From: Candidatus Zambryskiibacteriota bacterium
Lineage (GTDB): Bacteria; Patescibacteriota; Minisyncoccia; Phycocordibacterales; DATDWN01
Length of the DNA: 46,574 bases
Direction: 5' to 3'
NCBI GenBank assembly: GCA_026394775.1
Contig: JAPLZY010000009.1
Coordinates: 1-46,574 of the forward strand
Shown here in pieces: positions 1 to 46,574 of this stretch; the first letter of the stretch is position 1; each line of letters starts with the position of its first letter. Under the pieces are notes generated by a model. The model was not told the origin of the DNA and searched no databases. It saw only the letters and a program-made list of their open reading frames with translations. The position numbers and the translations under genes were made by a program.

Positions 1-75
1 GGTAACTGGTCTATCGTAGAGAGATACGTCAAGAACCAAGGGAAACACAATGAAAAGACGCTTACATTGTGGTAA
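1..75 (+). CDS. tnpA: IS200/IS605-family Y1 transposase, C-terminal fragment (truncated by window start)
   Basis: Frame 1 reads GNWSIVERYVKNQGKHNEKTLTLW*, matching the TnpA catalytic-Tyr helix (YxxxQ). A subterminal hairpin follows. Confidence 0.8.
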   Translation, partial: GNWSIVERYVKNQGKHNEKTLTLW

Positions 76-138
76 CATTGAAATACAAGTGGCATGAGGC
101 ATGCAATACCCTGCGGTCTCTGCCGCAGGGTTGTTTAT
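1..138 (+). mobile_element. Right end of IS200/IS605-like element
   Basis: tnpA 3' end, then hairpin ACCCTGCGG-TCTCTG-CCGCAGGGT (108-131) and TGTTTAT. The exact end is not determined. Confidence 0.7.
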
Positions 139-177
139 TTTGATTAAGTATTTAAATACATATACTATTACTTCACT

Positions 178-906
178 ATGATTTCATCATTATTCAACAC
201 AATTTTTTATCAACCACTCTACAACGGCCTTATTTATCTCATGGATACACTTCCATTTTTTGATGCGGGAGTTATTGTGATTATATTTACAATTGTTGTA
301 AAGCTCATTATGTTCCCTCTTTCTATCAAAGCTACAAAGGCTCAAATGGAAATGAAGGATATTGAAAAAGATCTTGAGAGAATTAAAGAGCAATATCCAG
401 ATAAACAGGTGCAAACTCAAAAAACTATTGAGTTGTATAAAGAAAAAAATATAAACCCTTTTGCTGGATTTTTTGTACTCCTCCTTCAGCTCCCTATCAT
501 CATAGCCCTGTATCAGATCTTTCTTAAATCAGGTCTTCCTGTTATAAACATGGAACTTTTGTATTCTTTTGTATCTGCACCACTCTCTATCAGTATGAAC
601 TTTCTGGGACTTATAGATATTGCAGGTAAAAGTATCCCACTTGCTATTATCGCCGGTATATCGACATATTTTCAGATCGCTTATGCTACACCACCTGCAA
701 GCGAACCTGAACCAGGAAAAAAGCCTACAATGCAACAAGATGTTATGAAAATGATGCAGACTCAGATGAAATATGGCTTCCCTGTCCTCGTCACCTTTAT
801 TTCTTGGTCAGTGTCAGCTGCAGTTTCTATTTATTGGATTACCAGCAACCTCTTTACCATCGGTCAGGAATTATATATTCGTAAGAAAATTAGAATAACT
901 AAGTAA
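178..906 (+). CDS. yidC: YidC/Oxa1 membrane protein insertase (short form)
   Basis: IIIFTIVVKLIMFPL, ELYKEKNINPFAG, LLQLPI and AVSIYWITSNLFTIGQ are YidC core motifs. Confidence 0.95.
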   Translation: MISSLFNTIFYQPLYNGLIYLMDTLPFFDAGVIVIIFTIVVKLIMFPLSIKATKAQMEMKDIEKDLERIKEQYPDKQVQTQKTIELYKEKNINPFAGFFVLLLQLPIIIALYQIFLKSGLPVINMELLYSFVSAPLSISMNFLGLIDIAGKSIPLAIIAGISTYFQIAYATPPASEPEPGKKPTMQQDVMKMMQTQMKYGFPVLVTFISWSVSAAVSIYWITSNLFTIGQELYIRKKIRITK

Positions 907-941
907 GAAAAAAGACTCACCATGGTGAGTCTTTTTTCTTA
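904..941. terminator. Bidirectional terminator; perfect 38-bp palindrome
   Basis: TAAGAAAAAAGACTCACCA/TGGTGAGTCTTTTTTCTTA lies between convergent genes and includes both stop codons. Confidence 0.85.
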
Positions 942-2138
942 ATCTAACTTAACCGTCCACAAACTTCCATCTATTTTACTTTCAATAAGGAGTAAAGAAT
1001 CTGTTTTATTGATAGAAATAGTTGAAATATCGATACTTCTTCCCGCCAGGTCCTCAAGGTCAATAATTTTTTGAGCAATATTGTTTACGATATCGTATTC
1101 CCAGATATCATCTGAGTAAGACACCTCCCCTCGATACCAACTGTATAGAGAACCACCCCCAATATTGCTTTTTGGTACGGCACAATATACGAAAGATTTT
1201 GTAGAAGCCCATACACACTTTTCGGGAAATGTTTTTGGAGAGAGTTCGGTAGCACTACCAGTAAGCATATTAAAATTAAGAAGAGATGTGCTGTTTGAAT
1301 ACAAGACTGAAGCTTGGTTTGTGTTTGGAAGAGTTGAGAGGTTGAGTTCGTTTGAAAGCAGTGTATCTTTACTTCCTGTACCTGTGTTTATACGAAACAT
1401 CACTCCTACGGACGAACTGTGGGGTTTTGAGGTTAGAGATACTTGGGTATTGGACATAAACAAAGGAATAAACTCTTTAAGTGGTGATGACCAAATGAGT
1501 TTTTTGTTTGAACCGTCAGGTTTGGATACATACCCTTCACTCCCCGCCACCCTTCCTTCAAGTGTAAATATATTTTTTCCATCAGGTGAGACAGTAAAAG
1601 AGATAATAGATCGAGAAAGTATTGTACCTACAATGTTCTTTTCAACACCCTCACCAGTAAGCTTTCCATAAAAAGTCTCAATAGAATCGGTGTCTTTTAT
1701 ATATTGAGCTATAAAACCGGCACCACTTTCGGTAAATTCAGCTTTGTAGATCTGAGGAATTGTGGTGTTTGAGATACGAGTTGTCTTGTTTTCGTATGTA
1801 GGAACATCAAAGACATGACCTGTTGCTTTCTCTATATATCGTACAATATCCCCTGTCGTTGAAGCTATAAAAATACTTCCAGCTATCGGTTCGTTTGATA
1901 TCAAGCGAACTTTCTGCTCAAAAGCACCAAGAGGAACATCTGCGATAATAGGAGTGCTTGTTGAAAAAGGTACCTCTGTTACTACAGGTGTGTCTCCAAA
2001 TGGAAAGAGATTTCCAAAGAATGGTTTTTTCCCACCCGCAACACTCGCATCACCTGAGAGTAAAAAATAGTACGCCCCGAGAGCAACAACAAGAAGAATG
2101 AGAACAATAGCACTAATTTTGAGGGTTTTTTTTGTCAT
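939..2138 (-). CDS. Membrane-anchored extracellular protein, probable beta-propeller (TolB-like)
   Basis: N-terminal TM helix, beta-rich repeats (VSPDGKNI), FPEKCVW...VYCAVP motif. Confidence 0.6.
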   Translation of the reverse strand: MTKKTLKISAIVLILLVVALGAYYFLLSGDASVAGGKKPFFGNLFPFGDTPVVTEVPFSTSTPIIADVPLGAFEQKVRLISNEPIAGSIFIASTTGDIVRYIEKATGHVFDVPTYENKTTRISNTTIPQIYKAEFTESGAGFIAQYIKDTDSIETFYGKLTGEGVEKNIVGTILSRSIISFTVSPDGKNIFTLEGRVAGSEGYVSKPDGSNKKLIWSSPLKEFIPLFMSNTQVSLTSKPHSSSVGVMFRINTGTGSKDTLLSNELNLSTLPNTNQASVLYSNSTSLLNFNMLTGSATELSPKTFPEKCVWASTKSFVYCAVPKSNIGGGSLYSWYRGEVSYSDDIWEYDIVNNIAQKIIDLEDLAGRSIDISTISINKTDSLLLIESKIDGSLWTVKLD

Positions 2139-2140
2139 AA

Positions 2141-3004
2141 TTATATTCTATGTCTGTTTAACCAATCAGCAACAGCATCTACACCTTGTTGCCAGTTAGT
2201 AAATGTTCTTGTTCTACCATCATCCATGTTACCCACATTTCCAGGATTAAATGTAACAGCACCTTTACCTGCTGTGCCATATGAGCTGTCTACCTGCATC
2301 ATAGACATAAGTAAGATTGGGTTTACTCCGTATTTTCTGGATGATTCCAAAATCATAGCTCCTGTGAGTGGTGTACGGGGTGCTATTCTTCTAAGGTTTG
2401 AGGTTATGTTTGCCTCGGTTAGGTTGTTGTTAAGTTGTGCTGTAAGTTGATTGTATGTTTGCTCAACTACTTTTTCGTGGTTTGGAGCGGTTGCGTAGGT
2501 TCCTATGTTGTAACCTACAATTGGATAATTTTGAATACTAATACCGCCACTTCCTACAACCACAGAAACTCCTGGAACAAAGGGTACACTTATATCAATA
2601 CTAAATCCGTCTTCGGGTAATATTTTTGGGTTTATAGTTCGTATGATTGCATATGCAGAAATAATAAGAAAAAAACCAGTAAGTATTTCATAAATTTTCC
2701 CCTTATTTTCCATTTTTACAGAAGCACTGTCTGAAACTGCATACTGGAAGCCATAGAAACCTAAGTATAAAAAAGTGAGTGTGGCCCCGATACCAATTGC
2801 AAGACCTAAAAACCCACTTAAATATGAGTTTATATCAGCACAGTTTTTGCCACCGTTATCACTCCCTGTACATGGTTTTGTTGTACCAGGAAGAGGTGCG
2901 AGTACAACATACTCACCAGTGATAGGTTGAGGGCTTTGAGCAAAAACCACACTTCCGGTAAGAAATGTGAGGGTGTATAAAAAAGTTAATATATATTTTT
3001 TCAT
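2141..3004 (-). CDS. VirB2/TrbC-like pilin domain fused to C-terminal lysozyme-like (SLT/GH73-like) domain
   Basis: Signal peptide, YVVLAPLPG, Cys pair and two TM helices ending IIRTINPKIL. C-terminus reads SRKYGVNPILLMSMMQVDSSYG...NPGNVG. Start moved to MKKY (3004). Confidence 0.7.
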   Translation of the reverse strand: MKKYILTFLYTLTFLTGSVVFAQSPQPITGEYVVLAPLPGTTKPCTGSDNGGKNCADINSYLSGFLGLAIGIGATLTFLYLGFYGFQYAVSDSASVKMENKGKIYEILTGFFLIISAYAIIRTINPKILPEDGFSIDISVPFVPGVSVVVGSGGISIQNYPIVGYNIGTYATAPNHEKVVEQTYNQLTAQLNNNLTEANITSNLRRIAPRTPLTGAMILESSRKYGVNPILLMSMMQVDSSYGTAGKGAVTFNPGNVGNMDDGRTRTFTNWQQGVDAVADWLNRHRI

Positions 3005-3005
3005 A

Positions 3006-4034
3006 TTAGAATGTTTCTGTTGATGCAGACTCTTTTTTAAAATCAATCACCAATGATTTGGTGCTAAACTGTAAAATACGCTCTGTTTGCTCGATAGAAA
3101 GTGAAATATTTGATATACCGACGACATCCCCCACTCTTCTAAATGTTTTTGTGAGGCTATTGTCACCATCTACAATTTTGTTTCCGTTAATAGACCAACT
3201 AAAAGAAAGTATATCTGATGAAAATGCATTTGGTGTGCTAAAAAAGTATGGGATAGCCTGGATAACAATCTCTTTACTGCTTAGAGGTACCGTGGACTGA
3301 AAAGCTTTTTGATACTGTATTCCATAGAGAGGGTCATTTTTATAAAATAAAATACTCGGTTCTTGTGGTTCGAGAGATAATGTATTGAAAGAAGAAAGGC
3401 CTGTTTTTGGGTCTTCAGCCAATACGTCAATAGTGATTGGGCGAGAAATAATTGACCCAACAAGAGGGAGTGTATATTTTCCATAACCGCTTTGTTCGCC
3501 CAATATTGTGCCATTTTTAGTCCATGTGTAAGTTAGATTTTCTTTTGGTATTTCTTTTCCGTTTGACACGATATGAGGAAGTGCAACAAATATGATGTTA
3601 CTTTGGTGTGTAAACAAAGCTTTGCCTTTATAAAATGGTGGAGTATAAGTCCGAGCTTCCCATAAAATATCTAGTGATGTAGGTCGTATACTTACTGTTT
3701 TTGTAAATGCATCCACACCTGAGCTCACTTCTATACGTACTACTGTTTCTGAGCCGAGTTTACCTACCCGAGTTGTTATTTTTTTTACACCTACACCTTG
3801 GCTAACCAGTTTGTTGTTTACATACCAGCGTATATTTGATGAATTGAGGTCTATCGAATAGGATTCCATGGTCACATATACTTCTTGGTATGGCTCCGGG
3901 TTTTGAGGCAAAATACCAACAGAAACATCACTTGAAGAATTAAATTGAGCAAAAACTAGTGTGGTAAAAGTAAATGCGCCAATTACAAGGCATAGGTTTA
4001 TAGTATAAAAAATATATAAAAGACGAGAAATCAT
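3006..4034 (-). CDS. Secreted protein with Ig-like/PKD-like repeats
   Basis: Signal peptide, three beta-sandwich-like units (IRWYVNNK, YTWTKNG, FSWSING), WEARTYTPPFYKGK motif. Confidence 0.6.
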   Translation of the reverse strand: MISRLLYIFYTINLCLVIGAFTFTTLVFAQFNSSSDVSVGILPQNPEPYQEVYVTMESYSIDLNSSNIRWYVNNKLVSQGVGVKKITTRVGKLGSETVVRIEVSSGVDAFTKTVSIRPTSLDILWEARTYTPPFYKGKALFTHQSNIIFVALPHIVSNGKEIPKENLTYTWTKNGTILGEQSGYGKYTLPLVGSIISRPITIDVLAEDPKTGLSSFNTLSLEPQEPSILFYKNDPLYGIQYQKAFQSTVPLSSKEIVIQAIPYFFSTPNAFSSDILSFSWSINGNKIVDGDNSLTKTFRRVGDVVGISNISLSIEQTERILQFSTKSLVIDFKKESASTETF

Positions 4035-4086
4035 TAGACATATTTTATCATAAAATGTATAGAAAACAGGTAGAGGTTGTTAACAG

Positions 4087-4533
4087 CTAGATCTGTTTTT
4101 TTGATTGAGTAACTATACTCGCAACTTTACCTCCAGGTAATTTTTGTAATTTCTCAGTAATTTTTGTGGTTGAAATAACATACCAAACAGCAGTGGTCCA
4201 TACAGGAAGTGCATTTGCAAAAGGAATTAATTCTGCAGTAAATCCTCCCCCCATCGCAGCAAGACGCTTTGGAGACATAAAACTTATTCCATGAAGGCTA
4301 AACCAGAACCAAAAAACTAGTCCAAAAAATATAGAAATAAACGTGTCAGCAACAGTACCTATTGCAAGGAAAAGAAGTAGTGCTTGAACACCGTCAACAA
4401 ACAAAGCTGTACCAGTCATCAGCCAAATAGTACCTTGAGGAAGCGAGCTTTTAGGCTCCTCAGGCACCTCTTTTTGTCGTTTAGGATCCCACCTATTTTG
4501 TTCCCGTCTTTGTTCTAGTTCTTGTTCGTCCAT
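4087..4533 (-). CDS. Hypothetical membrane protein
   Basis: Several hydrophobic helices and AELIPFANALPVWT. Start taken at MDEQ (4533). Confidence 0.65.
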   Translation of the reverse strand: MDEQELEQRREQNRWDPKRQKEVPEEPKSSLPQGTIWLMTGTALFVDGVQALLLFLAIGTVADTFISIFFGLVFWFWFSLHGISFMSPKRLAAMGGGFTAELIPFANALPVWTTAVWYVISTTKITEKLQKLPGGKVASIVTQSKKQI

Positions 4534-4552
4534 ATATAACCATAATGGTACA

Positions 4553-4671
4553 AGACTTTCATATTTGAGCAAAGTTCTAGGCGGACTAGAAAAATAATTT
4601 GAGGCGTACTAATGTACGATGAGAATTATTTTTTGAAGTCCAACAACGAAATTTGCCAAATATGGAAGTCT
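4553..4671. repeat. Structured repeat family 1, copy 1 (long nested hairpin)
   Basis: ~103-nt core nearly identical to 18376-18478. Pairings: ATATTTG/CAAATAT, GCAAA/TTTGC, GGACT/AGTCC, AAAAATAATT/AATTATTTTT, CGTAC-TAAT-GTACG. Confidence 0.9.
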
Positions 4672-4672
4672 A

Positions 4673-7600
4673 TTACTGAGAGAGTAGATCACTTTTGGCT
4701 TTCTTGATAGCAAGAATTTGAGACGGATCAGAAGTAATAATCTGGTCTTCAGTGTACGAAGCAATTATTTTGATTGCCACATGTTTGAGTCCTGCAAAAA
4801 AGATTCCCTCCCCCACATCTGACTCGAGAAGTAGATATTTCTCTTCGTCTGTCAGGTTAAAAGTTTGTTGAAGTTTATCCATTGAAATCGCTGACTGTTT
4901 GAGGAGGATTTGGATTGAAGAGTTGGTAATAATAGGCATTCCATATGGAGATTTCAAAAAGTCGTCCACGTCTTGAGTGATGGTGGCAAGGCCAAGGAAA
5001 TATTTTCGTCCACGTTTTGCTAAAGACAAAAGGAATGAAGCGGTGTCTTCTGACTTCATCATCCACCATGCCTCGTCGATTACCAGAAGGCGCTTTCGCA
5101 GGTCTTTTCGGATCGCTGCCCAGATGTAATGCATAATAATATACATTGCGATAGGTTTGAGCTCGTCTTCCATATCACGTACAGAAAAGACAATAAACTT
5201 TTTGTTGATATCGATATTGGTTGGTCGGTTTATAAACCCGGCCCATGTTCCTTTGGTGTATTTTGTGAGGCGTTGTGCGAGAGAGTCCCCACCTTCCATA
5301 CCGGAGAGCACGAGTTCAAAGTCAGAAAGAAGTGGTGGTTCTACATTTTTAAAATCAGAGTCAGGTGTAATGTCTTTGAGAGCATATGTCTCGCTGATCG
5401 CTCGGTCGATAATAGCATCTTCTTCAGAGGTAAGACCGCCGAGCATGATACGGAAAAGTCCGACAAGGTTAATGATGTTACTTCGAAGAATACTTGCACT
5501 TGACTCACCTTCTCCCGGCATCGGTAGATCAAAAGGGTTGATATGATGCTCTGAGTTCAGGGATATCTTAAAGAAACGTCCACCCACCGCTTCTGCCATG
5601 TATTCATATTCATTTTCAGGGTCAATCACCATGACGTTGGTGTCGAACATAAGCGTACGAAGTATCTCGAGCTTTGTTGCATATGAGTTGTGAACAAACA
5701 TTCCCGCTGTTCCCGCTAAAAAGATTTCATTGTCTACTGTAAGGTCGTAGACATATTTGTCCGCAGTATTTTTTGTTTCTTTTATAGAAACAATCGGATC
5801 CCACATGAGGTCAGAGGAGCTCAAACGCTTGAGCATAGAAAGTATTCCTTTTACATGAGGTATAGACTCACTTATGTGTCGGTATGTTTCGTTTATGAAA
5901 TTTCCTGCATCACGAAGACTGTCGTATGAAGTACGATCAGGTAAGTTTTTACGAAAAGCACTGCCAAGTCCAGGAGCTTGTTGAATAATTAGAGAATCAA
6001 AGTCTAAAAAGCTTCCATGAATACTGTACATTGACTGCTCTATTGCATTACTCACTTTTTCACCAAGCACAACTTGTGAAAGAGTGAGTACATTAGCTAA
6101 TCCGACCTGACCTTTACGTTTTTTCATCCATGCCCAGCTTGAGCCAAGTGTGTCCCAGAGCTTTGCATTAAATTCTTTATTAGATTCACCAAGTCGAATA
6201 AGAGTCTCAATATCCGGTAATGCAGAAAGTGCTTTCATTGCAGGGGCTGCGCGTTCAAAGTGTGTAATACGTTCTTCAACAATGTGTATGAGTTTGGAGA
6301 GCTCTTCTCTTGAAGAATAATAAACACTTTGTGAAAGTGGAGAGAGGTTTGGAATATTATGGAGTTGGCTACCAAAATGCATACGAAGCTCAGCGATGAG
6401 GGGGGCAACATTTGGAATTATATCTACATTTGTATTTCCTTCTCTGTTGCAAATAGAAGCAAGGCTCTCTTGTTTGCGTCGAGTTGCAAACCCTATTTTT
6501 TCCAGGAAAGAATTCAAATCAGTTTGCCCGGATATTGCAAGTACCCAAAATGTTCTCCGTCCTCCAGTTTTTTTGTAAGTCACACTTCTTTTGCGCAGTC
6601 GAGCAACAATACCAAACCCAAGCAAGAGATAAGAAATTTCAGAAAGGAGCTGTTTTGATTTGGATGTTGCAGTGACCTGTAGACTATCTACCCCCCCATC
6701 TCCTTCAAAGTAGCTTCGCAGATATGCAGCCACGATTTCTTTTGGAAAATTAAACAGTGCAGGTGCGACATGTTTATCTTTAGATCGTCCACCCGCTTTA
6801 AGAGCGTACACAAGAGCAATAAAAGGACGATCTGAAATCACAATATCCTTTGGTGTTGGAAAATGGAGTACACCTAAAGCAGTGCAGGATTTTTGTATTA
6901 TATCTCGAACATCGAGATCCAGATTGGTGATTTTAATCGCATTGGGGTTTACAGTCCCTTCAGAGCTTATGTACCCAAGAAGAGTCCCCAAATCGCTCGT
7001 TGCTTTAATTATTGCAGGTAGCTTCCCTGCTCCACTAGCTGACATGATATGTAAGGAGTTCAACTGCTGATCAGTAAGCTTTACCTTCGCTTTTTTAATG
7101 AGTGTATTAAAATAAGCAAGCGGAATACGGCGTCCTTTTTTGTACATTGGTAAATATCGGTCATATTGGGAATCAATTGTCTCTCGAGAGTATGTTTTAT
7201 GTAGTTCTGTAACAATATTTGCCCCACCCACCACGTACATTCTTGCTTCATTTTTCAAAATATCAAGTAAGTTGAGTGCCGCGTGTGCATTTTCGGAAAA
7301 AGAAACAGTGCGAGGAAGCGGTATATACTCACCTATCTTTAACTCAGTACTTTTCGATACCACCACCTGTCCATCTCGTAATACAAGCATGTTGTGGTCT
7401 CCGGTAGTTGTTACTTCTCGTCCACTCTTAGTTTTGAAATGATAATACTCTCTTGGTGCATCTTTTCGTGCAGCGACAGTTACATCACTCCATGAGCCTT
7501 TGAGTTCTTTGTCGAAACTCCACACTTGAAATCCAGGATCGATTGCTCCTTCCATTTCATCAGCAAATTGCACACAACCTTTTTGTTTGATTGTTTTCTC

Positions 7601-8467
7601 TACGAGAGGGCCAATCTCTCGAAGCTCAATATGTCCATCTTTTCGAATAAGTACTGGCTCATTACCTCGTATGCTCTTACCCGATCCAGATTTAGCGAAG
7701 GTAATCGAGTTGTAGTTCTCCAAAGAGAAGCGGTCAAAGAGCACGAGAGATGAATTGTGTCTGTTAATACCATATAAAATACCTTTGTCTGAAGTAAGGT
7801 CGAAAGAAATAAAAGGAAAAAGACTCGAAAGTGGAGAAGAGTTGAGTTTGCTGTGTACTTCAAGCTGGTCTGTACCAAGTGGAAGAACTGCTTTAAATGC
7901 TTGTTCTTGTTGAAAAAGAGCAGGTTTTACATATACAAGCTTTGCTTCGAGGATTGATTTGATCTCGGACTCAATTTTGTCGAGCTCTGCATCGGAGTCT
8001 CCATACATAGTGATATAAAGACCTACATCAAAAAGTTTCTCTTGTGCTTGCTGGAGTTGGTCGCGCAAAGACTCGAGGTCTTGGTATGCGGTATCGAGCA
8101 TCGGGTTTCTCACCTGTCCTCGAGCTTCTCGTGCCATGATCTGACTCTGCACTTCGGCTACTTTTTTCTGAAATGTACGAAGAACATCCGAAGTTTCGAT
8201 CGGATGAATAAAAATAGCAATATCAAATACTTTGTCGAGGTTGATGATAGGTGAAAACCAGTTTTCACCTAAGAAACGAGGGTATGAGATGACAAAAAAG
8301 CTACGAAGTATTTTTTCACCCAAGTTAATCTCTTTTGGAGATATTTTGAGTGCACTTGGAGCAATAATATCCTGTAGCTCAAGAGTACCTGCTTGGTATA
8401 TTTCTTGAGGAATGATAGAAGAAATTTTTGGCTCTTCTTTTTTTTGTAAAAAATCAAATAATCCCAT
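4673..8467 (-). CDS. virB4: VirB4/TraC-like conjugation-type ATPase containing an intein (~601 aa after splicing)
   Basis: YGINRHNSSLVLFDRF, Walker A AKSGSGK|SY, IDPENEY, INPFD, Walker B LLVIDEAW, RGRKY, ITQDVDDF. Confidence 0.9.
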   Translation of the reverse strand: MGLFDFLQKKEEPKISSIIPQEIYQAGTLELQDIIAPSALKISPKEINLGEKILRSFFVISYPRFLGENWFSPIINLDKVFDIAIFIHPIETSDVLRTFQKKVAEVQSQIMAREARGQVRNPMLDTAYQDLESLRDQLQQAQEKLFDVGLYITMYGDSDAELDKIESEIKSILEAKLVYVKPALFQQEQAFKAVLPLGTDQLEVHSKLNSSPLSSLFPFISFDLTSDKGILYGINRHNSSLVLFDRFSLENYNSITFAKSGSGKSIRGNEPVLIRKDGHIELREIGPLVEKTIKQKGCVQFADEMEGAIDPGFQVWSFDKELKGSWSDVTVAARKDAPREYYHFKTKSGREVTTTGDHNMLVLRDGQVVVSKSTELKIGEYIPLPRTVSFSENAHAALNLLDILKNEARMYVVGGANIVTELHKTYSRETIDSQYDRYLPMYKKGRRIPLAYFNTLIKKAKVKLTDQQLNSLHIMSASGAGKLPAIIKATSDLGTLLGYISSEGTVNPNAIKITNLDLDVRDIIQKSCTALGVLHFPTPKDIVISDRPFIALVYALKAGGRSKDKHVAPALFNFPKEIVAAYLRSYFEGDGGVDSLQVTATSKSKQLLSEISYLLLGFGIVARLRKRSVTYKKTGGRRTFWVLAISGQTDLNSFLEKIGFATRRKQESLASICNREGNTNVDIIPNVAPLIAELRMHFGSQLHNIPNLSPLSQSVYYSSREELSKLIHIVEERITHFERAAPAMKALSALPDIETLIRLGESNKEFNAKLWDTLGSSWAWMKKRKGQVGLANVLTLSQVVLGEKVSNAIEQSMYSIHGSFLDFDSLIIQQAPGLGSAFRKNLPDRTSYDSLRDAGNFINETYRHISESIPHVKGILSMLKRLSSSDLMWDPIVSIKETKNTADKYVYDLTVDNEIFLAGTAGMFVHNSYATKLEILRTLMFDTNVMVIDPENEYEYMAEAVGGRFFKISLNSEHHINPFDLPMPGEGESSASILRSNIINLVGLFRIMLGGLTSEEDAIIDRAISETYALKDITPDSDFKNVEPPLLSDFELVLSGMEGGDSLAQRLTKYTKGTWAGFINRPTNIDINKKFIVFSVRDMEDELKPIAMYIIMHYIWAAIRKDLRKRLLVIDEAWWMMKSEDTASFLLSLAKRGRKYFLGLATITQDVDDFLKSPYGMPIITNSSIQILLKQSAISMDKLQQTFNLTDEEKYLLLESDVGEGIFFAGLKHVAIKIIASYTEDQIITSDPSQILAIKKAKSDLLSQ
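5687..7675 (-). mobile_element. Intein with LAGLIDADG homing endonuclease (663 aa, residues 265-927 of precursor)
   Basis: Starts SIRGNEPVLI after GSGK. Block B VTTTGDHNML; LAGLIDADG motifs LLGYISSEG and YLRSYFEGDG; block F YVYDLTV; ends MFVHN followed by +1 Ser. Confidence 0.93.
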
Positions 8468-8471
8468 GATA

Positions 8472-9110
8472 TTATGTTATTTGTATTGGCTTTTCTGTCT
8501 CGCCCGGGTTAAATATCTTGTAAAACAATTCTACCACTTCTTCTGTCCCCAATCGTGCAGCACGCACCCCACAACGGACCAGTCCCTGCTCCACAATAGC
8601 CAATCTTTGCTCAACCTGAGTACGGTTTTCTTCAAAGTTCTCCATACGCTTTTTTACATCCGATTCATCATCTTTTTTACCAAAGAATCCTCCTGGGTTG
8701 ATACCCTTCCCTTGGATAAGTGCTGGTGAGTACGGCACTACCACAAAGAAACTTTTAGTCATTATGTTTGTGGATTCGGTAAATTTTCGGATAAACTCAA
8801 TGTACTCTTGGGTCTGAATCTTCATTAAGTCATTGGTTTGTTCTTTATATCTGTTTTCTAGAAGTGCAATATACGGCCTAATATCAAGGCGTCGTGACTG
8901 AATAAAAATCTGGACAGGAAAGTCGAGTGAGTTCAAGAAATCTTGAAATTGATACAAAATACCTTTTCTCTCATCTTCTGATTTAAGAGAAAAGTTTAAT
9001 GAAGATGCAAGCAAGATAGCTCGCATAGAGTTGTCCTTGAGAAGTATCACACCATCGCGTACTTCTTTGATCGGAACAAAATCTTGAGTTGCTTTAGAAG
9101 GAATAGGCAT
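8472..9110 (-). CDS. TraC/VirB4 N-terminal-like accessory protein of the T4SS-like cluster
   Basis: TQDFVPIKEVRDG, NFSLKSEDE, FLNSLDFPVQIFIQSRRLDI. Lies between prgI and virB4. Confidence 0.75.
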   Translation of the reverse strand: MPIPSKATQDFVPIKEVRDGVILLKDNSMRAILLASSLNFSLKSEDERKGILYQFQDFLNSLDFPVQIFIQSRRLDIRPYIALLENRYKEQTNDLMKIQTQEYIEFIRKFTESTNIMTKSFFVVVPYSPALIQGKGINPGGFFGKKDDESDVKKRMENFEENRTQVEQRLAIVEQGLVRCGVRAARLGTEEVVELFYKIFNPGETEKPIQIT

Positions 9111-9126
9111 GGAATTATTGTAGCAC

Positions 9127-9214
9127 AAAATTTAATTTCAAATTTCAAATTCTAAATTTCAAAACAAGTGCATTTGAGTCCACTTTAAAATTTCAAATTC
9201 TAAATTTGAAATTT
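9127..9214. repeat. Degenerate heptamer array (AAATTTC/AAATTCT)
   Basis: AAATTTAATTTCAAATTTCAAATTCTAAATTTCAAA ... AAAATTTCAAATTCTAAATTTGAAATTT. Confidence 0.7.
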
Positions 9215-9637
9215 ATCCCCTTTCTCCCCTCTAGTTATCGGATTTGAACTCTCATTAATATCGAGACTCCATGTAAGCTCTTTGAGCTTACTATCAGAAA
9301 GTCTTGGGACATATACTTGAGCAGGTGCTACAACGTCATTTTTTGTTTCTATAACACGGTCTCTTTTTTTCCATATATACAACTTTTCTCCCATGTAATA
9401 CATTATACCCGCCTCAAGGAGGTCAACAAACGGCTTATTATTGTGTTTGTAAAAAGCCAATGCGAGAGAAAGTGCTCCAACAGAGGCGATAACTATCACA
9501 GAAAATACGAGAGGCAAGAAATTATATGCCACTATAGACATACCCGCTCCCCCCGCAAGGTAGAGAAATTGCTTCAAGGTAAGTGGTCCTACTATTTTGT
9601 CTTCTATTTCGATAAATTGTGGAACTTGGAATCGCAT
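9200..9637 (-). CDS. prgI: PrgI-family protein (VirB3-like)
   Basis: MRFQVPQFIEIEDKIVGPLTLKQF followed by two TM helices. Confidence 0.88.
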   Translation of the reverse strand: MRFQVPQFIEIEDKIVGPLTLKQFLYLAGGAGMSIVAYNFLPLVFSVIVIASVGALSLALAFYKHNNKPFVDLLEAGIMYYMGEKLYIWKKRDRVIETKNDVVAPAQVYVPRLSDSKLKELTWSLDINESSNPITRGEKGDKFQI

Positions 9638-9650
9638 AATTTAAATATAT

Positions 9651-9762
9651 ATACGAATATACGAATAATTCGAATCTACGAATGAATACGAATAGATGCA
9701 TTTATTCGTAACCATTCGTAAGTATTCAATTCGTATATTCGTATGTTTTCGCATATTAGTAT
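9651..9762. repeat. TACGAAT/ATTCGTA inverted micro-repeat array, copy 1
   Basis: About five (A)CGAAT units followed by about six ATTCGTA-like units. Confidence 0.85.
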
Positions 9763-9763
9763 G

Positions 9764-10474
9764 TTAATCTATTGGTTCTCTGTAAGGGTCTGTACTGTAG
9801 GTTCGAGTAGGTGGCGCATCAGTAGAAAAAGATGGTTTGGTTGGCTCTGTTAGCTTGTTTTGAATAAAAGAAGTGGGTTTTGTGGGTATAGGTATTGAAG
9901 GTGCAGCCGGTGTTTTAAAGCTGTATTGCTCTGTGCTTTGCACAGGCTTTTCTATCGGTTCTGCAGGTTTCGATTCCGTAACCTGATCTTCCAAAAGCCA
10001 ATGTGTTTGAGCTCTCTCCATTTCTTGTGGAGACTGTGTGTTTGAAAAAGATTCTATTTCTTCTCCTGGAAGATTTGGTGGGGGTATGTCGAGGGTATTT
10101 TCGGTCTCTAGTTTAAAAAACTCTGATGTATTTTTTGTAGAAGCTGAAATTGAAACATTGTTTTTACTTTGTTCTATCTGTTTAGTTATTGGAGCAATGA
10201 TTCGATTTTCTATTTCTTCTGCAATTTGGTCTGATAGTATTTTTGAAACACCGAGTTCAGTCTCAATGTTTATACTCAAATCTTCTTGTGGCTCCATTCC
10301 TACCAAAACAAATAAAACTTCAAAGCCAATATCCTTTACCTGGTCTTCAGAAAGTGAGTATTTTTTACCTATATCTCCTACCTTAGATTCCCAGCTTGCA
10401 CGAGAAATAATTTCACGTACGCGTGGAGGAAGTTTATCTAAGTATGATGCTATTTCTTGGATTACTTCGTTCAT
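9764..10474 (-). CDS. Hypothetical protein (helical N-terminus, low-complexity linker, DPYREPI C-terminus)
   Basis: 236-aa ORF, operonic within the cluster. Confidence 0.7.
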   Translation of the reverse strand: MNEVIQEIASYLDKLPPRVREIISRASWESKVGDIGKKYSLSEDQVKDIGFEVLFVLVGMEPQEDLSINIETELGVSKILSDQIAEEIENRIIAPITKQIEQSKNNVSISASTKNTSEFFKLETENTLDIPPPNLPGEEIESFSNTQSPQEMERAQTHWLLEDQVTESKPAEPIEKPVQSTEQYSFKTPAAPSIPIPTKPTSFIQNKLTEPTKPSFSTDAPPTRTYSTDPYREPID

Positions 10475-10479
10475 GTGGG

Positions 10480-12825
10480 TTAAGGTGTTGAAGTTGGTGG
10501 AGGGGTGGGAGCTGCAGGGGTCACAGGATCAGGTGTGGTTGTCTTATCGTCAATTTCTTTTTGAGCCTTTAAGGCTTTCTTAAGAAGATCTTCCGGCTTT
10601 TCTTCTGCTTTTGCGAGTTTTTTTGCAGCTCGTGCACGTCTCTTACTGTATTCTCTATCAATTAAAACATTTGGAAGTCCGCTAAATAGGCCAGTCTTAC
10701 CTTCAACTCGCTTCGCATAAGCAAGGATATTTTTGTTTGATGTACTAGTAACTGCTTTTTCTTTACCACCGCCCTTAATGTTTCTCTCACTTCTTCCTCC
10801 TGCATCAGCAATAAGTTTTTCATACTCAGGAGAAATCCATGTGTTGTCAGTAAATTCTTTTGACTCAAGTTCAAGTTTAGTAAGAATTTCTGTTCTCTCA
10901 ATAGAGGTTAAGGCTTTTTTCTTTTGACTTACTTTTAATGCAAAGTCAGAAAGCTCGTTTATAAGAGTTGGAATCTTTTTTTCTTCTTCTGCTAAGTCGG
11001 CAGTTTCTGTGACTATAGACAGTCCAGCAAGTTTGCCAACCGCAATATCATCTTTAAGTTTTTTAATTTTAGCTTCAGTATCTTTTTTCGCTTGCTCAGC
11101 CAAATCTTTCTTTGTCCCAAGGTCTGCAATTTCAGACTCAAGTGTGGTAATACCAAGTCGAGTTTTTTCTTGCAGTAGTTCAGCCATAACTACGGTCTGA
11201 CGAGCGTCTTTTTTATCACTTTCAATGCTTGGATTAGCTTTAATTGCTTTCTCGTATTCATCTCGGAGCTCTTTGTTATTCTCTACCTGTGTTTCAGAAA
11301 TTTTAAACTGATCCGCACGTTCTTTGTCTTTCTTTGTCTGTTCTTTTAGTTTATCCTCGACATATCCCTTATATCCTTTTTGACCAGCACCTTTTCCAAA
11401 ACTACCAATTTTTCCTAATCCCCCTATGTCCCCTGTCGCCATTTCCATGGTTTTTGTATTTCGTGCATCAAAAGATGAAGCTGCAAGTTTGTTTCCTGCA
11501 AGAAGTTTAAAGCGTGCTACTTTGTCTCCTGCTGCAGCGCGATTTTGCAAATCAACATTATTTGCAACTGAGGATCCATATCTTCCTAATGTAGATCTTC
11601 CTGCCCACGCAGCACCTCCAAACACCGCTCCTCCTAAGTATGCCTGACCTTTGCCGAGCATATCGTTTGTCACCATTGATCCTTTTGTTGCAGCCTTTTT
11701 TGCTTCAATAAGAGACATGAGTAAAAGAGCAATCAGGATAATAAAATTAATAATTACGGATAGTGAATCAGAGTCTTTGATTGTAAAAGCTGTGCCAAGG
11801 CTTCCAGAGCTTTGGCTTGCAATTCCCCCTGGACCCATAAGGCGTAAGATAAGCCATGTGTAGAGCATATATAATGGTCCAAAAATAGCTTGTGCAGAAA
11901 GCGTACCCCAATATTTTTTTTGTAAGTCTTCGAGTCCAGGGATAGCAAGTGCTAAAAAAGCAAGTGGAGACATGATGAGTAGAACAATAAAAACGACAAA
12001 TCTCAGCACAAACAAGACACTAATAGCAAGAAAAACAAAACACGCAATAAGTATGAAGATAATAGTTCCTATATAAAATATAAGTAGTTTTCCGCTGTCG
12101 TCAAAACTGGTGTTAAGTGCATCGCTAGCACCACTTGCGTCAAAAGCCCCACTGAGTCCAAGCGGTGTCATTAGAGCGGTAGAAAAACCTGATTGAAGAT
12201 TGCCATTATTTACTGATGCACTAATAGAGTTATAAAATCCAAGAGTGGCTATGTTTGAAGCGTCGAGAACCACTTTAGTAAAAAAGAGACTGAAGTTTAC
12301 AAGAAGTGCTGCGGTAATAATTCCTACGATGACTTTTTTAACATCCGTACTTGAAGTTCCTAATACCATGCGAATGCCGTGGTACAGGAGAATAAATATA
12401 TAAGCCATGTTCCCTAGGTCTCGTATGGTTTTCCATACACCATTTATTGCTTTAATATTATCTATTTCTGATGAAAAATTGACCACTGTACGTATCATCA
12501 CTTGGTCAAGTAAAAGACCAGCGAGACCAAGTAGTCCCGCGACAATTTTCATTGTTGTAAAAAGGATTGGTCTGAGTAAAAGTGCCTGGAAGTCAAATGC
12601 TGTCCAAAAAGCGGTTGATGCAGCGTCTTTAGTGCCTTGTACAGGATCTATTTTAGGACTAGCTTCAGGAAACTGAGACTGACAAGCCTCAACATTAGTG
12701 CCTGATCTAATACATTCAGCATAGTTAGTAGGATCTGCAGCGTACCCGACAACAGGAATCATCCCAACACCCAAGAGTGAGAGAAAAAGAAGAGATATTC
12801 CTATTTTTTGTGCAACAAACTTCAT
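10480..12825 (-). CDS. VirB6/TrbL-like polytopic membrane protein with coiled-coil C-terminus
   Basis: WKTIRDLGN, ALLVNFSLFFTKVVLD, LRFVVFIVLLIMSPLAF; multiple TM helices; located in the T4SS-like cluster. Confidence 0.75.
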   Translation of the reverse strand: MKFVAQKIGISLLFLSLLGVGMIPVVGYAADPTNYAECIRSGTNVEACQSQFPEASPKIDPVQGTKDAASTAFWTAFDFQALLLRPILFTTMKIVAGLLGLAGLLLDQVMIRTVVNFSSEIDNIKAINGVWKTIRDLGNMAYIFILLYHGIRMVLGTSSTDVKKVIVGIITAALLVNFSLFFTKVVLDASNIATLGFYNSISASVNNGNLQSGFSTALMTPLGLSGAFDASGASDALNTSFDDSGKLLIFYIGTIIFILIACFVFLAISVLFVLRFVVFIVLLIMSPLAFLALAIPGLEDLQKKYWGTLSAQAIFGPLYMLYTWLILRLMGPGGIASQSSGSLGTAFTIKDSDSLSVIINFIILIALLLMSLIEAKKAATKGSMVTNDMLGKGQAYLGGAVFGGAAWAGRSTLGRYGSSVANNVDLQNRAAAGDKVARFKLLAGNKLAASSFDARNTKTMEMATGDIGGLGKIGSFGKGAGQKGYKGYVEDKLKEQTKKDKERADQFKISETQVENNKELRDEYEKAIKANPSIESDKKDARQTVVMAELLQEKTRLGITTLESEIADLGTKKDLAEQAKKDTEAKIKKLKDDIAVGKLAGLSIVTETADLAEEEKKIPTLINELSDFALKVSQKKKALTSIERTEILTKLELESKEFTDNTWISPEYEKLIADAGGRSERNIKGGGKEKAVTSTSNKNILAYAKRVEGKTGLFSGLPNVLIDREYSKRRARAAKKLAKAEEKPEDLLKKALKAQKEIDDKTTTPDPVTPAAPTPPPTSTP

Positions 12826-12833
12826 TATATTTA

Positions 12834-14270
12834 TTAGTTTTCAGGAGGATTGTTTTGGTTGTTTTCTGGTTGTGGACAACCTGTATCAGATCCACCGGAG
12901 CTTAACTGGCAGTCGTAGAGTGCTCTGTCGATCAGTGCTTGTCTACGTATGTCCGCTTCATTTGGTGGTGTATAAGGAGAAGTAGCTTGTCCACCAGTAA
13001 GAACTGGTTGAAACTGTGCAGGTACGGTACCTTCAATGGCTGCTCTTTCTGCTTGGAAGCTTGCTTCGGTTGATGACTGTTGGAGCTGGTTTAGGTAGCT
13101 ACTTTGTTCACCAGTTTGTGTCTTACTCAAACCTCGAAGACCTCCTTTGACACTATTGAATGTTCGTTCAACAAGTTGATTCATAAGTGCACTAACAACT
13201 TGGTTGATAGAGTTGGTAAGTTCAAGAGTTGTTTCACTGCTGTTGAGGGATTTTGTAAGTTTTTCAGAGATCACGCTTCCAGGAGTCACTGTTTGTTTGG
13301 TCACTGTACAGTCGTTAGGGTTTTCGTTTAAGTATGCTCTTGTTGCTGCCGCTACAGCAGGGTCGTTGTTTATGTTTGAGCCAAGCCCAACCGTATCAGT
13401 TCCAATTACGTTAGTGGGTAGGTTAAGAGGGTTGTCGTTAATGGCGAGTCCTGTCAGGGTAGTTCTTGCGCCCGGGGTAAGGCTTGGAGGAGCATTTAAT
13501 CCTCCAGGAAGTCTAACTTCAGCTCGAGTCTTACCTGGAGGACATACTTCATAGGAGAGAAAACCTTTACCTTGTAAGAGTTGTTTATCGTATTTTGTAT
13601 TTTCTATGCCCACTCGAAGAGAGAGCTGTTTAGATGCGTCTACATATGCCCCATAAGGGTTGTTCTGGTTTTCTTGGGTCATAGTGAGCCATGCGTCCCA
13701 ACCCCCCTTACTGAAATCTTTGGTAAAGTTTTCAAAGTTTGCTCCGATTCTTGAAAATGTACACTGAGAATTAAACTGGTCTTCCTGGAGGTAGTTTTTT
13801 ACAAGAGCAAGTCTAACTTGAGGTCGAAACGCAGAACAGAGCACGTTTAGTTTAGAACCTGGACCTAAAAAGTATTCAGCTGCTGTTCGGTCCCCTACAT
13901 CTTGGAAAAACTGCCCAGGGTCTGTAACGAATGCAGGGTTACCTTGAAACCCGGTGTTGATCCAATTTACAGTCTGAGCGGTCAGTTTACGGAGGATAGC
14001 TCGAGCAAAAGCTGTGGCAACTGTGTCGAGTACGTATGTCTTCATAAAATCTGCTACACCGGTCGATGCGCTAATTGAATCTGCCACTGCGCTTACGCCA
14101 CTTGAAGCAGCTGTAATAGTGCTTTGTACTACATTAGACCAGTCAAATACAGGCAAACCTGCATCTGTTTTTTTAGGAGGTATTGCAAAAAAAATGATCG
14201 GCACAAGAAGAAGTGTGATGAAAACACTTGACACTGTTTTTTTAAAGAAAAATGAGTTGCGTCTTTGCAT
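12834..14270 (-). CDS. Secreted T4SS-cluster protein; mature N-terminus resembles VirB5/TrbJ
   Basis: Signal peptide then AGLPVFDWSN; TVNWINTGFQGNPAFV, GGWDAW, NNPYG, TPGSVI motifs. Confidence 0.6.
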   Translation of the reverse strand: MQRRNSFFFKKTVSSVFITLLLVPIIFFAIPPKKTDAGLPVFDWSNVVQSTITAASSGVSAVADSISASTGVADFMKTYVLDTVATAFARAILRKLTAQTVNWINTGFQGNPAFVTDPGQFFQDVGDRTAAEYFLGPGSKLNVLCSAFRPQVRLALVKNYLQEDQFNSQCTFSRIGANFENFTKDFSKGGWDAWLTMTQENQNNPYGAYVDASKQLSLRVGIENTKYDKQLLQGKGFLSYEVCPPGKTRAEVRLPGGLNAPPSLTPGARTTLTGLAINDNPLNLPTNVIGTDTVGLGSNINNDPAVAAATRAYLNENPNDCTVTKQTVTPGSVISEKLTKSLNSSETTLELTNSINQVVSALMNQLVERTFNSVKGGLRGLSKTQTGEQSSYLNQLQQSSTEASFQAERAAIEGTVPAQFQPVLTGGQATSPYTPPNEADIRRQALIDRALYDCQLSSGGSDTGCPQPENNQNNPPEN

Positions 14271-14351
14271 AAAATATAGCTCTTATTATATAAGATATGC
14301 TACTTATTTCATAGAACAAATCAGGTTTTCTGTTGAAAAGTATTTAAGAGA

Positions 14352-15260
14352 TTACTCTTTAAAATAGTTCTGCACAGCCTCATATCCTATTTTTAGAGTC
14401 AATGCGTTTTTTTTGTAGTGTGCATAGCCAATATAGCCCCTCATTGGGTCATCGATCATTTGGCGCATCTCTACGAGGTCTGTGTATACAGCCGAGAGTC
14501 CATTGAGGTAAATCATATGGTCTGGTGCAAGAGTTCTTGGTACCTTGAGTTTGAGTGTATCTGAAATAATGTTTTTGTACGCTGTTATGATTGGATCTAG
14601 TTCCTTAATGTCTGCTGGATTTTGACTTTCAAGGGTTTTTAACAAAATATCGATCTCATTTTTCTTGGATTTAGGTGAATTTTTTCGCAATGTGTATATA
14701 AAAGCGTCTAAATAGATGTTTTTTGATTCTGTGGTCTCGGGCACAACTATAATATCTTTTATATTATATTTTTTCGCGGCCGATTCTACAGGGATATTTT
14801 GCATTACAGACTCTGCTATTTGAAGAGCTGTTTCTGGAGTCACCTCTTGATTTCCTTTTTTAGCAAGTAGGTACTGGCTAAAAAAATTCCTCGATACCTG
14901 ACCCGTAAGAGTACTCTCTTCACCAGAAAGTGTGGTTGTTGTCAGCACATTTTGATTTTCGGTCGCAATATCATTTGGACCAGGCTTTTTTGGGTCTCTG
15001 TTTTGTGCAACTTCGTCACTGTCGGGCGCTCCATCTCCGTCTGTATCTTTCATATTTGGATCAGTTCCTATCAACTGCTCCTCCCAATCCTTCAAACCAT
15101 CCCCGTCTGTATCGGATTCTGGTTTTTTCTCTGTTTTATCTACTAAAGCAGCAATGTTTTGTGTTGCAGGGTTTGCGGATGTGCTTTTTACCACAATCCA
15201 AATAGAGAAAATAGCGCCAAAACAAATGATTAAAGTTACTAACACTTTTGTGTGTTTCAT
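14352..15260 (-). CDS. Membrane-anchored protein with DxDGDG calcium-binding (thrombospondin type 3-like) repeats
   Basis: DTDGDGLKDWEE...GTDP...DTDGDG. Start taken at MKHTK. Confidence 0.75.
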   Translation of the reverse strand: MKHTKVLVTLIICFGAIFSIWIVVKSTSANPATQNIAALVDKTEKKPESDTDGDGLKDWEEQLIGTDPNMKDTDGDGAPDSDEVAQNRDPKKPGPNDIATENQNVLTTTTLSGEESTLTGQVSRNFFSQYLLAKKGNQEVTPETALQIAESVMQNIPVESAAKKYNIKDIIVVPETTESKNIYLDAFIYTLRKNSPKSKKNEIDILLKTLESQNPADIKELDPIITAYKNIISDTLKLKVPRTLAPDHMIYLNGLSAVYTDLVEMRQMIDDPMRGYIGYAHYKKNALTLKIGYEAVQNYFKE

Positions 15261-15319
15261 GATACAGATTAGTATAACACAATGGTATAATAGAGCGGTA
15301 TTAACAGTAAAACTTTTAT

Positions 15320-17530
15320 ATGAAAAAAATAATCCCATACCTATTACTTACTTTATGTGCACTTATTCCATTTGTTTCTAGTGCTCAAACAACATCATTT
15401 GCTCGATGTACGGGCGAAGTGCGTACTGACCCAGATGCAGCACAGAACTGTGTGAATAATGCTATTGCACAAGGAAGAGCACTTGGGTACAACATTGATT
15501 GTAAGGTTGAAAAATTAGGGCTCGGAGGTTTTGTTGACCCTACTTCAAACCAGGATTATATTTTAAACGGTGTGTGTACAGTAAATGGCTCGACTGGACA
15601 CGGTGCATATCTTCTTGCAGGTTTTCAGGCAGCTCCGGGAAGTAATGCAGTAATACAGAGTATCAACCCAGGATGGGATATTTTAAAAGGAGAGCTTGCG
15701 TTTGAAGCGGCTTCTCGTATGTGTGGTGAAAATACATACTATGTAAATGGTGCGTATACTTGTACTAAACCCCCTCAGCCAGAACGACTTCCTGTTACTG
15801 GATCGACACGACTAACATCGAGTACATCTGGTTCTGCGGCTGCTCAGCAGGTGTATCAGGCGATTTTTGATACAAATCATTCACTTGTTCAAAATATACT
15901 CGGAAGATACGATAATTATGCAGGAACTATGCTCGCCCCCTCTCCAGGAACTAGGCAGGTAGACTCTCAGTGTTATGCTTTTAACAAAACAATCAATTCG
16001 GGTGACGCAGGTACAGATGTCCTCGCGCTCACTACAGCCCTCAAACAAGAAGGCTTTCTTTCAGATACAGGGTCACTATTTGATGTTGATGTTATGGTTG
16101 CTGTAAAAAGATTTCAAGAAAAACACGCCACTGAAATATTGACCATGCTCGGCCTTACTCAGGGTACCGGTGTTGTAGGTGACCGTACACGAGCGTATTT
16201 AAATACATTGTGTATCAAAATCCCTACATCAGGAGCTACATCTTCTGTCAGGGTGCCGACACCGCTTCCTGTTCCTACTACCCCAACAACTCCGTCATGT
16301 ACCCCAACAGTATCTCAAAATTCAGGTATTAAAAATGGCGCCTACCGCTACACCTTTACTCGAAATACCGATGGTAAATATGTGGTAACTCTCAATAACC
16401 CTGCATACAGCACTGTTTCGGATCAATACTACGTAAAACCAAACTATTCGTTCACTGTTAGTTCTGCGGCTGAACTAAACACTCAAAACCAAGGGCACTT
16501 CAACTATGCTTTGACCCTTCCGAATAATTCAGCAGGAATTGTTGAATATCAGAACCTTTTCGGGTCATTTAATAATGCGTACTATGAATGGGATAATATG
16601 GTTAAAGGTTTGTCTGCTTCAACGTGTACACCGACAACTCCCACAACACCTACGACACCCACTACACCTACAGCAGTGACACCAAATTTGGTTCGATTTG
16701 TTAAGGTTTCTGTTGCGGATTGGGATACCTTACCTCTTGCTCTGAGAGAAATAAGCGTATTAGGTAAAAATAATAGTGTTATAAGAGTAGCGTCAGTCAG
16801 TGCAACAGATTTTGACAGAGTCGGATTTCAGCCTCCTGCAAACTTGCTAGATGGTAATGAAAACACTATCTGGCGAGCAACAAAAAGTGTCTCAACTTGT
16901 GTAAACGGTACAAGTCCATGTGAGACAGACGGAGATCTTCAGGTTATTACACTTGACCTTGGCTCTGCTGTAGAGATTGAGTCTGTGAAGGTGGTAAACT
17001 ATGCGTTTACTGATACTCGAGTATTTGTTATTGAAGTAAGTCGGGATGGAAATACATACAGTCAGCTTACTGAAGTTCGTGCACGAGCTTCTGCCCCGAT
17101 CTCAGACAAGGGTGTGGTATTCGGTCAAATGATTTCTTTGACAACAAATAGCCCACTTCCTCTTTTGCCAAGTCAGAGTACTAATATTAATCCAGTAACA
17201 AATCAGTGTTATGTTTTCTCTGAAACGTTGAGACGTGGTGACTCAGGTTCTGGTGTGCTTGCGCTCAGTATACTCTTGAAAAAAGAAGGTTTCCTTCCAG
17301 ATACCACAATATTTTTCGATGAAGCGTTTAAGACAGCGGTTATACGATTCCAGGAAGAGCATGCGGATGAAATATTAAGACCTCTTGGGCTTACACAAGG
17401 TACAGGGCTTGTGGGTGAAAGTACACGATCATATCTCAACACACAATGTGTCGATTCTGCAGTAGTGGCACGACAAGCGACTGCCCCGAGTGTTCCATCG
17501 GCGCCAGCACCGCAAGGAGCAGCATATTAA
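15320..17530 (+). CDS. Secreted protein with two peptidoglycan-binding domains, discoidin/F5-8-like domain and PTT linkers
   Basis: Two QCYxF...GDxG..V.AL...LK.EGFL...AV.RFQ...GLTQGTG.VG..TR.YLN units; NLLDGNENTIW...ITLDLG...IEVSRDG; (PTT)n. Confidence 0.8.
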   Translation: MKKIIPYLLLTLCALIPFVSSAQTTSFARCTGEVRTDPDAAQNCVNNAIAQGRALGYNIDCKVEKLGLGGFVDPTSNQDYILNGVCTVNGSTGHGAYLLAGFQAAPGSNAVIQSINPGWDILKGELAFEAASRMCGENTYYVNGAYTCTKPPQPERLPVTGSTRLTSSTSGSAAAQQVYQAIFDTNHSLVQNILGRYDNYAGTMLAPSPGTRQVDSQCYAFNKTINSGDAGTDVLALTTALKQEGFLSDTGSLFDVDVMVAVKRFQEKHATEILTMLGLTQGTGVVGDRTRAYLNTLCIKIPTSGATSSVRVPTPLPVPTTPTTPSCTPTVSQNSGIKNGAYRYTFTRNTDGKYVVTLNNPAYSTVSDQYYVKPNYSFTVSSAAELNTQNQGHFNYALTLPNNSAGIVEYQNLFGSFNNAYYEWDNMVKGLSASTCTPTTPTTPTTPTTPTAVTPNLVRFVKVSVADWDTLPLALREISVLGKNNSVIRVASVSATDFDRVGFQPPANLLDGNENTIWRATKSVSTCVNGTSPCETDGDLQVITLDLGSAVEIESVKVVNYAFTDTRVFVIEVSRDGNTYSQLTEVRARASAPISDKGVVFGQMISLTTNSPLPLLPSQSTNINPVTNQCYVFSETLRRGDSGSGVLALSILLKKEGFLPDTTIFFDEAFKTAVIRFQEEHADEILRPLGLTQGTGLVGESTRSYLNTQCVDSAVVARQATAPSVPSAPAPQGAAY

Positions 17531-18315
17531 GCAGTTTGAGAAATAAGTTTCTTTACAAGTTCTACCCACTGATCAATAGATAAATCCTCACCACGAACCT
17601 CAAGGGGTAAAGAAAGTTCGGTAAAGACACGTGAAAGAGTGTCTTTTTCGTATAGATCTTTCAGGTTTGAAATCAATATCTTCCTTTTGTGTCCCAGTCC
17701 TATTTTAACAATCTTAAAAAAATCATCCCTTTCTCCAGCTTCTAGTTTCTGACCCCCAACTTCTATATGTATGATTGCAGAATCTACGTTTGGTATTGGG
17801 AAAAATGAGCCGCGTTTAACTACAGAAACAAGTGAAGGTACGCCAAACACCTTAACTGAAAGAGAGAGTACGCCTTCTTTCTTGTCTTTCGCGACAATAC
17901 GTAGGGCAACTTCTTTTTGTACCAAAAGAGTCATGCTTGTTGGTTGTTTTTTGTGTTCCAAAAAGAGTCGCATGATCTCGCCTGTAATGTAGTATGGTAT
18001 GTTTGCAACTACAGAGTAGGGCCCTTTTATTATTTTTTCAATGTCGGTAGTTAGAATATCCCCTGGTGCTATAGTAAGTTGTTTATTCTCAATTTCTGCG
18101 TTAAAAGTTTCAGAAAGAAGAGGTATCATGCGTTCATCTTTTTCCACTACAACCACAGAGGCACCAGTCTTAAGGATCGCTTTCGTGAGGACACCTTTTC
18201 CTGGCCCTATTTCAAGTACCGTATCCCCTGTATGAGCACCAGAAGCTTCTACCATGTGATGCACCGCCGCTTCTGATGTGAGAAAATGTTGCCCGAGTGA
18301 CTTTTTAGCTTTCAT
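17527..18315 (-). CDS. rsmA: 16S rRNA adenine dimethyltransferase
   Basis: KKSLGQHFL, VLEIGPGKG, ANIPYYIT, FFPIPNVDS. Confidence 0.97.
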   Translation of the reverse strand: MKAKKSLGQHFLTSEAAVHHMVEASGAHTGDTVLEIGPGKGVLTKAILKTGASVVVVEKDERMIPLLSETFNAEIENKQLTIAPGDILTTDIEKIIKGPYSVVANIPYYITGEIMRLFLEHKKQPTSMTLLVQKEVALRIVAKDKKEGVLSLSVKVFGVPSLVSVVKRGSFFPIPNVDSAIIHIEVGGQKLEAGERDDFFKIVKIGLGHKRKILISNLKDLYEKDTLSRVFTELSLPLEVRGEDLSIDQWVELVKKLISQTA

Positions 18316-18365
18316 CTCAATACTCTATCATACTGTTAAAAACTTTTATGCATAGGTTTTGAAGT

Positions 18366-18488
18366 TAGTAACTCAATATCTGAGCAAAGTTCTAGGTGGA
18401 CAAGAAAAATAATTTGAGGCGTACTAATGTACGATGAGAATTATTTTTTGAAGTCCAACAACGAAATTTGCCAGATATGGGGTTACTA
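18366..18488. repeat. Structured repeat family 1, copy 2
   Basis: Near-identical core to 4561-4663, with a compensatory ATATCTG/CAGATAT pair. Confidence 0.9.
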
Positions 18489-18489
18489 T

Positions 18490-20460
18490 TTAAAAATCAA
18501 TACTAAAATACCGCCCACCACCACCTCCCCTTGCCGGCCCCATCATACTTTTCTTTTCTTGATCTAAGAAATCTTCATTTATATCAGCAATAAACTGAGA
18601 CGGAGTATTGATTTGTTTAGAACCAAAAATAGTACGCATTTGAGCGAGTGTGAGGTAGAGTTTTTTCCGTGCCCGGGTTACTGCCACATAAAAAAGTCTT
18701 CGTTCTTCTTCACTTTCCTCCCCTTCTTTTTTCTTTTCACCAAAGCGCCTGTGAGGAAAGAGGTCTTCTTCCATTCCGGAAATAAACACATAATCAAATT
18801 CAAGTCCTTTTGAAGAGTGCACCGTCATGAGCTTCACACCTGTTGTTTCTTTTTTAAGTGAGTCCTGGTCTGACACAAGGGCTGCATCGGTAAGTAGCTG
18901 CTCGATACCCTCTTCTGGCAAGAGTTCGTCGTATCCTGTAGCAAGAGTTACCAGTTCCATTATGTTTTCAAGTCTTTCCTGGTCTTCGTCGTTACCTTTT
19001 GCATAAGCTTCTTGCATGCCTGAAATATCTACAATGTATCGCATTGATTCAGACACTTTATGAGTCAGCATAAAACCTTTAATGCGCACAAGCATTTCCT
19101 TAAACAATCTTATTTTCTCTTGAGTTTTAATTGGAAGTCCTGCTTCTTCCCCTGCTTCTATTTTATCAAGCGTAACTTTGCCGATACCTCGCGGAGGTAC
19201 GTTTATAATACGAGCTAAATCAAGGCTACTTTCTGGGTTTAAGGCTGATTTGATATACGAGAGCATATCCTTAATTTCTTTTCGTTCAAAGAATTTTGTT
19301 CCAAGCATCTGATACGGTACACCATATGCAAGAAATGCTTCTTCAAGAATTCGAGACTGGAAGTTGGCACGGAAAAGCACGGCTATTTCATCAGGTTTTA
19401 TTCCAGATTCAATAATTTCTTTACTCCTTTGGGCAATAAAGTGCGCTTCGTCAACTTCATTAAAACCTTCGTAGACGCTCACCTTCTCACCTTCTGTATT
19501 TTCAGTAAATAAGTTTTTAGGAATACGCCATTTGTTTTTAGAGATCACTTCGTTTGCCACCTTAAGGATCATTTTTGTAGAGCGGTAATTTTGTTCGAGA
19601 AGTACGACGTGTGCATGAGGATACTTTTTTTCAAATGAAAGCATGTTTTTAATCTCAGCCCCTCTCCACCCGTAGATTGATTGATCCACATCCCCAACCA
19701 CACAAAGATTTTGATTTTTATCAAGTAATATATCAATCAGTTTATGCTGTACTTTGTTAGTGTCTTGATATTCATCTACATGCACATACTGCCAAAGGTT
19801 TTGATAGTATGTTCGAATGTCAAGGTGTTTCTCAAGTAGCTCAAGGGATTTAAGGAGAAGGTCGTCAAAATCCAAAGCTTTTTCTTTTCGCAAAGTGTCT
19901 TCGTATATTTTCCATGCACGACCAGTGATGTCAGATGTAAAGTCGTAAGACTGTCTTGATACAAACTGCTCATACGAAACCCCAAGCCCTTTTTCACGAG
20001 AAATAATACCAGCCACTTTATCCAAATGCTCTTTTGGCTCTACATTGAGAGATTCAAGAGCTTTTTTGAGAGCTTTTTTTGAGTCTGTTTTGTCAAAAAT
20101 ACCAAAATGACGAGGGAGACCAAGCCGATCTGCCCATTGCTTGATCATAAAGACCCCAAGTGAGTGAAAAGTGCTCACAAAAGGTACTGCATTGTGGTTT
20201 TGCGCTTTAAGAACCGGGTCGGCCAAAAGAAGGTGCTCTACTCGCTCACGCATCTCTTTACCTGCTTTGTTTGTGAAGGTGATAGCTAGAATATTGTGAG
20301 GATGAATACCTTGTTTGATTAAGTGAAGGATTCTATGAGTGATGGTTTTTGTTTTCCCTGCACCCGCTCCTGCAATAATCAATACGGGACCTTCGGTAGC
20401 AAGCACAGCTATTTTTTGTTTGTCGTTAAGTCCTGAAAGATAGTCGGAAGTGGTGTTCAT
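18490..20460 (-). CDS. pcrA: UvrD/PcrA ATP-dependent DNA helicase
   Basis: AGAGAGKT, TFTNKA, VDEYQD, VGDVDQSIYGWRGA, LEQNYRS, TVHSSKGLEF, EERRLFYVAVTRA. Confidence 0.95.
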   Translation of the reverse strand: MNTTSDYLSGLNDKQKIAVLATEGPVLIIAGAGAGKTKTITHRILHLIKQGIHPHNILAITFTNKAGKEMRERVEHLLLADPVLKAQNHNAVPFVSTFHSLGVFMIKQWADRLGLPRHFGIFDKTDSKKALKKALESLNVEPKEHLDKVAGIISREKGLGVSYEQFVSRQSYDFTSDITGRAWKIYEDTLRKEKALDFDDLLLKSLELLEKHLDIRTYYQNLWQYVHVDEYQDTNKVQHKLIDILLDKNQNLCVVGDVDQSIYGWRGAEIKNMLSFEKKYPHAHVVLLEQNYRSTKMILKVANEVISKNKWRIPKNLFTENTEGEKVSVYEGFNEVDEAHFIAQRSKEIIESGIKPDEIAVLFRANFQSRILEEAFLAYGVPYQMLGTKFFERKEIKDMLSYIKSALNPESSLDLARIINVPPRGIGKVTLDKIEAGEEAGLPIKTQEKIRLFKEMLVRIKGFMLTHKVSESMRYIVDISGMQEAYAKGNDEDQERLENIMELVTLATGYDELLPEEGIEQLLTDAALVSDQDSLKKETTGVKLMTVHSSKGLEFDYVFISGMEEDLFPHRRFGEKKKEGEESEEERRLFYVAVTRARKKLYLTLAQMRTIFGSKQINTPSQFIADINEDFLDQEKKSMMGPARGGGGGRYFSIDF

Positions 20461-20513
20461 GTTGCTCACTATAGCATATCAGGGAGACCTTTTTTATGTG
20501 GATAGGACGCTAT

Positions 20514-20540
20514 TGACCATGGGGTGTAGATGAGTATAAT
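20514..20540 (+). promoter_or_regulatory. Sigma70-like promoter upstream of LysM-M23 gene
   Basis: TTGACC...TATAAT about 185 nt upstream of the ATG. Confidence 0.5.
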
Positions 20541-20724
20541 AGATAAGTTGTTCAGAAATTCAGATACAAAAAATGGCTATACAAAGCCATTTCCAGACAT
20601 ACAGAATTGAAACTAACCAAACCTTATTATAGGAAACTCACATGAGTCTCCGGGTCAAAATGGTCTAAAAAACAAAGTCGTTTCGAACATTCGAAAAGGC
20701 AGAGTTGGGTCACTTGGCTCTGAG

Positions 20725-21747
20725 ATGAACAAACAGGATCTCTCAAAACTTACTCTTAAGTTTATTTTTGTTGTGTGTGTAATGCTCCTACCTTTTGTTG
20801 CTGTTGCGAGCATTCGTTCTTTTGTGACAAGTATGTTCAAAGGTGCTTCTGCTGAACCTGAGCTTGCTCAGAATTCTCAAAACATGCCGCTTCTTCAAGC
20901 TGCTACTGCACCTCAAAATCAGCCGGTGGGTGGTGGTGAGATCGCCATTGTGGACGAAAGCTCACTTCTAGCAGAAAACTCAGGTGTAGCTGCATCTTCA
21001 AAAGAACATACTTCAGACCAGATTACTACATATATAGTACGAAAAGGAGATACTCTTTCAAGCATTGCTAAAATGTTTAATGTGACTACCAATACTATAG
21101 TGTGGTCAAACGATATTGCTGGAAACAAAGTGTCTCCGGGTGACCGTCTAGTAATCCTTCCTGTTTCAGGTGTACGTCATACAGTAAAGAAAGGAGATAC
21201 ACTTCAGTCAATTGCTAAAAAATATAAAGGTGACTTGGAAGAAATCGCTCAGTTTAACGATGTGTCAGTAGATTCTAAGCTTGCCGTGGGTGACATTGTT
21301 ATTATTCCAGATGGAGAAATGCTTTCTGGACACGAAACTCCTGGTAAATCCACTCCTGTTTCGACAAAGACACTGCAAAAATACTTGGCAGCACCAAAAC
21401 TCGATGGATATTACGCCCGACCTCTTATTGGGGGCATAAAAACCCAAGGAATTCATGGCCATAACGGAGTGGATATTGCCTCAACTTTTGGTTCAAGTAT
21501 TCTCGCGGCTGCTTCGGGTGAAGTGATTATTGCTAAAGGTAGTGGATACAATGGTGGATATGGCTCATATGTTGTTATTAAACACAGTAATGGAACACAA
21601 ACACTCTACGCTCACCTCTCAGGTGTTCAGGTTTCTGCGGGAGATATGGTGGATCAAGGTCAGGTGATCGGAAACATGGGATCGACGGGTAAGTCGACGG
21701 GGACGCATTTGCACTTTGAAGTACGTGGCGCCCGCAATCCTTTCTAA
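20725..21747 (+). CDS. LysM x2 + M23 peptidoglycan endopeptidase
   Basis: YIVRKGDTLSSIA and HTVKKGDTLQSIA (LysM); HNGVD, YAHL, STGTHLHFEV (M23). Confidence 0.95.
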   Translation: MNKQDLSKLTLKFIFVVCVMLLPFVAVASIRSFVTSMFKGASAEPELAQNSQNMPLLQAATAPQNQPVGGGEIAIVDESSLLAENSGVAASSKEHTSDQITTYIVRKGDTLSSIAKMFNVTTNTIVWSNDIAGNKVSPGDRLVILPVSGVRHTVKKGDTLQSIAKKYKGDLEEIAQFNDVSVDSKLAVGDIVIIPDGEMLSGHETPGKSTPVSTKTLQKYLAAPKLDGYYARPLIGGIKTQGIHGHNGVDIASTFGSSILAAASGEVIIAKGSGYNGGYGSYVVIKHSNGTQTLYAHLSGVQVSAGDMVDQGQVIGNMGSTGKSTGTHLHFEVRGARNPF

Positions 21748-21908
21748 AACTCCCAAATTTCACCAATCTCATCGTCTAAAATTTAAAAAGGTTCTCGTCG
21801 TACGACATGCACGCCTATGAGCCTTTTTTAATTTTATACGCGACTTTGGCGAAATTATGAAAGTTTTTAGAGATTTTCTCTAGTCCGCCTAGGATTTCAC
21901 TCAGATTT
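21744..21908 (-). repeat. Structured repeat family 1, diverged inverted copy
   Basis: Reverse strand carries CTAGGCGGACTAG and AGGCGTGCATGTCGTACGACGAGAA, matching copies 1 and 2, inside different AT-rich paired arms. Confidence 0.7.
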
Positions 21909-21952
21909 GAAACCTAGAGATTGGATTATATTTAGTTTTCAAATATTTTAAA

Positions 21953-22315
21953 ATGGTTTCGTATTTCAGCGGTTTTTGTTGTCTAGTTTGTGTAAATATG
22001 TACTTTGTGACAGGAGTTTCAATGAAAGTTTCAATGTTTTATCGTATCTCGGTTGTGGTCTGGATTCTTGTTGTTTTGGAGTCCCGATACTTTTTTTCCA
22101 GACCACTCACACCTTTAAACACTCTCGGTGGAGTTTTCATTCTGTTGGTAGTTCTGGGATCAAATCAGGCCCTTGGGGTATTTGTGACGTATCACAACTA
22201 CCCACAAGGTCTACAGAAGTGGAAAATTCTCTGGGGTGTACCGGGTTTTGTGGGTATTTACATGACCTGTGTTACAGCAGGTGCTGCACTCGCTCATTAC
22301 TTCCCCGCCAACTGA
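21953..22315 (+). CDS. Hypothetical membrane protein
   Basis: Three hydrophobic segments; start uncertain; followed by a hairpin at 22322-22351. Confidence 0.45.
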   Translation: MVSYFSGFCCLVCVNMYFVTGVSMKVSMFYRISVVVWILVVLESRYFFSRPLTPLNTLGGVFILLVVLGSNQALGVFVTYHNYPQGLQKWKILWGVPGFVGIYMTCVTAGAALAHYFPAN

Positions 22316-22354
22316 ATTTAAAAAGGCGCATCCTTTGTTGAATGCGCCTTTGTG

Positions 22355-23002
22355 TTAAACAGACCAGTTTCTCCACTCTTCGAAAAGATAGAAGTTGTAT
22401 TCTGGCACAGCTTTTTTGAGCTGTTTGAAGGAAATGAGTTCGGCGTTCGGGCATTTTTGGCAGCGTCCGACAAACCCGACATTAACTGCATTGGTATTGT
22501 CGACGCACGACACAATAATGTGTCCCCCGTCGGCGACGACGTGTTGGAGGGCGTGCAACTGTACCTTGCGGTACATAATACGTGTTGCTTCATCTGTTTC
22601 TGTGACGAGAGCGTAGCCCTCGTTTTCTTCTCCTGATCCATGTCCTCCGTCTACCAGGAGAGAACATCGAAGGGATCCAGGGAGAGTTGTGGGAACATTT
22701 GGCGCTCCACCAAAACGACCGTCTGATGTCACGAACCATTTTTTGTGGATGAGTCCACCAAAGCCGACGCGGTGGTTTTTCCACAGACGAGACGCTTCGA
22801 GGGTGTTCGGAAGATTTCCCCAAGGAAATGGTCTTCCAAGGTTGGCGGACAGTAGTTCGGTGTGTGTAGCCAAACGATATCCATCGATGATGTGTTCGGT
22901 TGGTGTTCGAAGCATCGAAAGATGCCCATCGCCAATGACAATCGAGTGGCTATTCTTGAGTGAATCAAGGACAGCTTGTTTTGTTTCTAAGGTCATTCCC
23001 AT
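22355..23002 (-). CDS. Protein with C-terminal NifU-like (Nfu) domain
   Basis: VVADGGHI...VGFVGRCQKCPNA matches the Nfu DGG...G.CxxC pattern. N-terminus not recognised. Confidence 0.7.
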   Translation of the reverse strand: MGMTLETKQAVLDSLKNSHSIVIGDGHLSMLRTPTEHIIDGYRLATHTELLSANLGRPFPWGNLPNTLEASRLWKNHRVGFGGLIHKKWFVTSDGRFGGAPNVPTTLPGSLRCSLLVDGGHGSGEENEGYALVTETDEATRIMYRKVQLHALQHVVADGGHIIVSCVDNTNAVNVGFVGRCQKCPNAELISFKQLKKAVPEYNFYLFEEWRNWSV

Positions 23003-23093
23003 TCTCCTGTTGTGATATAAGAACAATAATGCTCTCTATAGAATAATATACTTATTTGCAATATATAATATGCTGTTGTATTGTTACAACAAC

Positions 23094-23906
23094 ATGTACG
23101 ATGAACTCTTCCAAAGCCTTTCAGTATCTTCCGATGAAAGCAAACTTTATATTGCTATGCTTTCATCTGGCTCAATAACTGCTGGAGATTTAGCTAAACA
23201 GACAGGTTTTCCTCGACCTTCGGTCTATACAATTTTAAAACGCCTTGTTATTAAAGGTTTAGTGCTTGAATCAAGGAAAGACGGTAAAAAGATTTTTGTA
23301 CCAATTCACCCTGACCAAATCGTTGATCTTTTTGAAGCAAAGAAAAAAGAGCTTGAGCATTCAGAAAAAGAATTTAAGAGCTCACTTCCTGATCTCCGTT
23401 CCCTACTGAGCGGTTCCTATATATCTCCTAAACTTGAGATATTTGAATCTCGTGAAGGTTTGGAGCGGGTACTAAGGGATATGCTGTTGTACCGAGATAT
23501 TACAACAGAAGCAGTGTGGCCTATTCAAACAATGATTGATACGTTGTCCCCCGGCTTCTTTGATCGACATAATAGAGAGAGGATACAAAGAAATATTTTT
23601 ACCCGTGCTATTTGGCCAGAAAATCAAGTGGTTAACTTTAAAAAACATCCCTATCTGGGCTCAGGTAAGGATTTTAAACGAGAAATACGGATTGCTCCAG
23701 AGAATATGGATTTTTCTATGGGATACTGGATTTATGGAAATAAAGTTGCATTTCTTTCGTCACGAAAAGAAAGCTTCGGATTTATTATTGAAAGCGCTGA
23801 GCTAGCAAAGACCCTGCGTTCACAATTTGAAATTATCTGGAATCAGTCCGAAAAAGTTTCAATAAAAGAAAGTGATGTGCAAGATTTTTTACATTCACTT
23901 AGTTAA
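23094..23906 (+). CDS. TrmB-family transcriptional regulator
   Basis: ESKLYIAML...LAKQTGFPRPSVYTILKRLVIKGLV winged HTH; C-terminal IYGNKV...IIES. Confidence 0.88.
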   Translation: MYDELFQSLSVSSDESKLYIAMLSSGSITAGDLAKQTGFPRPSVYTILKRLVIKGLVLESRKDGKKIFVPIHPDQIVDLFEAKKKELEHSEKEFKSSLPDLRSLLSGSYISPKLEIFESREGLERVLRDMLLYRDITTEAVWPIQTMIDTLSPGFFDRHNRERIQRNIFTRAIWPENQVVNFKKHPYLGSGKDFKREIRIAPENMDFSMGYWIYGNKVAFLSSRKESFGFIIESAELAKTLRSQFEIIWNQSEKVSIKESDVQDFLHSLS

Positions 23907-25459
23907 ATTATCTGGTATGCCTTTGGGCGGTACTGAAGGGCTTCGAGTATGTGGTCTTGTGTGATGTCGGTACTTCCTGCGAGATCTGCGATTGTCTGTG
24001 CGGTTTTGATAATACGATGGTAGCTTCGAGCGGATAGGTCGTGTTTTTTGGCGGCGGTTTGGAGAATTTCTTTCGCGTCCGCTCTTAAATGGACCATTTC
24101 TACGAGCTGTTTGCCTGAAAGTTCACTGTTGAGTGCAATACCTTTTTCTGCGTATCTTTTTTGCTGTGTGTTTCGGGCACGCTGCACACGTTCTTTGATT
24201 GTTTGGGTACTTTCCCCTGTTCCTTTTTCTGTGAGCCGTTCGTGTAAAACCGTAGACACTTCTACCCAGAGGTCAACACGGTCTGCGATAGGTCCTGAAA
24301 GTTTGCGTTTGTATTTTTGAATATGAATCGGTGAGCAAATACATTCTTTTCCTTTTACTCCATAGAACCCACACGGGCAGGGGTTCATGGCGCCCACTAA
24401 GATAAATGAAGCGGGATATACCACACTTCCTTTTGCACGTGAGATACGCACCTTTCTTTCTTCGAGAGGTTCACGAAGAGTCTCGAGTACCTGCGTGCTA
24501 AACTCGGGCATTTCGTCTAAAAAAAGCACACCTCGGTGAGCAAGAGTGACTTCTCCTGGTCGTGGATTTGTACCTCCTCCAACTATTGATACATAAGATG
24601 CGGTGTGATGAGGAGAACGGAAAGGAGCACTTGTTACAAGATCCCCTCCTCCTGTGTGGATAGAATGTATCGAAGTGACTTCGAGCATGTCGTCAAATGA
24701 GAGTGCAGGAAGTAGCCCTTTGCATGCTTTGGCAAGCATTGTTTTTCCTGTGCCCGGTGGACCATACATGATTATGTTGTGTCCTCCTGCAGCAGCTATC
24801 TCGAGCGCTCGTTTTGCTGTTTCTTGTCCAACAATATCTTGCATATCCACATCATTTTTTGAAGTGCTTGCTGAAGGTGCGCTTACTTCGAGTGCTTTTA
24901 TTTCTACATGTTCAATCCCTGGCCATTTCTCTCCGTGACTGTTGGTGTGAATATGGGCAATGACTTCCCTGAGACTTTCTGCGGGGTAAAGTGTAATACC
25001 TGTAATGACTGAAGCTTCCGTACTGTTTTCTTTAGGGATAATACACGACTCAAACCCTCTTTTTTGAGCTTCTATAAGCATAGGGATAAGACCTTTTACT
25101 TTCCGGATACTCCCATCGAGTGAAAGCTCTCCGATACACACAACAGTTTTCATGTCGGCTGTAATATCTCCAGATGCGTACAGATAGCCAATAGCTATCC
25201 CTAGGTCAAATGCTGGACCTTCTTTTTTTACATCTGCAGGGGCTAAGGCCACCACCACTTTCTGGTTTTTGCTTTTTGGTGAAGTAAAACCTGTGTTTTT
25301 AATTGCTGATGAAACGCGGTCTTTGGACTCGTCTACTGCTTTTCCTGCCAAGCCAACTATAGAAAAAGAGTGGAGCCCCTTTGAGAGGTCCACTTCTATA
25401 GTCACTATTGAAGCATCAAGGAGATTTGTTTGGGCGCTGTAAATCTGAGAGATGCTCAT
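23903..25459 (-). CDS. comM: YifB/ComM Mg-chelatase-like AAA+ ATPase
   Basis: LAPADVKKEGPAFDL, GELSLDG, GPPGTGKT, PFRSPHH, LAHRGVLFLDE, NPCPCG, LSAR. Confidence 0.93.
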   Translation of the reverse strand: MSISQIYSAQTNLLDASIVTIEVDLSKGLHSFSIVGLAGKAVDESKDRVSSAIKNTGFTSPKSKNQKVVVALAPADVKKEGPAFDLGIAIGYLYASGDITADMKTVVCIGELSLDGSIRKVKGLIPMLIEAQKRGFESCIIPKENSTEASVITGITLYPAESLREVIAHIHTNSHGEKWPGIEHVEIKALEVSAPSASTSKNDVDMQDIVGQETAKRALEIAAAGGHNIIMYGPPGTGKTMLAKACKGLLPALSFDDMLEVTSIHSIHTGGGDLVTSAPFRSPHHTASYVSIVGGGTNPRPGEVTLAHRGVLFLDEMPEFSTQVLETLREPLEERKVRISRAKGSVVYPASFILVGAMNPCPCGFYGVKGKECICSPIHIQKYKRKLSGPIADRVDLWVEVSTVLHERLTEKGTGESTQTIKERVQRARNTQQKRYAEKGIALNSELSGKQLVEMVHLRADAKEILQTAAKKHDLSARSYHRIIKTAQTIADLAGSTDITQDHILEALQYRPKAYQII

Positions 25460-25476
25460 GGATTTTGATTACTCGA

Positions 25477-25839
25477 TTAGTCGTTCATGTGCGCTTTGCA
25501 AGTCCGTGCCGCCGGGTTTACTTCAAGCCTATCTTCTTCAATCGGTAAACCAGAAATTTCACAGATGCCGTAGTTTCCCATATCAATCTTTGCAAGAGCA
25601 TCTTTGAGTTCATTGAATCTAATCTCAAGTTGCTTCAAGATTGCAGAATTATTTTCATATACTTCAATACCTTCAGCAATCTCTGCATCTTCGGCAGTAT
25701 CTGTATTTACCTCACCTTCTTTTGCTTCCCAGTCTCCTGGGTTTGAAGGGTTTTTTCGGCCAACAGTCATAAGCTCAGCCTCAACCGCTTTTAATTCTTC
25801 TTCCAATTTTAGTTTAAAGTGTTCGGTGTTTATAGTCAT
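25477..25839 (-). CDS. TraR/DksA-family zinc-finger protein
   Basis: ALAKIDMGNYGICEISGLPIEEDRLEVNPAARTC. Confidence 0.88.
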   Translation of the reverse strand: MTINTEHFKLKLEEELKAVEAELMTVGRKNPSNPGDWEAKEGEVNTDTAEDAEIAEGIEVYENNSAILKQLEIRFNELKDALAKIDMGNYGICEISGLPIEEDRLEVNPAARTCKAHMND

Positions 25840-25875
25840 GCTTCTATTGTACCTTGCTCTGTATTCCCTGGCAAT

Positions 25876-26826
25876 TTAACGTCTAAGTTGACTATTTAAA
25901 TATTTAGTGAGTATTGCTTCAAATATTTTTTCATTGCTTGTGATCACGAGTGTCTTTTTATCAATAAATCCATACAAAAGGAGGGCCGCACCATCTTGGT
26001 CTCTGATCACACGGACATCTTTGTTTTTATAGGTTTCATCAGTAAATACCGAAGGGTTTGTTTGCAGATAGTTTTCTAGTTTAGGGAAAAATGGACTTAA
26101 ATCTTTACCCATTCCACTTTCCCATTCAAGCATTCCTGAGTACACAATCCCAAAATCATCGGGCTCCAATATAACAAAAGGTTCGGCGGTGTCGTATGAA
26201 TATATACCTGCCATATAGGTATTTATGTTTCGTCGGAGTGCGTCGCTTGCACTTGGTGCAAGTGCTGTGACGAATGCCAATGTTTCTAGTTGTTTAGATT
26301 CAAGAACAAATTTTGTATAGAGGACTGTGTTTACAGGCGCACTCAAAAGACCTTTTTCTTGAAGAAGAGGTGGTGCAATCTCTCCGACATCTGCTTTTTG
26401 TATTTGAATATCTTTTTTCTGAGTGTAAGGGATCAGTGTCCGCTCGATATCCACAGCAGAAATAGTGTTTGGTGTTTTTTGAGAATTTAAGAAATAGATT
26501 CCTCCGAGCACCACACCACCAATGATGAATAAGAATACACCGAGGAGTATTTTTAAAGATGCGCCTGTTGAAGATGGTTTTTCTGTATACAGAGGTTCGT
26601 TGCGTTCGATTTTCTTTTTTTGTTCAGCAAGAACAATGGTTGCAATAGTTTCTTTTTTTTCTTCAATATGTCCCTGCATATCACCTTGAAAAGTACGCAA
26701 TGTTTTGAGTTCTGGGTTGGGAACATATCCTTTTGTATCTTCAACACGTCGAGTGCTTTTCTCTTGGGCTTGGATACTGTCTACTATAGATTGAAGACTA
26801 TTTTTCTGCAAAGGTTCATCTTTCAT
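25876..26826 (-). CDS. Hypothetical single-pass membrane protein
   Basis: LRTFQGD motif, TM helix, GMLEWE and C-terminal LLYGFIDKKTLVIT. Confidence 0.7.
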   Translation of the reverse strand: MKDEPLQKNSLQSIVDSIQAQEKSTRRVEDTKGYVPNPELKTLRTFQGDMQGHIEEKKETIATIVLAEQKKKIERNEPLYTEKPSSTGASLKILLGVFLFIIGGVVLGGIYFLNSQKTPNTISAVDIERTLIPYTQKKDIQIQKADVGEIAPPLLQEKGLLSAPVNTVLYTKFVLESKQLETLAFVTALAPSASDALRRNINTYMAGIYSYDTAEPFVILEPDDFGIVYSGMLEWESGMGKDLSPFFPKLENYLQTNPSVFTDETYKNKDVRVIRDQDGAALLLYGFIDKKTLVITSNEKIFEAILTKYLNSQLRR

Positions 26827-26857
26827 TTACATATAGTATATCAGGAAATTTGGGTAT

Positions 26858-27100
26858 AAAAAAAGTGCATCGTCTCCAGGGGGAAGTGTGATGCACCTAT
26901 GAATTTAGGTAGGGATATTCCCCACCTTCCTCATCAGAAATTTACAAAAGGGCGGTTGGACGCGGTTGCCGCCCCTTGTGCCAAGATACCCCAGGAAGGA
27001 AGGAGATGGGTTGGTATCCTGGCAAGCTTGTTCTGGAAAGTGTGGTTTGGCCCATGCCACACTTTCCGTGGTGAGGTGGCGTGTAGGTTAGTACGCACCA
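26858..27100 (-). ncRNA. Candidate structured RNA: six adjacent hairpins ending in an intrinsic terminator
   Basis: Stems include GGAAAGTGTGG/CCACACTTTCC, GCCAGGATACC/GGTATCTTGGC, GGGCGG/CCGCCC, AGGTGGGGA/TCCCTACCT, and GTGCATC/GATGCAC followed by T7. Confidence 0.5.
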
Positions 27101-27124
27101 TCTTCTACGTATACATTACGTCTG

Positions 27125-27703
27125 TTACTCCCCACTGTCAACTCCTTTTTGTGGAAAGTTTGGTTTGTTAAATCTCCCCCGTCTTTTTTCTTGTCGATAG
27201 CCGATTAGATATTTGGCTGGGTTTTGGTCGAGGTCTATAAAGTCATCTACTGCTTCAACAAGCTTAGATGAAGAAGATTTTCCAAATGAGATCGCTTCCA
27301 CCTGGCACCCTTGGTTTGTACGCAAATATTCAGCAAGTGGCACAAAGTCACCGTCTCCTGTGACCAGTATTACTGCGTCGAGTTTTGGCGCGAGTTTAAT
27401 AGCGTCAACCGCCATCCCCACATCCCAATCCCCCTTTTTAGCCCCACCGGAAAATATTTGGAGATTTTTTGTTTTAGTTTCAATACCGATTTTCTCAAGC
27501 GCATCGAAAAAGCTTTTTTCTTCACCGCTTTCTGTAGTGATTACATATGCGACCGCGCGGATCAGTGAACGGCCAGCAAGACCATCTTTGACCACTTGGT
27601 CAAAGTTTACCTTGCATCCGTAGAGATTTTTAGCGGTGTGATAGAGGTTTTGGGTATCTATAAAAATTCCAACTCGTTGATTCTTGTGTTTAATGACTGA
27701 CAT
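27125..27703 (-). CDS. NYN-domain (LabA/DUF88, PIN-like) ribonuclease
   Basis: IFIDTQNL, KGDWDVGMAVD, LVTGDGDFVPL, DDFIDL. Confidence 0.92.
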   Translation of the reverse strand: MSVIKHKNQRVGIFIDTQNLYHTAKNLYGCKVNFDQVVKDGLAGRSLIRAVAYVITTESGEEKSFFDALEKIGIETKTKNLQIFSGGAKKGDWDVGMAVDAIKLAPKLDAVILVTGDGDFVPLAEYLRTNQGCQVEAISFGKSSSSKLVEAVDDFIDLDQNPAKYLIGYRQEKRRGRFNKPNFPQKGVDSGE

Positions 27704-27770
27704 ATAAAATATATTAAATAGTTAACTAATGTATGAAAAAATAGAACAGGTTAAGTATAGCATGAGCCTC

Positions 27771-27985
27771 AATACTATTTTAAAACAACACGTATATTCG
27801 CCTGGTGGCGAATTACTATGCTCGCCAATCAAGAAAATAATCAACTTCTGACGGCTACCTTCTCGCAAACTCCTCGTTGAGTACAACTTCGTCAAACAGT
27901 GCTTCAGGTCACACCGTCCCACCTGAGTACAGGTGACAGTCGTTATTTTCTAATTGGCTGTGCAATGTTGTTTTAAAATAGTATT
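27771..27985. repeat. 215-bp element bounded by perfect 20-bp inverted repeats (MITE/REPIN-like or structured RNA)
   Basis: AATACTATTTTAAAACAACA (27771-27790) pairs with TGTTGTTTTAAAATAGTATT (27966-27985). Inner arm GCCAAT..GAAAATAA/TTATTTTC..ATTGGC. Confidence 0.8.
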
Positions 27986-28053
27986 TTCGTCTTGATGATA
28001 ATTCAAAAAGCAAAAAGCGCCGTACCGGTTGGTCGTGCGCCTGTATCTTCGTT

Positions 28054-28428
28054 TTACATAATTTTCTCGCACACAACTTCCCAGCCGGCCCCAAGTGAAT
28101 TGACTGCTTCACGGATTGCCTCTAGGTGCTTCAGTACCTCTCGCATCTGCTCTTCGGAAACAGATGAAAATTGTTTGGTGACAAGAATTTTGGCATATAC
28201 TTGAGTAGGGCCCGGGTAATTAGCGACCTGTTCAGTCATGTCAATACCCTTCTCACGGAAGAATGTATCTAAGACCGTACGCTCACGATCTTTCAGTGGG
28301 CGTTGCCCGAGTTCAATGTTGGAGTAAACACGGGTACTTACTCCAAGGGCTTTCGCCATGTCCCTTTGTCTTAAATTCAGCAGCTCTACACGAATATGTG
28401 CAAGAACAGCACTTTCATTAGCTGGCAC
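28054..28428 (-). CDS. XRE-family helix-turn-helix protein
   Basis: IRVELLNLRQRDMAKALGVSTRVYSNIELGQR. Confidence 0.8.
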   Translation of the reverse strand: MPANESAVLAHIRVELLNLRQRDMAKALGVSTRVYSNIELGQRPLKDRERTVLDTFFREKGIDMTEQVANYPGPTQVYAKILVTKQFSSVSEEQMREVLKHLEAIREAVNSLGAGWEVVCEKIM

Positions 28429-28514
28429 TATCCTTTCTCCTGAGGCAATACTGTACTACTTTTGAGTAAAAGTCAATACAACAAAAAACCAGACTCGCGT
28501 CTGATTTTTTGGAA

Positions 28515-28781
28515 TTACTTCTTTAGGCCGAGTTTCTTGATAAGAGTTGCGTATCGCTTTGGAGACTTTTTCTCGAGGTATTTCATCTGAGTCTTTCGAT
28601 CAGCTACCATCTGGAGAAGTCCTCGTCGTGAGTGGTTGTCTTTATTGTTTTTCTTAAGGTGTGAAGCAAGTTCGTCGATTCTTTTTGAGAGAATAGAAAC
28701 CTGGACCTCTGGAGAGCCAGTGTCTGTGTCGTGAATCTTTACCGCATCTATTACCTTAGCCTTTTTTGTCTTTGTAAGCAT
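28515..28781 (-). CDS. rpsO: 30S ribosomal protein S15
   Basis: DTGSPEVQV, HLKKNNKDNHSRRGLL. Confidence 0.98.
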   Translation of the reverse strand: MLTKTKKAKVIDAVKIHDTDTGSPEVQVSILSKRIDELASHLKKNNKDNHSRRGLLQMVADRKTQMKYLEKKSPKRYATLIKKLGLKK

Positions 28782-28888
28782 TGTTGCTACAAGATATCAC
28801 AGTATTCATTATATTGCAAGGGCTTTATCACCGATAGGTGTATTGCTCTTGGAAGGCCTTAAAAGACCCATGGTATACTAATGGTTAT

Positions 28889-29905
28889 ATGTCATCTCTC
28901 AAAGCTCTTAAACAACAGTTTCTTGAATATATTGAGATAGAAAAAGGACGGTCTTTAAATACGGTTGAAAATTATGACCGCTATCTTACGCGCTTTTTGA
29001 AATTCATTAAACACGACTCTCCCGCAGATATCACTGACAGTACTATTCGAGAGTTTCGACTCTGGCTCAACCGACAGTCAAACCTACCATGGAAAAGTCT
29101 TGATAAAGACGGAAAGCCTTTGAAAAACCGCGACAAAGGAGAAACATTGTCTAAGAAAACTCAAAATTATTATCTCATTGCCCTTCGAGCGTTCCTTAAA
29201 TATTTGGCTCGTGAAGGAGTAAAGTCTGTGTCCCCAGAGCGTATTGAGCTTGCAAAAGTGAGTGAGCGATCGCTTGACCTTATTACAGGTGCTGAGCTGA
29301 CACGTCTTCGTGAAGCGCCCAAAGGCACAGGTCTTAAGGTGTTGCGAGACAAAGCTATTATGGAGCTTCTTTTTTCGACAGGGCTTCGTGTGTCTGAGCT
29401 CTGTGCGCTGACTGCTGATATAGACCTAAGTTCTGATGAGCTTTCAATTCGAGGGAAAGGAGGAAAGGTTCGTGTTGTTTTTATTTCAGATGAGGCAAAA
29501 AAACATGTAAAAGCATATTTGCTTGCTCGAAAGGACATGGAAGAAGCTTTGTTTGTGCGAATTGGTGTTGAAGGAACAGGGAAAAATACAATGGCTAAAC
29601 CCCGCGAGTCCAAGAGCGGGGTCGCCCGATCCGCCAAGGGCGGATTTAGGGAATCGAGCGCACTCAACCGCCACTCAGTAGAACGGATCATCAGACACTA
29701 TGCGACCAAAGCAGGTCTTTCAAAAAAAGTCACTCCGCATACGATGCGTCACCTGTTTGCTACTGACCTACTTTCAAATGGTGCAGATATTCGCTCAGTG
29801 CAAGCGCTGCTCGGACATTCAAGTATTATTACGACTCAGATATATACACATGTAACTGACAAGCATCTACGAGACATCCATAAGAAATTCCATAGCAAAA
29901 AGTGA
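28889..29905 (+). CDS. XerC/XerD-like tyrosine recombinase
   Basis: EKGRSLNTVENY, LFSTGLRVSEL, GKGGKVR, TPHTMRHLFAT, LLGHSSIITTQIYTHV. Confidence 0.93.
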   Translation: MSSLKALKQQFLEYIEIEKGRSLNTVENYDRYLTRFLKFIKHDSPADITDSTIREFRLWLNRQSNLPWKSLDKDGKPLKNRDKGETLSKKTQNYYLIALRAFLKYLAREGVKSVSPERIELAKVSERSLDLITGAELTRLREAPKGTGLKVLRDKAIMELLFSTGLRVSELCALTADIDLSSDELSIRGKGGKVRVVFISDEAKKHVKAYLLARKDMEEALFVRIGVEGTGKNTMAKPRESKSGVARSAKGGFRESSALNRHSVERIIRHYATKAGLSKKVTPHTMRHLFATDLLSNGADIRSVQALLGHSSIITTQIYTHVTDKHLRDIHKKFHSKK

Positions 29906-29949
29906 TTCTGACACGGCTCTGGTCTTTTTCACCAATCTTATCATACCGC

Positions 29950-30036
29950 GATCCTTACAGGATCAGTACACCTTGTCGATCTTTTGATTACAAAAGCTCT
30001 GACAAGGTCTTGCGAAAGCATATGATGCTTTCTCAC
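29950..30036 (+). repeat. Structured repeat family 3, copy A
   Basis: GATCC-TTACA-GGATC / GTAC / ACCTTG..CAAGGT / CTTGC / GAAAGCAT-ATG-ATGCTTTC / TCAC. Confidence 0.88.
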
Positions 30037-30076
30037 TTGGTAAAAAATTCTCAGAGTGTGGTAATATCTTTTAGTA

Positions 30077-30847
30077 ATGAAAATCATCTCATGGAACGTA
30101 AACGGGGCGCGAGCGGTTCACAAAAAAGGTAATTGGCAGTGGCTTATTGATCAAAACCCTGATATTTTCTGCTTGCAGGAAACAAAGTCTGAGGCACATC
30201 AGTTACCTGACGAAGTTCGTTCTCCTGTCGGCTATTTTTCATATTTCAATTCATCTAAAATGCGCAAAGGCTATAGTGGAGTAGCGATTTATTCAAAGAT
30301 AGAGCCAAATAAAGTGGAGTACGGCATGGGTATAGAAGAAATGGACCAAGAAGGTCGCCTTGTTGTGGCTTATTTTGATGACTTTGTGCTATTGAACTGT
30401 TATTTTCCAAATGGTGGAGGAGGGCCAGTGCGTCTAGAGTACAAGCTAAAGTTCTACACTCACTTCCTTGAGTTTATTTTGAAACTGCGTAAGAAAGGTA
30501 TGCAGGTTATTTTTTGTGGAGATGTAAATACGGCTCATATGTCAGTTGACCTGGCTCGTCCAAAAGAAAATGAAAAGAATACAGGCTTTTTACCTGAAGA
30601 ACGTGCATGGATAGGTGCTGTGATAAACGCAGGTTTTGTTGATGTGTGGAGAAATAAAAACATAGATGTAAAAGATGCGTATACCTACTGGGATATGAAA
30701 ACATTTGCACGTTCACGAAATGTGGGCTGGAGAATCGACTATTTTTTTGTAGACCAAACACTTCTCTCGTATGTTAAAAACGTATTGATACATAAGGATA
30801 TTTTAGGATCTGACCACTGCCCTCTTCAATTGGACATCGATCTTTAA
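30077..30847 (+). CDS. xth: Exodeoxyribonuclease III / AP endonuclease
   Basis: ISWNVNG, CLQETK, GYSGVA, YFPNG, CGDVNTAH, GWRIDYF, GSDHCP. Confidence 0.96.
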   Translation: MKIISWNVNGARAVHKKGNWQWLIDQNPDIFCLQETKSEAHQLPDEVRSPVGYFSYFNSSKMRKGYSGVAIYSKIEPNKVEYGMGIEEMDQEGRLVVAYFDDFVLLNCYFPNGGGGPVRLEYKLKFYTHFLEFILKLRKKGMQVIFCGDVNTAHMSVDLARPKENEKNTGFLPEERAWIGAVINAGFVDVWRNKNIDVKDAYTYWDMKTFARSRNVGWRIDYFFVDQTLLSYVKNVLIHKDILGSDHCPLQLDIDL

Positions 30848-31233
30848 CATAAAAGACAGAAGATAAAATAGTTATCCACAGCATAGTCCTTTACATGACT
30901 TTTATATGTCTGTTATAGTAATTCCAGAACGGGATCAGCATGTCTTTAAGACAAAACAATTCCGTCGAGTTTGCGAGTTCTTTCACATTGTGCGTTTGTA
31001 CGTTTTGGATCCTACTATGGATCCCAACTTTGGGAACGGCCGTTCCCTCCCCTAGAAGTCTTCTTGGTTGGATAGGTGCAAGAGATATATTATCTACAAC
31101 TATCTACTATATTTTTTGGATTTGAGATATTATCGAACCCTAAATCCTGCTGAGAAATACTTCTTTTAGCCGCTCCGCCGTGACTGCGACAGTCTCCGCG
31201 TTGAGCGGTTTTTTGTATATAAATGTAGATAAA

Positions 31234-31326
31234 CATACGAATATGCGAATAAATACACATCTACGAATAGCTACGAATGAATTCACTCGTAGCTATTCGT
31301 AAGTTTTCAATTCGTATATTCATATT
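31234..31326. repeat. TACGAAT/ATTCGTA inverted micro-repeat array, copy 2
   Basis: Core 31262-31301 differs by one base from the 40-bp palindrome at 39679-39718. Confidence 0.88.
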
Positions 31327-31328
31327 GC

Positions 31329-32795
31329 TTACTTTACTCTGTGATCCTTTCGTATTTGAGATATTTCTTTTAGATCAACCTCTTCTTTTATTTGCTTTCC
31401 TTGCTCACCTAGCTTTTTTAATTCACTTTCATTCATGTTATAGAGCTCGATAGAGCGGTTTTCTAAGTATTCTGTTGTGTTTTTAGTCGGGTCTTCAAGT
31501 ACTTCTTCCAAAAGTGCATGAAGTGCATATCCTATCTTTGGTCCAGGTGTGCCACGTGTAACCTCAATCAATCTCTTACCATCAATCTTCAGCATTCCCA
31601 CTGTAATTGGATCACGGAGTGCTTCATCGATCATTGCATGATATTTACGGAGACGGTATGGGTCTTCTTTAGGTCTACCGGTCCCTATACGGTCGCAGAT
31701 GCGTACATTCATCAAATCCCATATATTATCTCGTCCTACATTTACGATCATTCTACGGACCGCAGAGAGGCTTATTTGCTCTGTGTCAGAAAAGAACATA
31801 TGCCATCGCACCATTGTCACCACTTTATCAATTAGTTTGTTTGGATATTTCAAATCATTCAGTATCTTTCGTGTTACACGTGAACCGACCACCTCGTGAC
31901 CATAAAATGTCCATGTATTTTGCTCTTTCCCCCATCGGCGTGTTTCAGGCTTGGAAATATCATGAAACAGTGCAGTCAGACGAATATCAAGTGGCCAGTT
32001 TTTGTCTGCCGCAGTCTGGAGGCTTCGAAGTAAATGTTCCCACACATCGTATGAGTGAGCTCTGTTTTGCTCTACTCCAATAGTTTTTTCGAGTTCAGGG
32101 ACAATATACTGAAGTAGACTTAGTTTTTTGAGTATGAGAAGGCCATTCATTGGCTGTTGTGACATAAGTATCTTACTAAACTCATCGCGGATCCTTTCTT
32201 TAGAGATTTTCTCGAGTAAATGTCCGTGTTTAAGTATAGCTTCCTCTGTTTCACGTGAAAGAGTGAAGCCGAGTTCCACATGAAACCGCACAGCACGCAT
32301 AATACGGAGTGCATCTTCGGTGAGTCGGTCGCTCGGTTCCCCTACAGTTCTAAGTATTCCCGAAGCAATATCTTCTTGTCCTTTAAATTCATCAACAAGA
32401 TGTCCTTGAGATACAGAATACGCAAGTGCGTTTATCGTAAAGTCTCTTCGCTTCAGATCATCCGTTAGATTTTGTGAAAATGTTACTGTATCAGGCCGTC
32501 TGCTGTCAGAATACTCAGATTCAATACGGTACGGAGTAACCTCGATGGTTTTTAATGTAGGGTCCTCTGTTTCATCAGAGACTACTCCTACTGTACCAAA
32601 GCTGTTTTCGTAAAAAGTGTGCGGAAACAGTGAAAGAATCTCTTCGGGTGTTGCATTTGTGGTCACGTCCCAGTCTTTTGGCTTTGCTCCTCGAATAAGG
32701 TCTCGGACGCAACCTCCAACCAAAAAAGCCTCAAAACCAGCTGTTTCGAGCGTTTCTGTTACACGTGAGACTTCGAGAGGGATGGTGAAGTTCAT
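31329..32795 (-). CDS. cca: CCA-adding tRNA nucleotidyltransferase with HD domain
   Basis: LVGGCVRD, DWDVTT, DLKRRDFTINA, EDALRIMRAVRF, ERIRDE, LFHDISK. Confidence 0.92.
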   Translation of the reverse strand: MNFTIPLEVSRVTETLETAGFEAFLVGGCVRDLIRGAKPKDWDVTTNATPEEILSLFPHTFYENSFGTVGVVSDETEDPTLKTIEVTPYRIESEYSDSRRPDTVTFSQNLTDDLKRRDFTINALAYSVSQGHLVDEFKGQEDIASGILRTVGEPSDRLTEDALRIMRAVRFHVELGFTLSRETEEAILKHGHLLEKISKERIRDEFSKILMSQQPMNGLLILKKLSLLQYIVPELEKTIGVEQNRAHSYDVWEHLLRSLQTAADKNWPLDIRLTALFHDISKPETRRWGKEQNTWTFYGHEVVGSRVTRKILNDLKYPNKLIDKVVTMVRWHMFFSDTEQISLSAVRRMIVNVGRDNIWDLMNVRICDRIGTGRPKEDPYRLRKYHAMIDEALRDPITVGMLKIDGKRLIEVTRGTPGPKIGYALHALLEEVLEDPTKNTTEYLENRSIELYNMNESELKKLGEQGKQIKEEVDLKEISQIRKDHRVK

Positions 32796-32875
32796 AAATA
32801 AAAGCATAGCATATATTTAGGCTTATTTAACCATAAAATGGATTATTTTAATAAATCATAGTATAGTAAAACTTC

Positions 32876-32947
32876 GCTCCCGTAGCTTAATGGATAAAGT
32901 ATCGGTCTTCGGAACCGTGGATGTGGGTTCGATTCCTGCCGGGAGCA
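32876..32947 (+). tRNA. tRNA-Arg(UCG)
   Basis: Acceptor GCTCCCG/CGGGAGC, anticodon loop CT-TCG-GA, T-loop TTCGATT. Confidence 0.9.
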
Positions 32948-33000
32948 CAGTGTTGATAACTAATGATTATTTTTTCGAACCGAGCTGGTATACTTATGTA

Positions 33001-33660
33001 ATGAGAAAAGATAAAGAGAAAGCGGTTGAATTAAGGTTATCAGGGAAAAGTTACAATGAAATAAAAGATATTCTAAAAATATCCAAATCAACGCTCTCTG
33101 AGTGGTTTAAGGTGATGCCAGAATCAGAGAATATTAGACAAAAGCTTGTTGCTGATCGAAAAGAAAATGATTTACTTGTTCTAAAAAAGGTAAATAATAA
33201 AAGAAGCCTCTACTTAGATGCTTTATACGAAAAAGCTAGAAGTGATGCGGTTATAGAGTACGAAATACACAGTAAAACCGCTTTGTTTATCGCAGGTTTG
33301 GGGCTGTACTATGGTGAAGGTAATAAAGCATCTAAATATGCAGTAAGTATTTCAAACTCGGACTATAGAGTTTTAGCTATTTTCCGGAATTTTCTTATAC
33401 GAGTTTGTAATATTTCTCCAGGTGTTATAAAATCATGGTTGCTTCTTTACCCTGATCTCAACGAAGAGATATGTAAAGAACATTGGATTAATAAAGTACA
33501 TTTAGGTAGAGATAGTTTTATGAAAAGTACCTGCATACAAGGTCGTCATAAAACTAGAAGGGTTTCTTATGGGATTTGCACTATTGGTTTAGGAAGTAGA
33601 GTGTTGAAAAACAAAATACTTGTCTGGCTTGATTTAATGGCTCAAAACATGGGTAAATAG
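33001..33660 (+). CDS. HTH + single LAGLIDADG-like domain protein between two tRNA genes
   Basis: AVELRLSGKSYNEI...ISKSTLSEW (HTH); AGLGLYYGEG, SISNSDYRVL (LAGLIDADG-like). The upstream ORF extension overlaps tRNA-Arg, so the start is set at 33001. Confidence 0.75.
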   Translation: MRKDKEKAVELRLSGKSYNEIKDILKISKSTLSEWFKVMPESENIRQKLVADRKENDLLVLKKVNNKRSLYLDALYEKARSDAVIEYEIHSKTALFIAGLGLYYGEGNKASKYAVSISNSDYRVLAIFRNFLIRVCNISPGVIKSWLLLYPDLNEEICKEHWINKVHLGRDSFMKSTCIQGRHKTRRVSYGICTIGLGSRVLKNKILVWLDLMAQNMGK

Positions 33661-33665
33661 AATAT

Positions 33666-33739
33666 GCGGCCATAATTTAGTGGTAGAATACGGACTTGCC
33701 AAGTCTGAGATGGGGGTTCGATTCCCCCTGGCCGCACCA
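33666..33739 (+). tRNA. tRNA-Gly(GCC)
   Basis: GCGGCCA/TGGCCGC, anticodon CGGAC-TTGCCAA-GTCTG, encoded CCA. Confidence 0.95.
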
Positions 33740-33742
33740 AAT

Positions 33743-33776
33743 AATGAAAAACCAGCTTCACGGCTGGTTTTTCATT
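33743..33776 (+). terminator. Intrinsic terminator after tRNA-Gly
   Basis: AATGAAAAACCAGC-TTCACG-GCTGGTTTTTCATT. Confidence 0.75.
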
Positions 33777-33870
33777 TGTGTGATTTTGTCCTTGTTTTTA
33801 GGACTTTTTACCACAATAAGACTTTCTGTGAGACACTCTCCCTTTATTAAAGCCATTTTTTCCTAATATA

Positions 33871-33901
33871 TGTTGAAAACTGTGGATAAGTCTGTGGACA
33901 T
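33871..33901. promoter_or_regulatory. DnaA-box-like motifs
   Basis: Perfect TGTGGATAA at 33881-33889, flanked by TGTTGAAAA and TGTGGACAT. Another perfect box lies at 30872-30880. Confidence 0.5.
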
Positions 33902-34201
33902 GTGTATTAGGGACAGTCTTTGACGCCTGTCAAAATATAGGACTTCGTGACTGAAAGGCTCAAAATATGGCTTTGAATAAAGAAAATCGTGTACTTTATC
34001 ATTTTATTTCCCAATTAAACTCCCAGTAATCAATGTTACATAAGTAACATTGATACGCCTTACACGTGCTACATGTGCAATCAAGATAATACGCCAGTAT
34101 ATTCTTTTGAGAAGCGAATTTTGTGCACCGAGTGTTGAGCGAAGAAATACCGAGTCTAGTAAGACGAGGTGCCACGTGTAACATGGGTGTATAATATAAG
34201 T

Positions 34202-34630
34202 ATGAAAGAAAAAGCTCCGCCTAAGTTACGTACCAAAACCCAGAAACAGATAGTGGGAGCGATTGGGGAAGATGCGGTGTGTGTATATTTGAAGCGAAAA
34301 GGGTATACAGTCACAGATCGTAACTATTTGAAAAAGTGGGGGGAGCTTGATGTTGTTGCTCGCAAAGGCGCTAAAATCTACTTTGTAGAGGTAAAAAGCG
34401 TTTCGCGACCCTTTGATGATGTGCCACGTGTAACATCTGAGAGTGGTTATAGGCCTGAGGATAATATGCATCCATGGAAGTTAAAGAGGCTCTCGCGTAT
34501 CATTCAGTCCTATCTCTTGGACAAAAATGTCCCTGATGAAGTAGAGTGGCAGTTTGATGTAGCGACGGTCTATGTAGACCAAGCTAAAAGACTTTGTAGG
34601 GTAAAAATGTTGGAAGATGTAATACTTTAA
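34202..34630 (+). CDS. yraN: YraN (UPF0102) family nuclease
   Basis: GAIGED..CVYLKRKGY...RNY...GELDVVA...FVEVK, WQFDV. Confidence 0.9.
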   Translation: MKEKAPPKLRTKTQKQIVGAIGEDAVCVYLKRKGYTVTDRNYLKKWGELDVVARKGAKIYFVEVKSVSRPFDDVPRVTSESGYRPEDNMHPWKLKRLSRIIQSYLLDKNVPDEVEWQFDVATVYVDQAKRLCRVKMLEDVIL

Positions 34631-34759
34631 ATTGTAATTTGATGGTTTTATGGTAGACTGGTTTGGTATTAAGTTTTTACCACGGGGTGTGGTGTGAACT
34701 GCTAACCTGATTGTTTTGGGGGTAAAATTTAATTTGTTTTTTAAGATTAAGAATAACGT

Positions 34760-34832
34760 CGGGGTGTGGTGTAACGGCTAACATGCTTGATTTGGGATCA
34801 AGTGACTCCGGGTTCGAATCCCGGCACCCCGA
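34760..34832 (+). tRNA. tRNA-Pro(UGG)
   Basis: CGGGGTG/CACCCCG, anticodon CTTGA-TTTGGGA-TCAAG, CCGGG-TTCGAAT-CCCGG. Confidence 0.95.
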
Positions 34833-34926
34833 CGTTGGTCTGAATCTTTAAATTAAAAAACAAATTAAATTTTACCCAGAAGCGTTTTACGCTTCTGTGG
34901 CCCGAAGGGAGGTGACTCCGGGTTCG

Positions 34927-35014
34927 ACTCCTTACAGGAGCTGTACACCTTGTTGATCTTTTGATTACAAAAGCTCTAGCAAGGTCTTGCGAAGTGAGGT
35001 CGCTCACTTCTCAC
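34927..35014 (+). repeat. Structured repeat family 3, copy B (inserted in pseudo-tRNA T-arm)
   Basis: CTCC-TTACA-GGAG / GTAC / ACCTTG..CAAGGT / CTTGC / GAAGTGAG-GTCG-CTCACTTC / TCAC. Confidence 0.9.
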
Positions 35015-35049
35015 CCGGCACCCCGACTGAGTTTTTAACTATATTAGAA

Positions 35050-35349
35050 ATGTTCAAGCGAACTATCGAAGACTTTACGTGTGAGTATTGTGGGAAAAAG
35101 GTGGTAGGGAATGGTTTTACCAATCATTGTCCGCAGTGTTTGTGGTCTAAACATGTAGATGTTGACCCTGGAGACCGGCTAGCCGAATGTGAGGGACTGA
35201 TGCGTCCAACTGAGATACAAAAGAAGGGAAGTGAGTATGCTATTATCCAAGTGTGTGAAAAATGTGGCTTTACTCGAGCGAATAAGGCACAGAAGGAAGA
35301 TAGTTTTGATGCATTAACTCAGATACAGTCAGAAAAACAGTTTAGCTAG
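35050..35349 (+). CDS. RNHCP-domain zinc-binding protein
   Basis: EDFTCEYCG...TNHCPQCLWSKHVDVDPGDR...CEKCG. Confidence 0.88.
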   Translation: MFKRTIEDFTCEYCGKKVVGNGFTNHCPQCLWSKHVDVDPGDRLAECEGLMRPTEIQKKGSEYAIIQVCEKCGFTRANKAQKEDSFDALTQIQSEKQFS

Positions 35350-35385
35350 ATTGACCTATTCATATCTAAAGTATATACTTTGGAT

Positions 35386-35664
35386 ATGAAAACAATGATT
35401 AACATCAAGACTGATAAAGATATTAAGTTAAAGGCTCAGAAAGTTGCGGAAGATTTAGGTTTGCCTCTAGGTACTATTTTAAATGCGTATTTAAGGGAGC
35501 TTATTCGAACAAAGGAAGCTCATTTTGGAGGTGCACCTCGAATGTCAGATGCTTTAGAGCGGTTAGTTGCTATTGTAGAGAAGGATATTAAAAACAAAAA
35601 AAATTTCTCTCCTGTATTTTCAAATGGAGCAGATATGGATAAGTACCTCGACAATTTATCATAA
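35386..35664 (+). CDS. RelB/DinJ-family antitoxin
   Basis: MINIKTDKDIKLKAQKVAEDLGLPLGTILNAYLR (ribbon-helix-helix); directly upstream of the toxin. Confidence 0.85.
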   Translation: MKTMINIKTDKDIKLKAQKVAEDLGLPLGTILNAYLRELIRTKEAHFGGAPRMSDALERLVAIVEKDIKNKKNFSPVFSNGADMDKYLDNLS

Positions 35665-35669
35665 GTCCT

Positions 35670-35930
35670 ATGAATGCAACTCCGCATAAAAATTTTCTAA
35701 AGAAATATATAAAATTGCGTCCAGGAGAGAAACAAAAATTTAAAGAACGAAGGGATCTTTTTCTAAATGATCCTTTTAACCCTATACTTAATAATCATGC
35801 ACTCGAAGGAAAGTATAAGGGGTATCGAAGTATCAATATTGGAGGGGACTTACGAGTAGTGTATAGACTGGTAGCAGATGATATTGCTTTATTTGTGACT
35901 ATCGATACTCATAGCAACTTGTATAAATAA
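35670..35930 (+). CDS. RelE/YafQ-family mRNA interferase toxin
   Basis: LNNHALEGKYKGYRSINIGGDLRVVY...IDTHSNLY. Confidence 0.88.
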   Translation: MNATPHKNFLKKYIKLRPGEKQKFKERRDLFLNDPFNPILNNHALEGKYKGYRSINIGGDLRVVYRLVADDIALFVTIDTHSNLYK

Positions 35931-35938
35931 ATCAAGAG

Positions 35939-37069
35939 TTACTTTTTCAAAATCACATCACTGAGTGTTTTGGTGAGACCTGGGGCTATGTCTGCATTAA
36001 ATGTTGTGGCAAATGAAGCGCTATTCGAAGCAATTGAAGAGATGGTAGTGTTTGCATTTTTGATCAGGTCTCTGTTGATATAGGAAAGTGTAATCGCTCT
36101 AAGTTCACGTGCTCCTGTGGTATCTCCATCTGAGCTTGTAGAGATAAGGCCGATAAGGCTACCGGTGTTGTTGACCACAGCACCTCCTGAAGAACCTTTT
36201 TGGGCAACAACACTTCCGCCAAGGGAGATGAGGTCTACAGTGTTGTCTCCAAAGGTATAGCGGTCAGATACGTTTATTATCGCACTACTTTGATATAACC
36301 CTTGGACAATACTCTGTCCACCTAAAAATCCAGCAGGGTATGAGACGAGTACAGCAGGTGTGCCTATTTCTGTAAATTCAATTAAGTCTGGAGATATAAA
36401 AGAAAATGAAGGGGGGAGAGGAGTTTTGTCTGTACGACCAGTGATACGCAAAAAAGCGTAGTCGTATTCACCTGTTCCTTTAGGGCTTGCAAGTAAAATA
36501 TCTTTTTTATGCTCAGCTATCCATCGTGGTGAGATATACGCCAACTCTGCTGTGTATGCTGGGTACGCTGGGTTTCCAGTGCGTATAGTGCAAGAAATAA
36601 AATCTTTTTTATTATTAAAATCTTTAAGGAGGAAATATTGAGCAACATGGGCATTGGTGAGGATCAAGCCATCACTACTTACGATAATACCGCTTCCAGT
36701 GATCGGGGAAAGGGCTCCGCTTGATTGTGTTGTGCAGAGAATATTAACCACTGCTTTACGAGCAGTTTCGTTGATGGTTTCAAAGGGGATAGTTGGTTTT
36801 GTGGCTACTGGAGTGATAGTAATCGGCGTTACTACAGGTTCTTTTTTTGGAATTGAAGATGCTTTTGGGAGCGGTTTTATTGCAGGTTTGGTAGCTTTTG
36901 GGGTGGTGATTGCTACTGGTTTGACCAATGCTTTGTCTGGGGCGCTTTGTGAGTTGGTGGCTACGGGGTTTTCTGTGTTCGGCAAAACCACAGGCGCTTC
37001 GGTTGAAGTTTGGATTCCAAATATAAGCCCGAGAAAAAGTATGATTTTTGTAATCAAGTTGAGAATCAT
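35939..37069 (-). CDS. Secreted trypsin-like (S1) serine protease
   Basis: GSGIIV, ILTNAHVA (His), YDYAFL (Asp), GSSGGAV (Ser); signal peptide and Pro/Thr linker. Confidence 0.9.
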   Translation of the reverse strand: MILNLITKIILFLGLIFGIQTSTEAPVVLPNTENPVATNSQSAPDKALVKPVAITTPKATKPAIKPLPKASSIPKKEPVVTPITITPVATKPTIPFETINETARKAVVNILCTTQSSGALSPITGSGIIVSSDGLILTNAHVAQYFLLKDFNNKKDFISCTIRTGNPAYPAYTAELAYISPRWIAEHKKDILLASPKGTGEYDYAFLRITGRTDKTPLPPSFSFISPDLIEFTEIGTPAVLVSYPAGFLGGQSIVQGLYQSSAIINVSDRYTFGDNTVDLISLGGSVVAQKGSSGGAVVNNTGSLIGLISTSSDGDTTGARELRAITLSYINRDLIKNANTTISSIASNSASFATTFNADIAPGLTKTLSDVILKK

Positions 37070-37166
37070 AGCTGTATTATATAACTATTTTCAATTGCCG
37101 AATACATTTTTTTTTGATAGGATAATGGAGCTTACATAAGTAGAAGTTTCCATAAGGGGACTTGAC

Positions 37167-37237
37167 GCGGGATTAGTTTAGTGGTAGAATGACGCACTTC
37201 CAATGCGTAGACGGGAATTCGATTTTCCCATCCCGCA
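37167..37237 (+). tRNA. tRNA-Gly(UCC)
   Basis: GCGGGAT/ATCCCGC, anticodon ACGCA-CTTCCAA-TGCGT, T-loop TTCGATT. Confidence 0.92.
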
Positions 37238-37238
37238 C

Positions 37239-37278
37239 AAATAGTAAAAAACCGGCTTTTGCCGGTTTTTTACTATTT
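37239..37278 (+). terminator. Intrinsic terminator after tRNA-Gly(UCC)
   Basis: AAATAGTAAAAAACCGGC-TTTT-GCCGGTTTTTTACTATTT. Confidence 0.8.
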
Positions 37279-37430
37279 GACAGGGATGGAGCAAGAGTGC
37301 CTGCGCGCTCTTACGTGAGAATTGGACTGACCGCAGCTATGTTTTTCTACCAAGAAAAACAAGCGAGGTGGGGCCAGCAGAAATTTGTGAGCGACGGCGA
37401 GCAAATTATCTGGGCTGCGATTCTCCTGTC
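37279..37430. other. Multi-hairpin non-coding element downstream of tRNA-Gly
   Basis: Closed by GACAGG/CCTGTC. Inner stems AAGAGTGC/GCGCTCTT, GAGAATTG/CGATTCTC, GTTTTTCT/AGAAAAAC, AATTTG/CAAATT. Confidence 0.6.
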
Positions 37431-37494
37431 CTTAGCTAAGCATAGACTTGATTTTTAATCTAGATAATGTTAAGTTCACTTCGGAGACAGATCA

Positions 37495-37707
37495 ATGGAA
37501 CTAACTAAGGAAGAAGAACTTTGGGTATTAAAGAGAAGAGTGCTTGAGCTGAAAGGAGATAGGTTCGCTAGGCTCAGAGCACAAAACAACAAGGGTCTGC
37601 CGGGGCATGCGGTATGTCCTCGGTGTGAGGTTGAAAGCGAAGAGTGGGGGCAGACTCGGATTTGCCCACACTGTTCTAATAAGGGCTCTGATCCACAATA
37701 CGACTAA
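37495..37707 (+). CDS. Small zinc-ribbon protein
   Basis: CPRC...CPHC; GGAG upstream; hairpin downstream at 37721-37740. Confidence 0.6.
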   Translation: MELTKEEELWVLKRRVLELKGDRFARLRAQNNKGLPGHAVCPRCEVESEEWGQTRICPHCSNKGSDPQYD

Positions 37708-37800
37708 AGTATGAATTCGGGGACTAATGCATGTTAGTCCTTTTAACGTAAATATACTTTAACGATAGAACAAATAACACCTCAGTTGAGGTGTTATTTG

Positions 37801-38574
37801 TTATTTATTTTTCAAACTTTTCGCCCCAATCCACGCCAGCTCAAATGTTTTCTTCATTGCATCAGCAATTTCAGCACTTTCTATAATAATACCCAGTTGT
37901 TCTCTCCAGGATGCAATCATTACTGTATCATTATAAATGTTTATTTCGGGGTGAAAACTAAATGTTTCTGTCGGTACTAAAACAGATTCTCGTTTCTCTT
38001 TTGTATCAAAGGCTTGCAGATTTCTTGCTTCAGGTGAATCAGGAAAAATTGCTCGGATTGATATCCCTTTTTCGGCTCTTCTTTTGTAATACGAAGGAAA
38101 ATAGTGGGGAAGGGTTTTGTGGACATCGTCGACACTTGCGTACGCAAGAATTTCTTCCTTAGATGCCAAAGTATCCTCGTACACTTTCTCTAATCCTTCT
38201 TTTCCTTCATAAAAAAGTATTTTAGGACGGTTGTCTTTGTTATGCATAGAAGTAAGTTCAGGAATCACTTTCTGCGCTTCTTTAATATACACCTCGTAAT
38301 CCTCCTTCTTTTTTGTAAGAAGTTTTTCTATATGTTCAGGAGATTGTGCAATGTATTCTTGTTTCGGCTCTTTACCAGAGACTTTTACCATTTCTTTTGC
38401 TTCAAGAGAGGTGAGTACGTGGTACCCGCTCGGGCGATTGATACCAGCTTTTCTAGCTATTTGTGTAACTGTACCTTTCCCAAGTTCAAGAAGCGCCAAA
38501 TACACTAAAACTTCTTTATGGCTGAAGCCGATAAACTCAAGAGTTTTAATAAGAGAGTAATGTTCATTATTCAT
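37801..38574 (-). CDS. TrmB-family transcriptional regulator (second paralog)
   Basis: GFSHKEVLVYLALLELG...IARKAGINRPSGY; FYEGKEG; IYNDTV...IIES. Confidence 0.9.
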   Translation of the reverse strand: MNNEHYSLIKTLEFIGFSHKEVLVYLALLELGKGTVTQIARKAGINRPSGYHVLTSLEAKEMVKVSGKEPKQEYIAQSPEHIEKLLTKKKEDYEVYIKEAQKVIPELTSMHNKDNRPKILFYEGKEGLEKVYEDTLASKEEILAYASVDDVHKTLPHYFPSYYKRRAEKGISIRAIFPDSPEARNLQAFDTKEKRESVLVPTETFSFHPEINIYNDTVMIASWREQLGIIIESAEIADAMKKTFELAWIGAKSLKNK

Positions 38575-38739
38575 AATAATAGCTTATTATAAAGCTTAAA
38601 ATTTGTCAATAACTATCAACAAAATATTTAATATTCTATTACACCTATATAAATATAAGTATTATGGATTAAATTTGATTATATATATTGACAATAAATA
38701 TAATAATGATACAGTGAGTTGTAGAAGGAGGAGATTTTA

Positions 38740-39216
38740 ATGGCAAATGATAGTGCCCAAAAACTCCGGTTCGGTAAGGTGAGGGGGCATAACCGTCTCT
38801 CGCAAAAAGAAGAGATTGAAATTGCACAAAAAAAACTCACTGAAATAGAAAGAGAGCTCAGTTCAATGTTAATGCTAGTCGCAACGAAAAGTTTTGGAGA
38901 AGTTGTGGCTAGTCTAAATCAACAACGATTAAACTCACTTGTGTGGGTTTACACTGAGCTTCAGGGGGTGAAGATTGCCAATAATATTCATATAGCTGCA
39001 ATGAGAATTGGTTTACGGACCATACTTGCTATTGCAGATAAAGCCGCCCTCAATGCTTCATTCTTGGGAAAGCTTCTCAACTGTGAATCAGGTGGTGGGT
39101 GGAACATAAGCCAGGTTGTAAGGATAGCAACTGCGATAGGAATAGATCCTCGAACAATGCTACTCTCAGATCTCACTGAGCTGATTAATGAGGAGGATAA
39201 GAAATATAAAAAATAG
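38740..39216 (+). CDS. Hypothetical protein with possible C-terminal XRE-like HTH
   Basis: IADKAALNASFLGKLLNCE...VVRIATAIGID; GGAG RBS and TTGACA upstream. Confidence 0.6.
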   Translation: MANDSAQKLRFGKVRGHNRLSQKEEIEIAQKKLTEIERELSSMLMLVATKSFGEVVASLNQQRLNSLVWVYTELQGVKIANNIHIAAMRIGLRTILAIADKAALNASFLGKLLNCESGGGWNISQVVRIATAIGIDPRTMLLSDLTELINEEDKKYKK

Positions 39217-39288
39217 ATTTTCTTTTACAAAAAAGCACCATTTCTGGTGCTTTTTCGCTATTCTCTAGAGAATACTACTATTTCAATA

Positions 39289-39561
39289 TTACTTTACCGC
39301 ATCCTTCAAACCCTTAGCTGCTCGAAACTTAGGCACTTTCATAGCAGGAACAGAGATAGCTTCACCTGTTCGTGGGTTTCGAGCCTGTCGTGCTGCTCGA
39401 GTCTTTGTTGAAAAGATACCAAGACCTGCGATAGATACTTCACCACCTTTTTTCAAAGTATTCACAATACCGTCGATCATAATATCCACTATCTTTTCAG
39501 CCTGTACTTTAGTACCGCCGAGCTCTGCGTATACTGCTTCTACCATTGATGCTTTATTCAT
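39289..39561 (-). CDS. hup: HU DNA-binding protein
   Basis: MNKA..., VSIAGLGIF, ARNPRTGE, PKFRAAKGLKDAVK. Confidence 0.96.
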   Translation of the reverse strand: MNKASMVEAVYAELGGTKVQAEKIVDIMIDGIVNTLKKGGEVSIAGLGIFSTKTRAARQARNPRTGEAISVPAMKVPKFRAAKGLKDAVK

Positions 39562-39657
39562 GAATGTTGTAAACTAAATTTATAATCTCTCGAAATACCC
39601 TATCTACTATATTCTTATTATATACCAAGGCTTTTCGAGCGCAAGGGGTTGACTACA

Positions 39658-39745
39658 ATACGAAAATTATGCGAACTATACGAATAGCTACGAATGAATT
39701 CATTCGTAGCTATTCGTAGATTTGTATTATTCGTTAATTCGTATG
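39658..39745. repeat. TACGAAT/ATTCGTA inverted micro-repeat array, copy 3
   Basis: Perfect 40-bp palindrome TACGAATAGCTACGAATGAA/TTCATTCGTAGCTATTCGTA at 39679-39718. Confidence 0.9.
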
Positions 39746-39746
39746 T

Positions 39747-41276
39747 TTACCTCGCGTACTCAATCGTTCTACTCTCACGAATCACATTAACCTTAATCTC
39801 TCCCGGATATTTCAATTCATTTTCGATTCGTGTTGCTATGTCTCGTGCAAGTTTCTTTGCCTCTAGGTCAGTTACATTTTCAGGAGTCACAAAAACCCTT
39901 ATTTCTCGGCCTGCTTGGAGAGCATATGCTTTTTCCACACCTTTACATGATGTTGCAATACCTTCAAGTTCTCCGAGTCGTTTCAAATAGTTTTCTACGG
40001 AGTCACGGCGTGCGCCAGGGCGACTTCCAGAGATCGCATCAGCTGACTGGACGATGATAGACTCCACTGTTTCATATGGGTATTCTTCATGATGTGCCTG
40101 CATTGCTTTGATCACAGCTTCATCCACATTAAATTTCTGAAGAATTCGTCGGCCGATTTCCACATGTGTCCCAGCTACTTCATGGTCGAGCGCTTTTCCG
40201 ATATCGTGCAAGAGTGCACCTGCTTTAGCCACTTGAACATTTGCACCGAGCTCTGCGGCGAGCATGCCTGCAATATGAGTCATTTCTATGGAGTGAGCTA
40301 AGACGTTTTGTCCGTAGCTCGTACGGAAATGGAGCCGACCGAGGATCGCTACTACCTTGGGGTCAAGATTCAAGATCCCACATTCGTACACCGCTTCTTC
40401 ACCTTTTTCTTTAATCACTTTGTTGATATCCTCTTGTGCTTTTTGCACCATTTCCTCGATTTTTGCAGGCTGGATTCGGCCATCAGCGATCAATTTTTCG
40501 AGCGCCATTTTTGCAACCTGACGTCGTACTGGGTCAAAAGATGAGATAGTGATAGAGCCGGGGGTATCATCCACTATTACTTCCACACCACTCATTCGTT
40601 CAAATGCTTTGATATTTCTACCTTCTTTTCCGATAATCTTACCCTTGATCTCATCTGAAGCGATAGGAACACTGGTGGTGAGCATGTCGACTGAAACTGA
40701 GTTGGCAAGGCGTTGTATAGAAGTCGCCAAAATATCCTGAGCTTTTTTCAAGAGTTGTTCTTCGCCATTTCGCTCAAGCTTTTGCATACGCGCTAAAATA
40801 TCCGCTTCGTATGCGCGTTCAGTACTTTCTAAGATTTCTTTCTTTGCTTCTTCAGGAGAAAGGCGAGCAACTCGTTCAAGTTCGGCCTGGCGCTCTTCTT
40901 TTAGTTTGTCTGCTTTGTCTCTGATTTCCTTTACTTCAGTGATCTTTTCTTTGATCATGTCCACTTCAGAGTCAATATCGATCTGACGCTTGTCGAGCAT
41001 CTCCTCTTTTTTAATGAGGCGATCTTCAGTCTTTTTAGCTTTTTCTTCTTTTTCTTTGACCTCTATTCGAACTTCTTCACTTATTTTATTCGCTTTACGT
41101 TCCGCTTCTTCAATAATCTCTTTTTCTCTGTTCTTTGCTGCAAGTTCCATTTCTTTAAGTTCGAGCTCCATTGAGCCGCGTTTTCCAAGAGAAATGATCA
41201 GACGCAGGTAGTATCCTAAACCAAGCCCTATCATGGATGCGAGAGCCACGAGGAGCGCTACTATTTTTAATGACAT
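39747..41276 (-). CDS. rny: Ribonuclease Y
   Basis: N-terminal TM, coiled coil, KH domain (KGKIIGKEGRNI), HD domain (LLHDIGK), SRPGAR, QAGREIRV. Confidence 0.97.
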   Translation of the reverse strand: MSLKIVALLVALASMIGLGLGYYLRLIISLGKRGSMELELKEMELAAKNREKEIIEEAERKANKISEEVRIEVKEKEEKAKKTEDRLIKKEEMLDKRQIDIDSEVDMIKEKITEVKEIRDKADKLKEERQAELERVARLSPEEAKKEILESTERAYEADILARMQKLERNGEEQLLKKAQDILATSIQRLANSVSVDMLTTSVPIASDEIKGKIIGKEGRNIKAFERMSGVEVIVDDTPGSITISSFDPVRRQVAKMALEKLIADGRIQPAKIEEMVQKAQEDINKVIKEKGEEAVYECGILNLDPKVVAILGRLHFRTSYGQNVLAHSIEMTHIAGMLAAELGANVQVAKAGALLHDIGKALDHEVAGTHVEIGRRILQKFNVDEAVIKAMQAHHEEYPYETVESIIVQSADAISGSRPGARRDSVENYLKRLGELEGIATSCKGVEKAYALQAGREIRVFVTPENVTDLEAKKLARDIATRIENELKYPGEIKVNVIRESRTIEYAR

Positions 41277-41725
41277 ATATACGCACGGTAACGACCATCT
41301 TACACAGAAGCCTAAAAGAATATGATTTCAGGGACAAGTGGGTACATTCAGAGTTTCAGTCAAGGCGGGAAGAGTAAAACAGTCAATTACACAAATTTAA
41401 ATGGGTAATGCCTACACAATATAATATAATTTTATTTTTGTCCAATTTGAGCCGAAAAACCACCACCCGTGGCCTTTGGTGGTGGTTCTAGAGTAGGTCT
41501 CGTCCAAGTGTTGAGATGTGGGGAGGTGCTATAAGGCTTGCGGTCGCTTGATTCATTGTCCAAACGCGTATACCATCAACAACCTCCATTTTAAATCCAG
41601 TCTGAGTAAGAATATTATCAATCTCAGACAAGCTACCTGAGTAAAAAAATAGGGTTCTTTTACCAGGATTTTCAATCTGTAATATAAGCACAGGTACATT
41701 CCTTCCTAAAATCTAGCATATCTTT

Positions 41726-42298
41726 TTACAGCACTTTGTCAATAATTCCGTATTTTTTTGCCTCTTCTGCTGACATGTAGAAGTTTCGATCAGCATCTTT
41801 TTCAATCTTAGATAGTGTCTGACCAGTATTTTTAGCAAGCATTTTATAGAGAGTTTCGCGTATTTTGAGTATGTTTTTTGCTGTAATCTCAATATCTGAG
41901 GCCTGACCTCCCATACCATCAAGTAGTGGTTGATGAATCATTATTTCAGAGTTTGGTAGAGCAAAACGCTTACCTTTTTCTCCAGCAGACAGGATCATTG
42001 CGCCCATTGATGCAGCCAGGCCGACACAAACTGTGGAAATACTGTTTTTCACGTGATTCATCGTGTCAATAACCGCTAGACCAGCAGTAACAGACCCTCC
42101 AGGAGAGTTTATGTAAATAGAAATGTCCTTTTTTGGGTCTTCAGATTGTAAGAAAAGAAGCTGGGCAATGACGAGGTTTGCCACATGGTCGTCGATCGGA
42201 CCACCGAGAAAGATAATATTGTCCTTAAGGAGGCGTGAATATATGTCGTATGCACGTTCGCCGTTGGTTGTTTTTTCAATTACTGTAGGGATAAGCAT
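41726..42298 (-). CDS. clpP: ATP-dependent Clp protease proteolytic subunit
   Basis: DIYSRLL, YINSPGG, AASMGA, IMIHQP. Confidence 0.97.
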
Positions 42299-42394
42299 GT
42301 GTGTGGTTGATTGTTGATATGTTAACTATTATAGCAAAAGAAAAAAATTACACCAGGACTTTTACTTTATCTAAAAATATCGCATAATCAATAG

Positions 42395-43096
42395 ATGCGA
42401 CTTCATCGATTTTATATTACAGACACAATAGAAGAAAAAAGTGTCATTATTACAAACAGAGACTTGATCCATCAGTGGAGAAAGGTATTTCGATACAATG
42501 TCGGTAGTCAGGTGATTGTATTTAATGGAAGTGGGGTAGACTGTCGGTCGACTATTATGAAAATGTCTGCGTCCGAAGCAGAGCTTTCTGTGCTTGAAAC
42601 AAAAGAAACTCCACCGTCTGGGAAAAATATGTGGCTCTGTCTTTCTTTGATCAAGAAAGACAACTTTGAGCTGGTGGTGCAAAAAGCAGTGGAGCTTGGT
42701 GTAAACAATATCGTACCGATTATTTCCGAGCGAAGTGAGAAAAAGAAAATAAACACAGAGCGTTTGGAGAAAATAATCCTTGAGGCTACTGAGCAGTCAG
42801 GAAGAGGGGAATTGTTGAAAGTTCATCCACTTATGACACAGAGTGAGTTGTTGGAAAGTGAAGTGTTGCCACAAGAGAAAATTTTTTTTCATCCAGGGTA
42901 TCCGCCAATACAAGAATATCTCTCGTCCAATAATACTCAGTATTCATATGCATATTTTGTAGGCCCAGAAGGAGGATTTAGTGAGGAAGAAATTGCACTC
43001 TTTAAAACATATAATGTTTCTGGTTTTTCTTTAGGTCCTCTTATTTTAAGAGCAGAAACAGCAGCGATAGCGGCATCAGCACTATTTTTATTATAA
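42395..43096 (+). CDS. rsmE: 16S rRNA m3U1498 methyltransferase
   Basis: VQKAVELGV, EATEQSGR, VGPEGGFS, LGPLILRAETA. Confidence 0.95.
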   Translation: MRLHRFYITDTIEEKSVIITNRDLIHQWRKVFRYNVGSQVIVFNGSGVDCRSTIMKMSASEAELSVLETKETPPSGKNMWLCLSLIKKDNFELVVQKAVELGVNNIVPIISERSEKKKINTERLEKIILEATEQSGRGELLKVHPLMTQSELLESEVLPQEKIFFHPGYPPIQEYLSSNNTQYSYAYFVGPEGGFSEEEIALFKTYNVSGFSLGPLILRAETAAIAASALFLL

Positions 43097-43115
43097 AGGG
43101 TATTAAACCTTTTCC

Positions 43116-43196
43116 ACTCCCTACAGGAGCAGTACACCTTGATTACCTGAGTACAGATAATCAAGGTCTTGCGAAGTGAGGTCACTCACTTCTCAC
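43116..43196 (+). repeat. Structured repeat family 3, copy C
   Basis: CTCC-CTACA-GGAG / GTAC / ACCTTGATTA..TAATCAAGGT / CTTGC / GAAGTGAG-GTCA-CTCACTTC / TCAC. Confidence 0.88.
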
Positions 43197-43287
43197 CTCA
43201 GTTCAAAAATACAAAAGAATACTTTTGTATTTTGCTCACCTTACGTCGTGAATAAAAAAACCGCAATGACTGCGGTGTTTTTTTGCT

Positions 43288-44358
43288 TTACTTTTGTTCC
43301 TCCAAAAATTTAAATACAAGGTCATTTGCGAGGAATGTCTCGACATACATGCGCACACGGAAACGTTCAGCGTCTTTATACTCTGAGAGGATTTTGTTCA
43401 TTTCTTGTTTCACCACCTCCTCTTCAGGTTTAATGCCTTCATCACGCGCCACAGTGTTGAGGATGATTTGAGATTTTGCTCGCTTTATCGCCGTATCTTT
43501 CCATTCTGTCTTTAAGTCACTTTCTGTTTTTTTGATATGCGCTAAATAGTCTTCAAATTTGATATTTGATTGGGCAAGGTCGTCTTGAAACTGAGCTTTC
43601 ATTTTTTCAAGCTCTCCATCGACAATAACCTGAGGAATTTCTATTGTAGATGCGGTAATAATCTCTTCGAGTACCTGAGTTCGTTTTTTATCTTTTGCTT
43701 TAAAAGTTTTTTCTTTAAGTAAATTTTCTTTTATCCGACTTGTGAGGTCTTCTACTGAAGCAAAGCCACCGATCTCAGAGAGAAAATCCTCATTAACTTC
43801 CGGGAGATGTTCGTCCGTAATCTCGCCATGAGAGTGGTCGTGTTCATCTAGTCCTTCGGCTTCATGCATTTTTGCATGAGCTACATTGGCACGGAGTTTT
43901 TGTATAACATCGTTTACTTCTTTTTCGGTCACTTCAACAGCTTCTTCAGTGCTGAATATTTTTTTTGCGATTTTTGTGTAGTCCCCAAGTTTCACTTCGG
44001 GCATCAGTGCGGTTTTGATTTTAAATCCAAGAGGGTTTCCAAGACCAATTTTAGTGATAATAACTTCTGGTTTACCGATCGGGTCGATCTTGAGTTCAGA
44101 AATAATGTCAGGGTAGACTGCTTCGAGCGCCATTTCCCCAGCTTCTTCAAGGATTTTAATATCTCCAATCTCAGAAATAACTAGATTTTCTGGAGCATTT
44201 CCTTTGCGAAAACCAGGGAGAGTGATCTCTTTCTTCAAAGAATCGATTGCTTGCTTACGCATCGAGCCCATTTTCTCAGAAGTAATTTCACCTGTTATCT
44301 CCACCTCTTGTAGGGGGAGTCGAGTAAGATTTAGGTTTGTATAGTCTTTTTTTGACAT
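43288..44358 (-). CDS. tig: Trigger factor lacking the PPIase domain
   Basis: Ribosome-binding motif LPGFRKGNAP; only 356 aa; His/Asp-rich linker leads straight to LPEVNEDF. Confidence 0.9.
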   Translation of the reverse strand: MSKKDYTNLNLTRLPLQEVEITGEITSEKMGSMRKQAIDSLKKEITLPGFRKGNAPENLVISEIGDIKILEEAGEMALEAVYPDIISELKIDPIGKPEVIITKIGLGNPLGFKIKTALMPEVKLGDYTKIAKKIFSTEEAVEVTEKEVNDVIQKLRANVAHAKMHEAEGLDEHDHSHGEITDEHLPEVNEDFLSEIGGFASVEDLTSRIKENLLKEKTFKAKDKKRTQVLEEIITASTIEIPQVIVDGELEKMKAQFQDDLAQSNIKFEDYLAHIKKTESDLKTEWKDTAIKRAKSQIILNTVARDEGIKPEEEVVKQEMNKILSEYKDAERFRVRMYVETFLANDLVFKFLEEQK

Positions 44359-44380
44359 TTTAAATAAATATATGGGTTAG

Positions 44381-44425
44381 TGAATATACGAATGATACGA
44401 ATTTTTACGAATAATGCAAATATTT
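44381..44425. repeat. TACGAAT micro-repeat array, half copy
   Basis: TGAATATACGAATGATACGAATTTTTACGAATAATGCAAAT. Confidence 0.7.
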
Positions 44426-44479
44426 TTTCATGCAAAAACTCCTCTTTCGAGGAGCTTTTGTCTGAGAGTAAACTGAGAT

Positions 44480-44803
44480 TTACTGTAATTCGGCACCAAG
44501 TCCTGAAGTCTGAGTTGCTTGTAGTTCAGCTTCGAGAGATGCAGTATCGTCTTGTGCGCTTACTGCTTGGATCACAGCTGCTTCCTGTGAAGCCACTTGT
44601 TCCTGGTTCATAAGAGCAGTTGCTTCCTTCTGGTTATTGATTCGTTTGCCCCAGAAATATAAACCACCGAGGATAATAAGAGCAATGATTATCACAGTGC
44701 CTACAATACCACTCGTAGATGATTTTTTTGATTCATCAGGCATCATTGGTGCAGGGTTTGTATCCATTGGTACTGAGGTTGTGTTTTGTGTTTCGTTTTC
44801 CAT
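44480..44803 (-). CDS. Small single-pass membrane protein
   Basis: GIVGTVIIIALIILGGLYFWG TM helix; acidic C-terminus. Confidence 0.75.
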   Translation of the reverse strand: MENETQNTTSVPMDTNPAPMMPDESKKSSTSGIVGTVIIIALIILGGLYFWGKRINNQKEATALMNQEQVASQEAAVIQAVSAQDDTASLEAELQATQTSGLGAELQ

Positions 44804-44811
44804 AGTTAATA

Positions 44812-45621
44812 TTAGTTAGTTATTGTGGTTGTTGTTGCTTGAACATTCATACCCTTAAAACTTTTCAACGCCTTCTCAATTGCCTTATGTGCACCTTTGA
44901 TATCTTCTTCCACTGCTTTTGCTTGTGTTTTTAGAGTAGCTGCTGTGCTTGATGAAATTGTACTATCTGTGGGAACAACAAGAGCATCTACTTTTACTTT
45001 TGCACTTGCAAGAAATGTTTTCGCTTCTGCTGAAGCAGCTACCGCTACTGTCACATCACCACCTTTTTCTTGAATTTTTGTAATACGTGAATCAAGCTTT
45101 GCTACTATCTTCTCAAGACGAGTAATGGTTGCATTGAGGCGTGTAACGACAATCTTAACCATTGTTTCAATACGAGCATTACCTCTTTTTTCTTTAGCTT
45201 CGTCACGAAAATCCTCTCGTTTTTCTTTTGTTTCTTCTCTAAATTCTTTTCGATCCTCCCGTGCACCCTCACGAAATTCTTTTCGCATTGCAGGTGTGGT
45301 AGATGCGGTGCTTGATGCCATCATCTTTCGGTCCTCTTTTATCCCTTCGTACATAGCTTTACGATCCTCACTGATACCTTTTTGCATATCTTTTCGATCG
45401 CCCCTGATTTCTTTGTTAACTTCCTGCATAGTTGTTCGGAGTTCTGGCTTCAGTGGTCGTACGAGTGGTTTTCGCATGGCACCACCTTCGCTAGTTTCCG
45501 TAGAGGCAGTAACTTCCACATTTGTAGCGGCTGCTGTACCTGTTTCTTGTGCATACACTGCTGGCGCAAGCAACGTCAGTGCTACAAGTGCGATTATGTT
45601 TACGTATAAATGTTTTTTCAT
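44812..45621 (-). CDS. Secreted charged coiled-coil protein
   Basis: Signal peptide (AVYA), ~11-residue E/R/K repeats, helical C-terminus. Confidence 0.75.
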   Translation of the reverse strand: MKKHLYVNIIALVALTLLAPAVYAQETGTAAATNVEVTASTETSEGGAMRKPLVRPLKPELRTTMQEVNKEIRGDRKDMQKGISEDRKAMYEGIKEDRKMMASSTASTTPAMRKEFREGAREDRKEFREETKEKREDFRDEAKEKRGNARIETMVKIVVTRLNATITRLEKIVAKLDSRITKIQEKGGDVTVAVAASAEAKTFLASAKVKVDALVVPTDSTISSSTAATLKTQAKAVEEDIKGAHKAIEKALKSFKGMNVQATTTTITN

Positions 45622-45739
45622 ATAAATTTAGTTTAATTTTATAGATACAGCGGTCACTATATCCGTCCTGCCATTATATCAAAAAATCCTACACTTATGT
45701 AAGTAAGGTAGGATTTTCTGTGGATTAACGCAGATTAAA

Positions 45740-46324
45740 TTACTCGAAGTTTTTGAGGTAAATTTCATTGTAACGCTCTTCACATTCAACAATCACCTTC
45801 AGGGCTTCATTTTTATCAAAAAAGCCTTTAGTTATACCAGTTCCTGGTTTTTTGAGGTATTTGATATGCTCCCAGAAGTAGGTAGTTTCTTTTTTAAACT
45901 GATCACCGATGTCTTCAATTGACTGAATATGGTCACTTCGACGGTCATCAGCGAGTACTGCAATAATTTTATCATCAATTTCACCTGCATCTTCAAATTT
46001 CATAACACCAATGATACGAGCTTCTACAAGGCAGTTTGGAATGAGAGGCTCTAAAAGGTTAACAATACAGATATCGAGGGGGTCATTATCGTAGTCCCAT
46101 GTGTGCGGGATTGCTCCATACGCAAAAGGGTAGGCAAGAGAGGAATATCCTACACGGTCGAGCTTGAGCTGGCCTGTTTCGGTAATAATCTCATATTTAC
46201 TGATTGTTCCAGGGTTTATTTCAACAACTGTGTTTACAATATCGGTCTTATCTTCTACAAGGGCAGGGAGTACATGCAACAAGTTAAGCATGTATTTTGA
46301 TGGTTTGTGGTTTATATTTGCCAT
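45740..46324 (-). CDS. ppa: Family I inorganic pyrophosphatase
   Basis: VVEI..G..SKYE, LDRV, YPFAYG, DNDPLDI, DAGEIDDKII. Confidence 0.93.
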   Translation of the reverse strand: MANINHKPSKYMLNLLHVLPALVEDKTDIVNTVVEINPGTISKYEIITETGQLKLDRVGYSSLAYPFAYGAIPHTWDYDNDPLDICIVNLLEPLIPNCLVEARIIGVMKFEDAGEIDDKIIAVLADDRRSDHIQSIEDIGDQFKKETTYFWEHIKYLKKPGTGITKGFFDKNEALKVIVECEERYNEIYLKNFE

Positions 46325-46387
46325 ATAATGAGTCTTATTAAGGGTTAATATGGCAATCATACAGGAAAAAAAGTCTGATCGAAAGAG

Positions 46388-46416
46388 TTGACAAGTAAGT
46401 TTATATGGTGTATTAT
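46388..46416 (+). promoter_or_regulatory. Sigma70-like promoter divergent from ppa
   Basis: TTGACA-17 nt-TATTAT. Confidence 0.6.
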
Positions 46417-46574
46417 ATAGAAGTACAGTTCAAACCTCTAGTTACCCCTCAAGTAGGACAGATTGAATATTTACATAATAACTCATTGGAGTTCTAAACC
46501 CAAGCACTTCTCTCGGTCGGTCATTGAGAAAGGAAAGTATTTCCTGCATTTCTTCCTCACTGACGGTACTAATA

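Follow-up and report, generated by a model that had tools for sequence, protein, structure and literature searches.

The locus described here lies in a window of 46,574 nucleotides, the whole stretch of DNA analysed, from the genome of an ultra-small freshwater bacterium (G000; other G-numbers denote its relatives in a family set of 63 genomes). Between a yraN-like gene and an RNHCP-domain gene, an intact tRNA-Pro(UGG) gene sits inside the separated halves of a second tRNA-Pro gene. This nest is real: the six elements listed in the initial annotation, which was drawn up from the letters alone, are all present and in place to within a few bases. The features are as follows.

34169..34630, plus strand: yraN-like gene (UPF0102), the left neighbour (Pfam PF02021, E 2.3e-16)
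34632..34659, plus strand: putative resident promoter (TTGTAA, 16 nt, TGn-TAGACT), read from the sequence
34683..34720, plus strand: 5′ half (positions 1–37/38) of the outer tRNA-Pro, interpreted below as resident and dead, from alignment to the inner gene
34720..34759, plus strand: left arm of the inverted repeat, part of the insert (inverted-repeat search); its first Gs overlap the outer anticodon/G37
34760..34833, plus strand: inner intact tRNA-Pro(UGG) (ARAGORN and the Rfam tRNA model)
34834..34877, plus strand: right arm of the inverted repeat, part of the insert (inverted-repeat search and pairing across nests)
34876..34900, plus strand: hp1, a bulged hairpin of the insert, CCAGAARCR-loop-YGYTTCTG(T)GG, with a 9–10 bp stem and one bulged T
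34901..34909, plus strand: hp2, a small hairpin, CCCGAAGGG, forming the right end of the insert (pairing across 12 nests)
34910..34931, plus strand: outer tRNA-Pro 3′ part, piece 1, a direct repeat of the inner gene (20 nt, 95%)
34932..35013, plus strand: dispersed structured repeat in the outer T-loop, one of 13 copies in G000
35014..35027, plus strand: outer tRNA-Pro 3′ part, piece 2, a direct repeat of the inner gene (14 nt, 100%)
35050..35349, plus strand: RNHCP-domain gene, the right neighbour (Pfam PF12647, E 8.1e-27)

Aligned with the inner gene over 38 columns, the outer 5′ half shows the four mismatches and one insertion originally reported. Its likeness ends after TTTGGG, at G37, which agrees with the break at 37/38 that had been described; the 3′ copy, however, resumes at about tRNA position 41 instead of 38, so that positions 38–40 are absent. 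The 3′ part is indeed split by a dispersed repeat. Piece 1 spans the end of the anticodon stem, the variable loop, the 5′ strand of the T-stem and most of the T-loop, and piece 2 supplies the 3′ strands of the T-stem and acceptor stem and the discriminator. Between the outer halves, the insert runs in the order left arm, tRNA, right arm, bulged hp1, small hp2, and measures about 190 nt in G000, of which 74 nt are tRNA. It had been taken for a unit bounded by the inverted repeat. The arms do belong to it, but its right boundary lies beyond the repeat, because hp1 and hp2, the two small hairpins already noticed in the first reading, are part of the unit.

The inner gene scores 66.6 bits with Rfam at 34760–34832 (gathering score 29) and is called by ARAGORN at 34760–34833, so both programs confirm it as an intact tRNA-Pro(UGG). 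It forms a full-scoring cloverleaf in the tRNA models, as expected of a functional tRNA, and is the sole tRNA-Pro in the whole-genome tRNA list of G000. Run on the locus with its intron options, as had been proposed, ARAGORN found the inner gene alone and no intron-containing outer tRNA. A tRNA-Thr that it called over hp1 and the outer 3′ part at a lowered threshold was rejected as spurious.

The arms flanking this gene are perfectly complementary over 25 nt (34720–34744 against 34853–34877, read directly from the sequence). The inverted-repeat search recovered this pairing within a 33-nt match of 91% complementarity (34720–34752 with 34845–34877), together with the imperfect inner extension, a second register of 28 nt at 86% (34739–34766 with 34825–34852) that continues into the acceptor stem. 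The arm sequences have no other match anywhere in G000. The duplex of leader and trailer around the inner tRNA-Pro (−39.6 kcal/mol, z = −8.8) is the strongest among the 36 tRNA genes of G000 that were scored, and the predicted fold of the 249-nt nest RNA (−107 kcal/mol, z = −8.16) was equalled by none of 200 shuffles. By these folding models, neither the predicted arm pairing nor the nest fold is due to chance.

The dispersed repeat in the outer T-loop is about 83–85 nt long and forms three hairpins, with compensatory changes at 14 of 28 predicted pairs. Its junctions at 34932..35013 are ambiguous by 2–3 nt (TCC on the left, C/CC on the right), and G002, in which the corresponding outer 3′ part is uninterrupted, provides the empty site. 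We considered whether the first, variable hairpin might be half derived from the target, and rejected this since the junction in G024 does not fit. The third hairpin resembles hp1 and hp2 in its GAAG/CTTC stems, a likeness judged by eye only; the idea that the tRNA-Pro insert might belong to the family of this repeat was considered on that ground and set aside.

Nested repeats in a metagenome-assembled genome of 32 contigs (rated 99.7% complete) could arise by collapse or chimeric joining. Contig breaks fall within the inner tRNA in two relatives, and the step from the last 29 nt of the dispersed repeat to the right flank is bridged by overlapping contigs, with no single contig across it among those listed, although a contig of run X1 covers the right side (34986–35300). 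Against this, contigs from three public runs in two studies (X1, X3 and X7; P1 and P2), some of which may be the source data of G000 itself, reproduce the tRNA-Pro nest with no differences over 34400–35014/5. Independent assemblies, of 11 other family genomes and of metagenome records, moreover show the same architecture. We consider an assembly artefact vanishingly improbable.

Comparison of the locus across relatives, suggested at the outset, revealed the empty state: in G005, of the same genus as G000, yraN is followed by a plain tRNA-Pro and RNHCP. The end of yraN, the promoter motif, the leader and the tRNA 5′ half of G000 and G002 align column by column with the plain loci of G004 and G005. 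Conservation of the AAATTGTAATTT...TTTATGnTAGACT block extends to both settings, before the plain tRNA-Pro (G004, G005) and before the outer half (G000, G002). Beyond the outer 3′ end, the flanking sequence is similar to what follows the plain tRNA in G006 and G004. The outer halves run collinear with what is a plain tRNA-Pro in relatives, behind the same promoter motif, and these alignments therefore show them, at the level of sequence, to be the old resident tRNA-Pro gene. G000 and G002 also have a 1-nt insertion in the outer 5′ half in common.

A consensus scan for promoters and terminators called none in or beside the nest, the lone promoter-like match lying within yraN; the putative resident promoter, with 8 of 12 consensus matches, was left uncalled. 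We infer that this candidate promoter (34632..34659) serves the entire nest. The sole RNA run from a DNA-bearing sample (X22) gave no match to the stretch.

In G000 the outer gene has mismatches in its D and anticodon stems and the dispersed repeat in its T-loop. Elsewhere the outer gene has taken an independent repeat insertion in the T-loop (G024), lost its T-arm by deletion (G017) or lost its 3′ half altogether (metagenome locus L188). With its stems broken, a repeat in its T-loop, and neither splicing endonuclease nor RtcB detected in the genome, the outer gene is shown, as far as such predictions reach, to be dead.

A functional, intron-like layout would require the opposite, namely an outer tRNA that is still used, the insert being excised and the halves either joined or acting as a two-piece tRNA-like RNA. 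The interruption at the canonical position 37/38 fits this, as do an outer acceptor stem that keeps its complementarity in all 12 family nests described below and an outer T-stem in G072 that differs from the inner one by a single compensated pair. The machinery, however, is not apparent. Within 34550–35150 there was no match to Intron_gpI up to E = 10, a search that in G000 recovers introns in tRNA-Met (78.3 bits), tRNA-Asn (68.1 bits) and tRNA-Asp (41 bits, under the gathering score), and the insert shares no likeness with these three group I introns beyond AT-rich words of at most 9 nt. EndA (PF01974) gave no match in G000 at E ≤ 0.1, with positive controls in four archaea; the best RtcB match, at 16.2 bits, falls below the cut-off of 27 and contains a stop; and no bulge-helix-bulge motif is visible in the predicted folds of the nest. 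The initial suggestion of a relic tRNA intron holding a tRNA therefore found no backing, lacking a group I core, any likeness to the genome's own introns, and EndA or RtcB above cut-off. The missing positions 38–40, the mismatched stems and the 83-nt repeat in G000, the deleted T-arm in G017 and the absent 3′ half in L188 also speak against a working outer tRNA, and we regard the intron-like reading as highly improbable.

The insert recurs as a module in the family. An hp1 pattern gave one match in each of 15 of the 63 genomes, and none in the reversed control. Fourteen of the matches lie beside tRNA-Pro, comprising 12 full nests in five genera and two cut by a contig end; the fifteenth was set aside as a chance match within a coding region. 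Over the 12 nests, 94.9% of the cells in the helices are paired (86.2% in shuffles) and 11 pairs have changed on both sides (5.1 expected), values that none of 500 shuffles reached; controls with slid helices were 41–49% paired. Compensatory changes occur in all three helices, the arms, hp1 and hp2, affecting 4 of 11 pairs in hp1 and all three in hp2 (CCC/GGG, TCC/GGA, AAATTT/AAATTT). Both boundaries of the nest (37 and about 41) are identical in every case, and the cassette, as we will call the insert, is single-copy in each genome carrying it. Across the 63 genomes none was found without a tRNA or outside a tRNA-Pro gene, and viral contigs gave no match to the tight hp1 pattern. A loose pattern that did not enforce complementarity matched at least 120 times in unrelated phyla among general contigs and is uninformative. 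We detected no clear target-site duplication; a candidate is the GGG that occurs both at the left junction and in hp2.

The cassette is far better conserved than the DNA around it. Its non-tRNA parts are 86–97% identical within genus g7 and 78–82% identical between g3, g7 and g10, whereas the flanks (40 nt upstream, 30 nt downstream) for the most part do no better than shuffled sequence (means 53–55%, maxima 64–70%) and the C-terminus of the neighbouring YraN shows merely 49–76% protein identity within g7. Within g7 there are two types of cassette hp2 and three tRNA-Pro sequence types. This conservation could stem from a function of the RNA instead of from mobility.

The same architecture occurs at tRNA-Ile(GAU) in G000 and at least eight relatives; its geometry is constant in two genera, and the outer pieces track each genome's own inner gene. 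In G000, 8 of 38 tRNA genes are surrounded by their own fragments. Separately, a duplicate of the last 14–17 nt of tRNA-Pro often follows the gene after 130–165 nt (G053, G026, G016, G010).

How the outer and inner genes relate within a nest bears on its origin. In all 12 family nests the outer halves are like their own inner tRNA (0–4 mismatches per half), whereas two kinds of metagenome nest are heterotypic, with outer halves that match each other and an inner gene of another type. In L191 the shell and the inner gene belong to different tRNA-Pro sequence types, the outer halves departing from the inner gene by six mismatches and one gap over 37 columns and by five mismatches and three gaps over 35. 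L190 and L193 are near-identical loci in two records. Their nest, of tRNA-Pro(CGG), shares the hp1/hp2 module; its shells are again unlike the inner gene (6 + 1 of 37; 5 + 1 of 34), and it is enclosed by a third, outermost shell with its own arms and hp1-like and hp2-like hairpins. That the inner gene is of another type than its shell in both kinds of nest suggests that it arrives with the insert, although a later swap of the inner allele by homologous recombination could also yield a heterotypic nest. Serial insertion into the innermost live gene would explain the three-level doll.

Taken together, the collinear outer halves, the module in 14 of 63 genomes and the heterotypic metagenome nests favour the initial proposal of a replacement tRNA inserted into the resident one, and we judge with a probability of about 60% that a small tRNA-replacement cassette was inserted into the resident tRNA-Pro gene at this locus. 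It is also right, as was remarked at the outset, that such nesting is not what a plain tandem duplication produces.

The likeness of outer and inner copies in 12 of 12 family nests would equally result from local duplication with gene conversion, and this leads to a different history: a single ancient insertion or duplication, now immobile, inherited vertically and often lost by recombination between its direct repeats, in which gene conversion and templated palindrome correction keep copies and arms alike and the hairpins have no role beyond helping the precursor to fold and be processed. In g1, at least, the nest is old and vertically inherited, and not a recent arrival, since the derived insertion of the outer 5′ half is common to G000 and G002, whose cassettes are just 74–75% alike. 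In G002 the outer 3′ end and the inner tRNA are followed by the same 13 nt, which a conversion or duplication tract would account for, and the constant geometry of the tRNA-Ile nest points the same way, as does the match of its outer pieces to their own inner gene. Such a history still needs an origin by insertion, and it fits poorly with g7, where cassettes stay nearly uniform amid background flanks and a diverged YraN and where several hp2 and tRNA types coexist, or with heterotypic nests and a three-level doll. We think it rather unlikely.

The nests might instead be scars, left when two islands, one at the 5′ part and one at the 3′ part of tRNA-Pro, were deleted to stubs, or when a triple tandem array decayed. 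The end duplicates that often trail tRNA-Pro in this family agree with such events. Stubs, however, would hardly share the boundaries 37 and about 41 in every nest, be complementary to each other or preserve a conserved module, and the inner gene can differ in type from two mutually matching outer halves. An integrase island leaves a complete copy and a partial one, whereas here two partial copies surround one complete gene. No integrase gene lies within the insert, which is too small for a recombinase, and the single Phage_integrase match in G000 (window 29282–29866), its one tyrosine recombinase, is 5 kb away. Scars of this sort seem improbable to us.

Under the cassette-insertion reading, the cassette would have entered the anticodon loop after G37, replacing positions 38–40 and killing the resident gene, whose two halves became the outer shell, while the cassette's own tRNA became the cell's only tRNA-Pro. 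No promoter is recognisable in the cassette, so that transcription of the inner tRNA most likely starts at the resident promoter and crosses the dead 5′ half; the enzymes that normally process tRNA ends would then release it from the long helix. The arm helix, continuing the acceptor stem, would hold the inner tRNA in register against the competing outer halves, and may also be recognised by a mobilising enzyme. Later, the dead shell would have decayed and taken the unrelated 85-nt repeat into its T-loop.

For movement, our preferred guess is that tRNA-directed nucleases set off break repair of the homing type; hairpin-dependent single-strand transposition (G000 has one Y1, RAYT/IS200-like, nuclease gene) or site-specific recombination could be responsible instead. 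One lead to the mechanism may be a family of small HNH endonucleases (PHROG 2255, E 5e-32), whose genes lie no more than 400 nt from a tRNA gene at 29 of the 30 family loci examined. In five genomes, covering three tRNA-Pro sequence types, the HNH gene lies 7–56 nt directly upstream of tRNA-Pro, and at eight loci it lies inside tRNA-Asn group I introns. In G006 the small ORF upstream of tRNA-Pro, which encodes 135 aa, was named by PHROGs, having no Pfam match at E ≤ 0.01 and an HNH match of E 0.011 when hits up to E = 10 were admitted. G000 has a paralogue next to its tRNA-Phe. The association concerns tRNA genes in general: no outer halves were found around the five HNH and tRNA-Pro units, and no endonuclease gene in or beside the G000 nest.

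We tentatively extend the cassette reading further, while holding the extension at well short of even odds. The nests may be footprints of undescribed selfish elements, tiny hairpin cassettes whose target is the anticodon loop of a tRNA gene that is essential and present only once, and which survive by bringing a working copy; each new copy would again be a target, so that invasions stack as Russian dolls. In ultra-small bacteria such cassettes, moved in trans by tRNA-directed nucleases, the HNH family for example, would drive the replacement of tRNA genes by horizontal transfer. Mobile DNA within an essential gene is known either to splice itself out, as introns and inteins do, or to rebuild the part that it breaks, as integrase elements do. 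Bringing a whole spare gene would be a third way. It would explain tRNA genes surrounded by their own fragments in streamlined genomes, the odd split or pseudo tRNA calls that gene callers return there, and the spread of tRNA alleles of differing sequence types across genera, and it would connect, in a way open to testing, with the many small HNH endonucleases whose genes adjoin tRNA genes. Nested shells would be a natural record of successive invasions and could serve to date and trace them.

We found no small, tRNA-carrying, inserting cassette of this kind described in print, and several known systems share some of its properties. MITEs and REPINs are small, non-coding, inverted-repeat DNAs that depend on an enzyme in trans, are multi-copy and carry no cargo. 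The cassette resembles them in its size, its inverted repeat and its presumed need for an enzyme in trans, but only one copy occurs per genome, invariably in tRNA-Pro and with a gene as cargo, and on the right side its inverted repeat is not terminal. Group I introns, of which G000 has three in tRNA genes, are likewise invasive DNA in the anticodon loop that keeps tRNA function, and an HNH endonuclease gene is present in some of the introns related to the one in tRNA-Asn. They rescue the host gene by self-splicing, whereas the nest insert, without a ribozyme core, carries a spare gene and leaves the interrupted one, as we read it, dead.

The free-standing homing endonuclease SegB, in the tRNA gene cluster of phage T4, and MobE, an example of intronless homing in T4-like phages, offer a parallel for an endonuclease gene adjoining tRNA genes, with inheritance of the flanking tRNA region reported to be non-reciprocal (PMC2330249, PMC2790892). 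Such homing swaps alleles, and no nested gene is known to result from it; the G000 nest, for its part, has no endonuclease gene. Archaeal bulge-helix-bulge (BHB) introns and split or permuted tRNAs (PMC4033280, PMC4090602) share the break at 37/38 and complementary sequences at the break. They need EndA and a ligase and yield a joined, functional tRNA, whereas neither enzyme was detected in G000 and the outer gene has decayed.

In Caldiarchaeum subterraneum a tRNA-Thr gene is disrupted by a mobile element that lies between a 5′ tRNA fragment and a complete copy downstream, and the authors propose that integration drives tRNA gene disruption (Sugahara et al. 2012, PMC3293823). That case is archaeal and involves a 1.8 kb element with a predicted recombinase and introns in the complete gene that are removed by the archaeal splicing machinery, and no whole gene is described as nested in an anticodon loop. 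Integrative elements (phages, ICEs and islands) also insert into tRNA genes, often at the anticodon loop or T-loop, and restore them, keeping a working tRNA and displacing a fragment of the old gene (PMC4383910; van der Gulik et al. 2023, PMC9897764). They are kilobases long, encode a tyrosine integrase, supply just the portion of the tRNA past the crossover and leave a single fragment behind. The nest insert, by contrast, is about 110–190 nt long, with a whole tRNA as its sole gene; fragments of the old gene remain on both the 5′ and the 3′ side, and the insert is further marked by complementary arms and a pair of conserved hairpins.

The tRNA-Pro nest lies on contig C28, which forms the window, in a Candidatus Zambryskiibacteriota genome (G000) of 752,968 bases in 32 contigs with a completeness rating of 99.7%. 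An intact tRNA-Pro sits within the anticodon loop of an outer tRNA-Pro split into two halves (the shell); the insert, or cassette, comprises a left arm, the inner tRNA-Pro, a right arm and two hairpins, hp1 and hp2. A yraN-like gene (Pfam PF02021) flanks the nest on one side and an RNHCP-domain gene (PF12647) on the other.

Elements of the tRNA-Pro nest in order (window coordinates).
34683-34720: outer tRNA-Pro 5′ half, where the order starts (read from the sequence)
Between the outer 5′ half and the inner tRNA-Pro: AT-rich left arm (read from the sequence)
34760-34833: intact inner tRNA-Pro(UGG) (ARAGORN; Rfam 66.6 bits)
3′ of the inner tRNA-Pro: right arm, reverse complement of the left arm
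34876-34900: hp1, a 25-nt hairpin with a single bulged T
34901-34909: hp2, a 9-nt hairpin
34910-34931 and 35014-35027: outer tRNA-Pro 3′ part, in two pieces with a repeat of about 83 nt between them

Each part described in the initial annotation was recovered. Over 38 columns, 4 mismatches and one inserted base separate the outer 5′ half from the inner gene, the counts originally given, and the intact tRNA-Pro, the two small hairpins and the 3′ half split by a repeat are as listed. A repeat finder returned arms of 33 nt with 91% complementarity, 25 nt of them perfectly paired, together with a second register that extends into the acceptor stem, as had been claimed; three direct repeats delimit the outer halves. 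The flank pairing of the inner tRNA-Pro is the strongest among the 36 tRNA genes of the genome that were scored (z = -8.8), and the 249-nt nest RNA has a predicted fold of -107 kcal/mol (z = -8.16), in which the inner cloverleaf tops a long helix.

DNA identical to the window is present in freshwater metagenome runs. Contigs of runs X1 and X7 (study P1) and X3 (study P2), some of which may be the source of the genome, match 34400-35014/5 with zero differences, a span that takes in the outer 5′ half, arms, inner gene, hp1, hp2, 3′ piece and nearly the whole repeat. One X1 contig covers 34986-35300; the last 29 nt of the repeat, a word common to other repeat copies, are crossed by no single contig among those listed. 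We regard the nest as real because independent assemblies of relatives have the same architecture.

Among the 63 genomes of the family, the hp1 pattern matched once in each of 15, with 0 matches for the reversed control, and 14 of the 15 matches adjoin a tRNA-Pro. The G079 match falls in a coding region and is due to chance. Complete nests were found in 12 genomes: G000 and G002 (genus g1), G008 and G020 (g3), G017 (g12), G023 (g10), and G024, G027, G031, G080, G083 and G086 (g7); in G071 and G072 the contig ends inside the inner gene. The order and limits of the elements are identical in every nest: the outer 5′ half terminates in TTTGGG(G), (G/A)CGT closes the left arm immediately 5′ of the inner gene, and the inner gene is followed by the right arm, hp1, hp2 and then the outer 3′ part from about position 41. 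Sequence, contigs and relatives thus all bear out the Russian-doll arrangement first noticed in the window.

An alignment of 12 rows shows pairing in 94.9% of cells for the arm helix, hp1 and hp2; shuffled alignments give 86.2% and slid partners 41-49%. Two-sided changes occur at 11 of 26 pairs against 5.1 expected; neither value was reached in 500 shuffles, although these figures are somewhat overstated, the structure having been taken from the same alignment and the sequences being related. All three hp2 pairs show two-sided change (CCC/GGG, TCC/GGA and A/T-rich forms). Outside the tRNA, cassettes are 86-97% identical among five similar g7 nests and 78-82% identical between genera g3, g7 and g10, while the nest flanks (40 nt upstream, 30 nt downstream) are mostly at shuffle level (means 53-55%, maxima 64-70%) and the last 75 residues of the neighbouring YraN show 49-76% identity within g7. 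The contrast is clearest in G083, whose cassette is 86-88% identical to other g7 nests and whose flanks are 50-67% identical. The g1 cassettes are exceptional, being 74-75% identical to each other and, outside hp1, at background level against all other genera. This excess conservation reflects either sequence constraint or recent spread, and argues against an inert scar.

Aligning the locus across relatives identified a plain tRNA-Pro downstream of yraN in G004 and G005, which belong to the genus of G000. These genomes align with G000 and G002, every column in register, through the end of yraN, a conserved block (AAATTGTAATTT ... TTTATGnTAGACT) that we read as a putative promoter, the leader and the first 37 tRNA nucleotides, which correspond to the outer 5′ half. 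Sequence 3′ of the outer 3′ end is similar to that 3′ of the plain tRNA in G006 and G004, and both flanks of the inner gene are new. The outer halves are therefore the old resident gene, with the inner gene carried on the insert. A derived one-base insertion is common to the outer halves of G000 and G002, so in this genus the nest was inherited, with the shell already dead in the common ancestor. In G002 (locus L013), the 13 nt that follow the inner tRNA occur again directly behind the outer 3′ end, and the gene downstream of the nest is not RNHCP; together these point to a rearrangement and to a tract of conversion or duplication that extends past the tRNA.

A tight hp1 pattern retrieved six metagenome loci. 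Two look like family nests, L192 reading as the G024 nest and L189 resembling the G008 locus, and L188 is a nest without an outer 3′ part. At L191 the outer halves are of the GTATAGCGGTAGTAT / GTTCGATCCTCGG type and the inner gene of the GTGTAACGGCTAACAT / GGTTCGAATCCCTG type, outer and inner differing by 6 mismatches and 1 gap in 37 columns and by 5 mismatches and 3 gaps in 35; by reading, the inner sequence is that of the G034 plain tRNA-Pro, and the outer 5′ half that of the G024 inner gene. In L190 and L193, which are near-identical and come from two records, a tRNA-Pro(CGG) occupies a cassette of this kind, together with hp1 and an hp2, and the shell differs in type from the inner gene (6 + 1 of 37 and 5 + 1 of 34 on the same count). 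Around that shell lies a third one, decayed, which has complementary arms of its own as well as hp1-like and hp2-like hairpins, a three-level doll that would follow if each new cassette entered the innermost live gene. In these heterotypic nests the two outer halves agree with each other and not with the inner gene, which insertion of a foreign cassette predicts and which would be hard to obtain from local duplication; the inner gene, by this comparison, comes with the insert.

The sequence comparisons show that the resident gene was interrupted after G37 by a unit bringing its own tRNA-Pro. The initial annotation had offered such an insertion of a replacement tRNA as one reading, and the collinearity of the outer gene with plain tRNA-Pro, the conserved module and the heterotypic nests make it the best supported, with a probability of roughly 60%. 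The main rival, a single old insertion, now immobile and kept tidy by conversion, would fit the inherited g1 nest; set against the heterotypic and three-level nests we think it considerably less likely. It differs from the insertion reading mainly in whether the cassette still moves.

The outer gene is, from its sequence, evidently dead. In G000 both its D stem and its anticodon stem contain mismatches, positions 38-40 are absent and a repeat lies within the T-loop; G002 has the same shell minus the repeat, an empty site, G024 has an independent repeat copy in the same T-loop, and in G017 the T-arm is short by two bases. The other origin initially proposed, a relic tRNA intron containing a tRNA, is not upheld: no group I core was found in the insert, which shows no likeness to the three real group I introns of G000 (in tRNA-Met, tRNA-Asp and tRNA-Asn), and searches of the G000 genome returned no tRNA splicing endonuclease and nothing above the cut-off for RtcB. 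A whole-genome tRNA search of G000 found one tRNA-Pro gene, and the inner gene must therefore serve all four proline codons.

A promoter scan called none in the cassette, where a TTGAAA in the left arm is only 8-13 nt 5′ of the inner gene. As the cassette seems to have no visible promoter of its own, the inner tRNA would probably be transcribed from the resident promoter, in a precursor starting with the dead 5′ half, and mispairing between that half and the inner 3′ strand would be possible. By extending the acceptor stem through pairs -1:73, -2:74 and onward, the arm helix would lock the inner gene in register, which would account for the retention of pairing in the g1 nest despite its age: there the arms of G000 and G002 differ, yet 25 nt pair perfectly in G000. 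Kept pairing could also arise without selection, through templated correction of quasi-palindromes.

Three enzymes are leads for cassette movement. In G006, a 135-aa ORF between yraN and tRNA-Pro (L017:1043-1450) matches the HNH endonuclease family PHROG 2255 (E 5e-32; Pfam HNH only E 0.011), which is present in 27 of the 63 family genomes. A tRNA gene lies within 400 nt at 29 of 30 loci checked (L017, G000 C2:13267-13503 on the minus strand, and 28 further loci, L194-L223). The HNH gene is 7-56 nt upstream of tRNA-Pro in five genomes and inside a tRNA-Asn group I intron at 8 loci; others, G000 included, lie directly upstream of tRNA-Arg or tRNA-Met or beside tRNA-Phe. The five adjoining tRNA-Pro genes fall into three sequence types, that of G076 (g7) being g1-like, as if nuclease and tRNA travelled together; no outer halves were found at these five loci. 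The family is a candidate lead on this sequence association. The second lead is the one Y1 (RAYT/IS200-like) nuclease gene of G000; enzymes of this type recognise hairpins with an extrahelical base. The third is the sole tyrosine recombinase gene of G000 (window 28838-29905, Phage_integrase E 1.2e-38), 5 kb upstream of the nest and immediately followed by a dispersed repeat copy.

This dispersed repeat, of ~85 nt, comprises three hairpins, of which the first has a variable stem and a TTAC loop, the middle one is long and the third is variable, and it shows compensatory changes at 14 of 28 predicted pairs. It has no Rfam entry, lies mostly just downstream of genes, is present in many relatives and has entered the loops of dead tRNA shells several times.

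Dispersed repeats, group I introns and tRNA-like units in G000.
Window 29949-30038, 34926-35015 and 43115-43199: dispersed repeat copies, with 10 more on other contigs
C23:17524-17859, minus strand: tRNA-Met/CAU gene with group I intron (Rfam Intron_gpI 78.3 bits)
C23:20201-20507, plus strand: tRNA-Asp gene with group I intron (Intron_gpI 41 bits)
C32:41502-41811, plus strand: tRNA-Asn gene with group I intron (Intron_gpI 68.1 bits)
C3:25905-26095: small tRNA-like unit after tRNA-Tyr, 3′ of the terminator
C3:33944-34130: small tRNA-like unit after tRNA-Leu(CAA), 3′ of the terminator
C32:41812-41995: small tRNA-like unit after tRNA-Asn, 3′ of the terminator

The introns, of 232-264 nt, are all in the anticodon loop. 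Same-strand partial self-copies occur within 600 nt of 8 of the 38 tRNA genes of G000: 5′ pieces precede Glu, Ala, Ile and Pro, and 3′ pieces follow Tyr, Leu, Asn, Ile and Pro; the tRNA-Met match is probably a cross-match to the neighbouring tRNA-Asp. A second doll is formed by tRNA-Ile(GAU) (C8:79360-79815; locus L224:161-616), whose four outer pieces (tRNA positions 1-20, 27-35, 36-46 and 55-74) match the inner gene without a difference and have three 85-nt members of the dispersed repeat between them. One of these copies lies in the outer anticodon loop, and the tip of its middle hairpin carries the inner tRNA-Ile on AT-rich complementary arms. This geometry recurs in at least 8 relatives from two genera, the outer pieces following each genome's own inner gene. 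Each tRNA-like unit repeats the acceptor 5′ strand and has an hp1-like hairpin (TGTTA loop for tRNA-Tyr and tRNA-Asn, AAA for tRNA-Leu), a T-arm with about 100 nt interrupting its loop, and a second copy of the final 15-18 tRNA nucleotides. The terminator is also duplicated at the tRNA-Leu unit, and similar units lie 3′ of tRNA-Pro in the nest-free G016, G018 and G010. ARAGORN also called a tRNA-Ser with anticodon ACU and a tRNA-Ile with anticodon UAU in G000, and no tmRNA gene.

A full-text literature search of limited scope yielded no account of an entire tRNA gene lying within its twin's anticodon loop. Integrase elements are described as splitting and restoring tRNA genes, leaving one fragment (PMC9897764; PMC4383910), whereas the G000 nest has no integrase and two fragments. 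Group I introns occur in tRNA anticodon loops (Williams 2020 preprint), but the insert lacks a ribozyme core. Free-standing homing endonucleases are reported in the T4 tRNA region (PMC2330249, PMC2790892), in contrast to the nest unit, which has no endonuclease. In an archaeal tRNA-Thr, a 5′ fragment is parted from the gene by a 1.8-kb recombinase-encoding element (PMC3293823). For systems that need splicing enzymes, none of these were found in G000. The nest lacks defining features of each of its nearest known systems; new here are heterotypic and three-level nests having the hp1/hp2 module in common, a cassette that covaries and is conserved to excess, the count of nests across the family, the association with HNH genes near tRNA genes, and a second doll built on a dispersed repeat.
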